Below are positions 1 through 64,000 of a DNA stretch of 64,000 nucleotides, piece after piece. The stretch covers positions 67,704,001-67,768,000 of the forward strand of contig JAGIQG010000002.1 of assembly GCA_024679065.1 (NCBI GenBank). The letters are read 5' to 3'. Below the pieces are notes generated by a model, which saw only the letters and a list, made by a program, of their open reading frames with translations, searched no databases and had not been told where the DNA came from. The DNA comes from Sphyrna mokarran (taxonomy: Eukaryota). The position numbers were made by a program, and so were the translations under genes. Numbering within the stretch: the stretch's first letter is position 1; the number at the start of each line of letters is the position of its first letter.

Positions 1-137
1 GGTTGGACTCCTTGGACACTATGGTCTCCTTGCAGTACAAGTTGTGGAATAGGATTTCAGGTCCGACAGCGTTCTTGCAGCAACCCAACTCCTCGGCATG
101 GCGGTCGTGTCTGTGTAGGACAGAATCGCGAAGAGCG
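1..137 (+). CDS. SEMA5A: Semaphorin-5A coding exon (5' end lies outside the window); TSP1 repeat
   Basis: Frame 1 reads GWTPWTLWSPCSTSCGIGFQVRQRSCSNPTPRHGGRVCVGQNREE(R), nearly identical to vertebrate SEMA5A. Donor gtaggt at 138, phase 2. Confidence 0.96.
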
Positions 138-405
138 GTAGGTGCAATTATTCCTTGAGCAAAGAATTCAATATATTATTTGTTTTAGAGAAAAAGTTCA
201 TTTGTGTTACCATATTTGTTTTTGTGGGTTGAGCTTCACAGCATTTCAAACACCATCTGTTTTGATTAGAGCGCTGTCACAAAAAAATGTTCACATTAGA
301 CTGGATGTGAAAAATTTGTTTAGAGTCTGATATAATGATTGGACACTGACAAGTGCCCAGAGGCTTTTCCTAAGTTTTTAAGAGTTGATTTGCTCTCATC
401 AGATT

Positions 406-590
406 TCTGATCCAGTATAGCACTATCTATGGTGTATCTTATCCAGTATGACAGTCTATGGGGTATCTTATCCAGTGTGATTCACTCTGTATGGGGTATC
501 TAATCCAGTGTGACTCACCCTCTACGGGCTATCTGATCCAGTATGTCACTCTCACTCTATGAGGTATTTGATCCAGTATGAAACTCTATC
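406..590. repeat. Degenerate ~30 bp tandem repeat, about 6 copies
   Basis: Recurring unit resembling TATCTgATCCAGTaTGAcactcTcTATGGGG. Confidence 0.8.
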
Positions 591-3500
591 AGGCATTAGA
601 CACAAATGTGTGACACAATTGTTCCCTCCCCCAGTCAGTGACTGTGTGTTTCCCAACATATCAGGCCTCAACATCACAATCATAGACCCTTCCCCACCCA
701 TCCATCCCCCACTCAGATGCTGCTCAGCCGCTGATCCCTGCCATGGGACAGTGGTGTCTGGAATGGCATTCCAAGGTGAAATGGTCTGCTCACTCTGTGC
801 TGAAGTGAACTTTAAGAATGGCACTATATGATGGAAAAGGCTGCCATTGCTTTTGATGCCATGATCGCCACTTTTTCCTCCCGATACCAGCCTTTGCCAA
901 TTTTGTGCAAGATGCTGGCTATAATTTTTTTAAACCTCTTAATTGTAACATATCGTAAACTAGCTGTGGAAGTACTCTGAACCTGAAGCATTTTTGAGAC
1001 ATGTCTTCTTAAAATTATTGCTACAGAACATTAAGCTTTAATTTTCACCCAGCAGGAATGGTGAAGGCAGGGGGTAGAAGAAGTTCTCCTTTTCTGCCTT
1101 CCCAGTGTGGAACTTTTTAAACCAGGAATATACATCAAAAAAATCAGCATGTATTACCCATGAGTTCCCATCCTTGTGAATGAGCTGGGAGTATTAAAAT
1201 TCCTCACTAGGAACTTTAATATGAATGTTTGCTCGTGCATTGCAAAACTGTTCTCCAATTGTATTTAATAATTCTGAATAAAATATTCATTGGCACAGCA
1301 ATCACAAATATTTTTCAAGCACAAGACACCTTGCTGACCATTTTAAATGGAATGAGTGTTTGTCAATTCAACACATTCGCTACTTGGGTCACGTCAAACA
1401 CTTCATTTTTGGACAATTCTTTTAATTGCATTTCTGAAGGATGCAAAAATCTTTTAAATTAACGAATCAAAAAATGTTAGAACTGTAATAAGTTACAAAT
1501 CCTTATCAAATCTAATACATAATAAAACTGTTTCAGTTTTTTTGAGTAGTACATTTAATCTATAATTCAAATCATGCAATTTTATATTTCAATTTCATGT
1601 TACACCATAGAAGCGAATAGCATCTGGCTTTAGATCACAGCACTGATTTCCTCCGGCATTGCCCACTTTCACAGCGAGCACAATCTGTGCTACTTAGAAG
1701 CTATAAAATTGAAATTCCAAAATAATTCGTCCTTTGCTTGTGTTTATATAATGTAAAGATCATGTGACCAATTCACCAGTGGCTGTTAGAGCTAAGTGGC
1801 AGTGCTCTGATAAAGCTCCCTTTTATATCTTAGGGGAACTCCTGAACTCAAAGCAAGCACCAACAAAGGGAAGCATTGAACTCATTTAGCAATTTAACTT
1901 CTTCATCACAGTGGCATTTGAGTTTGGTCCTCTTCATCTCTTTGTATCAACGCTGCTATTTCAAGCTGCATCCACCCACAAAATTGTTTCTTTTAAGATA
2001 ATAAGTTCTTGAAAAGTCATGCAAGAAAAATTTAGAAAGTTCTTGCTTTCAAAATACTTGGCCCTGATTTTTCCTCAGTATCTGAATTAATCACCCAGGA
2101 TTTGCTGAAAAAGTAATGGTGTGTGAACAGCTTGCCCAGTAGTGTGTTCTGTAGGTCATAGGATAAGTGAATGAGATTGGATTCCTTGTCCCTGGTAACT
2201 GAAACTTCGGCTGTCAAATACTTTGTTAAATCTCACAGCCTGGACTCACATTGAAGAATGACTGGATGAAGTAACAGGGGCTTGCAGAATCTATGCAGTA
2301 ATATTTCAGCAGGATTCATTGACTTAAAGAGGGAAGGACAAGACAATTGGAAAGATAAAAGTGATGAGAAAGAAAAACACACTGAGGGAGGTTTGTTCAA
2401 ATGGTGCAATGGTATATGATATGTTTGGAACAATAATAAGTATGACCACCCAATCAGTAATTCCTTTTAAATGTCAGCGTTAAGTATTTGCTGATTAGGG
2501 TGTCCTCAATTCTGTAAATGTTTTATTGGAGACAGGTTGATAATTAAAAGTAATCATAGTTGGGAGATCTTACTCACGTTATTTGACTCCAGTACCTTGG
2601 ATATTCCCAACCTGACTTTTTTTCTGAACTGGGAAAATAGTCAATAATGAAAGCAGCAAGCAAGGGGAAAAGAAAACACAAAATAGGTGGTGAAAAACAG
2701 TACTGCAGGTGCTTTGCTTCAGAACACAGCTGTGAACGAGCAGAGCACTGGGCTTAGGCACACTGCTTGTTAATGGACTTTTGAGACTTGCTTTTGTTTT
2801 TCAGAGGTTGAATTCCTTTTGATAGAAAAATACATTGACTCGGGAGAATTCGCCAGTAAAGCTTGTATTATGTATGAGCATGATTTGCATGAGAGTATTC
2901 CTGGTGAAGTGAAAGGAAGCAGTCACCTTATATACCCAGAATCAATTACTCAATTCCCATGTTTGACCTCCATTAATTTAACAGACTGTAATAAAACAGG
3001 TTTATATCAGTGTGGTAGAAGACATTGAGGCTCAGGCCTGAGAAAAGAGCAGCACACTGAACTCTGACTTGAAGTGCTGCCAGTAGAACCAAAAAAACTT
3101 GGCCCTAATTCATTAGCACAGAACACAATTCTCCAATTTATTCAGCAATAGATCTTAGCTGAATAAACATACCTGATGTTTATTGGAGCTTTCATAGATA
3201 TTTTGGAAATAAGACTAAACTTGTTTAAAAGCTCAGCAGCTTGGAAAGAAGCAACATTTATAAGACACAAGAAAACCTGATTTTTATTTTCATCTGAATG
3301 TGTTTTTTATAACAGTCATCCCTGACTAGATTTCAGTTTCAACATTGTTTGCAAAAAGGATTGCTGATTTTCTCAGAAAAGGTTCTTTAAAGGATTCTGA
3401 TTCGGCATTAAAAGCCTTCTGCTGCACCACGTTTCCACATGTCCGATGAACATGATTAGCAGCCTTTGCGTGCAGCTGCTTGGCAAGTTATCAAAACTTA

Positions 3501-4039
3501 AGCTAGAGCAGACGGTAGAGTTTATACAGCACTGTGGCCCCATGGGCCAATTCAAATAGTGAGGTTTGCCAGGGTTCCGGCACTATTAGTTCTTGTTTTG
3601 CGCTATTTATGCTGTACAGATGGTAGAAGTTAGCTCTAAGTTTTTACGCTTGTTGCTAGTTATCCTTATTAATCTATTCTCCATACATGGACATTATTAA
3701 AGCTAGCTGTTTGCAGCCAATTGAGATGATGTAGAATTTACACTGTGGTCAGATGCTTAGAAACAACAACAACTGATCAGGGAAAAGGTGGACTGACATC
3801 TAACAGGCTGCCGAACATATCTGACTGACTTTTGTCCAATAATTCTAACATGTCTGAAGCAGGTGGATAGAGTTTTACAAATGTGTTCCTTAATTATTAC
3901 ATTGATTTTCACATTGAAACATTATTATGTACAGCGAGTACTTGCAATATTTTTACATACTAAGCAGCATGCGATCCCAAAATCAACTTATCGGATCAAA
4001 ACTCTCCAATTCTGCCACATTAAGTAGTGAAAGGTAGTG

Positions 4040-5815
4040 AAAAATTGCTGGGCAATGAAGAGGCATCCATTCTCATTATGATGGAAGAGCATAACCCATC
4101 AGTGCAAAAGATAATACTGAAGCATCTGCAACCATCTTCATCTAAATGAATGATCCCTCTTGGTCTTCTCCTGAGTCCTCAGTATCACAGTTGCCAGACT
4201 TCAGCCAATTTGATTCATTACCCTTAATATCAAGAAACAGCTGAAGGTTTTGGAGACTGTAAAGGCGATAGACCCTGATAATGTTCCAATGATGGTACTA
4301 AAGACCTGTGTTCGAGAACTAATGGCACCTACCCGACAATGCAGAGAATTACTCATGTAGATCCTGTCCAGAAAAAGCAGGACAAATCCAAATTGGCCAA
4401 TTATTGCCCCGTTAGTCTACTCTTCATCATCAACAAATTGACAGAAGATATTGTCACCAGTGCTATCCAGTGGCACTTGCATAGCAATAATCTACTCATC
4501 AGTACTCCGTTTGCGTTCCACATGAGCCATTTGGCATCAGATTTCATTATCGTGTTAGTCTAAACATGGACAAAAGAGCTGAAAGAAATGGGAATTTATG
4601 GGGGAGGGGGTAATTCTACACTGATTGGAACCGTACTTGGCACAAAAGAAGATGTTTTTGATTATCTCAGGCCAGGATATCACTACAAGAGTTCTTCAGC
4701 ATAGTGTCCTCAACTCAACCAGCTTCAGCAGCTTCATCAATAACCTTGCATTCTTCATAAGGTCATAGATGGGGAAGTTTATTGATGTCCAGAACAATTT
4801 GCAGCTCTTTAAACATTGATGCAGTCCGTGTCCACACGTAATAAGAGTTGGACAACATTCAGGCTTGGAATGCAAAGTGGCATGTAATATTTTTGCCACA
4901 GAAGTCCCAGACAATGTCCAGCAAGAGAGAATATGACCATCTCCAATTGATGTTCCAGAATCACAGAATTGTTACAGTGCAGAAGGAGGCCATTTGGCTC
5001 ATCATGCCACCTCTCTGAATGAACATTATGACTTAATGCCATTCTCTTCCGCTTTCATGATTATCCTGCACTTTGTTTCTATTCAAATAATCATGTAATG
5101 CCATCTTGAATACCTCAATGGAACCTGCCTCCACCACATTTCCAGGCAGTGCATTACAGACCCCAACCACTTGCTATGTGAAAATTTTTTTCTCTCATTG
5201 CATTTATCATGGCATTACCATCGCCAAATGCTCCACTATCAACATTGTTGGAGTTACCATTGGCCAGAAACTGAACTGGACTAACCATGTAAATATTGGG
5301 AATTTTGCAGTGTATAACTAGTTTCATGATTCCCCAAAATCTATTCACCATCTGCAGGATGCAAGATCTGCATCCACTTGCCTAGGTGACTGCAGCCCTA
5401 ACAATACACAACACACTTGAGACAATCGCGGATAAAGCAGCCAGCTTAATCCTCATCCCATCCTCCATCTTAAAATTCACTCCTTCCATTGCTAATGCAC
5501 AATTGCAACAGGATGCACTGCAGAATCTTGCCAAACTTCCTTCGACAGAACCTTCCAAACCTGCAATTTCCCCAATGAAAGGACAAGGGCAGTTGGCTTA
5601 TAGGAACGTCACCACCTGCAAACTTCCTCCCGAGATATATGCCATTCTGACTTGCTGCTCTAATGCCATTCCTTCACTATCATTGAGTCAAAAACCTAGA
5701 ATGCCTTAACAACGTTGCTGGTGTACCTGGAAGGCAGCCCACTACCAGTCAGACAGAGTTATGGATGGGTAACAGATACTGGCCATGTCCACATCTCATG
5801 AATGAATTTTTTAAA
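4040..5815 (+). mobile_element. Decayed LINE (CR1/L2 group) reverse transcriptase and 3' tail, with a short minus-strand CR1-tail insert near 4957-5190
   Basis: DKSKLANYCPVSLL matches the NYRPISLL motif, with further RT remnants. The tail acatctcatgaatgaattttttaaaa is shared with 56555-56705. Confidence 0.8.
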
Positions 5816-6642
5816 AATCCAAATCCTTCATAATTTTAAACACCTTTGCTAAACCTTCTTTCAGCTAACCTTGTTCAACTGTATGATTTAGTGCCATTGG
5901 AAAGCCCAGAAAGAGAAAAGCAAAAGGGAAAAAAAAGCCTTTGAAAATGATTAACAATTTGGAATGCTTAATCTGTACTGACAGTACATTTCTAGTGGAA
6001 GCGGGGTCACGTGGTTATTTTGAGTTTGTACAATGATTTGCTAATCTAACATCTCATCACTCAGAAGCATTCACAGTTGAGCACTATAATTATATGTGAG
6101 AATGGTGCTGCCAGGTCCGGCAAGATTTCCCTTCAAAGATTTGTTTGATTATCATGCCATCTTTGTATTCAATCAGATATCATGTACTAAAGCTGTGTCA
6201 CGCACAGCAGCCAGGAAAAGCCAAAATGAAGCCAATTTGTTATTCCAGTGTTCCAGGTGCTGAAATGTAGCATTAAGGGGCTCTATTCCCAGTAATAACA
6301 TATGGATATGGTTCATTCATTAGAAAAGGTTAATCATCAGTAGTTAGGCACTTTTACTGTTGTGGCTGATTCCATGGTAGTGCAATTTCTTTGATGTAAT
6401 GTTACCTTACTTTCATTATGAGGTTGCATTTAGATCTGTAATGTGCAATTTTCATTTTTGCCAAGCATTTGCACATCTGGCAGTATTCCTGTAAGCTCCA
6501 TATGTTATCTTGAATTTTTAAAAATGTTTTATTCTCATTAAATACAATAAAAGTTAAAATGAAAACATTGCTAATGCACACACAGTATTTTGTGATAGTC
6601 ACTATATAAGGGTGTGTACTAATTATTCTGCTTCTTTTCTAG

Positions 6643-6790
6643 GTATTGCAATGAGCATCTTCAATGCCCTCTGCACACATTCTGGACTCCTTGGGGCCCA
6701 TGGGAACGCTGCACTGCACAGTGTGGGGGAGGGGTGCAGGCCCGGAGGCGAACATGTCAGAATGGCAACGACTGTCCAGGTTGCAAGATG
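6643..6790 (+). CDS. SEMA5A: Semaphorin-5A exon; TSP1 repeat
   Basis: Acceptor cttttctag and donor gtaagc. Reads (R)YCNEHLQCPLHTFWTPWGPWERCTAQCGGGVQARRRTCQNGNDCPGCKM. Phase matches the previous exon. Confidence 0.96.
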
Positions 6791-8224
6791 GTAAGCATGT
6801 CATCAAAGGTCACCAAAGGATCTACGTGTGCTTTTTACTAACATAATTTGATATGGTTGGTTCACAAAGGTTTTTCCAAATACCTAAAGTGCTTTGACAG
6901 GCCTTGAATTGTTTATGATGTGAAACTATGATTTCACTTTTAATAATTTAAGCAAATATTATAGAGTGTATTGGCTGCAACATTAATTTCACCCTCAGGC
7001 AAGTCTCCAATAATGTGAAACCTTTCTGATATCACACAATATACAGAAGCTACCAGAGTGTGAAAAATTGAACTGTCAGCTGAATTAATTCCCACCACAC
7101 ACAAAAATTGCATGACAATTAGAAAGATTTACATTTTGATTCAACAGATAACGCTAATGACCTTTGGAAGCCTTTATTTTTGCTGGAGCAGCAGCAGCAT
7201 AGTGCATGTATGGAAACTCATAAACCTGGTTTCATTCATTTTCTTTCCTCATCTCAAAGCCCAGAAGCACAGTGGTTGAATATTTGATTCAGAAATTGCC
7301 ATTTGGAAACTTCAGCCCTCTTCAGAGCTGGTGATTCATCAAATGAGTTTTATTGATTCTCTGCCAACTACTGGTCAGGCATGTCATTAAGTTATGATCC
7401 TTGACCAAGTCCCATATTGATGCTAAGGTCCGGTTAGAAACCAATAACGTTTTCTTTAAAGTAAACAAAATTTGAGATTTAAGGTAAATGAAGAAAGTCA
7501 CAAGAATCCATGGGTTTTGAACAAACAAACAAAAACATAAAGGTAAGACAGTTTACAATGCCTACCTTGTGCTCTAACATTCAGGATTAAGATGAATTGC
7601 ATGTGAATTAACAGCAAAATTGTGGAGAAATACACCACACTGTGCACTCGCCACTGTGCAGAAGCGACCAAAACAGGTTCCCTAGATCTCTCAGTAAGCC
7701 ATCCAGATGTCTGTAATGTTGAGTCCATAAATCTCACTGAAATTCTGTCTTTCTCATGAGGCACCTTAGTATTTTTATCTTAGAAGATCCCATCTTGGAA
7801 TTCTCTAAATAATGTTGCTTCAACTTTGATGATGATCATCACCACCGCCACCACCACCCCCCCCTCCCTCCCCCCACAACAACCCACCAACTGATGGTTT
7901 CTGTCTCATCTGAGATTCCAATCTCCTGGATTTCTGAGTATGCAACCAAGCACCAAATTGCCAATACAATTTCAGATTTTCGGCTGTGCTGAGCAAACTT
8001 TTACTGCTCCAAAGCACTACCTTTGCTCCAACGTCTTGCAGCGCAGAGTCACAAACTTTTCCACTGGATCTTCAATGGATCTTTATTTAAAGTCTGCTCC
8101 CGACAACCCTTTCTGTAATCTATTTCTGACTCCTGTCTCTGTCCCCGACTTTAGACTTTCATTTGGAATCTTCCCCTAACCCATCTCCCCTGTTGGAACC
8201 ATTCCCTCTCTCCTGCCTGGGACA

Positions 8225-8415
8225 CTAGTCTTTCCGTAAGAATTGGGAAAAGGAATAGACAATTTAGCCCCTCATGTCTGCTCTGCCATTTAATATGATC
8301 ATGGCTGATATCGCCACAGCCTCATCTCCACTTTCCTCCCTGTTCACTATAGCCACTATTCACTATAGCTCTTCAATGCCTTACTAATTACAAATGTGTC
8401 CATCTCTTCCTTAAA
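8225..8415 (-). mobile_element. CR1 LINE 3' end fragment
   Basis: Resembles the CR1 3' tail at 37110-37270 (ctctgccatttaatatgatcatggctgat). Confidence 0.6.
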
Positions 8416-9122
8416 TGGTGCTCAGCTCTCCAGCACCTGATCCTATCTTCTTGCACAGATGCACTGGGTGCAAAAAATGTAAAAATGCTGATCTGATCGC
8501 GTGCAGCTCATCCTCTGTCTGCACATGCTGAAACATTATGAAATCTGCTGGAACTTGAGGTTTCTGACCTCTGCTGTCACTGTTAAGGTAAATTTGAGTT
8601 CCTTAACAAAGCCTAAATGCCATTGGTGATGGCGACAGTGGTTGTAACAGCAGTTGGATGGGGTGTTAGTGTGTGCAATTATACTTATTTAATTATGAGT
8701 CTTGTGTTAGCAGGTAAATAGCTACTGAGAACACTAGGCACGTCTAGTGTAAAAGTGAAAGCTATCTGAGTGTATTTAAACTTATGAATGATGTGATAAA
8801 ATCTGCAGGCATTTGTTTAAATGTGGATGGGAGACCTGACTTTATAGCAGTGTCTTAAGGTGAAGGGACCAGTGCTGCTGCCTTGCCAATCTCCGTGAAG
8901 TTGATTTTCCATTTCAGGCCTGCACAAAATACTGAACCATCAGGAGAGGTCCAGATCCCTAAATCATTACACAACTGTAAATGTACAAACTTATATATGT
9001 ATCGCAATTGTCATTCATTTTTATGGGCTATGAAATTCAAACCACAATAAAACAAGGAAGAATTTCTTGGATGTAGGAGTCTTGGGTGTTATAGAACTTT
9101 TCCCCATACCAATTCTATAACT

Positions 9123-9392
9123 GCGGCGACACAGTGGCACAGTGGTTAGCACTGCTGCCTCATCGCACCAGGGACCCGGATTCAATTCCCAGCTTGGATC
9201 ACTGTCTGTGTGGAGTTTGCACATTCTCCCCCTGTCTGCATGGGTTTCCTCCGGGTGCTCCAGTTTTCTCCCACAGTCTGAAAGGCATGCTAGTCAGGTG
9301 CTATAATGTGACAACTAGGGGAATTTCACAGTAACTTCATTGCAGTGTTAATGTAGGCTTACTTGTGACTAATAAATTAACTTTAACTTTAA
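9123..9392 (+). mobile_element. tRNA-derived V-SINE (HE1-like)
   Basis: A-box ggcacagtggttagcactgctgcc, B-box gattcaattcc, V-domain gtgtggagtttgcacattctcc, tail aataaa...(ctttaa)n. Confidence 0.9.
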
Positions 9393-9921
9393 CAGAACAT
9401 ACTCATCTGCTAGTCCTTCATTTTAGTATGAAGATGAGTGGCAAATCAAGAAAATACAGAAACAGGAGAGTTTTGTCAAAATGACTGACAGGCTACCTTC
9501 TTCATGTTATTATTATAAACAAGCAAAGACCACTTTTGCCTTTGGGCCCTAAACCAATCTTCCAGACATGTTAAACACCCTGAAGGGCATAATATTGACC
9601 TTAGGTTTAGGTTATTTAAATGCCTGAATAATTCCCATGGTTCTTGTCAATTGCAGGCCATTGCATCTGAAATTATAGGAGAAAAGTTGGATGCAGGTGA
9701 GTAGAGGAGCATAAAGGGAAGAGTTGATAATAGTATTGTGAGGTTCAGAATAACCATGGAAAAGGACAATATTATGAGAGTTCCAGTGACTGAAGGGCTT
9801 TATTTAACCTAAGTTGGGAGATCAATCTTCTGCTGCCCTTCTGAGGACTGCTCACCCATTACATGGGTTTGCAGCACAATTTATATCTGAGTTAACAAAA
9901 TCAGTTAAAGCATAAACATAT

Positions 9922-10047
9922 TGAGGTGAATTTTCTCATTCGGCCCACCATGGGAATTGTAGCAGGTAAGGAGTGGACCATGGAAAGGCCCATTGACCTC
10001 GGGCAGGATTTTCCGGCTTTAGGGCAAGCGTGCCAGAAAATCCCACT
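9922..10047. mobile_element. ~125 bp MITE related to 30995-31121
   Basis: Termini ggtgaattttct and agaaaatcccac. Shares the internal motif acctcgggcag. Confidence 0.55.
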
Positions 10048-10229
10048 TGTGCTATAGTCAGATCAGGTGCATTCTAGACTGAAAATACTTCACTGGAGAA
10101 GGAACAATTTCTGTGAGGTAGAAGAGATCTTACCTGGGGAAATTGGAATCAAAGCCTAACAGGCAAAACCGTAGCAGAGCAAAGCATTTAAAGTGGAGAG
10201 GTTTCAGGTATAGTCAAGATATATTTCCA

Positions 10230-12345
10230 CAAAGGAAAAGCTTAGGGCAACCAAAGCCCAAGCTCCCTTGTTGACGAAGAGATGAAACAGAAAAGGGGTG
10301 TATATGACAGGTGTCAGGTTGATACTACATTTGCAAACTGGGCTATATTTTGAATTTTAAGAGAAGTGAAAAGGAAATGAGGGAGTATGAGAAGAGAATG
10401 GCAGTTAGCATCAAGCAGAATCTAGAAACCTGCTACAGACATATAGATAGCAAAAAGTTACAAGGAAGAGGGGTAGAGCTGATTGGGGATCAAAAGCTAC
10501 AGAGGATATGACTAAGTCTTAATGAAAAAAGAGGTAGCTAAGATTACTGAGGGGCTAAAATTAATAAAAAAGGAGATACCAGAAAGGTGTGCTGTGCTTC
10601 AAGTTGATTAGACTATAAAGATGCATCCGATGATGTCGAGTAAAATAAGAGTGAAATTTGTAGGAGGTACAGGCTACAATCTTCCAATGCTTGTTAGATA
10701 TGGAGCAGGGGATGGTTCCAGAGGGCTGGTCAATTACTAACGTAACACTCTTGTTCACAGAAAGGTATAAAAAGAAACCTAGTAACTATAGACCAGTTAG
10801 TTTAACCTGACTGGTGAGAATTTTTTTAAAAACAATAATCTGGGCAAAACTAATAAATAGTTGGGCAAGTATGGATTAACTAATGAAAGTGAACAAGGAT
10901 TTGTTAAAGATAACTTGTGTTTAACCAACTTTATTAAGTCCTGTGATGCAAGGGTTGACAAGATGTGTAGGATTTCCAAAGGGCTTTGATAAAGTGCCAT
11001 ACAATAGGCTTGCCAGTTGAAGACAAAGCTGAAGACAATGAACAACAGGCACAGTGGCAGCATTGATACAAAATTAGCTGACTGACTGGAAGCAGAGAGT
11101 AGTAGTGAACCTTTGTTTTTTGGACTGAAAAATGGTATACAGTGGGGTTCCCAGGATCTGGTTGTAGAACCACTCTTTTTGATCATCTGTAACAATGACT
11201 TACAGTTGGATGTAAAGGTATAATTTCCAAACTGGCAAAATTTTGGATGTACTATCACTTTTGAAGAGGATAGGTTTAGACTTCAAGAGAACATAGACAA
11301 GCTGATTGTATGGGTAGACATGTGATGGATGAAATTTAATACTGAGAACTTGTCTTCTTCTTAGAATCCTTCTGTGTCAAGGATGATTTGCTCCCATACT
11401 AAAAATGAATTCTTGGGTGATCAAGGAGTCCAATGTGTAACCTACAGGCTCTGTCACAGGTGGGGCAGATGGTGGTTGGAGGAGCGCATCATGGAGTACT
11501 GGAGTTGCCAAGCGCTCCTTTCCATGTTGATGCTCTCAGCAATGAAACTCAAGGTGTTCAGCTCTTTACAGATGCTTTTCTTCCAGTTCATGCAATCTTG
11601 GGCTAGGGATTCCCAAGTATTGGTGAGGCACTTTCTCAAGAAAGCTTAATGTCAGGTTGAGAAAGTGATTCAAAAGGAATTAGGACCTTAGGTTTTATAA
11701 ATGAAAGCATAGAATACAAAATTCAGGATGTTGTGATGAATCCTCATAAAACACTGGCCAGAATCACTGTAGTATTGTGTTCAATTTGGGACAGCACACA
11801 TTAAGTAGAGTATGAAGACTTTAGAGACAGCGCAGAAAAGATTTACGAGAATGGCTCTATGGATAAGTGACTTCAGTTAAGTAGATGGATTGGAGAAGCT
11901 TGGGATGTTCTCCTTAGGAAAGAGAAGATTGAGAGGAAATTTGATAGGTGTGTTCAAGATTATGGAATGGGGAGTGGCAGGATGGGATGGTCTGGACAGA
12001 ATAGATAGAGAGAAACTGTTTCGATTGGCAGAAAGTTGAAAAAGCAAACGAAAATTGATATATGGTGATTGGCAAAAGAACCAGAGGTGATATGAAGTAA
12101 AAGTATTTAGATAGCAGATGTTTACAATTCAGAATGCAATGTCTGAAAGCACAGTGTAGGGTGGCTGAATTATGGCTTTCAGAAGATTATTGAATAAGCA
12201 GCTGAAAGGGAAAGGAAATCCTGGATTATGAAGGAAATATGCACAAAAGAGTGGGACTACTTGATTTGCTCCTGCAGAGGGGTGGCAGAGCCTTTACAAG
12301 CCAAATGTCCTCTCTCTAAACTGTAAACATTTTATGATTCTGTAA
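10230..12345 (+). mobile_element. Decayed CR1 LINE (RT and 3' end)
   Basis: NYRPVSLT (aactatagaccagttagtttaacc), QGF...CLTN, DFQRAFDKVP and GVPQGS remnants. Tail ends ttttatgattctgt. Confidence 0.9.
11352..11650 (-). mobile_element. RTE-like LINE 3' fragment nested in the CR1
   Basis: Minus strand reads LRKCLTNTWESLAQDCMNWKKSI, matching the WESLAQDRxxWR motif of RTE C-termini, with a (GAA)n-like tail. Confidence 0.7.
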
Positions 12346-12387
12346 TTTTAATTACACCTCTGAAGTTTATGTTGTCCTATGTCAAAG

Positions 12388-12730
12388 CAGCATGATGGTG
12401 TAATGGTTAGCACTGCTGCCTCACAGCTCTAAGAACTCGGGTTCAATTGGTGACTGTGTGGAGTTTGTATATTTTCCCATGCCTACATGGGTTTCCTCCG
12501 TGTGCTCTGGTTTCCTCTCACAGTTCAAAGATGTGCAGGCTAGGTGGATTACCCACACTAAATTGCCCCTTACTGTCACAATTTGTGTAGGTTAGATGGA
12601 TTAGCCATGGTAAATGTGTTGAGTTATGGGGCTAGGGTGGGGGAGAGCGCCTGGGTAAGATACTCTGTGAGAGAGTTGGTACAGACTCAATCGACTAATT
12701 GATTTCTTCTGCACTGTAGGGACCTATGAT
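12388..12730 (+). mobile_element. V-SINE (HE1-like)
   Basis: tggttagcactgctgcctcacagc head, V-domain and CR1-derived tail. Confidence 0.9.
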
Positions 12731-13949
12731 AGAGGTGATAAACAAATGCATGTCATCATAAACAGCAGCCAGAAGTAATCTGAATGATCCCAAGCTAAAG
12801 ATTTTTATCAGGGAAAAAATAACTTTATCTCTGTTGCACTTCCTCTTGGACATTCTAATTGGAGAGGGGTCAGGTGTAGGGTCTGAGGTACAGTTCTTCT
12901 GAATATCATCAAAATGGCCATCAATGGTGAAGAAGAAGGAAGATGGTGCACAAGAGCCAGGAAGCGACTTGCACTTATTGTTTTAATTCCACTCATTGTA
13001 AGCAAATGTGGTCCACCTGCCCTTTAGGATAACCACCAGAAAAACATACACTGATATGAAGGAGGAAGATACACAACAATACCAGTCTCCATCCCTATTT
13101 CTTGTGGTATTTCTCAGAGCCAATTGCAGCAAATAAGCCCTACATTTATACTCATTGGGGTAGAGCTTACAGGTAATATTGTTATGATACAATTATGAAA
13201 TATTATGATGCATTCAAATGTGTTAAATGTATTTGTAGGAAATTCTCTTTCCCCAAGCCTATTTATTTTAAATAACAATTCATACGATAACATTGCTACC
13301 AGCAACTTTCACATCATTATCGCTAAATTGACTGAAAAAGAATGGACTTGCAAGAAAATGGCAAAGTGAGCAATCCATTTCTGCTTTGTATCAATTAGCT
13401 ACCACGTGTGTGAACCTTGCTAATAGCTATGGAAGCAGTTAAGGTGAAAAGCAAACTCAAAGGACTGTTGTTTCACTGTAAAGTCATCTTTCTACATGTT
13501 AGATATTTACTAGCCACAGTGCTGGAACATTAAAATGCGCACGCTTCATCAACTGGCAATCATTCAAGACAAATTTGGAGCAGAACAATTGGCTCCTGTA
13601 GTAACCTAAATGAAAAAGTTTTACAAGCTTCTTTCATCTTCTGAAAATTCCTTCATAAACTCCTATAATAATAAGCAAAATAAAAGCTTCTAGTCTTGTT
13701 CTATAATCTGAAAACATTGACTTAAGTGGTGTCACCCATGTGTGATAAAAATTCTCTGTTCAATTCTTTTTGGAAAAGCAGCTGGGGAACACATGTCTAA
13801 ACCTGGCTTTTTGATGATTCAGTGACACATAAACTAGTGATTGATCTAGTATTGAAATAGAATTTGGTTTGTGCTGATTCCCTTTTTCAGGCATTGCATG
13901 GATACAGTGAATCCTAATTTAGCAGTGGGAACAGGCTGGGTCAAGTGGT

Positions 13950-14215
13950 GGCGTGGTGGCACAGTGGTTCATATTGCTGCTTCACAGTGTCAGGGACCTA
14001 GGTTTAGTTTCCCGGCTTGGGTTACTGTCAGTGTGAAATCTGTATGTTCTCTCCATGTCTGCGTGGATTTCCTCCCACAGTTCAAAAAACATGCTGGTTA
14101 GCTGCATTGGCCATGCTAAATTCTCGCTCAGTGTACCCAAACAGGTGCTGGACAGTAAGTTCATTGCAGTGTTAATGTCAGCCTACTTGTGACACTAATA
14201 AATAAACAAGTTTAA
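13950..14215 (+). mobile_element. V-SINE, same subfamily as 9123-9392
   Basis: tRNA head and tail cattgcagtgttaatgtcagcctacttgtgacactaataaataaac. Confidence 0.85.
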
Positions 14216-15016
14216 ACTTCAAAAAAACAAAGTTTGCACAGACATTGGTCCGGTTGCTGAATTCACAAGGTACATTTTTTAGATGTCTCAATGGGATGCC
14301 AAAAACAGGTGTTAGACACTTTGGATATGCTAATGGGGGTCTAACACACATTGAGAACCACTTTTTGAAATTTGTAGCATGAATCAGGGCCTCAGGATCC
14401 TTTGGCAGACCCTATAGCCAATAAAACAGAGCCCAAGTGTGATAACAGCAGGTGGACTCCGAGCTGGTGTGGAATCTGTCAGGTTAATGCTCTGGATGGA
14501 TGCAGTAACACCAATTCCAGATGGAATGGGTACCCTTTCCATCTGCAATTTTCTCCACTGCTGCCCCCAGTCCCATCCTGACTTGGCAGCTTGTCTAGAA
14601 GTATTGTCAGGCTGCCCCCAGAAACCTAACCAAATATGCTGTCATGTGATTCAGTGATAGCCACACCTGTAGGAATCAGATGCTGTCCTGACCCATGAGT
14701 GAGCATTGTCCAGTCAAAATCAAATGGCAGTCGATCTCCAATTCGATTCTGGTCACGCCAATGAGGAGGTGAAGAAGGTAGAATCATCTGTCTTTTGCCT
14801 TTTGCCTCTTTGATGGAATTGAAATATGTTGCTCAAAAATTATTGTCATTTCCAACATGGATGCCTCCCTCTAATATGGCAATGACTCCCACTCTGTGAT
14901 TTGGGATACAGTTATAACAGGGACAGTGAAAGTACCACCCACTTGTGTTAATGAGATCTTCGCTGACATTGCCTTTCCCATAGATAGTGATTTCAAGCTC
15001 TTATGAGCATTAATTT

Positions 15017-15597
15017 ATAGAATCATACAGTGCAGAAGAGGTCTTTTGGCCCATCAAGTCTGCACCAACACGTGAAACATCTGACCTTCCATCTAATCCC
15101 ATTTGCTAGCACTTGGCCCATAGCCTTGAATGTTATGATGTGCCGAGTGCTCATCCAGGTACTTTTTAAAGGATATGAGGCAACTTGTCTCTTCTACCCT
15201 TCCAGGCAGCGTGTTCCAGACTGTCACCACCCTCAGGGTAAAAAGGGTTTTTCCTCACACCCTCCTAAACCTCCGCCTCTCACCTTGAAACTTTGTTCCC
15301 TCATGACTAATCCTTCAACTGAGGGGAACAGCTGCTTTTTAGCCACTCTGTCCATGTCTCTCATAATCCTGTTCACCTCGACCAGATTGCTGTTCAGTCT
15401 TTTCTGCTCCAATGAAAACAAGCAAAGCCTATACAACCTCTCTTCATAACTTAAATGTTCTATCCCAGGCAGCATTCTGGTTAATCTTCTCTGTACCCCC
15501 TCCAGTGCAATCACATCCTTCCTATAACGTGGTGACTAGAACTGCACACACTACTCTAGCTGTGGTCTCACCACAGTTCTATACAACACCAACCTGA
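15017..15597 (-). mobile_element. CR1 LINE 3' end
   Basis: Minus ORF ALEGVQRRLTRMLPGIEHLSYEERLYRLCLFSLEQKRL is typical of the CR1 ORF2 C-terminus. Confidence 0.92.
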
Positions 15598-15599
15598 CT

Positions 15600-16283
15600 T
15601 CTGCCCCTCATTCGAGGAGAGATTCTATCTTAAAGAACTGCCAGCCAATCTAGTTGGCTGGCAGCTCTTTAATAGATGCAGGGCCAGAAGCATGCGACTA
15701 CAAACAGTCCCCAGAGCCTACGTCCCAGAATTCTAGGAGCAGGTAAGCTTTGGCAATTATGGGGCAGGGAGGTTAGAGGATGCCTAGGGGCTCACTGGAG
15801 AGGATGGAGGCATCACTAGAAAGGAGGGAGATCTTATGGTTACCAGATCTTGCAAAAAAAGAAAGAGAAAGACGACAAAATTAATTCATTTCCCACTTAG
15901 CTACAAATTCCTGATACTCGTACTCACTCTAGCTGTGCTTCAGTCTAAAGGAGTATTCTCTCCCAAAGCTCATTGGTCTTGGTGGGGTGAGGGGGGTGTT
16001 TGTTAATTGGAGGCTGCTAATGGAGGTACTCCCAACTATTCACCAATTTCCCATCTGAAGCCTGAACCTGATTAATCTTTGGGCTCCCTCCAGATTCTGA
16101 AATTCTGCCATGAAAACTGAGTCTGGGTGGGATAAATGGTCACTTAAGAACCAAGCTGGGGCATGGGCTGGACAGCTGGCCACCCGTAAAATTGGGAGGA
16201 GGTCAGGGTGTCTGGGAATTGAGTGAGGAGCCCATCTAGGGAATTTTACACACATCTTCCCACCTACAAACCCATCAACATGT
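15600..16283. mobile_element. Probable non-autonomous DNA transposon relic (Harbinger-type)
   Basis: GC-richer block ending in taaaattctgccc, the terminal motif seen on other MITEs in this window. Confidence 0.45.
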
Positions 16284-19200
16284 GAATATAAAATTCTGCC
16301 CATGAAATTCTTATCAATCAGTCAATTCATATATTTAAAGAGTAAGCTTGTCAAATACAACTGGCTGCAAGAGGAGGGAAAAAAAACTCCTTTTTCAAGC
16401 TGAATGCACACTATCCATTTTTCAATTTTCAATACAATTTCAAATAGTACTGTTAAAATCTTGATTTGATAAATCTGTCAAAGTGTTGCAAGTGGAGATT
16501 TTTGCACTTGTAGCAATGTCTATGATTGATGTACCAATCAGTTCTGCTTTAAACAATCACCTATTCACGGTGATTGCACTAGAGTCATGCAGAATGTATG
16601 GAGAATGATTGATAAGTGAAGTGTTTGCAGCATGTGGGACGAGATTTAATGTACAGGTAGATATATATTAATTGTAACATTTTTGATAGTCAAAGTGTAC
16701 CGCTATCATCAGTTTGAGCAAAGTTATTCAAATATTTTCTGTTATCAATTTCTTTGAAATATACTGTACTTTATAAATGTTCGCCATTCACATCTCAATC
16801 CAAATAAATTTTACAGTTTTATTTTTCTCCCCTGCATTTGCATTTTCCCCTTTTCAAGGGAATTGACTTATGCGAGGGTTTCATAGACAGTAGCTAAATT
16901 GTGTTACTTATGGGTAAGGTAGAGGCTGAACTCCACAAAACCAGTGGTTTGGGGGATCATGTCAGGTTCAATCTGAAGCATGAATGCAATGCTCCTTAAA
17001 TCCACTCACAGATGGTGGCTGAGTGAGAGAGGAATGATCAGTTACAGGAAGTGAGTTGGATATTTAGATATTAAAATGAAGCTTCATGTTTTCATTTCAC
17101 ACTGTAACTCCAGGCGCCAATCAGCTAGAGGCAGTTGTGCATTTACACTTGGCTCACGGTGCATTCTCTGGCATATGCACAACTGATTCATTGGCACATA
17201 TCCATCAGTCGGTGACAGCACTTGTTTGTAATCACTCGGCTTCTCTGTATGGCATATCTTTTCTGCCAGGTCATGCTCTCTCCGGCTTTGTCCTATACCC
17301 TCACCAGCCCTGCCCTGTATCCCTTCTAATTTTGTCCCCTGCCCTTGTCTGCCCTGTCCTGTATTCTCTGCCAAACCTTCATTTGTTTCCCTCTGATTCC
17401 TTATCACATAGTCCTCCTGTCCCTGGCCATTACAAGGCACAGTCTGCCTAGCAGTGGTGATGATCAATTATTTCAAAGTGCACAAATAACCCTGCAGCTT
17501 GCTACGATCCCCGTAGGGACCATAATTGTTTCTAAAAAATGAATTCAAAAATGATTGATGGAAAGAACCAAAAGACAAAATTTCACTTTTTAAGACTTTT
17601 TACTGTAGAAAAAAAACATCAATAAAGATTAAATATTAATTAACAGTCAACTAATAAATCAAACCAAAGGAAAACTACATATGAATTCACTAATTACAAC
17701 AACCAAAATATGTCTTATAAAACCCTTTATTGTGTGCCACAATTTTGACAGATTTGTGGTATTAAAAGAACAGTCCAAAAGTCACTTCCAGCTCTCCCCA
17801 CCTTGCCAGGTCAAAACTCCCAGTATTCTTCGACAATTGTTCCATCCTCCAAAGTTTCACTGGATATTATTATCAGCAATAGGCCCACATTGGCACCACC
17901 CTGTCCATTAAATCTTCAGAGCCCTATCTGTTCCATTCTTTTGCCTTGAACAGAAATCAAATTATGAAAAGCATCCTGCTTGGTTGTGGCACAAAACATG
18001 TTATCACGATAGTAGCTTATTTGGTCCTATGTCTCAGCCTCAGCTGTCCTCATTGTCAGATAATGCGAAAGGTGTTAAAACGGCTACTCCACCTCAGTGG
18101 GTTTCTATTTGAGTTTCTCTCCCATATCAACATGATCATATAGGCATTTCTCTGAACTGAAGCAGTTATCAAGAATGATAATTTTACTTTCTGGAATTCT
18201 ATTTTATTTTGGTACATAATTGTCCTGCAAGGTTCAACATTCATAGCAATCTCATTACATACCTGGCAACCTACTATTTTTCACATCAAAATCAGCTCTT
18301 GCAAAATTCTAATGCAGGAAATCATATAGTGGAAGCAAATGTGAACATATTTACAGCCTGGGAAATAATTTTAGAGTAAAGTGCAAGTTTGTGAACAGAA
18401 TTTGCTGACTGCCATTTGCGTTGTTCCTACTGGGACTAACGTAACACACTAACTAACCAGAGAGAATGCTGTTAATCTGCTTAAGGTTGTCTACAGATTT
18501 GCTGTATCTTAATAATCAGATGGCACAGGCATTGCAAAAGATATGTTGGAAGTTCGCCCTCAATAGTTAACAACATTACAAACTCAACCTTCATTTTAAC
18601 AGTCATTCTATTTTTAGCAACAAGCAGCCAGGTTTCTCATGAAATTCAGCAGCTTCAAGGAGGCGAACGAGGCTGAATCCATGAGCAAATTGCTTTTACT
18701 GAACTCCTTGTGGACCAGGAGGAACAGGAATGTTTCCTTCAGCCCAACAAGCTATCCAGCACTCTTCTTCCCATCCTGCAATCCTCACCAATCTCATCAC
18801 TGTACCATCTGCCCCAGAACACCAATTGCTCTCCTGAACACTATCAGACTCTGACCAATAACTCCTCTGCTCCTGGACACACATTCGACTACCCCTCCCC
18901 CCACAATTGGGACTGCCTAGAATGTTGACAAAATGGTTAATTTATCATCATTCATTTCCAAGACTGATGGAGCTGGATTTTCTCCCATTCATCAGAAACT
19001 GGGTGGGGCAGGGCAGATTACCAATATTTGGCTATGGTAAGCTATATTTTATGTGCAGGCCGAGGGAAAAAAAAACATTTAGTTGCAGTATTTAAAAGGC
19101 CAGTTCTGTTTAAATTATCTCCTCAGTCAGAGGAAGGGAGATGGAGAGAGCATATAAATGGCAGAGAGAGGAATAGTAATAAGGATTTCTGCTGTGACAA

Positions 19201-22200
19201 GAGTTCCCATACTTTTGGACACTTTCGTTGATACACTTCTGGGAGAAATGAGGACATCCTAATAGGGGGCTTCAAAAAAGGCTGGCATAGATAGTGGCAA
19301 CAATGGTTGTCGGTGATCCAACCTATGGCAACAAAGCTCCAGAACTATTTTGGTAATCTTGTGAGGTTAACATGATTAATGAAGTCCCATGTGTCAATGA
19401 TCATTCTAAAAAATTTCTGGAACATGGTTTACTTCCATACATATTTGCCCTCACAGTGTTAATCAATAAATGGATGATTATTGTCAAGGCATCTTGCACT
19501 CACCACAACAATGCTCCTCTCCCACAGTTTTGCTGCACCTTATCCAGATATCTGAGACCAATCGTGTTAGTGTCAGTCTGAAAATAAATAAATGAAATTG
19601 CTGCATAGCTTGCACCCAAAAACCATTCTCACCCTGAAATGACTCCAGATATCGAATTAAAAGGGAAAAATGTTTTATTAATTCAAGCATCAGCTGTACT
19701 TAAGGAGAATGCAAACAGTGAGAGGCAGGGTGTATCACATGTTGATATATCAGGTATTTATGAGCAGGTGGTGGGATGAATGAGGGTATGTATATGATTC
19801 AAACCTAACTCTCTTGTAAGAAACTATTGCTCTCAGTTGAAATACCAAAAGACAAACATCTCATGGGCCTGGTTTTCATCAGATAACTGAAAGGAAGCAT
19901 TAATGTCCATGCAGGTAATGAAGACTCCTATGTAAAAGAATTAGTGATGCATTGGATCAGTCTTCAACATAATGTAAGATTTTTTTTTAACATCTAACCT
20001 ACTTCTATGTTTTCCAATCCATGCAACTCAGAAGCTTTGGATGAATTCCAATCCCTTCACTGTCCTAAAACCAGATCATCACAAAGTCATTTTACTGTCA
20101 GATGCTTTGAAGAACAATTTTGATGGACTATTTTTATAGCAGCCTCTCAATGGGACACCTTGTCACTCTATTTGCCATCAGTTAACTGCTGCTATACCAC
20201 ACAGATTGACAAGGAAAAACTAGGCTGAAGGGAGAGTATAGATTTTTCTTCCCTGTCCACCATTGCACCTGCTATGGGAAGTTGATGTAGTAAAGCTATA
20301 GTATTCCTAGTGAACTGAACCTGGAACGCTAACTATTATCAGCTTACAACTGATAGCTTTCTTGTTGAGCAAGAGCGTCTGCAGATGTACAGCAAGATAG
20401 ATATTGAACATCACAACATCTAGAAAACATGCAGGCTTCATTATATCTATAAACAAATACAAGAGGTTTGTTCTCTGCAACCAAGGCAAACATCATTAGG
20501 AAGAAGAAGTATGGATCTGCAGGACCCAGATTTTCACTCAGGATGGAGAGCCCCAAAGCACATTCCATTTTTATGGGACAGGAATGAGGGCTGTTTGCAT
20601 TTCACATAAACATGTTTCATGGAGATAACTAGCCATTTAAATCATCAGATGGCTCCCCTGGCATTGGATTTTGGTCACTCAAAAGTGTGAAGCCGAGAGT
20701 GTGCAGAATGGATCTGAACTTTGTGGATTCATTTGGATAGCTAAGACACCCCTTTGGAGAAGGAAGGTAGCCATTCGGATCTGCTCCTGGGACATCTTTA
20801 GGTGAGGTCAAGTGCCCATTGGGGGAGGGTCAGACGCCCCTTGCAAGTGTTATAGGTGGCAATAAATTTGCAAACAAACTGCATGAACTCATTTTCTCTC
20901 AAACTCATTGGAACTGTCAACAGACCTGTCAAAAGTTTCAGGAGGACCTTTTTAAAATGTCAAGAGGAATATCAAAATACTTGTCAAAAGCTGAGACATT
21001 TGCCCTTGAATCTATGAAAAGAAATGACCAGATTGTTGAAGATAAAGAATTATTTTCTATTTCACTCTGTCTGTTGGCAAATACCCGAGGGCTTCTGTTA
21101 CTGGATTAGTGATTCATCGCTGATTTCATAACCAGTCATTATCACAGTTGGATGCCTGCCATTTCACAATTTGATTGACAGCTGCAAGTGTATTTAGACT
21201 CTTCAAGACTGGACTGTGTATTCCAATGCTTATTGTTAATAAGGGATTGTGTACTTGAATGAGATGTTTGTTGTTATAAGACTTTGTGTAGTTGAAGGAA
21301 TGGAAATGTATTAAATGGATTTATATGAATGTTTTTTTTGCGGTAGACGCTTAAAATTTTGTTGTATGGAACTTTATTTTATCTAACATCTGAAAGGGCC
21401 CTGAGATCTATTCATTGTGAATCCCAGACAAGTTGGCATAATAGATGAAAGGGCAAAGGGTGTGTGGAGGGGCATGCATTGGTATGAGTTGGCATGAAGT
21501 TAAAGGACCATGAATACAGGGGCATATGTTGGCATAGTGGATTTGAAGAGTTATGGGGGTTGACACAGCATCAAAGGGTGAAGTTGGCATGAATTGTGCA
21601 TGGGGAGTGTGAGGGCTGGAGCGATGTTTTATGTTTTGTTTTTAAAACATTTTTGCGGATTTCAGTGCCAGAGCTGCAAAGCTGGCCTTCTGTCCTGATG
21701 TAGATACCTTCTGTCCTGCCCACCTCCGTATCTGGTATCCCCTGCATAACTTCTGGGTTCTGACTTCTAATCTAGCCCAATCCCCTGCCCAAAACCAAAA
21801 ATCAGAAATGTAGGCAGCCATTTTTAAAGGTTGAGCTCAGGAAGCACCGGGTTCTGACGACTCTGTGAACTGACTAGCTGATGAAACTCCAGTCCCAAGG
21901 AGCTGGTACTGGAAATAGATAGCTGATTAGTCAGGATCCATAAAAGTAGGGGAAATGGTCATTGTTACCCTCTGATTCTTTATCTGATGAAGTCCCTTTA
22001 CTCAAAACATTAATCCACACTCTCTTTGTGAATACTGAATAATCTACTGTTCAGTAACTACATTTTAGGGGAAATTTTCCATTTTGTGCTTCTGGAATGA
22101 GGTTGACACATCCCTCGCCATGAGTTCGTGAACACTAAGAACACTTCTTAACATTTGCTTTGTTTTCTTTTTACTTGTATGGTGTGATTTAGGATCAGGT

Positions 22201-22769
22201 TAGCTTCCATAGAGAAAGAAACGGGACATTCTGCCTCAAATTAAGCTTATTCCTAGGCAAATTCATGCGACGTATGGAATTTTTGTCCCTTCTGCTGAAA
22301 GGAAATGATTGGTGGATGCTTTCAATGGCAGAGCCCAGTGAATGACATTATTTGCTCACCAAGCCTTACATTTATTGGAGTAGATATTCCAATTTAATAC
22401 TGCTGAGGTGGAACATCATGTGAGGGGAGTATGTTGGATTTTGGAAGGCGATGATCAGGTTCCCAGTTCAGAGCCCATGTTATTTACAGTGCATCAGAAA
22501 ATATTCCCCATGATGTCAAGAACTCTATTATTGAATGCCTATCTGTCTCTTGGTTTATTTATGCTCAAGGGAATGTCATTTCTTCATTGGAACAGAGATC
22601 CCATTGTGTGGATGTTCAGAGTCTTTTTTCTGTCGAGCTAAGATATTTAGGAAATATAATCACTACTCATGGCCTATAAGAACAAAAACTATGTCAGTAC
22701 AAAAATTAGTGAAACAAATTCTTTACGGGGTAGAAAAACCCTCTGTTGCCGAAGTGAAATCTCATTTAA

Positions 22770-23517
22770 CAGGATGTTGAGTTAATTTTGAAGCACAGGG
22801 ATGTAATAATGGGCAGAGAACAGGGAGGGCCACATGATGAGGTGATGGCAGCACAGTGGGCTGGGATACTCAAGCTGAGGCCATTTAGCAGGCTCTCCGT
22901 TGAGCAACATAGCCTCTGCGAGTCTAAATCCGGCACTATCAGCACTGTAGTGCAGCAAATCCTCCATAGCTGGCCTTGCTCGTCCCCAGCATCCCAGAGC
23001 GGGTCACGGCCTAATGGAGCAGAGTCTCAGGGGTGAGATCAATGGGGTCCTTCTGCCGCTCTGCATTTGGCAGCGACAGAGGGAAGGAGGGCAGCAGTCA
23101 TGGCTGGCCATCGGGTTGGTGTGGGGACTGAGGGAGTTACAGGCTGCTGAGGTAGTGGGACGGGGGTGGGGAGATCAGGGGACTGTTGCGGAAAGATTGA
23201 AGTGGACTGAGGGTGGGGGCACTGGGGGTCGAGGCTGGCCTGTATACTTCTGGAAGGTCAGAGATTGGAGGTAGGGGGTTTGCTGTGCTGGCCAGCGATT
23301 GGGAGACTGGCAATGAAAGGCTACTGTGCAAGTGCCAATCTCTATGCTGCCGGCCTCTCCAGCAGGAATAGGCCCCACCCACAGATTTTTCATGGGACTC
23401 GTGTAGAGTTTAGAGTGTGGGAGATGCATTTTGAAAATCCTGCCGAAAAACTAATGGGTTGTCCTCCAGTTTTTACGCAAATTCGACATGTAGAATTTTT
23501 TTGGGAGAACCCCAGAA
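22770..23517. mobile_element. Non-autonomous DNA transposon relic
   Basis: GC-rich block whose right end (ttttgggagaaccccag) resembles the right end of 62272-62881. Confidence 0.5.
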
Positions 23518-24313
23518 TAGGAATGCTCAAAATGTTTCCAGCTTTGGATTGTTAGTTACGGAAAGGTTAACAATCTGTACACTTTTAATGCTTTTTCTTT
23601 ATATTTGAACAATATTTAATTAAATGAAAATTCATCTTCCAAGTCTTTGCAGTTGGAATTTCTGATTTACTCGCATCACTTAGACACATCAGAGAGTGTG
23701 TTAAATTTTCAGAAAAATAGGAAGACAGGAATGTACTGTGTCATATATAATAATTGTAATTTTCTTGAGGCTAACAATTATGACTTGTTCTTCAATAATT
23801 GTTGATTTTAGATTCTAATTTGCAATTGTTTTGAGATGGGTAAACTCAGCCTCGGGAACAGTTGTTGGAGCATGCAGACAGGGATGCGTGTCAGGAGCTG
23901 TAACACTATGTAATATGATTAGGATGATCTGGTTTTTTCCAGCATATCTCATTTGCTTTAAGTTGGAGTAGTCAGCATGACATACATGTTTTCCTTATTA
24001 CAATTGCAACAAAGTCCACCTTCTTGTATTGCTCCTTGGAGACTCAACCAAAGGTAGCCAACGACTTGCCTGTCATTTTTTTAATTACTAAAATTAGGGA
24101 ACTTTTGCTGTGTTTATGATTTCTTCTCTCTTTCTAAGATAAACGTATACTTGTAGCAACTTTCAAAGCATGGTTGGCAGCACACACAAACACAAAATCA
24201 AAGTAAAATGAATGTTGATGGCATAACCACTGTTGGTGGTAGAAGTCTTATTGTTTTTATTGTGATGAAGTTTTAATTTTTCTCATCTAGTTCTTTTTTT
24301 AATGAACTTATAG

Positions 24314-24539
24314 GAATACCAAACTTGTAATACCAACCTGTGCCCTGAACTAAAGAAGACCACTCCTTGGACACCTTGGACGCCTGTTAATATCTCAGAT
24401 AATGGAGGTCACTATGAGCAGAGATTTAGGTACACATGTAAGGCACGCCTGCCTGACCCAAATTTCCTGGATGTCGGTCGCCAAAGGATAGAGATGCGTT
24501 ACTGTTCTAGTGATGGATCAACTGGCTGCTCTGCAGGTG
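24314..24539 (+). CDS. SEMA5A: Semaphorin-5A exon; TSR3/TSR4 region
   Basis: Acceptor ttatag and donor gtgagt. Reads EYQTCNTNLCPELKKTTPWTPWTPVNISDNGGHYEQRFRYTCKARLPDPNFLDVGRQRIEMRYCSSDGSTGCSAG. Confidence 0.96.
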
Positions 24540-24965
24540 GTGAGTGGACACATAAAATCCTGGACTTTGGAATTATTTCATTTCTCCAAATGATAAAATA
24601 ACTGCAACTACTAGGAACATTACACAGGCAAGTGTATCTGTTATCATTCAAAATTATCTCCTAAATATTTGTGCTCTTTTCCCCATGATTCTAACTAACC
24701 AAAATAGATGCTTAAAGCAGGCAGACATTGGGTTTCCCATGTACGAGAGACAAGAGAACTGATGCAGCTGATTTGATGTATTGAGAAATTGTAAATGAAT
24801 GATTTTGGAATTTATCATTTCTTTGTGCTTCACCTAATTGGCTGTTCTTTATATCTCAATGCAGACATCAAATGCTCGAGCACAGGAAACATCTCCGTTA
24901 TCCTCAATCTTGCTTTCATTTGATTAATGCCAATATATATGCTTTACAGCTGGAACAACTGGATA

Positions 24966-25082
24966 GGGCCCAGGGTGACAGAGTGGTTAGCACTGCAGCC
25001 TCATGATGCCAGGGATCTGGGTTCAATTCTGGTCTTGGCTCACTGTCTGTTTGAAGTTTGCATGTCCTTCCTGTGTCTGCAA
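24966..25082 (+). mobile_element. Truncated V-SINE head
   Basis: gtggttagcactgcagcctca...gggttcaattc. Confidence 0.8.
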
Positions 25083-26279
25083 ATTAGTTGCTGCTGATGT
25101 TTTATTAGTGGTGGCAGCATGGCAACAGGCACCTCACTCCTACCACCCTAGACAATAATATGAGATATTGTGTAATTTTTGCCTGCCACTTATTAGCCCT
25201 CATAATATCAGTCTATACATAGATTGACAATCAGTATAGATCTGTTTTGGAGATTTATTAATGATTTCAGAAAACTTTTGTCATCTTTATTATGATATAT
25301 TTCATAGCCTCTAAGAATCAAAATTTTGCTCACTCCTTCACTCTACTCCTAACATGCTATGTGCAGCAGTCAAATTGTGTACCTGGCAACGTGAGCAATT
25401 ATATGATGGTCTATCCTTGCAGAGTTGTATTCTATTGATTCTCAGTGAAGTTTGTATCAGCACTTAAATATTTAGAAATGGATTACACTTGTACTAAAGA
25501 TTTCACCGATTCCCTTCATTTTAAAGATTATCTGAAAGTTCCAATTAAAATAGAATTTTCTTTCAGTAATTCCTACCCGAACACTGCATGTAAATCCCAG
25601 GCAGTGATGTTATACAAAACTTATATACAACTCAACTAGTGATGTTTTCCTTTCATCTAACTTCCATTGTTGATTCACTCATGTTAAAATTGGTTAAAGT
25701 TTAGAAGGCATTATTGAGTATGCATATAGTAAAAAGATACTTTCTTCTTTGTTAATAGCAGAATCTAGCCTGTGCTAGTGATAAAGTGTTAATTGTTGAA
25801 ACCATTTGTTTCTTTTAAGAGTGGAAATTTGAAGCTTCTTTAAAGTAACGATGTATAGTGACTCTTTTAAACTGAAAACTGCAGCCCACTGAACACTTGT
25901 AATAATATTAACTTGGTACCAATGTTTGATACTTTATTTTGGCTGAAGGAAAGTATCCAGAAAAACGCTGATTTCCTTGAACCCATTTTAGTTACCGATC
26001 CATCTTAAATAAGAAATGATTTTCCTTAAACAGTATTAAGTCCAATTTGACCTGTGGTCAAAACATTCCACATATTGGGAAATATATACTAGGCTGTAAT
26101 TGGAAACTTATTATTTTGGGACATTATACCTATGAATAGAAAAAGGTTTTTGTACCACTGGCTTAACAAAATGTTAGCTCCACCATCATATTTCTTTCCC
26201 ACGTAGGTAAACAGTTTTTCCTTTCTTTTCTGGATTTAGGGCTTCAGTTCCTTAACAATACTGTTTTGTTTCCCCACAG

Positions 26280-26498
26280 GGTTTTCTGGAAGTATCTTAC
26301 GTTATGGGCGATTTTCTGCCTACACAGTCAATGGTGCATGGTCTGCCTGGCTACCATGGACACAGTGTAGCCGAGACTGCAATCGGGGAATCCGAAGTCG
26401 TAGACGGATGTGCAACAATCCTGAGCCAAGGAATGGAGGCTTGCCCTGTCTAGGACACTCGCTGGAATATCAGGAGTGCAATATCATGCCCTGTCCAG
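26280..26498 (+). CDS. SEMA5A: Semaphorin-5A exon; TSP1 repeat
   Basis: Acceptor ccccacag and donor gtacag. Reads (G)FSGSILRYGRFSAYTVNGAWSAWLPWTQCSRDCNRGIRSRRRMCNNPEPRNGGLPCLGHSLEYQECNIMPCP. Confidence 0.96.
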
Positions 26499-28849
26499 GT
26501 ACAGAAAACAAGATTTTGAACTGCATAGCAATCAAACAAAGTAAAATTGCTGCTTGCAAATAAAGTAAAGATTTCAACACCCTTCTTTCTTGTCCATTGT
26601 AAATGGAGAGTGAGGAATGGAGCATTCTTACCTTAGCACCACCAGATGTTAATATGAATTACTGTTGATCTTTCATTCTATTTCCACCCTAAGACAGTAC
26701 TTGAGACAGTGTGACAAGCACAGTGCATGCCTCCTATATAGCCTCCTCTATCCACCTTACAAGGATGAAGAGCTAAATTAGTTCTTTGGCCCTAATCCAA
26801 TTCACAGTCAACTGGAAAATCATGTTCATGTTACACAGAATAGATTTATTATCACATGGAACACCATATTGCAGATTATTCAAATAGTTAATAAATCAAA
26901 ATGGCATATGATTGTGGGGCCATTGAGAGTCCCTTTATGGAAGATGGCGAAGCTTTTAAAGCTTGTCTTTAGTTGCAGTTCATGCTTGAGTGAATAAAAT
27001 ATACTAGATGCCATTATTTAAATTATGCCATTATTTAAATTCTATTTGTTGCAAAGGCTGTACTTTGATGGCCCACTCTCCTTAAAAAAACAAATAAAAA
27101 AAAACCCCTCCATATCTACATTTTATTAAGCAAAGATGCATTGTATGAGAAGGAAAATAATTTGTTTTTCAACAGTGGATTGACAATTGAGATCCATGTT
27201 ACTTTCTCTTATTTTAAACATAAGTCTTGTCTATAATCCAAGAAATGTGTCCCTAACTAATGAAGCCATTTTGTAAGTGAAACTTACAGTACTTTCTCAC
27301 AGTTTTCAAAGACTCATTGAATCAGTATGAAACAAAGGGTAACAGGGTGAAACTTAAAGGGTGCTTTGTGCTCTGTTGAAAGATAAAAGCAATTTCCAAG
27401 CATTTTTTTGTAAAACACTGGAATATACAATTTATTTTAATCTGAGGGGGTCAAACTTGAATACAGGATTTGTATTGCTGAATTTTATCTAAGACAGTCA
27501 GAGAAGTTGGGGATTGTACATAGTTAGCATGATCTATTTCATCAGCACAAGCTATATTAAGATTTGAGTAAACTGTATCCCAGATGTCACTTAATCCTCA
27601 GTTTTTGTTTACATTACTGCGTTATTTATTCTGTTGATACAGACTGTATTCTGCATCTGCTCAGCAATCTGTGCACTTAGAAATCAAAAGTACACTTAGA
27701 AATCAGCTCCACGGCAATAATTGAAAATTTATCAGTAACTTAAGAGGAAAAAAAACAAGATAATTAATTTTGCAGCCCCAAATAGTGCTGTACTGAAGCT
27801 TTGGTGTTGGCAAAATTGGTTCATGTTTGAATAAACGCAAACTTTTCAGAATGAGTTTCTTCAGTCTGTAGTCTAACTTGCAGCAAAGCACTGGTAGAAA
27901 AAGGACTTTGAGTAGTTTAGCTAATTTACACTACTGTGTTTAATGCCAAATTTTGTGTTAAAAATGGAACATAATTTATATATGGGAAAGTTCTATAGGC
28001 AAGCTAACAAGAATTAGTCATTTTTCTAAATTTGGTAAGATAAAAACAAGACATTTTCCCTCTATTCTGGAAAAGATTCCTTTGTTGTTTCTTTCTGGAG
28101 TATTTTTGCTGCTTGGAGATTTTTGTTTCTCTATTGCAATCTTTGTCCATCCTACTGAATGCTTCCTCATATTAAAGGAGCACATTATGCTTTGTTTAGA
28201 TTAAGGAGTTGTTTCTGCACTGTGTTAAGGCTGCTGGCATTTTGTGCTTTGCACTATTTACATTTTGGCATGGATTTCAGAACACTGACTTGCAGCATTT
28301 TGGATGTTGTGATTGCAAATTTAAAGTAACTTAGACTAGTGCATGTGCAGGTGTGATTTTAGTCTTTTGGGAACGAAATTTCCTTGGTGTTGGAGAAAGA
28401 TCTCCCAAGCCTGCAAAGCATAGTGCTTGCATGTAAAGGTGGTACTGCACAGTGGATATCTATCTCCATTGATATCTGTGGTGGTTTGCTGCCATCATTT
28501 TTTCTATTCTGTTGCATGTGGTTACACCACACCGTACCTGAGTTATCATGCATGGAAGGTACTAGTGCTACCACATTTATATTACAATCAGAGTCAGTAG
28601 TTGCTGAGAGCAGGAATCTTGTATAACATAACAATTGTCATTTTGGGGGCACATCTCTGGCTAATGGTTACACTTCTTTAAATGGAAAAGTAATTTAAGT
28701 TGTTCAAATATGTATGTATGAGTATGCAATATTGTCATAGTGTTACTGAATTGGTAAGATAGGGTGGAGGGGAAATGTAGACAAAATTCAAATCTCCAAG
28801 ATAGATAGTCCAGCTGGGCATTTAAATTGAATTAATTAAATAAAGTCTG

Positions 28850-29055
28850 TCAAAACCCATTTGGTTCACTAATGTCCAAGAAAGAATTAAACCTGTCATT
28901 TTTATCTGTTCTTTCTTTGTGACTCCAGACTCACAGCACAATAGTTGACTGTTAACAGCCCTCTGATACAACCTAGCAAGCTGTGCAACTGTATTCAAGA
29001 AGGTGACTCACTATCATCTTCTCAACGACAATAAGAATTGAATAACAAGTGCTGT
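28850..29055 (+). mobile_element. Deu-domain SINE relic (SacSINE1-like)
   Basis: aaaacccatttggttcactaatgtcc...gtgactccagac...gttgactgttaacagccctctg matches the recalled DeuSINE core. Confidence 0.65.
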
Positions 29056-29231
29056 TGAACTAATTTAAAACATATTAATTGCACCATCTAGACAGCCTTA
29101 TTTTTACCTTTTGTACATTTTGTTTGAGAATTAAAGATAAGAAAAATCACTAGCAGAGTTAGGGATGTAAAATAAGTGCATGAGATCCATCTTAAAGTGT
29201 CTAGTAATTTGTTACCTGCTTTCCTCTTCAG

Positions 29232-29402
29232 TCGATGGCGGTTGGTCTTGTTGGGCATCCTGGTCAAAGTGCTCTGTCACCTGTGGAGGTGGACATTACA
29301 TGAGGACACGTTCCTGCAATAATCCTTCACCTGCGTATGGTGGCGATATCTGTCTGGGTCTCCACACTGAAGAAGCATTGTGCAACACACAACCTTGTCC
29401 AG
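29232..29402 (+). CDS. SEMA5A: Semaphorin-5A exon; TSP1 repeat
   Basis: Acceptor ctcttcag and donor gtatgg. Reads VDGGWSCWASWSKCSVTCGGGHYMRTRSCNNPSPAYGGDICLGLHTEEALCNTQPCP. Confidence 0.97.
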
Positions 29403-29871
29403 GTATGGAGGAGACAGAATGTAGACTTCAGTAGAAATAAATGCCAAACATTTAGCTGCTCAGTTTGGCACTGAAATTCATTTGTAATGATATAACATTA
29501 TTTATTTGGTCCTAACTCATTTGCAAAAAAAAAAGTTTCTTGCAAAGTTATGATGATGGCTGTCATAAGACAGATTTCAAAAAATATGCAAAATTTCAAT
29601 TTGTGTTTTGCACATGGCTTGCATATTTATATGTCTTTCCTGCAGAATGCTAAATTATATTCTTGTTTAGTTTCAATCTGCTGTTAAGTTATTTTCTGAT
29701 ATTTTTGAAAACCTAATGATTTTTTCAGTATTAAAAAGGTGAGAAACTAGCAAGTGCTTGAATTCATATTTTTTCACAATTCCAATGATTAAGTGATGAT
29801 TAACTATTGAATATTTGAACACATTATGGTTGTCCTGACAGAATGCTTACCACTTTCTTTCCCTGCTACAG

Positions 29872-30027
29872 ATAGTTGGTCCGAATGGTCTGGGTGGTCA
29901 GAATGTGAAGTCTCAGGTTTACAGCATCGTATTCGTCATTGTAAAATCTTATTCCCTGTTGGTTATCAGTGCTCTGAGAACAGTAGTGAGAGCAGAACTT
30001 GTATCTATGACTCCAATTTCATTCCTG
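29872..30027 (+). CDS. SEMA5A: Semaphorin-5A exon; last TSP1 repeat
   Basis: Acceptor ctgctacag and donor gtaagt. Reads DSWSEWSGWSECEVSGLQHRIRHCKILFPVGYQCSENSSESRTCIYDSNFIP. Confidence 0.96.
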
Positions 30028-30497
30028 GTAAGTGTTCTGGCATCATGGGATTGATGAAAGTATTGCTGCAAAGACAGCATATAAATAATTGTTGGTGTGC
30101 CTTCACTGTGCATTGAATAATAGTATCTATCTGAACTGCTTAAAACTTGAGGGATGAAATTCAACTTCCGCAAGAATGTACATCAAATTCCTCTCCTCAT
30201 TATACCTCCAATTTTCAATGTACAGCTTCAGCATATGCAACTAACAAATAAAGATTGTTTAATTTTCACAATGTAATTACATTGATACAAATGGCAACAT
30301 TTAGAATCTTCAATACTGACCAGAAAAATCATTTACAGTGAAGAACTGAAAAATCAACATGTTATATTTATTTGAAAGGGGAGAACTTTGGGAATTCCAG
30401 CCCAGGTTACATTAATAATCTGTAGCTTTACCTAAATATTGAAAGAAGCAACAAAATGAAAGTAATGAGTAATACTCTGGAAACACAGATGTAATTT

Positions 30498-31662
30498 TAA
30501 AGTCACCTCTCATTCTTCCAAACTCCAGTGAGTACAGGCCCAACCTATTTAATATTTCTTCATAAGAAAATCCCTTTATATTCAGGATCAATCTAGTGAT
30601 TCTTCTCCAGACTGTCTCCAATGCCAGTATATCTTTCCTTAGATAAGGGTACAAAACTGTTCACAGTATTCTGGATGTAGTCAAACTGGTGTCTTGTATA
30701 GTTTAGGCAAGTCTTCTCTATTTTTATATTACATTCCCTTTAAAATAAAGGCCAACATTCAATTTCCCTTCCTGATGACCTGCTGAACTTGCATACTAGC
30801 TTTTTGTGATTTATGCACAAGAACCCCAAAGCCCCTCTGTACTGCAGTTTTCTGCAGTTTTTCTTTATTTAAATAATATTCAGTTCCTATATTCTTCCTA
30901 CCAAAGTGAATAACTTCACATTTTCTTGCATTATATTCTGTCTGCCAAGTTTTTGTTCACGCACCTAACCTGTCTACTTTCCTCTGTAGACTTTGGCCGG
31001 AATTTTACCGGCACACCCGTCCCAATTCCGGGAGCAGATGAGGCTTGGAGAATGGCATTCTCCGTTGGCCTTGGGTGGGATCATGTGAACCTCGGGCAGA
31101 TGTGGTGGTAAAATTCCGCTCTTTGTGTTATTCTCATCACTTGCCTTCCCACCTAATTTTATGTCATCTGAAAACTTGGCAATAGTACATTCACTTGCCT
31201 TATCAAGTCATTAATTTGTATTATAAATAAGTGTGGCCCTGTCACTGATCCCTGTGGCAACCCACTAGTTACAGGTTGCCATCCTGAAAATGCCCCTCAT
31301 CCCAACTTTTTGTCTTCTATCTGTAATCCTTTATACATTGCTAATATACTAACCCTAGCACCATGGGCTTTTACATATTAAGTACCTTTTAGTGCGGTAC
31401 CTTATTGAACGTTTTTTGGAAATCCAAGTATAATACATCTACTGGATCCCCTTTTACTATCCTGCTGTTACCACCTCAAACAATTTTAATAAATTTGTCG
31501 GGCATGATTTTCCCTTTATGAAGTCATGCAGATTCTTCTTGATTACCTTATGTATTTCTAAACGCTCTGTTATTACATCCTCTATAATGTTCTCTAACAT
31601 TTTTCCAATGACAGAAGTTAAGCTAATTGTCTGTAGTTACCTTTTCTTGGTCTCCCTCCCTA
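30498..31662 (-). mobile_element. CR1 LINE RT fragment
   Basis: Minus ORF YLRKDILALETVWRRITRLI...SYEEILNRLGLYSLEF, plus YLDFQK motif. Confidence 0.92.
30995..31121. mobile_element. 127 bp MITE with terminal inverted repeats and a 3 bp TSD (TTT), inserted in the CR1
   Basis: ggccggaattttacc ... ggtaaaattccgctc, flanked by ttt on both sides. The CR1 sequence resumes across it. Confidence 0.85.
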
Positions 31663-32152
31663 AGGTTGATCAAGCTTCTGTCAGGAACATTCAGGGGACA
31701 GTGACTATAGTTTTCATGAAGTTTAGGTTAGGTATGCAAAAGATCAAGAGTAATCTGCTCAGGTCATCATCGACTTAAAACAAACTCTATTTCCCTCGAT
31801 TAACACTGCCTAACCTGTTGATAGATCCAACATTTCTTTTTAAATTTCTTGTCAATCTGTGCCTGATATTTCATAAGGTGTTCAACGAAAGAGTCTAGTA
31901 TCATCATCTTAAGGTACCAAGAATGGGCCTTAAATGCCAGCTTTGCCAGTGACATTCATGTCCTGAGAGTTATTTTCTTTTTAAATTCAATCAACTAGGT
32001 TTAGCAATTAATGCAACTTGACAGCATTTTTCACGAACTGAAAATATATTTTTTTAAAAATTGAAGCTTCTTTAAAAATTTGGCATTTAACTAAATCTAG
32101 GTAAAGCATGGCATTAGGATTCAGTACCACAACTCCCACCTACCACCACCAC

Positions 32153-32234
32153 CACACACACGTGCGCGCGCGCACACGCACACGCGCGCACACGCACACA
32201 CACACGCGCGCGCGCGCACACACACACACACACA
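32153..32234. repeat. Compound (CA)n/(CG)n microsatellite
   Basis: About 82 nt of strictly alternating purine-pyrimidine. Confidence 0.95.
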
Positions 32235-33384
32235 AGTACCAACCCCTCTCACTCTCCTTCCCAAGTTAAGAGCAGAATTGGGAAAGTTTGCCTGTTTTGT
32301 GTACTATAAGCAGAACTATTATGCTGTATACATGAATACACATTGTGTTGTGTGAATAATTTTACTGCAGACATGCGAAACCTCTGTGTATAACTATCAG
32401 TTTATGTAGATATGAAGATGAATGTCGTGCTTCACTGGCTATTTAGTAAGCATCATGCACGCAGTATACTTGGCTGAAATATTCCACAAATGCAAAATAG
32501 CCCACCAACACTCATGCTCACAATGAATGTATGACTGACAGTGATTGAAAAGGGGAAACATTAGAGTTTATACTTAGAAAAACAGAGGCAGAAACTTGGG
32601 AATAGATAATCTGTTTGTTTTCCATCAAAGCTAGTGGATGACATTTAGTTTGAAATTCCAAGGAGAAAAATGCCGGAAGAATGAGGGAGGAAAAGCAATA
32701 AAGATTGTTAGAAAATAGAAGCTAGCAGTGAATTGGTTATTCTCCATTGCCTACATATGATAACATCATCGCCAGTTAAATCTGGCAAGCTATCCTTTGT
32801 TTCAAACAAGACCACTAACGTGGCAGGGATATCTCTGTAATCGCTGGAATTAACTGCATGAAGTGCTGCTGATCATGAAAATCAAAACTCTCACGTGACT
32901 GCAGTGAAACCCACATCTGTTCAAAGCTAATACAAGCACATTCCTTGTGGAAGCATGCCTATTCTTGGCTCGGATTGATCGTAGTTTGACAAATGCCAAT
33001 TCAAACAGCCTGTTTATGAGCAATAATTTTCTACTCCATTTGTTGTATATCAATTTATATTTCCACTGTAGTTGACTATCTTTATGTAATATTAAAAGTA
33101 ATTTAACCACATCAACAAATCAATGGACAGTGACAAAATAAATTCCTTCTCCTGTAGTCACATAAAACTCATATATGTTATTAGTTATGTTAGTCTTTTT
33201 GATGCAAGATGACAATTTATCAGTAAATGTGCATTAAAGAAATGAAAACTAAAGGAGATTAGATTTAAAGTTAACTTAATTTTGGGTTCCTTGGCAAGTT
33301 TTGTTTTCCTAGCAGCCATTACCCATTGATTTTCCCCTTTCCACCATTGTCAGTGTTAAAAATGAGGTTCCTGTAAGAGTAAAC

Positions 33385-33795
33385 CATAGAATCCTTACGA
33401 TGCAGAAGAAGGCCATTCTGCCCATTTAGTCTCTACCAACTCTCCAAAACAGCATCTCACCCAGGCCCAACCTCTGCAACTCTGCACATCTACACAGTCA
33501 ATCCCCTTAACCTACCCAACTTGGGATGCTAAGGAGAAATTTGGCACGGTCAAACCACCTAATCGGCACATCCTAGAGGATTTTCATAGTACCTTTATTG
33601 CAGTGTTAATATAAAATTACTTGTGACGCTAATAAATAAATAAAATAAATCTTTGGATTGTGCAAGGAAACTGGAGCACTTGGAGGAAACCCATACAGAC
33701 ATAGGGAGAACGTGCAAACTCCACTCAGTCACCTAAGGTCAGAGTCAAACCCAAGTCCTTGGCATTGTGAGGCAGCAGTGCTAACCACTGCTGTC
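33385..33795 (-). mobile_element. V-SINE with a nested SINE-tail fragment
   Basis: Reverse complement of the tRNA head (gaggcagcagtgctaaccactg) and the V-domain. Confidence 0.88.
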
Positions 33796-34005
33796 CAAGA
33801 CTAGCTTCAGCATATGTTGAGAGCAGGTAATGTTCGCTGAAACCTGTATTTAAGAGTTAGGTTTTCAAAAGTACCTCACTGGCTGTAAAATATTTTGTTA
33901 CATTGTCAAGTTGTGAAAGATGCTATATAAATCAAATTCTTTATTTCTAAGAGATGCTATGGGATAGCAAGTATGAGTGGGGATCCTGACAAATGAAGTG
34001 GGGGG

Positions 34006-34315
34006 GTGGGCACAGTAGTTCACATTGTTACCTCAGCTCTGGAGACCCAGGTTTGATTCTGGCGTTGGGTGATTTGGGTGGAATTTGCATGTTTTCCTTA
34101 TATCTCTGTGGATTTCCTATGGGTGCTCCCGTTTCCTCTCTCAGTCCAAAGATGTGCAGGTTAGGTTGATTGGCCGTGCTAAATTGCTCCTTACTGTCAG
34201 GGGAGTTGGCAAAGTAAATACTTGGGGTTACAGGGTTGGGGCCTGGGTGGAATTGTTGTTGGTGCAGGCTCGATGGGCCAAATGGATTCCTTCTGCATTG
34301 TAAGAATTCTAAGAA
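34006..34315 (+). mobile_element. V-SINE (HE1-like)
   Basis: V-domain cagtccaaagatgtgcaggttaggttgattggcc and CR1-like tail. Confidence 0.88.
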
Positions 34316-34546
34316 ATAACCCACTCCTTAATTCAACATATTGAGGTCAGTTTTCCATCCCTCAACTGCCCAGTCAGAATCAGAAAGCTGAACACAGGTT
34401 GGGATCGAATCTGGGTAATAGTGGCTCAAAATGATAAACATATCAAGAGAGTTTCTTGAGAAAGCTTTGAAGTATTCTCTTTATTTGAATTTTCAAATGA
34501 GCGTTTTAGATAATCAAAGCAATTGAATTTTAATTTCTTCCCTTAG

Positions 34547-34591
34547 AAGTGCAGATTGCCAAGTCCAGCTCAGGAGAGAGAAGATGTGGTG
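34547..34591 (+). CDS. SEMA5A: Semaphorin-5A 45-nt juxtamembrane exon
   Basis: Acceptor ttcccttag and donor gtaggt. Reads EVQIAKSSSGERRCG, comparable to mammalian EVSVARSSSVEEKRCG. Phase 1-1. Confidence 0.9.
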
Positions 34592-34685
34592 GTAGGTGCT
34601 GATTTCTACATTTCAAGGAACTTCTTAAACAAGTTCAAATTTAATTAATGAGCATTTATCCTACTGTTTCCAAAATGTTTTGCAG

Positions 34686-34897
34686 AATTCAACATGTTCC
34701 ACATGATTGCAGTGGGATTGAGCTGCTCCATCTTGGGCTGCCTTTTAACATTGCTTGTGTATACCTACTGCCAGCGATACCAACGGCAGTCCCATGATGC
34801 TACTGTCATTCATCCAATTTCTGCAGTTCCCCTCAATACTAGCATCACAAACCATGTCAATAAACTCGAAAAATATGATTCGGTGGAAGCCATTAAG
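34686..34897 (+). CDS. SEMA5A: Semaphorin-5A transmembrane and cytoplasmic exon
   Basis: Acceptor ttttgcag and donor gtgaga. Reads EFNMFHMIAVGLSCSILGCLLTLLVYTYCQRYQRQSHDATVIHPISAVPLNTSITNHVNKLEKYDSVEAIK. Confidence 0.97.
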
Positions 34898-36398
34898 GTG
34901 AGATGCTCCAACTTGGAATCATAATGCTCATTTATTACTGTCTTCCAATGTTTAATATTCAGTCACCAAACACGCAGCTAAGCAATGAATGGTACAATTC
35001 AGTGTGTGCAAGTTACCAACTTGCCAATATTTTACTGTTAAGACCTGGGAATAATAATTAAAGATAATTGAAAAATGTTGAATAGAACAGCTGGAATACA
35101 TAAATTTGTCAGAAATGAAAAACATTGTGAACAAAAATAGGAAAATACTTGTTTTTCTCCAAAATTAATAAGGCACAAACTAATTGTAACCTGAGAAATT
35201 GCCTGAATGGAGCTATGTTCTTTTAACTTTGTTAGTGGATAAGTTAAAATGAAGGAGAAGAAGAAATTGTCCCTAAAAGATGAATTTCACCTTGATTATG
35301 AAAATTGTTTGATTGGGAATTGGCCTATCCGTTTTGCAGAAGTTGACGTCTGCACCAAAAGCTTACATCATTTCCCCTTCAAGAAGCCTGTTTCAGCTTA
35401 TGTCTAAATATGTCTTTATTTATGCTGGTAACTTTTAATTTCACCACTTGAATGGTAATGTGATGGAACCAATTGCCTACCTGTTATAGAACTCATCCAG
35501 TTTACATCCCGTTGAAATGAATTTGATGAAAAACAGATGATCTCAATATTGGCAGGAGATCCACATATTCCCTCATATTATCTCTCAAATGGTGAAAGAT
35601 AAATCCTCCCTCCTGTGAATATGAGGAAAAATGAAGTGAGTAGCTAAGCTCGTACCTTTCGAGGTATTTGCAGAAGTATTTATGCAAGACCTGAAGGAGA
35701 TCTTGATCTTTCTTATGAGATAACTGTTCAAGATTTTGATGAGGGGCATATATAAAATCAGTTGGTAGTGATGATGTGGGACAGGCGTTGTGCAGAAGTC
35801 AAGGTTGATCAAAAATGATGGAATTTTGAAGGACATCTACAGCCTGGCATATGTTGTTTCAGCTCTGCTTTTAGCAATAATTTTGCCACATCACCATAGC
35901 CATGAACAGATAATCAGGGGGTCATAGAATTGTAGAATTGTTGAAGCACACAGAAAAAGACCATTCAGCTTTTTGTGTCTGCATTCGGATCCCTGGCACT
36001 GAGAGGCTTTACAGGTAATCAAGTCTTAAGGTACAGACAATGTGAATGGTGTCTCCACATCACTGTGAGGCAGCAGTGCTAACCATTGTGTCACCATGTC
36101 ACCCACAGTGCACTCAGGCAGTGCATTCCAGATTTTAATCCTCTCACAATTCGATGAACTTATAACTTGTGTCACATTTGCTTCTTTTGCTAATTACTTT
36201 AAATCCGTGTCCTTTCGTTGACAATCCTTTCACAAGGGGAAACAGTTTTTCACCATCTACTCTGTCCAGATCGCTCAAGATTGTTTGAGTACCTCTATCG
36301 CATCTTATCTCAACTTTCTCTTTTCCAAGGAAAACTGTCCCAATTTTTCTGATCTGAATTTCCTCAATCCTGGAAGCTTTGTTATGAATCTTTTCTGG

Positions 36399-37097
36399 TA
36401 GCCACGATGTGGAGATGCTGGCGTTGTACTGGGGTAAACACAGTATTACGTCTCACAACACCAGGTTAAAGCCCAACAGATGTATTTGATAGCAAAAGCC
36501 ACAAGCTTTCAAAGCGCTCCATAATGAGGTGAGTGGGATTTCAGTTCACAAACAAGCATATAAAGACACAAACTCAATTTACAAAATAATGCTTGGAATG
36601 CAAGTTTTATCAAGTAAAAGTACAGACAGAGAGTGGGTTAAGTAGGGTTAAAGAGATATGTATTGTCTCCAGCCGGGACAGTTAATGAGGTTTTGCAAGC
36701 CCAGACAAGTTGTGGAAGTTACAAATAGTGTGACATGAACCCAGGATCCTGGTTAAGGCCTTCCTCATGTGTGTGGAACTTGGCTATCAGTCTCTGCTCA
36801 GCGACTCGACACGACAGCGCAAAGTCGCTGAGCAGAGACTGATAGCCAAGTTCTGAATATATGAGGATGGCCTCAACTGGGATCTTGGGTTCATGTCACA
36901 CTATCTGTAACCCCCACGACTTGCCTAGGCTTGGAAAATTTCACTAACTGTCCTGGCTGGAGACAATAGACATCTCTTTAACCTGTGCTTAACCCTGTCT
37001 CCACTCACATTGTCTAAGACTTGATAAGACTCGCATTCCAACCACTTGTTTGTGAATTGAGTTTGTGTCTTTATATGCCCTGTTTGTGAACTGAAAT
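36399..37097. mobile_element. Penelope-like retroelement 3' ends in inverted arrangement
   Basis: Right arm reads AEQRLIAKF*IYEDGLNWDLGFMSHY (GIY-YIG C-terminal GLN motif). 36540-36806 is the inverted copy of 36823-37097. Confidence 0.85.
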
Positions 37098-37104
37098 AAG
37101 TTCA

Positions 37105-40100
37105 TAATAAAAAATAGAAGCAGGAGTAGGCCATCCAGCCCCTCGACACTGCCCTGCCATTCAACTAGATGATGGCTGATGTGATAGTGGTTCGATTCCA
37201 TTTACTCACCTGCTCCCCATAACCCTTAATTCCCTTATTGGTCAAAAATCTACCTTGACTTAAAGACATTTAACGAGGTAGCCTCCACCGCTTCAACGGA
37301 CAGAAAATTCCAAAGATTCACTACCCTCTGGGAGAAGAAGTTTCTTCTAACTCTGTTCTAAATTGACTCCCTCTTATTTTGAGGCTGTGCCCTCTAGTTA
37401 TTGTTTCCTTTCTAAGTGGAAATAATCTCTCTGCTTCTACCCTATCTAGCCCCTTCATTATCTTACATGTCTCTATAAGATCTCCCCTCAGCCTTCTAAA
37501 CTCCAACGAATACAGGCCCAGTCTACTCAATCTCTCCTCATAAGCTAACCCCCTTATCTCCGGAACTTTCTCAGCACTCCCTCCGAAGCCAATATAGCCT
37601 TTCACAAATAAGGGGACAAAATTGCACACATACTCAAGTTGTAGCCTCATCAGTACCTTGTACAATTGCAACAAGACCTCCCTGCTTTTATATTCTATCC
37701 CTCTCGTGATAAATCCAACATTCCATTTGCCTTCTTGATCACCTGCTGCACCTGTCATCTGAGTTTTTGTGATTCATGCACAAGGACCCCCAGGTCCCTT
37801 TGCACAGTAGCATGTTGTAATTTTTCACCTTTTAATTAATAGTCCATTTTACAATTATTCCTTCAAAAGTGGATAACCTCACACTTGCTAATGTTATACT
37901 CCATTTGCCAGATCCTCACCCACTCACTTAGCCTATCCAAATCTTTCTGCAAGACTTTCTGCGTCCTCCACACAATTTGTTTTCCCACTCATCTTTGTGT
38001 CATCTGCAAACTTTGTTACCTTACACTCAGTCCCCTCCTCCAGATTATCTATGTATCTGGTAAACAGTTGAGGCCCCAGCACTGATCCCTGCGGCATGCC
38101 ACTAGTCACCAACTGCCAACCAGAAAAGCACTCATTTATTCTAACTGTCTGCTTTTTGTTAGATAACCAATCCTCAATCTACACTAACACTTTACCCCCA
38201 ACTCCGTGTACCTTAATCTTATGCAGCAACCTTTTGTGAGGCCTGAGTGGGGACAGGTGCAGCAGGTGATCAAGATGGCAAATGGAATGTTGGATTTATC
38301 ACGAGAGGGATAGAATATAAAAGCAGGGAGGTCTTGCTGCAATTGTACGCCTTCTGAAAATTTAAAAACACCACATCTATCGGTTCCCCTCTGTCAACCG
38401 CACTTGTTACATCTTCATAAAAATCCAGTAAATTCGTCAAACACGACTTTCTCTTCATAAATCCATGCTGCGTCTGCTTGATTGAACCATTCTTTTCCAG
38501 GTGTCCTGCTATTTCTTTCTAAATGATAGATTTCAGCATTTTCCCAACTATGGATGTTAAGCTAACTGACCTGTAGTTACCTGCTTTTTGTCTACTTCCT
38601 TTTTTAAACAGTGGTATTACATGAGCTGTTTTCCAATCAGCTGGCACCTCCCCAGAGTCCAGTGAATTTTGATAAATTACAACTAATGCATCTACTATTA
38701 CTTCTGCTGTTTCTTTTAGTACCTTGGGATGCGTTCCTTCTGGACTCGGGGACATGTCTATCTTTCGTACCATTAGCCTACCAAGCACTATCTCTTTTGT
38801 AATAGTAATCGTTTTAAGGTCCTTACCCCCTACATCAATGATTCCATGACCATCAATTATTGATAAACTATTTGTGTCCTCCCCTGTGAAGACTGACACA
38901 AAAAACTTGTTTAAGGCCTTGGCCATTTCCTTGTTTCCCACTATTAAATCCCCCTTCTCATCTTCTAAGGGTCCACAGTTACTTTAGCCATTCTTTTCCA
39001 TTTTATATATTTGTAAAAACATTTACTATCAGTTTTTATATTTTGTGCTAGTTTAGTTTCATAATCTGTCTTTCCTTTCTTCATTGCTTTCTTAGTAGTT
39101 CTTTGCTGTTTTTAAAGTTCTCCCAATCTTCTAATTTCCTACTAATTTTGGCCACTTTGTATGCATTTGTTTTTAATTTGATACTCTCCTTTGTTTCCTT
39201 TGTTATCCGTGGCTGGTTATCCTTTTTCTTACATTCCTTCTTTTTCACTGGAATATATTTTTGCTGAGTACTGAGAAAAATCTGTTCAAAATCCTCCACT
39301 GTTCCTCAGTTGTCCTACCAACCAGTCTGTGCTCCCAGTCTACATTAGCCAACTCCACCCTTATCCTATTGTACTCTCCTTTGTTCAAGCAGAGGACACT
39401 GGTTAGGGATCCTATTTTCTCACCCTCCATCTGTATTAGAAATTCAACCATATTGAGATCATTCATTCCAAGAGGATCCCTCACAAGAAAATTAATTTTA
39501 CCTGTCTCATTACACAGGACCAGATCCAAGATAGCTCATTGTCTCGTAAGTTCTATAACATCCTGTTGAGGAAACTATCCTGACAGCATTCTAAGAACTT
39601 TTCTTCAAGTCCACCACGTCTGACTTGAATTGACCAATCAATATGTAGGTTAAAATCCCCCATGATTATTGTTGTTCTGTTTTTACACGCATCTGTTATT
39701 TGCTTGTTTATAGCCCGCCCTACCTCAAAGTTATTATTTGGGGGCCTATAGACTACACCCACCACTGACTTTTTCCCCTTACTATTCCTTATCTCCACCC
39801 ACACTGATTTCACATTTTGCTCGTTAGAGCCTACATCATCTCTCACTATTGTTATCTTTTATTAACAGAGCTACCTCACTTCCTTTTCCTTCCAAACCTT
39901 CCAAAATGTCTGATACCTCTGGATATTCAGTTCCCATTCCCGGTCACCCTGCAACCACGTTTCTGTAATGGTCACTAGATCATACTCGTTTGTACTGATT
40001 TGTGCTGTCAACTCAATGTCTTTGTTTCAAATGCTACACGCATTCAGGTAAAGTGTGTTTATGTTAGCCTTTATCTGGACCCGATTTGTTAGTGCATTCT

Positions 40101-40130
40101 TTTTGTTTGCACGCTCTGTCCCTTCCTGTT
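37105..40130 (-). mobile_element. CR1 LINE ORF2 (APE endonuclease and RT), frameshifted
   Basis: Minus ORFs contain LYLNACSI, GVVYRPPN, IMGDFN, GNYRSVSLTS, KSCLTNLLDFYE and LAYEERLSRLGLYSLE. Confidence 0.95.
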
Positions 40131-40179
40131 GCAGACTGGTTATTATTCTCCAGACCAATTCCCTGCACAGGGAATTGAC

Positions 40180-40275
40180 CATCTCCCTTCTGACAAAGGA
40201 GCATCGAGCGCTCTGAAAGCTAGCATTTGCTACCAAATAAACCTGTTGGACTTTAACTCGGTGTTGTAAGACTTC
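40180..40275 (+). mobile_element. Penelope pseudo-LTR fragment with degenerate hammerhead ribozyme core
   Basis: CTGACAA-aggagc-loop-gctct-GAAA followed by aataaacctgttggactttaac. Homologous to the reverse complement of 36450-36540. Confidence 0.7.
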
Positions 40276-40508
40276 CAACTGAATTTTTTCTGTGCAGGGT
40301 TGGCCACAGAATGTCTCATGTTTACAGTGAGAGCAGAAGGTGCTGTCTTCCAGATTTACTTCAACACCAAGACTGAAAACAAATTTCTGGTCATAAACAC
40401 TGCAATAATTCATGAGTTAAAGCTGAAGCCATCAGAAGTTGCAGGGATAATAGACTAAAAATGGTAATATTTCTCAGAGCATTAATAAATAATGTCTTTA
40501 TTTTCCAG

Positions 40509-40628
40509 GCCTTCAACAAAAACAATTTGATCCTTGAGGAAAGAAACAAATACTTCAATCCGCATCTTCATGCAAAGTCATTTTCCAACACCTATTTCAC
40601 AGACCTAAATATGTATGATGACTATTAG
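40509..40628 (+). CDS. SEMA5A: Semaphorin-5A terminal coding exon with stop codon
   Basis: Acceptor ttttccag. Reads AFNKNNLILEERNKYFNPHLHAKSFSNTYFTDLNMYDDY then TAG, matching the SEMA5A C-terminus. Confidence 0.97.
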   Translation, partial: AFNKNNLILEERNKYFNPHLHAKSFSNTYFTDLNMYDDY

Positions 40629-41444
40629 AGCGGCCAATTGCTAAACAGACTGGTCTACTAAGCATCCCTCTTGAGTCTGGATTGGAAATGAGGCCTGCAC
40701 TAATTCCTACCAATTTTCGTTTCTGTCTTTTACCCATCTGAAATATAAACATTAATGACTACACATGAAATGATTCAACACAGAAACGAAATTCCAGCGA
40801 AGTTGGAATTCAGTCGTTCTGTTCTGCTGTGGTAGAACTGAGAACTATTACCTTCTATTAAAGAAGTGTATTTCACAGCGAGTAAGAAACACGAAACAGT
40901 GCCTGTAGACAGGAGATCGTCATTTAATGAATGTCGTGTGTTTGTGTTTTCGCCAGTCCTATTCAGTGATTTGATTGAACATCTGCAAAGTGAAACCGAG
41001 CTCAGAAGTAATTGGTGCAGGATTGGGAAGCAAGCCGTAATGAATGGATCAAATAGTTGAGCGTATTTCTGTGGTGCCTCCACAAGATTGTTGCACCTTC
41101 TGTTTGTATGAAGTCAGGAATGTTCAGCTATATTGACTGTTGCCCACTTCATTTCATTCCAAAGACACTGCCAGCTGTAACTTGTAGATCAGCATATCTG
41201 TTTTATAATTTTTCAAACTAGTTAGAAAGTGGACCTGTGTTGCTGTTTAGTTTTACATAATCTCTGTTGTCTGTTTGTGTTATAATTGGCCAGTTCAAGT
41301 TCCGTGTTTGAGAACACAGACAATCATTAAATATTTTTGGTCGGAACTTAGAAGACTGTAAATAACTGACTGAACATATGTACAATGCAGATGGTTAACT
41401 AGATATATTTAGCTCAGTCAGGAAGTCATGCCCCTCCACCCACC

Positions 41445-41520
41445 CACTCATCCCATGCCTCTCCCCTCCCACGCACTGCCCCCCCCTCCCCAAACACACA
41501 CACACACACACACACACACA
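41445..41520. repeat. C-rich tract followed by (CA)n in the 3' UTR
   Basis: Directly visible. Confidence 0.9.
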
Positions 41521-44500
41521 TCTATCCCACCCCTGTCAACAGCATTTTGTACAGAGCCCATCTGCTGTGAATACTTGCAGTTTTTGCTGTGAATATGTGC
41601 AGCTTCTGCTCTATTTAGGCTAATAATTTATCATATTCTTGCTTTGTATGCAGAGTTCCTTTGTTAATTGTAATTTCAAATGGTTTTTCAAAACCAGTGT
41701 CTTCAGCATGTGATATATTATAACACTAGCTGCAAAGTCATTTTCTGCTTGATTGTTGAGTTTTGTAAGGTTTCTGTCAGCATTGTGGGTTTTATGTTGT
41801 TAGATTATATTTAGTACTATGCCAAATTACTAACATCAGCAAGCATTTGATTCAGTTCACTTAACAAATGAAATGTTTGTTTTTGAAAACCTTGTAAGAT
41901 ATCAAAATATCAGTACTCACTACATCAGATACTTGACCATTTGTGAATGTCATCATAGCAAAACAGGAAGTTTAATTTCTTCTATTAACAGTCTGCTTAA
42001 AGAATTCACATCAGATCCTCTGTGCACTATTTTAGTGCAGTATGTAATCTGTTTGTTGTAACTGAGCTAATAAGTGTTTTTAAATATTTCGTACAGGAAT
42101 TTTATATGAAAGCATTAGGCAGCATGCTACCAGGTATCAAACTGCAAGATATTTGTACAAATTTGAATGGACAAATGTCAGCTTAGAATTGTACAGATTT
42201 GTACAATATTGGAACAGTATGATATTTAATTTTCCCATTGTAACGTAAAGAAATATAACATTTGCAGGAAGGAAAATACAAATGGAAAAGGGGATAAAAT
42301 GAATTATTTTAATATAAGTTCAAACCATGCCTTTTCCCCTCCTCCATAAATGAAATCACATTCTAAGATTTTAAAAAGTCATATCATAGAATATTAATCT
42401 ATCTTTCTCTTCTATATACTGATTGAACAGCATCTGCTTTCCAGCGTTTATAGTTTTTCTTTTTATCTGTACTTGAAGGAGTAGCTGATAGAAGTATAAT
42501 TGAAAGAAAGTGTTCTGTATCAGCAGTAGCTTTCTGCTGCATTGAGTGCAGCTTCAATTATTTATTTTTACCTCTTATATTGATGTGGTTCCTGTAGTGT
42601 CATTAAACCGCACAGTGTAAAGCTTTAAATTACTTTTAAATTGGAGTAAATTTTACTAAGTAACCTCTCAGCAGATGTTGTGCAATGAGAGGCATGTTAG
42701 AAGTGGACATCGAGATTAGTTTGACCTGCACAAATTTCTATCTAAGAACACAAAACTGTGCAGGCGCATAATCACCTCCATGTGTTATTTCCTAGTATGC
42801 ACCTCCTTCCTCATGAAACTGTATCATTAGCATCAATTAGTAAAAGTTCCTATGAGCTGAAAGAAGATAAATAGGCCATTCTGCCTCTTCAGGCATTGCA
42901 GAGGAATACAAATTACTTTCAGAAATAAGAAGGCTTTGTACAGGACAGGACAGGACAGATGCCAGAAAACATCCCTGGTTGAGTATGGTTTTAGGAATGG
43001 TGATTGAGGCCAGGAAAATAGGCTGAAAGGCCTTCCTCATCTGAATCTATCTGTGATATTTGCATGCTCCAAAGATTTACATTCTTGCTTTCATTGGAAT
43101 ATCATTCATTGTAAAGAGAAATCAGCATTTGTAAGTATCTTTTATAAGTGAACAGAGGAAATTCAGCTCTTTATAAATATAAAAGAGATGGAATAAGATA
43201 AAGTAGTTATTTTACTGTGCTATGTTTTGATGCAAAAGGAAACTTCCTACCTTTAATGGTTTCGTGAAATATCATGAATTTCAGAACACTTGGGGAATAT
43301 TTGTAACAGTGGGGGTAAAATTCTTCTTTAACGGAAGATGAGACAAAGTCTGCTTCAATCTTATTTAAATAATGGTATCACATTTCCAGAAATGATATGT
43401 TTCAGAGCCATCTATTCCTGCATTAGTGTTGTTAGTTAAGGAGTGAAAATGGAGATTCTCTTTTTTTGTACCTTAAAATGAACAGGACTTTCATTCATAT
43501 TAATATATCTCACTAAGGAACTTTATTTCTTCACCATTTTTGTGTGTATCAAATCACTTCAGGTTGATTTCACGTGAAGAGCTGTAGAAAAGGCTGATAT
43601 TTGTCTGTAAGGAATAATGCAATAAAAAGGTAACATTATTTTGGATGGAATTTAGGAGAATAGGATTAATTGACTGACCAAGTATTATTTTTAAATTAAT
43701 TTTTAATTTAATAGTTTGAAATCGAGTGATTTCCTCTCTTCAGTCAATTTGGATTTTTTTTAAAGACTGATAAAATTTCTCACTAAGTAAATGCTGGGGT
43801 TCCAGATGTGCTTATATTCTGTATGCATAAGGAGATAAATTCTATAAATTGTGCTTTTTGCTGGTGTTAATGGAGAAACTTAGTAGATGCAAGCAGCCAT
43901 CCAAACAGCTGAAGTTTATGGAACCCAATGGCAGGGGTCAGATAGAGGCCACTTCTACTTGCAAGAATGCACCTGTGTAGGCAACATGCATACATGTGTG
44001 TCTGCAGTGATTTAAACCTTTTGTATATTGAATGATGTCCTATCAAATCAAAAGGTGATGCCTGTTATTACAGGTGGCTGTATGTACTGACTAATTTTCA
44101 AGCAATTCTTTAGTCTGTCTGGCTTTACATTAATTAAGTTACACTTGGATTAAACTAAACAATGGCTTATTCTATCAAATTTTATAACTTCATTGTTTAA
44201 GAATGTTGGGAAGTAGCTTTTTTCATGTTCTCACTGAACAACAGATGTACAATTGTTTTCTAACGTAGCATTTCTTTCACAGTTGGAGTACTTTTTTGCT
44301 ATGGATAATTAGTTATCCACTAATATCCTGCTGTCTGTGCTCTGGTTATATTTTAATGGAAAGCAGCACATTACTTAGGAGGTAAATTTTAGTTCTCAGC
44401 ATTGGGTAGTTAATTGGCAGAAGCAGATTGCCACCTCGTACATATCCTACATTGACATCAGTGGGAATGGAAATCAGGTGGGTTACATATTGAGTGGCCA

Positions 44501-45635
44501 ACCTGCAAGTGCCAGTTCACTGTCCAAAGTCAACATCTTGCTCAATATTTCCATATTTTTGCTTATTTTAGCAATAAAATTGGTTTTAACATTCACTGGA
44601 GTATAGTTTGCACATGGACATGAAGGGCATACCAAAAGATCATACTTTGGTGATAGCTTTGTTCAGAATGGCCTACATGAAATCACAGCAATCACTCGTA
44701 GTTCCACCAGAGTTATAAAGAGTTTCTAAACCATCGTAAGAATGCTTATGTTGTGTTGAAACCACATTTTCAAAAGAAAAACTATGAGAATCTAAAGCAG
44801 TTATCTCCCTATTTCATATACTGGGTTTTTCAATTTCAAGTTGGTCTGTTTCTCAAATGCCGAATGAACTGTCATTTTCCCAGAGAGTACAGAGGCTGAG
44901 CCATCAGTGAACAGACACTGCAATGAAATTAAAATGGTTCTTCAAGGAAAAATGATTTGAGGAGAAACAATGAAAAGTTCACACAAAAGGGTGCTGTACT
45001 GTTTTTCAGATGCAATAATCCTGTATAAAAGCTCCCTTGGAAAGGTCCTGTAGATTGTTTTCTGTAGGCAGCCTGTCAATTGAGGCAGTAGAGCATCAGG
45101 TGACAGTATTCATGGAGAGCCACCTTTGAATCACATACACTGTTTTTAACTTGATTCCTCCTATCCGAGTGACATTTACTAACTCTGAGAGACACTGCTG
45201 GATTATGCAATTTGCGGTGGTCAGTTTTCAGGACTTGCATGATGATTTTGAACACATTCCTGCAATGCAGATGTCCTCTTCCAGTTGTTTGACATAAAGT
45301 AGAACAAAGAGCCCCATCCAGCTGAGTGAGGGAACCTTCTAGGTGGCTAAAATAGTGAGGACCTAAGGGGCAGGAAAGAGATTGGATAAGGAAATAGCTT
45401 TCCATTTTTCCTAAACAACACCCACTTGAATATGTGAAGAACTGTGCTCCTTTGGCTGACTTGGGGCAGTTTGCTGGAAAATGCTCTGTCCATCAAGTGT
45501 GAATTGTTGTGTATGATGTAATATGTATGTGTACTTCAGCACAACCTCAATGTAAAATAATTGTACTATATTTTTGTATTTTAGCTTAGTGTAAATAATC
45601 TGTTTCTTCAGCAAAAACCATATGTGACCATCAGA

Positions 45636-45641
45636 AATAAA
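45636..45641 (+). terminator. Candidate distal polyadenylation signal AATAAA
   Basis: Several TGTA (CFIm-type) motifs upstream, and GT-rich (ctgtgtct) and T-rich sequence downstream. Other AATAAA at 43621 and 44573. Confidence 0.6.
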
Positions 45642-46479
45642 AGTGTTTGTAAATACATATCTGTGTCTCATGAACAAGAAGCAGAGAGATTGATGTGGGA
45701 GAGAACTACGTTGATAGCAAAGGCAACACTGCAAAAAAATTAGTTTTTTTACATTTCACTGGCTAAGAATATTTTGCATTTTGATTAATGTTCTCTGCTT
45801 ATTCAAATTAAAGTATTTGCAGACGGCAAAAATGGTAACACAAGGGGTTACCGGTAATCTTGTGACATGAATTAGTAATTCTTTTAGGATGTAGGTGGTA
45901 GGAAGAGGAATTAGAGTTTCTTCTGGTTGGTGGTATGTGACACATGGGCTGGAACCATCTGCACTGATAAAACATTTGAGTGCTTGGATTCATTTCTGGA
46001 CCTTGCTTGGGTCAGTGGTGCACAAGCAGAGAAGAACTTATGAGCCAATTAAAGATGGTGGGTAGAATCAGGATGTGGCGGAGAGGTGAGCTCTGTTGAA
46101 AAATGGCAAGACTTAGGAGGTGCCTCAAAATGGAGTTGTTCATCAAGGCCAAGAATAATGAGAAGCCTCTGATGGTGTTCTGATCTCTCACTACTAGGCT
46201 CCTTCCAAAGTGTGACCAGGCTTTTGACACTGGTGATAAGGAGAGGTGAAATTTAATTCAATGACAGATATATTCAATAAATATCTGAAAATTGCCTTTG
46301 CCTTCTTGCCTCTGTCATTCAGGTTGCTGACTCCAGTGGAAGCTCACCCTTCAGAAACTTGTCTAGCAGTCTGGTCACACCAAGAAGAAAAATAATTTTC
46401 CAATGCTTTCCATCACTTCCAAATCCACTTCCACAGACTCATGGAAAAAATTGCATGTGATGCTCTCTAAGGACCTGTT

Positions 46480-47235
46480 CTGGGCTTCATATATATAGGA
46501 CTTGGATGAAAGAATATGTTACATGGCAAAGTTTTCAAATGACGCAAAGTTGTGTGAATAACAGCTGATGATACAAGGAACATCGACAGATGGAGATCAA
46601 TATGGGGAGGTTTGCAGTTAACTACTTTGGATTTGAGAATGACAAATCAGACTTCTGAATCATGAGAGCAGAATCACTTTGGAAGAGCAAAGCAATGTAG
46701 ATGTCCATAAATTGCTAAAAGCTACTGTACAGGAACAAAAGTAAACGAAAACACAAGGGAATTGGAATGCAAAAATTATGTTTCAGTTATGTAAGTCCTA
46801 GGTCTCATTCAGAGCCTGGCATTCAGTTTTAGACATTGACTTTGGCTTGAATTTAGTAGGTTGAGAGATGATCAAAATTGTAGGGTTTAAAAGATAAAGA
46901 AAGTTTAAAGTTTATTTATTCATGTCGCAAGTAGACTTACATTAACTCTGCAATGAAGGTACTGTGAAAATTCAGTATGGTCAGTACAGGGAAACTGTTT
47001 CTTTGGTGCAGGAATCCAGAACAATGGAAATCAATCTTAAGTTTTGATCTAGTCTGTTCAAGAGATGAAACCAGGAAGCATTTTGTCTTACATGGGATGG
47101 TTAAAATCTGGAATTCTGTCCTCTGCAGGGTAGATATAGATAGGAAACAAATCTATATAAATTTAATGTATAGATCAGCTATTATCTGACTGAATGGCAA
47201 GTGCACAAGGGTGAAATGTCTACTTCTATGCCTGT
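46480..47235 (+). mobile_element. Highly decayed CR1 3' region
   Basis: aagttttcaaatgacgcaaag (KFADDTK-like), gggaaactgtttc and aaaatctggaattct motifs. Confidence 0.65.
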
Positions 47236-48172
47236 GCTGCTAGAGGATTCTAATGAGCTTTCCAGATTTGAATCAATTTGAGTCGGATCAATTTTGGAAT
47301 GAACATTTCCCCTCAATTTTTGGGCTCTATCAGGATTGCAGTTGAGACAGCTTCAATATTTTTGCAACACTTCAAAAAGAGAGTGAAGAAATCTTGAATC
47401 CAGAGATTTGAAAAATGGGGTTTCTAGTTGAGATTTTAAATTTATTCATTCCAAGGGCCCTCTGTTATGCTTCCATCAAACTTCAAAATGGAGAGCAAGA
47501 AAATAAAGGACAGGATTTACTGCTGTTTTTGCAGATCTGGACAACCAAGCTTCTATTAAAAAACTGGAGTTTTACAGGCACTAAAATCATAAAACATTAC
47601 AGGATAGAATAATACAAGACAAAAACAACCAATTGTACCAGATTGCTAATTCTAGTTGAATGTATCATTGGAGGTTACAGTATACAGTCTTCTACCTTTT
47701 AATCACCTCATCCTGTTAAACCAAATTAATCCCCAATGTCCAATATTTCAGAACTAATAAACATCCAAAGAAAATGAAAAACACCCACTACTTTCTCAAT
47801 ATTATTTCTCCTTGATTACTTGCAGCAATGTCTTTGAGATCGATCTATAGTTCTTGGAGACACTAGAACAGTGCAGCAGGATTGGCATCCTGTTCACAGC
47901 AGAAAGCTGCCAATCTGTAAAATTAAATATAAATTTAATAGCTCCTCTCTAATTATCCTCTGTATTTATTGTTAAATAGTCTGACCATTTGGAGCCTCTT
48001 TCCTTTCAGCAGAAGGCCTTAAATAACTTTTGTAATTCCCAAAATATAAATTTTGTGCAATGCTTGACCTTGTTTTAACAATATCTAGATAACTTCCCCA
48101 ACTCCCCATCTCTCAACTTTCCTTACTACTTTAATCCTCACTCTTCTTTGCTGAAATATCTGGGACAATGAC

Positions 48173-49218
48173 TAGGGTTATAATCTTATCAGCTTGACTC
48201 GCCAGTCGATCAGCGTGACAAGCTGGGAAGATAGCACGAAAGGCCAGAAATCCAATTTGCGCCCAGCCCCTTTTTATTGGCAATTAACTTAAAAATGATG
48301 ACATTTTAAAAATATGGGGTTTGGAACGGCTGCTTTTACACTCCTAGATGCTTCCCTCTTTGTTGGTGAGATGCCAAGTCGGCGAGAATCTGGTCGGAGA
48401 CCAGATGCCATAGCCATGTTGAGGGTATTGGAGATCATTGAAGCATCCAGGCAGTAAAAAGGAATGGATAGGCAGTATCCATCAGGCAGTGCCAGCCTGA
48501 CACTGCCCACCTGGACTCTGGCAATGCCTGGTTGGCCACCATATTGTGCCAGGAGCAGTGCCAAAGGAGTTGGCCCTGAGTGAATGTGCAGCTATGATGG
48601 CAGCATGCACAACGACAGAGGGATTATGCAGGGGGAGCTCTACAAGGGAGCTGGTCAGCAGGGGGAAGCGCTATAAGAGGAAGCTCTGCAAGAGGGATGG
48701 TTGTGTGAAGGGGAGGGTCTGCAGGGGTAGGCCACAAAAGGTGGTGATGTAAAATGGCAGTAGTCTGCCAAAGGAGTCAACAGGAGGGTCCTGACACCCC
48801 AATGCCATGACCTATGTTGGTGTGGGGGAGGGTGACGATGCTGCCAATGATTGCTGTCCAATGCCCATGTGAGTGGAGGGGAGGAAGTCTCTCGTTCCAG
48901 TTGGAAATCAGAATGCCTGCGCAATGGCACTCAAGCACTCTGCAGCTGGGTGTACGTGGGTTACATCCCAGCTCCCCCCATCCTCCACCCTGCCAATGCA
49001 AAGCTCCCAGCCATCAGAAAATCTGTTAGAGTGCCGGAAGATTGCCGTGCCAAAAGACAGTGTGGAAAGTTCCTGTTTTCACCAGAATTTTCCGGGGAAA
49101 TTCTGCCTTAGATCTTTGCAAAAACTCACTTGGTTCACTAATGTCTTTCAAGGTGGGCGTGCCAAGCCAGGAAACTTTCCAATTCCTGCTCCTGTCACAA
49201 GGATAAAAATGCAGCCCA
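48173..49218. mobile_element. Non-autonomous Harbinger-type DNA transposon relic(s)
   Basis: GC-rich block with ends gggttataatctt, gaaattctgcc and aaaatgcagccc, similar to other MITE termini here. Confidence 0.5.
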
Positions 49219-49387
49219 TAGTTTCAAATCGTATAATAAAATGTTGAAGAAAAGAATGTCTCTATATATCAACATAACTATACCAATTATTAACTTTTTA
49301 AATACATTATACCTAAACTAAAGACTAACAATTGATTTTTATAATGAAATTGATGTTTTAACTTTGTTTTCTCAAAAGCATTATTAT

Positions 49388-50395
49388 TCATAGTATCGCC
49401 GTGGGTGGTAAAATATCCGGCTGCTCTTGAGCTACAGCAGACGTTGCTGTTTGTCTTTGTCCTGGCAATATTTCTCCTCAAGCTCCTCATTCTGATTCTG
49501 CAGCTTATGTTTCTCTTCTAACCACTGATGCACCTGTCTTCCACCAGATTTCCAGCTTCCTGCTGTGTCCGCTCAGCTTGGCTTCTTGCATTTTGGATTT
49601 CCTCTTTTAAACACTCCATCATTTCTAACAGTTTGTTATTGATCTCCAGTAAATCAGTCTCAGAGAGTGATATTGCATTAAGCTGCATCTATAGTTCACT
49701 AATGTCTGAATTCTGCACTGTCATTCTTTTTTTCAACTTCTTTGATTTAAAACACACGTGCTACTGAAGTTTTGACCCGAGTTTCAGGATTTCCCTTGTA
49801 GATGTCTCCTCAGCTAAGTAGTTTGTCTTCAATGTCCTCTTTCCCAATATATCACATTATATTCTGCTCAGCCTTCAATCTTTCTAGATCAACAGCTTTA
49901 TTCTCTAGTTTTAATTTTTCACTTCAGAATGCTGTAAACGTCTGGAAATCCATCTGAACATTCCAAACTAGCCCTCTTTCCTTTTCTGCAAGAGCTTTCT
50001 ATATCATAAAATCTTAGAAACCTACAGTGCAGAAAGAGGCCATTCGGCCCATCAAGTCTGCACCAACCACAATCCCAACCAGGTTCACCACCCCGCCCCA
50101 TTATCTCTACACATTTACCTGCTAATCCATCTAATTTATGCATCTCAGGACACTAAGGGACAATTTTAGCATAACCAATCAACCTAACATGGACATCTTT
50201 GGATTGTGAGGGGAAACTGAAGCACCCGGAGGAAACCCATGCAGACACAAGGAGAATGTGCAAACTCCACACAAACAGTGACCCAAGATGGGAATCGGAC
50301 CCAGGTCCCTGGAACTGTGAAGTAGCAGTGCTAATCACTGTGCCACCCATCTTTTGATATTAGCATTGAGAATTGCAATAACTGACTGCAAAGTA
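49388..50395 (-). pseudogene. CEP83: Intronless, 5'-truncated CEP83 (CCDC41) retrocopy fragment, interrupted by a SINE
   Basis: Minus-strand translation gives LQSVIAILNANIKR..KALAEKERGLV..EKLKLENKAVDLERLKAEQ..AEETSTREI..SETDLLEINNKLLEMMECLKEEIQNARSQAERTQQEA..QWLEEKHKL..EEKYCQ..QR.AVAQ. This is colinear with recalled human CEP83 (LQSDNEILK..EKLELENRLADLEKMKVE..SENDLLNSNQMLKEM..QWLEEKHKL..EEKYNQ). Stops and frameshifts are present. Confidence 0.88.
50003..50349 (-). mobile_element. Full-length V-SINE (HE1-like) inserted in the CEP83 retrocopy
   Basis: Head, V-domain and tail are all present. The CEP83 reading continues on both sides. Confidence 0.92.
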
Positions 50396-50399
50396 TTCA

Positions 50400-52000
50400 T
50401 ATAAATGATGAAATTTCCTCAATCTGTTGACTCTGTGACTCGGGCAATCGTTTCATTCTTCTGGTTGGAGGATGCTTTTCAATGGATCAAACCATTGATC
50501 TTCAGTGATATCTTCTCATGATTTATTGAGATCTGCTGCAGTCCTTTGCAACTACTCAACCCCAGGATATCAGAACCAAGAGTTTCCATGTCATAGAACA
50601 TGCAGTGTCTATTTCTTTGTATGTCTCTTTGATTTTGGTTATTCCTGGCAACTAGAGAATAAAGTTGTTGATCTAGAAAGATTGAATCTCAATTCAACCC
50701 TGTGCCATTACCCTGAGTTCACTTGATTTCAGAGCATCTTTTCTTGGGTAACCATTTCCTTATAGGTTTTTAGGGAGGATCTAGTATGGTTGGAATGGTA
50801 TGATGTTATTTGTGCTCTGGTATCAAGCTTCAGTTTCAGATTTACAGAGTGAGTTAATTTCTTACCTTCTTCCTGATCTGAGAGGTTGCATGGATTTCTT
50901 TATCTCTGGGAATTGTCATATCCAAATATTTCGTGCAGTTGTATTGTTCCTCTGTGTATTGTCAAGCTCATTCTTATCTTCCAAAGTATTGATGTTTAGC
51001 TTTCTTTTTTCTCCTCATTTACCCTGTTGCTCTGTTTCTGATAACTTCTTCATCATTTTCTTTCTTTGTTCTACTTGTCTTTCCCGGTGACTGGCTCCCC
51101 ATGATCTCTGCATTTTGCTCTGTTTGTGGGATATTTCCTTCTGTCTGTGAACTCAGGTGGTTGTCCACAGCTCTTGCACATCTTTGTCTGGACGGTGAAC
51201 ATTCTTTTGTTACTGTCTTACTGCACCAACCTGATGTCTTTTCCTTGACTTAATGCAGACTAATAATCTGGGTTGTCAGCATTTTCATTTGTCTATTTAA
51301 AGTTTATTTACTAGTAACAAGTAAAGCTTATATTAACAATGCAAAATACTTGTTGCTTCATGAGCTCTGACGTGTCACAAACCTGCAATACTGTGTATAC
51401 TTTACAGTGTGCACAGACTCAAGTGAGCTGATCAACCAGCCTTCCATCTGGTTCTTTGAATGGCTTCATTTCTCAACCTCATTAAGAAATTGTTACCAGG
51501 CTCACCTAATTCCTGCCTTGGACTTTGAAGTTCGTATCAGTGGAACAAGTGGCTTGATTTTGGCTGGCGATATATGTTGAATTTCACAAAATATTTGTCT
51601 GTGGTCTTATTATCATCCTGTTTGTTTCCCAGCTATTAAAGAAGTTTAAACCTTACTCTGCTGTCTGCAAAAGGATGTAGCTGACTCTTTCATCTTCCCT
51701 GGTGACTTTTAGAAAGCTTTTGAATGATGATTTGTATTTTTGTTTTAACTTCTCATATTTCTCTATCATATCATTGGCTTCCTAATTTATCTGTGCTGGG
51801 GCTGCGGCTACATTGCATGCATTTCATTTTTGTGAAATTTATCTGTTTTCCCTCTCCCATCAGTGCTTATGGTTGTTTCTTCCTCAATCTAATACAGCAT
51901 TAAATTCATTAAAGTTTTGGGCTTTGGCCATTTGCTGCCACGAGGCGGCAATTCTATTGTGTTTCCAATAGTTTGAAACAAGCTGACTTTTGGATTCCGA
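50400..52000 (-). mobile_element. Decayed Ty3/Gypsy LTR retrotransposon internal region (gag, zinc knuckle, aspartic protease)
   Basis: Minus strand: DERVSYILLQTAE*GLNFFNSW (~51630-51695), RQELGE (~51500), CKSCG..NH (~51160), LKLKLDTRAQ..IIP (DTG motif, ~50810-50835), FYDMETLGSDILGLSSCKGLQ (~50540-50600). Confidence 0.8.
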
Positions 52001-52178
52001 TGTTGGTATTTTATTGGGTTACACTTAAATGTTAGACCACACTGTGTGTAGACTGATACGTTGTTGCTTGATGCCATGACTGTACTGCAGGGATTCATGT
52101 GGCACTCTAGATCCTTACATATATAAACAATGAACATGTAATTCCTAAATCTTATTAAACTAAATAAAATAATCATCA
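52001..52178 (-). repeat. Candidate 5' LTR of the Gypsy element
   Basis: Minus strand begins TGATG and ends CAACA, with an internal TATATA and an AATAAA close to the end. It lies just upstream of gag. No second copy found. Confidence 0.45.
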
Positions 52179-52249
52179 GGAATCAATTCTCTTGGGTCTA
52201 CTTCAATTAGGAGCAGAGTTTGTGTTGCTTTTCATTCATTCAGAAGATG

Positions 52250-55200
52250 GTCATTGAACTCTACCGTACATTCACAATAAGGCCAGTTTCCATGAAAATC
52301 AATATGGCTCAATTTTTTCTAAAATGGGAACCAGCAACATTGCTGACATGTCACAGCTTGCTGGGCATTCCTGAATTAGGGAAGAAATGGGCTTTATATT
52401 TCAGCAAAGGGGATTTCATAATCTCCTGCCTCAGCAGAAGGGGGATTTATGTCACTTTTCTAGGGTACTGGGATTTGCAAAGGTGCAGGGAACCATCAAT
52501 TTCATACGCACATCGCTGTGGGATCTACACTTTCATGAAGTAATGTCGCACAATTGCAAGAGCTATCATTTTCTTAATATGCAGTTTGTGTATAGCCATC
52601 GCATCAATGAATATCTGTTATCCTGGCAGAACCACAGTGCTTTTGTCCTGTCCTAGTCAACCATTCTTGCAATACTTGAGTGACCACAATGGGTCAACAA
52701 CCAGGAACAGCCTGAAATTGACTATCGGAGTTTTGCTGTTGGACGACTCAGAGAGGAGCCCTCCGGATACAGCAGAGTATCTGCAAATTCATAGTGCTCT
52801 GCAGTTTTCTCCAAAAGCATGAGGGCACAGTCATAACCCCATTTGGTCTTTGGTGAGGACATTTGCAAGATGATGATGAGGAGAAGACCTCTGAGACCCT
52901 TTTTCTTCAGTTCGGTTATGTGTGAGCAGCTGACCAGGCTTTGAATTCTTATCCACATGTCACCACTGCTCCACAAATCCTCATCTTTCCATCCTTCTAT
53001 TGAAGTCCTTCTGGCTACTGAGATATCCTTAAGAGCTTTATGTCCAAAATGAAAGTGTGCATTTCCATTGTGCCTGTCATATTGTTGCCTTTGTTTATTT
53101 GTCCCAGTGACTTGATGCAGTGCTACCCAAGTGACTGCAGCATGGTTAATAAAAAGCAATGGATTCTCAGTGGAGGAGATGACAGATTGCATTATTTGCC
53201 CTCAAGTAGCTCTGGACCTTGAAAGCCACAGCTTGTCATGGCTGGCAGTAATTTGGTTTGGCTGGCTGATGGACAACAACAAATAGGACTGAAGGAGTGG
53301 CAGTGGTGTGAGCATGAATTTGTCATCCTGAGAGAGGACAGCCATTCATGCAAAAGGAGTCACACTCACAGGGGAAGGTGCCTCAATGATCCCAGTAATC
53401 TGCTGGAGCACAGATTGCTGAACTGATATTAGTACCCACATGCCCTGCCAAATCCTGGAATATGGAACCCCAATGACAACAGTCTGAACTTCATGCCAAC
53501 TAACTTTGATCTCATGATTTTAGCCTGAGTTTTGAGCACAGCATTGAGATTTTAGCTTGTGCTGTAGAGGAAGCTGAGGCATTGACCATCAGATGCTGCA
53601 GCATTGCTGGGTCCATAAGTGCTGTTATAGAGTTGGCTTTCATTTCAACAGTGCAAATGTTGGATTCCAGGTTGTGTGTGAAGACCTGTACTGAGTTGGA
53701 ACTGGATGCCTCTATAGTCTAAACAATGAAAGCAGAATCTCTGGCAAGCCTTCCAATGCACCAAGCATTTGTTTGTCTATATCCATCAGTGTTCTTCTAT
53801 AAGCCATCAATGTCCTTAGTCCCCTATGTTTTGATACATTATCCTTTCTCTTTGGCTTAGTTGCAGCCCATTCATGCATCATCAGGACAGGGTGAGAGAT
53901 TCTCATCTGTATACTATCATTTCTATCAATATCTGAATCAGTAACTGAGAGTCACCTTGAGTGATGGAGCTTTTCATCAGTCATATGTCCCACAGGGGAC
54001 AGGTCTTGAGCGTCTGTCCTAACTGAATCAGGAACAGCTTCTTCCCTGCTGCCATCAGACTTTTGAATGGGCCTATCTCGCATTACGTTGAACTTTCTCT
54101 ACACCCTAGCTATGACTGTAACACTACATTCTGCACTCTCTCCTTTCCTTCTCTATGAATGGAATGCTTTGTCTGTATGGCATGCAAGAAACAATACTTT
54201 TCACTGTATGCTAATACGTGTCACAATAATAAATCAAATCAAAATCAAATATTGTGTTTTTCTTCAAAGTAAAAACATACCAATCAAACAAAAAATTGGT
54301 GAAATAATAATATGCTCTTTATTTGGGAATAAAACTAGGCAGATACGGTTCACTGGAAAATCTCTACCCTGTTGCTTGCTGACTGAATAAAGTCACAGGA
54401 TTAACACATCATATCCTGTCAAGAGAATAATGATTAATCGCAGTTTAAGATACGCACTTGAAATGCATATATTATATCACAACAGGGTGAATGTGAAGTG
54501 AGATTTCAGATGGGGCATAAGGCAGGACGACACTGAATATTATCAGTGACACAGATGCAACGCCCTCAGTCACTGTTGGCCCGATACTTAAAGAGGCCCT
54601 GTCTCTTCCAAGAGGCTCAGGGTGTCCTCGACCAATTCTCTACAGCTCTCTGTGGTTCTGAGTATCTTTGTCCTGCCAAACAGAGGGAAGAATGACATTA
54701 TCTGTGTTTAACTGTGTTGCATTGTGGTTGGGCAATTTGCCTGCTGTAGTTGAATGGTGGAAGTATGTAGTAGCAGAGAAGTGTGGGTGCAAAGCTGATA
54801 GAAATGTGTGTGAAGGTGAGGTGAGCATCTGAATAATACTGAAAATTCTGGTTGCTGAATGCGAGTGGTGTGGTGCATTGAGCAGCACGAGAGTTTGCTG
54901 GTGAGTAAAGTGATGTTACTGAGAGACGCATTCACTGACTTCACTTCTGCGGGGTCATTGAACTCTTTTGTGGCACTGTGGCCAGATTCTTGCACCAGAA
55001 ACCTGGAAGTCAGCTCTCCGCATGCCTCTCCCCTCCCCCCAGTTCCCTTCCCAACTTGTGCCTTGAGGGCCTCCCGGACCCCTGTGGAAACTTGATGGCT
55101 CCCTTCCTTTTGATCTCCTGGACCACAGCCATCAGCAGCACATCAGAGAACATGGGAACCTTTTCTTTCTCTGACCTCTAGTTCAACTGGTGGTCATCTC

Positions 55201-55415
55201 CTTACCACAGTCTTCCATAAATAGGCGTCTTTAAGAAGTGCAGGCCAGCTGCACAGCGTGTTAGTCATACATGTTCCTGGTCCCTTATCAGGCACACAGC
55301 TGGTCAATGGGGCATTCGATCCCAGGGTGCACATCACAATCATATTGATAGGCAAGCAGCATTCATCACAATTCCTGTGCCCATTTCCTGGCTGATTTCA
55401 AACTTTATCCCAGAA
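52250..55415. mobile_element. Decayed autonomous-type PIF/Harbinger transposon (transposase on +, Myb/SANT ORF on -)
   Basis: + strand: GFAKVQGTIN..THIA, NCKSYHFLNMQFV, YPG..HSAFVL, TRNSLKLTIGVL (HARBI1-like, 52450-52815). - strand: RIWPQCHK.FND near 54950-54990 (trihelix motif). Confidence 0.75.
54033..54250 (+). mobile_element. Rex1/Babar-like LINE 3' end
   Basis: NSFFPAAIRLLN followed by a 3' UTR ending aataaatcaaatcaaaatcaaat. Confidence 0.75.
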
Positions 55416-56554
55416 GTTTTGACTTGAGAGTTGCACGCTGGCTGAATATAGTCCTAGCACATTCCTAGATGTGTTATTTTTACACAGGCTTGTGCAAAAA
55501 TAGATGCACATGAATGAAGCTGACACTTGCTGGGTCGGTGCTGCCTGAACACTCAATCACTCTTTCAGTCCTTTTCCACACATACACTGCATGGGTTTGC
55601 TGCTTTGAAGAAAAATATTTAAAACAATTATCAAACGGAGACTGGAGAAAAAGAAAGGGTTTCGATACTGTGTTTGTTTATTTTTTAAAGCTGCCAGTGT
55701 TGACACATTTCTTTCACCAAAGCTCCTAATACATTTGTGCAAAGACATTCTCAGTGGCTTTTAATTGCCATTATTCAACAACAGAGTTTCAAAATAGCTC
55801 AGCCTTGGGACATGCAAGCTGCTGCCACCTCATATTGACACTGCTCCAAGTTCATTTATATTAACGTTCCTTCAAATTTGTTCACTGGGAGTGGGAAGAA
55901 AATGGTTTGTTCTTTTAATTTTAAAAACACGAGATAAGAATTCCTCTGGTCACTGGCGTTGTGGTGAGATTGTAAGTGTGCTCGTTAAGTTCCCCTCTGG
56001 TATTACTAATAAATTGTAAACACATTCCAAAATACTGCTGAAAAGAGGGACTGTTCATGAATATAGTCCCGATGGCAACCAGAACAATTCTCTAATCATT
56101 GTTTTTTTTAAGTGAAAAGGTGGGGTTTAATAAATTGAAAATAATAATAAAAAATAAATTGAAATGACAGATTTAGTGATATTAGAGAAGGAAAACCCTT
56201 CTTTTAAAGCATTGCATTTTTAATCATTGAAAGATTTAAACATATTTTTGAACTTTCGCTCTGCCAGCTGACAGGATACAAATCAGAATAAAGCTAACCA
56301 AAATTGAAGACAAACCAAACTTCATGAGATTTCCTTTGATTGGATTATCACACTGAAACCACAACATTTCCTGTACATAGTGCTGGTAAATTTCCACCAG
56401 CACCATAATCATTTGTATTCCACGCTCTGTAGAGAACTTGTATGTTAGCATTCCTGTGGACATTTTTGTGTTAAAATGCCCAACTTATCTAACAATTCTT
56501 TGTGATGCCAGTATATGACATTCTGGTCTGATTTGAGATGTTAACCTCAGAACT

Positions 56555-56705
56555 GACCTGTAACGCTCCTTACAACACCACATGGACTGCAGCGGTTCAA
56601 GAAGGTGGCCCACTGCAACACCTTCTCAAAGCAATAACAGATGAGCAACAATCGCTGTCCGATAGCCAATGACACTTACATCCTATGAAAGAATAATAAA
56701 AAAAA
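56555..56705 (+). mobile_element. LINE/SINE 3' tail fragment
   Basis: catggactgcagcggttcaagaagg...ccttctcaa...acatcctatgaaagaat, shared with the tail near 5700-5815. Confidence 0.7.
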
Positions 56706-57504
56706 GTCATTGAAATTATATTGAATTGACTTGTTAGGCCTGCTACCACTTGTGGTGCTGCATAGAATCTCTCACCTGTTCAACCTTAAAAGTTCCATGT
56801 GTATATCGTTTGTTCGGTAAATGCCAACACTACTTAAATGTGCTTATTTTAAGATTTTGCATAAGCCTGCATTCCTCTTCCACCCATTTGCCCCTAGGTT
56901 TCAGCTGTTCCAGCCCTCTTGTGGCCTCCAATGCTTTGGCACAGTTCCCGCTGCTTCCTGTATGTAACAGTGTGGACTGCTTCATGTTGGCTAACAGGAA
57001 CCACAGGTGATGCAGGATCTGAGTTAGAAAATAATCTTTCATTGCAAATGCCACTTTAATTGAATAAATCTACAAAAAATCATTTCAAGTGCAGCAGAAA
57101 TGTCTGTAGGCTATAATGACAGGATTGAGAGCGCTAAACACTACCTCTGTGGATAATGTGAGGGTGTTTTCAGATGAGCCTGCCACCCCGGTCATTAAAA
57201 ATTGTCAAATTCCCACTCCCATTTCTGGCTGTAGCCTCATTTAACTTGGTAAGTTGCAGCTTCTTGCTCCAGACACACCATGCCTTTTGGTTGAGTGTTT
57301 TTTAAAAGCCTTGAAGAGTTTAAATTTTACAATTAACAATCCAATTGTGTTTTGATTTTTATTCAGCACTTGTCACTGAATTGCTCCCTTTCCACCATCT
57401 CAAAATACCTAAGCCCAATGCTTCCCTTTCAATTCCTTTCCTCATTAATGTTCAGCCTATTCAATTTATGGGTGTGTGTGTCTGTGCCTGGGTGTATGTG
57501 TCTA

Positions 57505-57654
57505 NNNNNNNNNNNNNNNNNNNNNNNNNNNNNNNNNNNNNNNNNNNNNNNNNNNNNNNNNNNNNNNNNNNNNNNNNNNNNNNNNNNNNNNNNNNNNNNN
57601 NNNNNNNNNNNNNNNNNNNNNNNNNNNNNNNNNNNNNNNNNNNNNNNNNNNNNN
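57505..57654. other. Assembly gap (150 N) next to a (TG)n-like repeat
   Basis: Run of N. Confidence 0.99.
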
Positions 57655-58011
57655 TGTCCATCCCCTTGTCTTTGCCACAGCATCTGCGCAATGAGTAAAA
57701 AAGGGGTTGATCAAAACAGGGTGAATTCTGGTGTAATTCCTTTTGTCCTGAGCTGCTTTGGTTATTGGGAAGATCTGTTAGCAACCTGAGAAATACTGAG
57801 CAGCTGGAGTTCTGGGAAGCATGTCTTCAGAGTCCTCTGGAATATTGTATTGGTTGCGTCTTTTTTTATGAATACATCTGCCAAATCCTCGTGATTAGAA
57901 AATGGTGATGGGAATGGGATTTTGTCTTCTGGAAGCTTTTGGTCATGATTTATCATGGACCTGTCAGTTACAAGATGGTTGTTTTAGAAGCCATAACTAT
58001 GACTGAACAGT

Positions 58012-58386
58012 CATAGTATCATAAAACTATAGAATCTTTACTGTACAGAAGGAGCTCATTCAACCCATTGAGTCTGGACTTACTTTCTGAAAGAGGATCA
58101 TACCAAGACCCACCAACTCCCGCCATCTCATTCCTACAGCCTGCACATTCACCATGAATAATCCACCAAACCTACACATCTTTGGTCTCTAAGGGACAAT
58201 TTATTACAGACAATCCACCAAACTTGCACATCTTTGAACTGTGGGAGGAAACTGGAGCACTTGGAGGAAATCCGGGCAGACGTGCAAATGAATGTGCAAA
58301 TTCCGCATAGTCACCCGAGGATGGAATCAAATCCGGGTCCCTGGCACTATGAGGCAGCAGTGCTAACCATTGTGTCACAGTGCCGC
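58012..58386 (-). mobile_element. V-SINE (HE1-like)
   Basis: Reverse-complement head ggcggcactgtgacacaatggttagcactgctgcctca and V-domain. Confidence 0.9.
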
Positions 58387-58439
58387 CCTTGATTGGATTC
58401 ACTCTTCTCACCCCTTATTGAGGGAGGGGGTGGGTGCAG

Positions 58440-59400
58440 AAAAGTTGTTCTGGACAAAGTTCCCATTCTGACTGTATAGCCATGTCTAGAGGGACCTCCT
58501 TCTGTAATAAAAATATACAAAAGACGCAAATCATAAAGTTTGGTACATGCAGTATCAGGATCCAAATGGGGGCATTTCAAAACTGTTAGACTTGCAGAAG
58601 CTGAGGCTCTTGCACTCCTGCCCTCTGGATCCTCTCATCTGCCTCAATTGTAGTCACACTCTCCGGTCTCTGACCATTGACCAAATCAGTCCAATTCCAA
58701 AGGATGTGACTACCTCCAGGTACAAAGTGTCCAGGTAGCTTTCCCCCTCAATAATGTGTCAGTGATGCAGATCAGCATCCAGCACAGTGACTTTGAGTTC
58801 AAGCTTTACCCTGCTTTACCATATTTACCCTGATCACAATGTTATCCAAGGGCTCCCACATGCTGCAGCCTTGACACATCAGCTGTCCTGCCATCCTTAG
58901 TGCATTTTTATTATGTTATTCAATTAATTATTTTTCTTTTTGATGTATTTACCAGATCTCATACTATTTTAAACTTAGGGAGTACAATAGACCTTAACCA
59001 TTTACCAGATATTCACCAGGCATTCACTAAGTAGCCAGCTTCTTCTTCAGTAATAGAGCAAGAATCAAATCCCACAAGATGGAAAAATTAGAAAAAGCAA
59101 AGGAACGCCTCCTTCCCCCTTTCTCTAACTCCCTCACTCGCCCAACCCCCTCACTCGTTCAATTCTAACCCCCTCACTCGCCCAACTCCGACCCCCTCAC
59201 TCGCCCGACTCCGACCCCCTCACTCGCCCGACTCCAACCCCCTCACTCGCCTGACTCCGACCCCCTCACTCGCCCGACTCCGACCCCCTCATTTGTCAAA
59301 CTCACTTTTGTTCAAAGTTGCACGGAGAGACTTACATTTATTTCCCTGAAAGAAGAGTTAGCTGAGCTCAGGACAGGAAGTTTCCTTAATTAACTAAGTA
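58440..59400 (-). mobile_element. CR1 5' region and ORF1 start (decayed)
   Basis: Minus strand has MAGQLMCQGCSMWE at ~58855-58895, the zinc-finger-like start of CR1 ORF1. Confidence 0.55.
59128..59292. repeat. 23 bp GC-rich minisatellite, about 7 copies
   Basis: Unit CCCCCTCACTCGCCCGACTCCGA. Confidence 0.92.
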
Positions 59401-59784
59401 ATGACAGGGGCAAATGACTGCTGGGCCACTGTTGTCCAATTATGTCTATCAAACTGGTGCTTAGACAACAGGAGAGAGGTCAGCATCGAAACACTAAAGG
59501 ATCCAATTAAAAAAATCTGATTCCCACAATGCCTTTGGAAAACTTTCAAACTTGAACTAAGGACAGAAGAAAAGTCCACAGTGCTCAGGGTGTCCTTAGA
59601 TCAATGGCAGCAGAGAGACTCATGAATTTTCTGTCAGGAAACATCAGGATTGGTTTGACGAAAATAATCAGTGTATCAACAAATTTACTGTCCTTGGTGG
59701 GACGAGCCAAACTCAAAAAGAAGAAACTGGCATCCAAACATGTAAAGGTTGAGGACAAAGGTGCATCTGTGACATGAAGAACAT

Positions 59785-59932
59785 ATCTGTATATGTACCT
59801 GTATGGTTGTGTCTCTGAGCATGTCTGTGTTTGTGTATGTGTTTGTCAGTGTGCACATGTGTTTGTGTATGTGAATGTGTGTTGCATGCCTATGTGAGTG
59901 TCTGTGTCTGTATCTCTCTGTGTGTTTGTATA
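59785..59932. repeat. Degenerate (TG)n microsatellite
   Basis: Directly visible. Confidence 0.85.
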
Positions 59933-61632
59933 CTTTGCATGCCTTGGCATCGCATGTGGATATCTAAATGCTTCTTAAATGCTATGAGGATCTCTGTCTC
60001 CATCACTCTCTTAGATAGTGAATTCCAGACTTTCACCACCCTTTGTGTGAAAAAGATTTTCCTCACATCCCTTCTAAACCTCCTGATCCTTACCATAAAT
60101 TTCTGCCCCTGGTCATTGATATCTCCATCAGGGGGAAATGTTTCTTTTTGTTTCCTCTTATTTATGCATCTCAATCATGTCCCACTCATCTCCTCTGCTC
60201 CAAAGAAAACAACCCCAGTCTATTCAATCTCTTTCCATAGCTAAAACTTTCCAGCCCAGGCAACATCGAGGTAAATTTCCTCTGTGCACTTTCCAGTGCT
60301 ATCACACCCCTCCCATAATGTGGATTCCAGAACTACACACAATACTCTAGCTGTTGCCTAACTAACATATTAGCAAGACCTTCCTGTTCTCAAACTTTAA
60401 TATTCAGCTAATAAAGGCAAGTATTTCATATGCCTTCATAACCAATTTATCCATCAGTCCCAAAAGCTTAAGAGACCAGTATTCATGCACAACAAGGCCC
60501 TTCTGATCCTTGTTGCTTCTCAGAGTCCTGCTGATCATTATGTTTGTCCTGCCCAAGTGCTTGATCTCACACTTACCTGGACTGAACTCCATTTGCCACT
60601 GATCAGTCCCGCTGATCTACTTATCTATAATTGTCCTGTAATCCAAGGCTATCCACCTCATTATTTACCACCTTACCAATTTTTATATCATCTGTAAACT
60701 TACTAATCAACATTCAAGTAAGTCATTTATCTAAACCACAAAAGGCAAGGGTCCTTGCACTGTTGCCTGCCGGACTGCACGGGACACAGTCTTCTAATCT
60801 GAAAAACATTCTTCAATCACTATGCTCTGCTTCCTGCCACTCAGCCAATTCTGGATCTAATTTGACAAATTTCCTTAGATCCCGTGCACTCTTACCTTTG
60901 TTATCAGTCTTCCATGTGGGGCGTTGTCAAAATCTTTGCTGAAGTCCAAGAAGACTATGTCAAACGCATTACCCTCATCCACACACCTGGTTGGCTTTTT
61001 GAAAATTTTAATCGAATTGGTCAGACATGACATTCCCTTAACAAAACCATGCTGTTCTTGATTAATGCCTGCCTCTCCAAATGCAGATTCATTCTATCCT
61101 CAGAATTGCTTCTACTAGTTTCTGCACTACTGAGGTTACACTGATTGGCCCGTACTTTCATGGTTTATCCCTTCCTATCTTCTTGAACATAAGGGTACCT
61201 CACTGGCAGTCCTCCATCACCTCTCCTTTGGCCAGAGGGAAACTGAAAATTATTGCCAGTGACCCTGCTTTTTCCTCCATTGCCTCACTCAATAGCCTGG
61301 GATATATTTCATCTGGCTCTGGAGATTTATCTACTTTTAAGACTGCCAGATCACTCAGAACTTCCTCTCTGTCTATGTCAATCTCTTTAATAGTATCACA
61401 ATACTTCTCCCTGAATTTGATATCCGTATTGTCTGTCTCCTTAGTGAACATGGACACAAAGCATTCATTTGGAGCCCTACCTATGCCCTCTGGCTCCACA
61501 CATAAATTACCAGTATGACCCTTAATGGGCCATTTTCTTTTTTTTTGGTTAGCCTTTTGCCCATAATATACTTGTAAAGCAACTTAATATTTACTTTCCC
61601 TTATCTGTCAGTAATTTTCATGCCAGGGTGGG

Positions 61633-61919
61633 ATGTATGGTAGAGGTAAAGGTGAGAAAGCTCTTGGGATGGGTGGTGCCAAATAGCACCGGAAATGTTC
61701 TCCCTGTAATATCCAGGGTATAACTAAACCTGCTATCTGTCGGCTCACTTGGCATGGTGGCATTAAGCACATTTCAGGTCTCATCTACGAAGAAACCTAC
61801 GGAATCTTGGAAGTTTTTTTGGAGAACATCATTCAAGACTTGGCTACCTACACCTAACACACCAAACGCAAGACTATTACTGTCATAGAGGACAAACTCT
61901 CTATGGTTTTGGTGGTTAA
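61633..61919 (+). pseudogene. H4: Histone H4 pseudogene
   Basis: Reads MYGRGKGEKALGMGGAK*HRK....[59 protein letters not shown], then a ~25 nt deletion, then GQTLYGFGG*. Two in-frame stops. Confidence 0.95.
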
Positions 61920-62271
61920 AAACTTAAGGGAAAACCTTTTTGCTTTCCTAATTTCCTTTCTAAGTTTCCCTGTTGCACATTCTATACTCCTGTGGGGATT
62001 CTGCTGCTTTGAACCTTCGGTGTCTGCCGTAAGCCCTCTTTCTTATCTTTATCCGATGCTGTGTATTTCTTGATTTTCAGAGTCCACTGGATTGGTTGGT
62101 GCCACCCTCTTTCTTTATTGGAACATGCTGGTCCTGTATTCCTCATAGTTCCTTCTTGAATATATCCCACTATTCTCTCACAGATTTACCTAAAATTATC
62201 TGCTCCATTCTACTCTGGCCAAGTCATATCTGAACTTATTAAAATCTATCTTGCCCCAGTTTAGAACTTTG

Positions 62272-62881
62272 AACCTCAATTCTCCCTTCACGACCCGCAA
62301 CTTTTCTGGTGGATTGCTGTAGGAGATGCACTTTGCCGGCCTTGTACTGGGAATTGCGCATGTGCCAGGAATGCACGTGCATCTCCCAAAGCTGGCGAGC
62401 AGTCGCTGGTCAGACCACACTGGAAACCGATGAGAAGGTAGATGAGTAATTTGAATTTTTTTGAAATGTATTTTAAGTATGTTTTAAATGAGAATGTCAG
62501 GAACTTTTGAATCCCGATTGAATCTCCCACCCCGCCAGGAGTACTTAATTCTGACAGTGTTTAGACTAACTGCCCATGATTGGCAGGAGAGTGGGGTGGA
62601 GGGGCAGCACTGTGGGAGTCTCGGGCTGACTAGTGATCAGGCAGGCCAGCAAACAGGGAGTCTGACAGGTCAGGACCACTGAGCTTGCACAAGAGTTCCA
62701 GAGCTGTCAGACTCTGGCACGAATAGGCGCTGTCCCCCCGGGTTTTTAATGAGATTCATTAAAAATGGGACCTCTGCAATGTACAAAGTTTGGAGATTTA
62801 GGTGAGAAGCTGAACTGACAAAATGGTTGGGATCTAAAACAGTTTTCCTGCTAATTCAGCACTTTTGGGAGAATCGCAGCC
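62272..62881. mobile_element. ~610 bp MITE / non-autonomous Harbinger-type element inside the CR1
   Basis: Termini ctcaattctccc and gggagaatcgcagcc with ttga on both flanks. CR1 sequence resumes afterwards. Confidence 0.7.
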
Positions 62882-64000
62882 TTGATTTTTGCCCCATCCT
62901 TTTTCTTTTCCATGACAATCTTCAATCTACCACTGCTCCTGTTTTCTGTTTCTAATGTTTATCAGTCAAACCACAGAAGTGGCCATAGTTTGGAGATGGT
63001 TTAGCCCAGCCATGTTGACACATATTTTGTGAAGAAATGTAGGAAAGTGTTTTCTTTCTGTGTGTTTCTGCATGTAATGTGCTGTTTCTTTGGTGAACAT
63101 TCAAATTTCAAGCAACAATGGGCTACATTTGCATGTCTAGCTTTTCATTCCATGAACTGTTGAAGTCACACCATACTGCTGTATAACAAGGTCCACATGG
63201 GTCAATGGCTGCTAACAATCAGACAGCATTTAGTTTTTCTCTGCTGTCAGTATAAACTATCCTGGCAATGATTAATACAGACACATTTAATGATAGCAAG
63301 CACATTGCAGTGCAGTGATCCAAAATAGAATCTCTTAAAATTTGCAAATCGACCATTTTAAAGATTGCTTATGCTTTGTATTATTATACTTAGATGCAAA
63401 TTTGCCATATCCAGGGTAAAATAATGTACCTACCTGTGCCTCTGTCAACTGCAGGTACCTGACTGAATAGAGGTTCTTAAATTCAATGCAATGTCCAAGC
63501 ATATCTCAACATCATGCTTGTTGAGATAAGGCACAGTTGTTGTAATTTGCTTTTGGATTTTGGAAGCTAATTGGGGTATAATTTTGCACCACCTGCTGGC
63601 GTGCATTTTGCCAGCATCACCCTGCACCCAATTTTTGAGATGTCAGGGTCAGTGGTAGAACATTACCCCCTTGCAGGGAATAGGGAATTAAAGGGTCAAT
63701 TCTCTCCCTTGGCAACTGGAATTTTCCAGTCAACAAGTGGGCTCCACACAAAGCCTAGGCCATTAAATAAACTGACTTGCTGGCAGGATTTCTGCATTCA
63801 ATCTTGCTAATGTCCCTCCCCCATTTATCCATCACGCTGGCCAGTTAATACACTGCCATGATGCTGTGCTGTTCTTGAAACTCTGTTCACCACTCTGACT
63901 GGGCAGACCATTTCCTGCCTCCATCTCCATGCTGAGCTAACCTTCATAGACAGCATTGTGCTGTTGCCTCCATGGACCATCATGAGCTCTGAAATAGAGA

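Follow-up and report, generated by a model that had tools for sequence, protein, structure and literature searches.

A Ty3/Gypsy family in Sphyrna mokarran that appears to have exchanged most of pol for a piece of spliced CEP83 mRNA

The stretch of DNA analysed here (the window: 64 kb, G000:C771:67704001-67768000, in a genome of 2.77 Gb) contains, on its minus strand, a decayed member of a Ty3/Gypsy family with many copies, in which reverse transcriptase (RT), RNase H and integrase very probably gave way to ∼690 nt of spliced CEP83 mRNA, likely via two microhomology-guided template switches. We put the probability of this reading at roughly 93%. Because siblings of the window copy have paired LTRs and CEP83-free relatives retain pol, we infer that a single capture replaced pol and that non-autonomous amplification followed. 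The order of parts in the window copy is 5' LTR, gag with zinc knuckle, protease, RT-core stub, CEP83 (∼aa 374-604) and the end of pol, as follows.

51944..52178, minus strand: decayed 5' LTR of ∼215-235 nt, ∼63% identical to siblings' 3' LTRs, aligned with 46 other LTR-region rows; larger LTR subtype
51933..51943, minus strand: primer-binding-site remnant immediately 3' of the LTR; the same motif stands after siblings' 5' LTRs, not after their 3' LTRs
51010..51931, minus strand: gag with a Cys/His zinc knuckle (∼51178-51095), with stops and frameshifts, located by tblastn with P0022/P0021
51296-51344: ∼50-nt fragment of a high-copy repeat inside gag, called from depth and loose ends
50515..50840, minus strand: broken aspartic protease region, aligned to the P0022/P0021 protease motif region and the residues after it
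50650..50686, plus strand: 37-nt inverted duplicate of CEP83 stretch 49874-49910, within the protease region, 36/37 identical
50401..50514, minus strand: spacer and stub before the RT core, with the ∼170-nt deletion of the 'short' subfamily
50351..50400, minus strand: captured CEP83 mRNA, 5' part, ∼aa 382-398 (mRNA 493-543, 80%; the family start is at ∼aa 374)
50005..50350, minus strand: later SINE-like insertion splitting the CEP83 part, with high-copy matches; absent from sibling L007/L060
49421..50015, minus strand: captured CEP83 mRNA, 3' part, up to ∼aa 604, intronless over four exon junctions
49384..49420, minus strand: final ∼12 codons of the Gypsy pol ORF and stop; the same sequence terminates CEP83-free L118, L119 and L120
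49244..49383, minus strand: Gypsy 3' untranslated tail, with a sibling match up to ∼49244

The window copy is incomplete and disabled. Its 5' switch point is partly deleted, the polypurine tract and 3' LTR are missing, and no LTR remnant was found elsewhere in the 64-kb window. The region at ∼52176-51950 is ∼63% identical to the 3' LTRs of L070, L062, L074 and L102. A sequence-only reading of this locus had described an LTR, gag, zinc knuckle and protease followed by about 220 codons of intronless CEP83. The identity of the parts stands, but the CEP83 part is split at ∼50350-50005 by a high-copy repeat of ∼345 nt, which we take to be a SINE; sibling L007 is continuous across the site. The whole CEP83 part carries 8 frameshifts and 6 stops, and these 14 breaks fit the earlier statement that the locus is disabled by stops. 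Further high-copy SINE-like repeats lie at 54018-54250 and 58159-58378, and a C-rich unit of 23 nt is repeated in tandem some eight times at 59119-59302. The 37-nt inverted duplicate sits 739 nt from its CEP83 source. It is much younger than the element and resembles a templated insertion made during DNA repair. In three other runs, the orthologous contigs are ∼24-26 nt shorter over this span, as would fit absence of the duplicate and a late, locus-specific origin.

The Gypsy assignment of the window copy comes from tblastn with relatives, since Pfam returned no relevant match on the window's own decayed frames (eight frames, and later three window frames among ten). Positions 51778-50810 on the minus strand match P0022 and P0021 with E values of 4e-18 and 4e-22, across the Cys/His knuckle and the protease motif region, in agreement with what had been read from the letters. 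P0022 and P0021 are single-ORF Gypsy-type polyproteins of amphioxus with Pfam gag, RT, RNase H and integrase domains. A phmmer search started from an RT fragment of a related locus brought them up, and across that fragment they are 49% and 41% identical; a word-based homologue search with a different pol fragment gave no match. These K02A2.6-like proteins, which presumably belong with elements of the 'Mag clade', are the closest intact relatives of the parent that we found, with gag, RT, RNase H and integrase in one ORF. In contrast to the shark chimera, they retain pol and have no visible host gene at the CEP83 position. The P0021 model also has an N-terminal DM DNA-binding domain fused to Gypsy gag-pol, which may be a gene-model artefact or another fusion. 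Placement in Ty3/Gypsy is by best hits rather than by RT phylogeny.

Relatives that kept pol are present in the same genome. Eighteen of the 20 loci recovered with a gag-protease query lack CEP83, and several of them retain pol. One, L121, is colinear with P0022 residues 238-1152, through RT, RNase H and integrase; this colinearity and the Pfam order in P0022 give the parent family the domain order gag, protease, RT, RNase H, integrase. No intact helper element was found, and Pfam matches on the pol-bearing relatives were weak, below cut-off. Five CEP83-free loci (L115, L116, L118, L120 and L128) have large internal pol deletions of their own, implying that the parent family gave rise to other non-autonomous forms as well.

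The donor of the captured piece is identifiable. An intact multi-exon CEP83 gene lies on a separate contig, where the full-length protein maps exon by exon from C760:4137979 onward; we delimited nine of its exons, every one bounded by AG and GT. Over the region studied, the host protein is 97.8% identical to that of Mustelus asterias and 74-80% identical to those of rays, which marks the host as a shark. Window positions 49992-49441 and 50400-50350 match shark CEP83 with E values of 4e-25 and 9e-20, and the frame of a sibling is 71% identical to Heptranchias CEP83 (E 4e-36, the best hit; 16 of 19 hits were named CEP83). The captured piece comprises ∼690 nt of spliced mRNA, starting mid-exon (∼aa 374) and ending at, or 3 nt beyond, the end of the fifth exon after the start exon (∼aa 604 of 732).

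Loss of introns, which had been claimed for the window copy, is seen there and in its siblings. The window copy aligns continuously with the spliced exons of the donor over mRNA 493-543 and 532-1158. Among the 59 copies in hand, the five exon junctions are crossed by 40, 45, 49, 48 and 48 copies, respectively, and none of the crossing copies has an insertion of ≥20 nt at any of them.

To describe the family, we oriented 97 loci: the window, 76 found with queries from the CEP83 part, and 20 found with the gag-protease query. Letters of CEP83 occur in 79 of the 97, all inside mRNA 458-1184, with the CEP83 part starting at mRNA 465-480 in 48 loci and ending at 1150-1170 in 44. Two of the 79 were set aside: L143, which adjoins L110 and was counted as its displaced 3' half, and L131. 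This leaves at least 77 elements, a floor, as each search scored best candidates only.

The junctions are shared. Gypsy sequence from the start of RT lies directly upstream in 51 of the 55 loci that reach the 5' end of the CEP83 part, and the Gypsy tail lies directly downstream in 42 of the 49 that reach its 3' end; 4 and 7 copies, respectively, fail the flank test. Both flanks are present in 25 loci (P at most 0.01 against 200 shuffles). The same pair of junctions thus recurs at many loci, several of them with paired LTRs, as a transduced family would predict. The 5' switch falls at P0022 residue ∼540, and the Pfam RT core starts at 541, which places CEP83 just where RT, RNase H and integrase should begin, as the sequence-only reading had it. 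That reading had also noted a short gap between protease and CEP83; the gap is itself Gypsy, the stub before the RT core. Past the 3' switch, the chimera enters the final ∼12 codons of pol and the stop. Pol does resume beyond CEP83, an outcome that had been proposed as a sign of simple nested insertion, but only as these codons and the 3' untranslated region. Between the two junctions, ∼2 kb of pol coding sequence is gone. The spliced host piece is thus flanked on both sides by the same element, whose internal sequence has been replaced rather than interrupted.

Short stretches of identity mark both switch points. At the 5' junction, AGAGA is common to the host mRNA and to pol-bearing L126, L122 and L119 (the last with one mismatch). 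At the 3' junction, GAGG is common to the host mRNA and L119, with L118 and L120 one letter off. The microhomologies are 5 nt and 4 nt long, respectively. No poly(A) tail was seen at either junction in the aligned copies.

These data bear on a second explanation, raised as the alternative in the sequence-only reading, whereby a LINE-made CEP83 retrocopy landed in one Gypsy element, pol was deleted later, and amplification of that element followed. In favor of this route, the fetched loci contain many LINE-type RT frames, and a deletion at the DNA level could use microhomology too. However, it requires two precise deletions, both in frame, to have taken away the mRNA's 3' end and poly(A) as well as every part of pol that would lie between the junctions. 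We found no intermediate and no copy extending beyond mRNA 1184, and when the full-length CEP83 protein was used as query, matches outside the gene fell only within aa 365-613. A LINE pseudogene would carry the mRNA 3' end, a poly(A) tail and its own target-site duplication; here the piece breaks off at ∼aa 604 of 732, with Gypsy sequence immediately after it. The shared junctions, the ∼2 kb of missing pol and the microhomology at both joints largely refute a LINE origin, and we consider it very improbable.

Some copies have been rearranged further. In L098, RT residues 654-754 lie ahead of the stub; pieces of integrase are found upstream in L088 and within the cargo in L133; and L110 also has pol pieces out of order. 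These four may be further recombinants with autonomous RNA. In L125 and L144, gag is joined straight to the 3' part of CEP83 (from mRNA 855 and 814 onward, respectively), possibly as a result of further internal deletion.

Family LTRs are ∼215 nt long, and alignment reveals a polypurine tract before the 3' LTR and a conserved primer-binding motif after the 5' LTR. The LTRs of a pair are 69-73% identical in L060, L070, L092, L101 and L107, and 71% identical in CEP83-free L126. Candidate pairs in L057, L055 and L108 were set aside as doubtful after alignment, and the self-comparison used to find pairs also returned many unrelated SINE and LINE pairs. The lack of a 3' LTR remarked on earlier is therefore a property of the window copy and not of the family. 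Ty3/Gypsy insertions are typically flanked by target-site duplications of 4-6 bp. None was readable by eye at any LTR pair, as expected at ∼30% LTR divergence.

In a tree of 54 LTRs, 20 rows split from the rest (99/97, with bootstrap unsettled). All ten rows from long copies fall in the larger subtype. Rows from short copies occur in both subtypes (9 and 8), as do those from CEP83-free elements (3 and 6). Six elements are represented in the tree by both of their LTRs, and in each of the six the subtypes agree. The simplest order of forms is the long form, then the deletion that defines the short form, then a swap onto the second LTR subtype. Such a swap would imply co-packaging with helper RNAs. 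The earlier suggestion of a once-mobile non-autonomous family is upheld by these at least 77 elements, with their two length classes and two LTR subtypes.

Could the copies have arisen by segmental duplication, or by faulty assembly, rather than by retrotransposition? At least one non-LTR copying event has occurred: L131 (G000:C2:81939553-81939795 region), a later fragment of 332 nt that is 94% identical to L055, spans the 5' junction and half of the cargo with no other Gypsy sequence around it, which suggests that it was copied later from the L055 locus, via RNA or repair. For the family as a whole, though, the common sequence stops at the LTR edges, with no shared flanks beyond, and the copies, spread over more than 20 contigs, diverge by ∼18% from the column yardstick in the shape of a star. 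The window locus, moreover, is present in other runs, which speaks against an assembly artefact. We regard this explanation as having next to no chance of being correct.

The copies fall into two length classes. A deletion of ∼170 nt between the protease and the RT stub is present in ∼22 copies, including the window copy, and absent from ∼11. No diagnostic column in the CEP83 part separates 10 long from 22 short copies. Two common 3-nt deletions (11/44 and 6/47 copies) were treated as slippage; both are in triplet runs, and the first occurs in both length classes.

Spacing at the joints tends to preserve a reading frame. At the 5' switch, 19 of 32 copies have an anchor spacing divisible by three, with a mode of 33 nt (18 copies). 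At the 3' switch, 12 of 20 copies have such spacing, with modes of 42 or 39 nt. Spacing across the deletion is 27 nt in 9 of the 11 measurable short copies; the first test of the frame at this spacer had only 7 copies and was repeated with another anchor. These modal values point to one reading frame kept at all three joints, an outcome expected about 1 time in 27 by chance if the joints are independent.

Frame retention raises the possibility that the cargo was functional, i.e. that one Gag-protease-CEP83 polyprotein was made and its coiled coil aided spread, for example by tethering or docking particles at the germ-cell centriole. In addition to the three in-frame joints, several observations favor this idea. 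The nearest intact relatives are single ORFs, and the family is far more numerous than Bs1 (1-5 copies) or the two crocodilian captures (6 and 9 copies). In 8 of 229 columns, the residue most frequent among the copies occurs in no shark or ray orthologue; as 7 of these 8 are CpG columns, only 1 of 229 has a non-CpG residue foreign to these orthologues. Little or no protein change thus seems to have preceded the burst, and a short interval or constraint on the master copy would fit equally; a quick passage from capture to burst explains the near-zero stem change just as well as function does.

Decay among the copies looks neutral. For the 58 copies compared, divergence from the column yardstick is 15-26% (median 18%), and that from the host gene has a median of 23%. 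The raw ratio of nonsynonymous to synonymous change (N/S) was 0.62, which could be read as selection; that signal was gone after matching of mutation types and removal of CpG columns (0.98, CI 0.89-1.08). This value weighs against functional cargo, although it gauges decay after insertion and not the history of master copies. Synonymous rates predict 305 stops, whereas 195 are observed, a shortage that may reflect sequence context or the way in which copies were found. All 42 copies with coverage of ≥500 nt are broken at 5 or more sites, the window copy at 14. No intact ORF of the kind expected of a domesticated retrogene under purifying selection was found among the copies examined, which were the best-scored candidates, so an unseen intact copy may exist. 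Template switches guided by microhomology, furthermore, are often in the frame of the parent gene, as in 14 of 17 Drosophila cases given in PMC5131818. On balance, we think it unlikely, though more than a remote possibility, that the coiled coil aided spread. The CEP83 piece was most likely a passenger, and the kept frame would be most readily explained as a side effect of microhomology together with a need for an RNA that lacks an early stop.

When might the capture have occurred? In a tree of the 20 most complete of the 59 copies and 15 orthologues (bootstrap unsettled; horn sharks not sampled), the copies cluster in a single star-like group (91/85), with the five galeomorph rows as their sister group (85/83); those rows themselves group without the copies (96/88). 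At diagnostic columns, the copies have the all-shark state in 4 of 4 and the galeomorph state in 2 of 4, the other two showing the outside state. The state common to the host, Mustelus and Cetorhinus is seen in 1 of 3 columns (16 versus 15 copies), and that of the host and Mustelus in none of 7. One of three squalomorph columns goes against the galeomorph placement. According to the preprint 10.64898/2026.02.13.705779, non-hexanchiform sharks and rays date to 256 Ma (212-312), with most order splits in the Jurassic. The tree placement and these published dates together suggest capture at ∼260-170 Ma, with moderate confidence in the dating.

The window locus itself can be followed in other data. 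Four other runs yield contigs that join the upstream flank to the LTR and gag with 91-92% identity, three of which reach the 5' part of CEP83; the comparison covered these segments. No RNA run was among the listed holders. Three of the four runs are labelled as organisms other than that of the best holder, implying that the insertion predates those lineages.

The events might be ordered as follows. CEP83 mRNA would have been co-packaged with element RNA in a virus-like particle, as established retroelement biology allows, and RT would have switched templates twice, at the two microhomologies. The RT and integrase of autonomous relatives would then have copied the chimera in trans. Further recombination would have produced the in-frame deletion and then the swap onto the second LTR subtype. 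The burst probably came soon after capture, on the galeomorph shark stem, roughly 260-170 Ma.

The structure works like LTR-mediated retroposition and has the features of it that we looked for; the mechanism is already known. In animals, as described by Tan et al. 2016 (PMC5131818), a partial spliced mRNA lies within one discontinuous LTR element, with microsimilarity at the switches, neither poly(A) nor target-site duplication at the mRNA, and later non-autonomous movement. Compared with the cases in that account, the shark family is set apart by its at least 77 elements, its age of ∼200 My, its subfamilies and its LTR swap. Maize Bs1 and human HERV-K/FAM8A1 are likewise non-autonomous LTR elements with common switch points and host exons; as given in PMC5131818, Bs1 has 1-5 copies and three donor genes, whereas FAM8A1 is a retroviral case. 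Closest in setting are two crocodilian endogenous retroviruses, which captured nectin3 (CrocERV31) and KIT-ligand (CrocERV29) and number 6 and 9 copies (PMC4299795). Like the shark family, these are ancient, multi-copy captures of host mRNA in a non-mammalian vertebrate, and nectin3 replaces a viral gene. As PMC4299795 presents them, however, they are retroviruses in which env (or nothing) was replaced, and their ORFs are reported to be under purifying selection. The shark element is instead a Ty3/Gypsy element without pol, in which an internal coiled-coil fragment is fused in frame and the examined copies have decayed neutrally. Among the papers listed by literature searches, read at the level of listings and the openings of abstracts, we saw no report of a CEP83-carrying shark Gypsy family. 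Its unusual aspects are copy number (at least 77 versus 1-9), age, triple frame retention, the shark host and the Ty3/Gypsy class.

The family represents an unusually complete fossil of Ty3/Gypsy gene capture in a cartilaginous fish, in that a single genome still contains the gene that donated the piece, parents that bear pol, the two switch points, traces of two recombination steps that followed, and no fewer than 77 descendants. With it, LTR-mediated retroposition reaches sharks and an age of ∼200 My. By their presence or absence, the copies can mark early branching among galeomorphs, and they sample the CEP83 sequence of that time. They are also a hazard for annotation, where they can pass for 'CEP83-like' hits. 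Selection on the coiled coil during the family's mobile phase, if it occurred, would make this a rare instance of a retrotransposon using a centriole protein; and if the docking reading were true, a retrotransposon would have swapped its own enzymes for a host targeting module, the coiled coil of a centriole distal-appendage protein.
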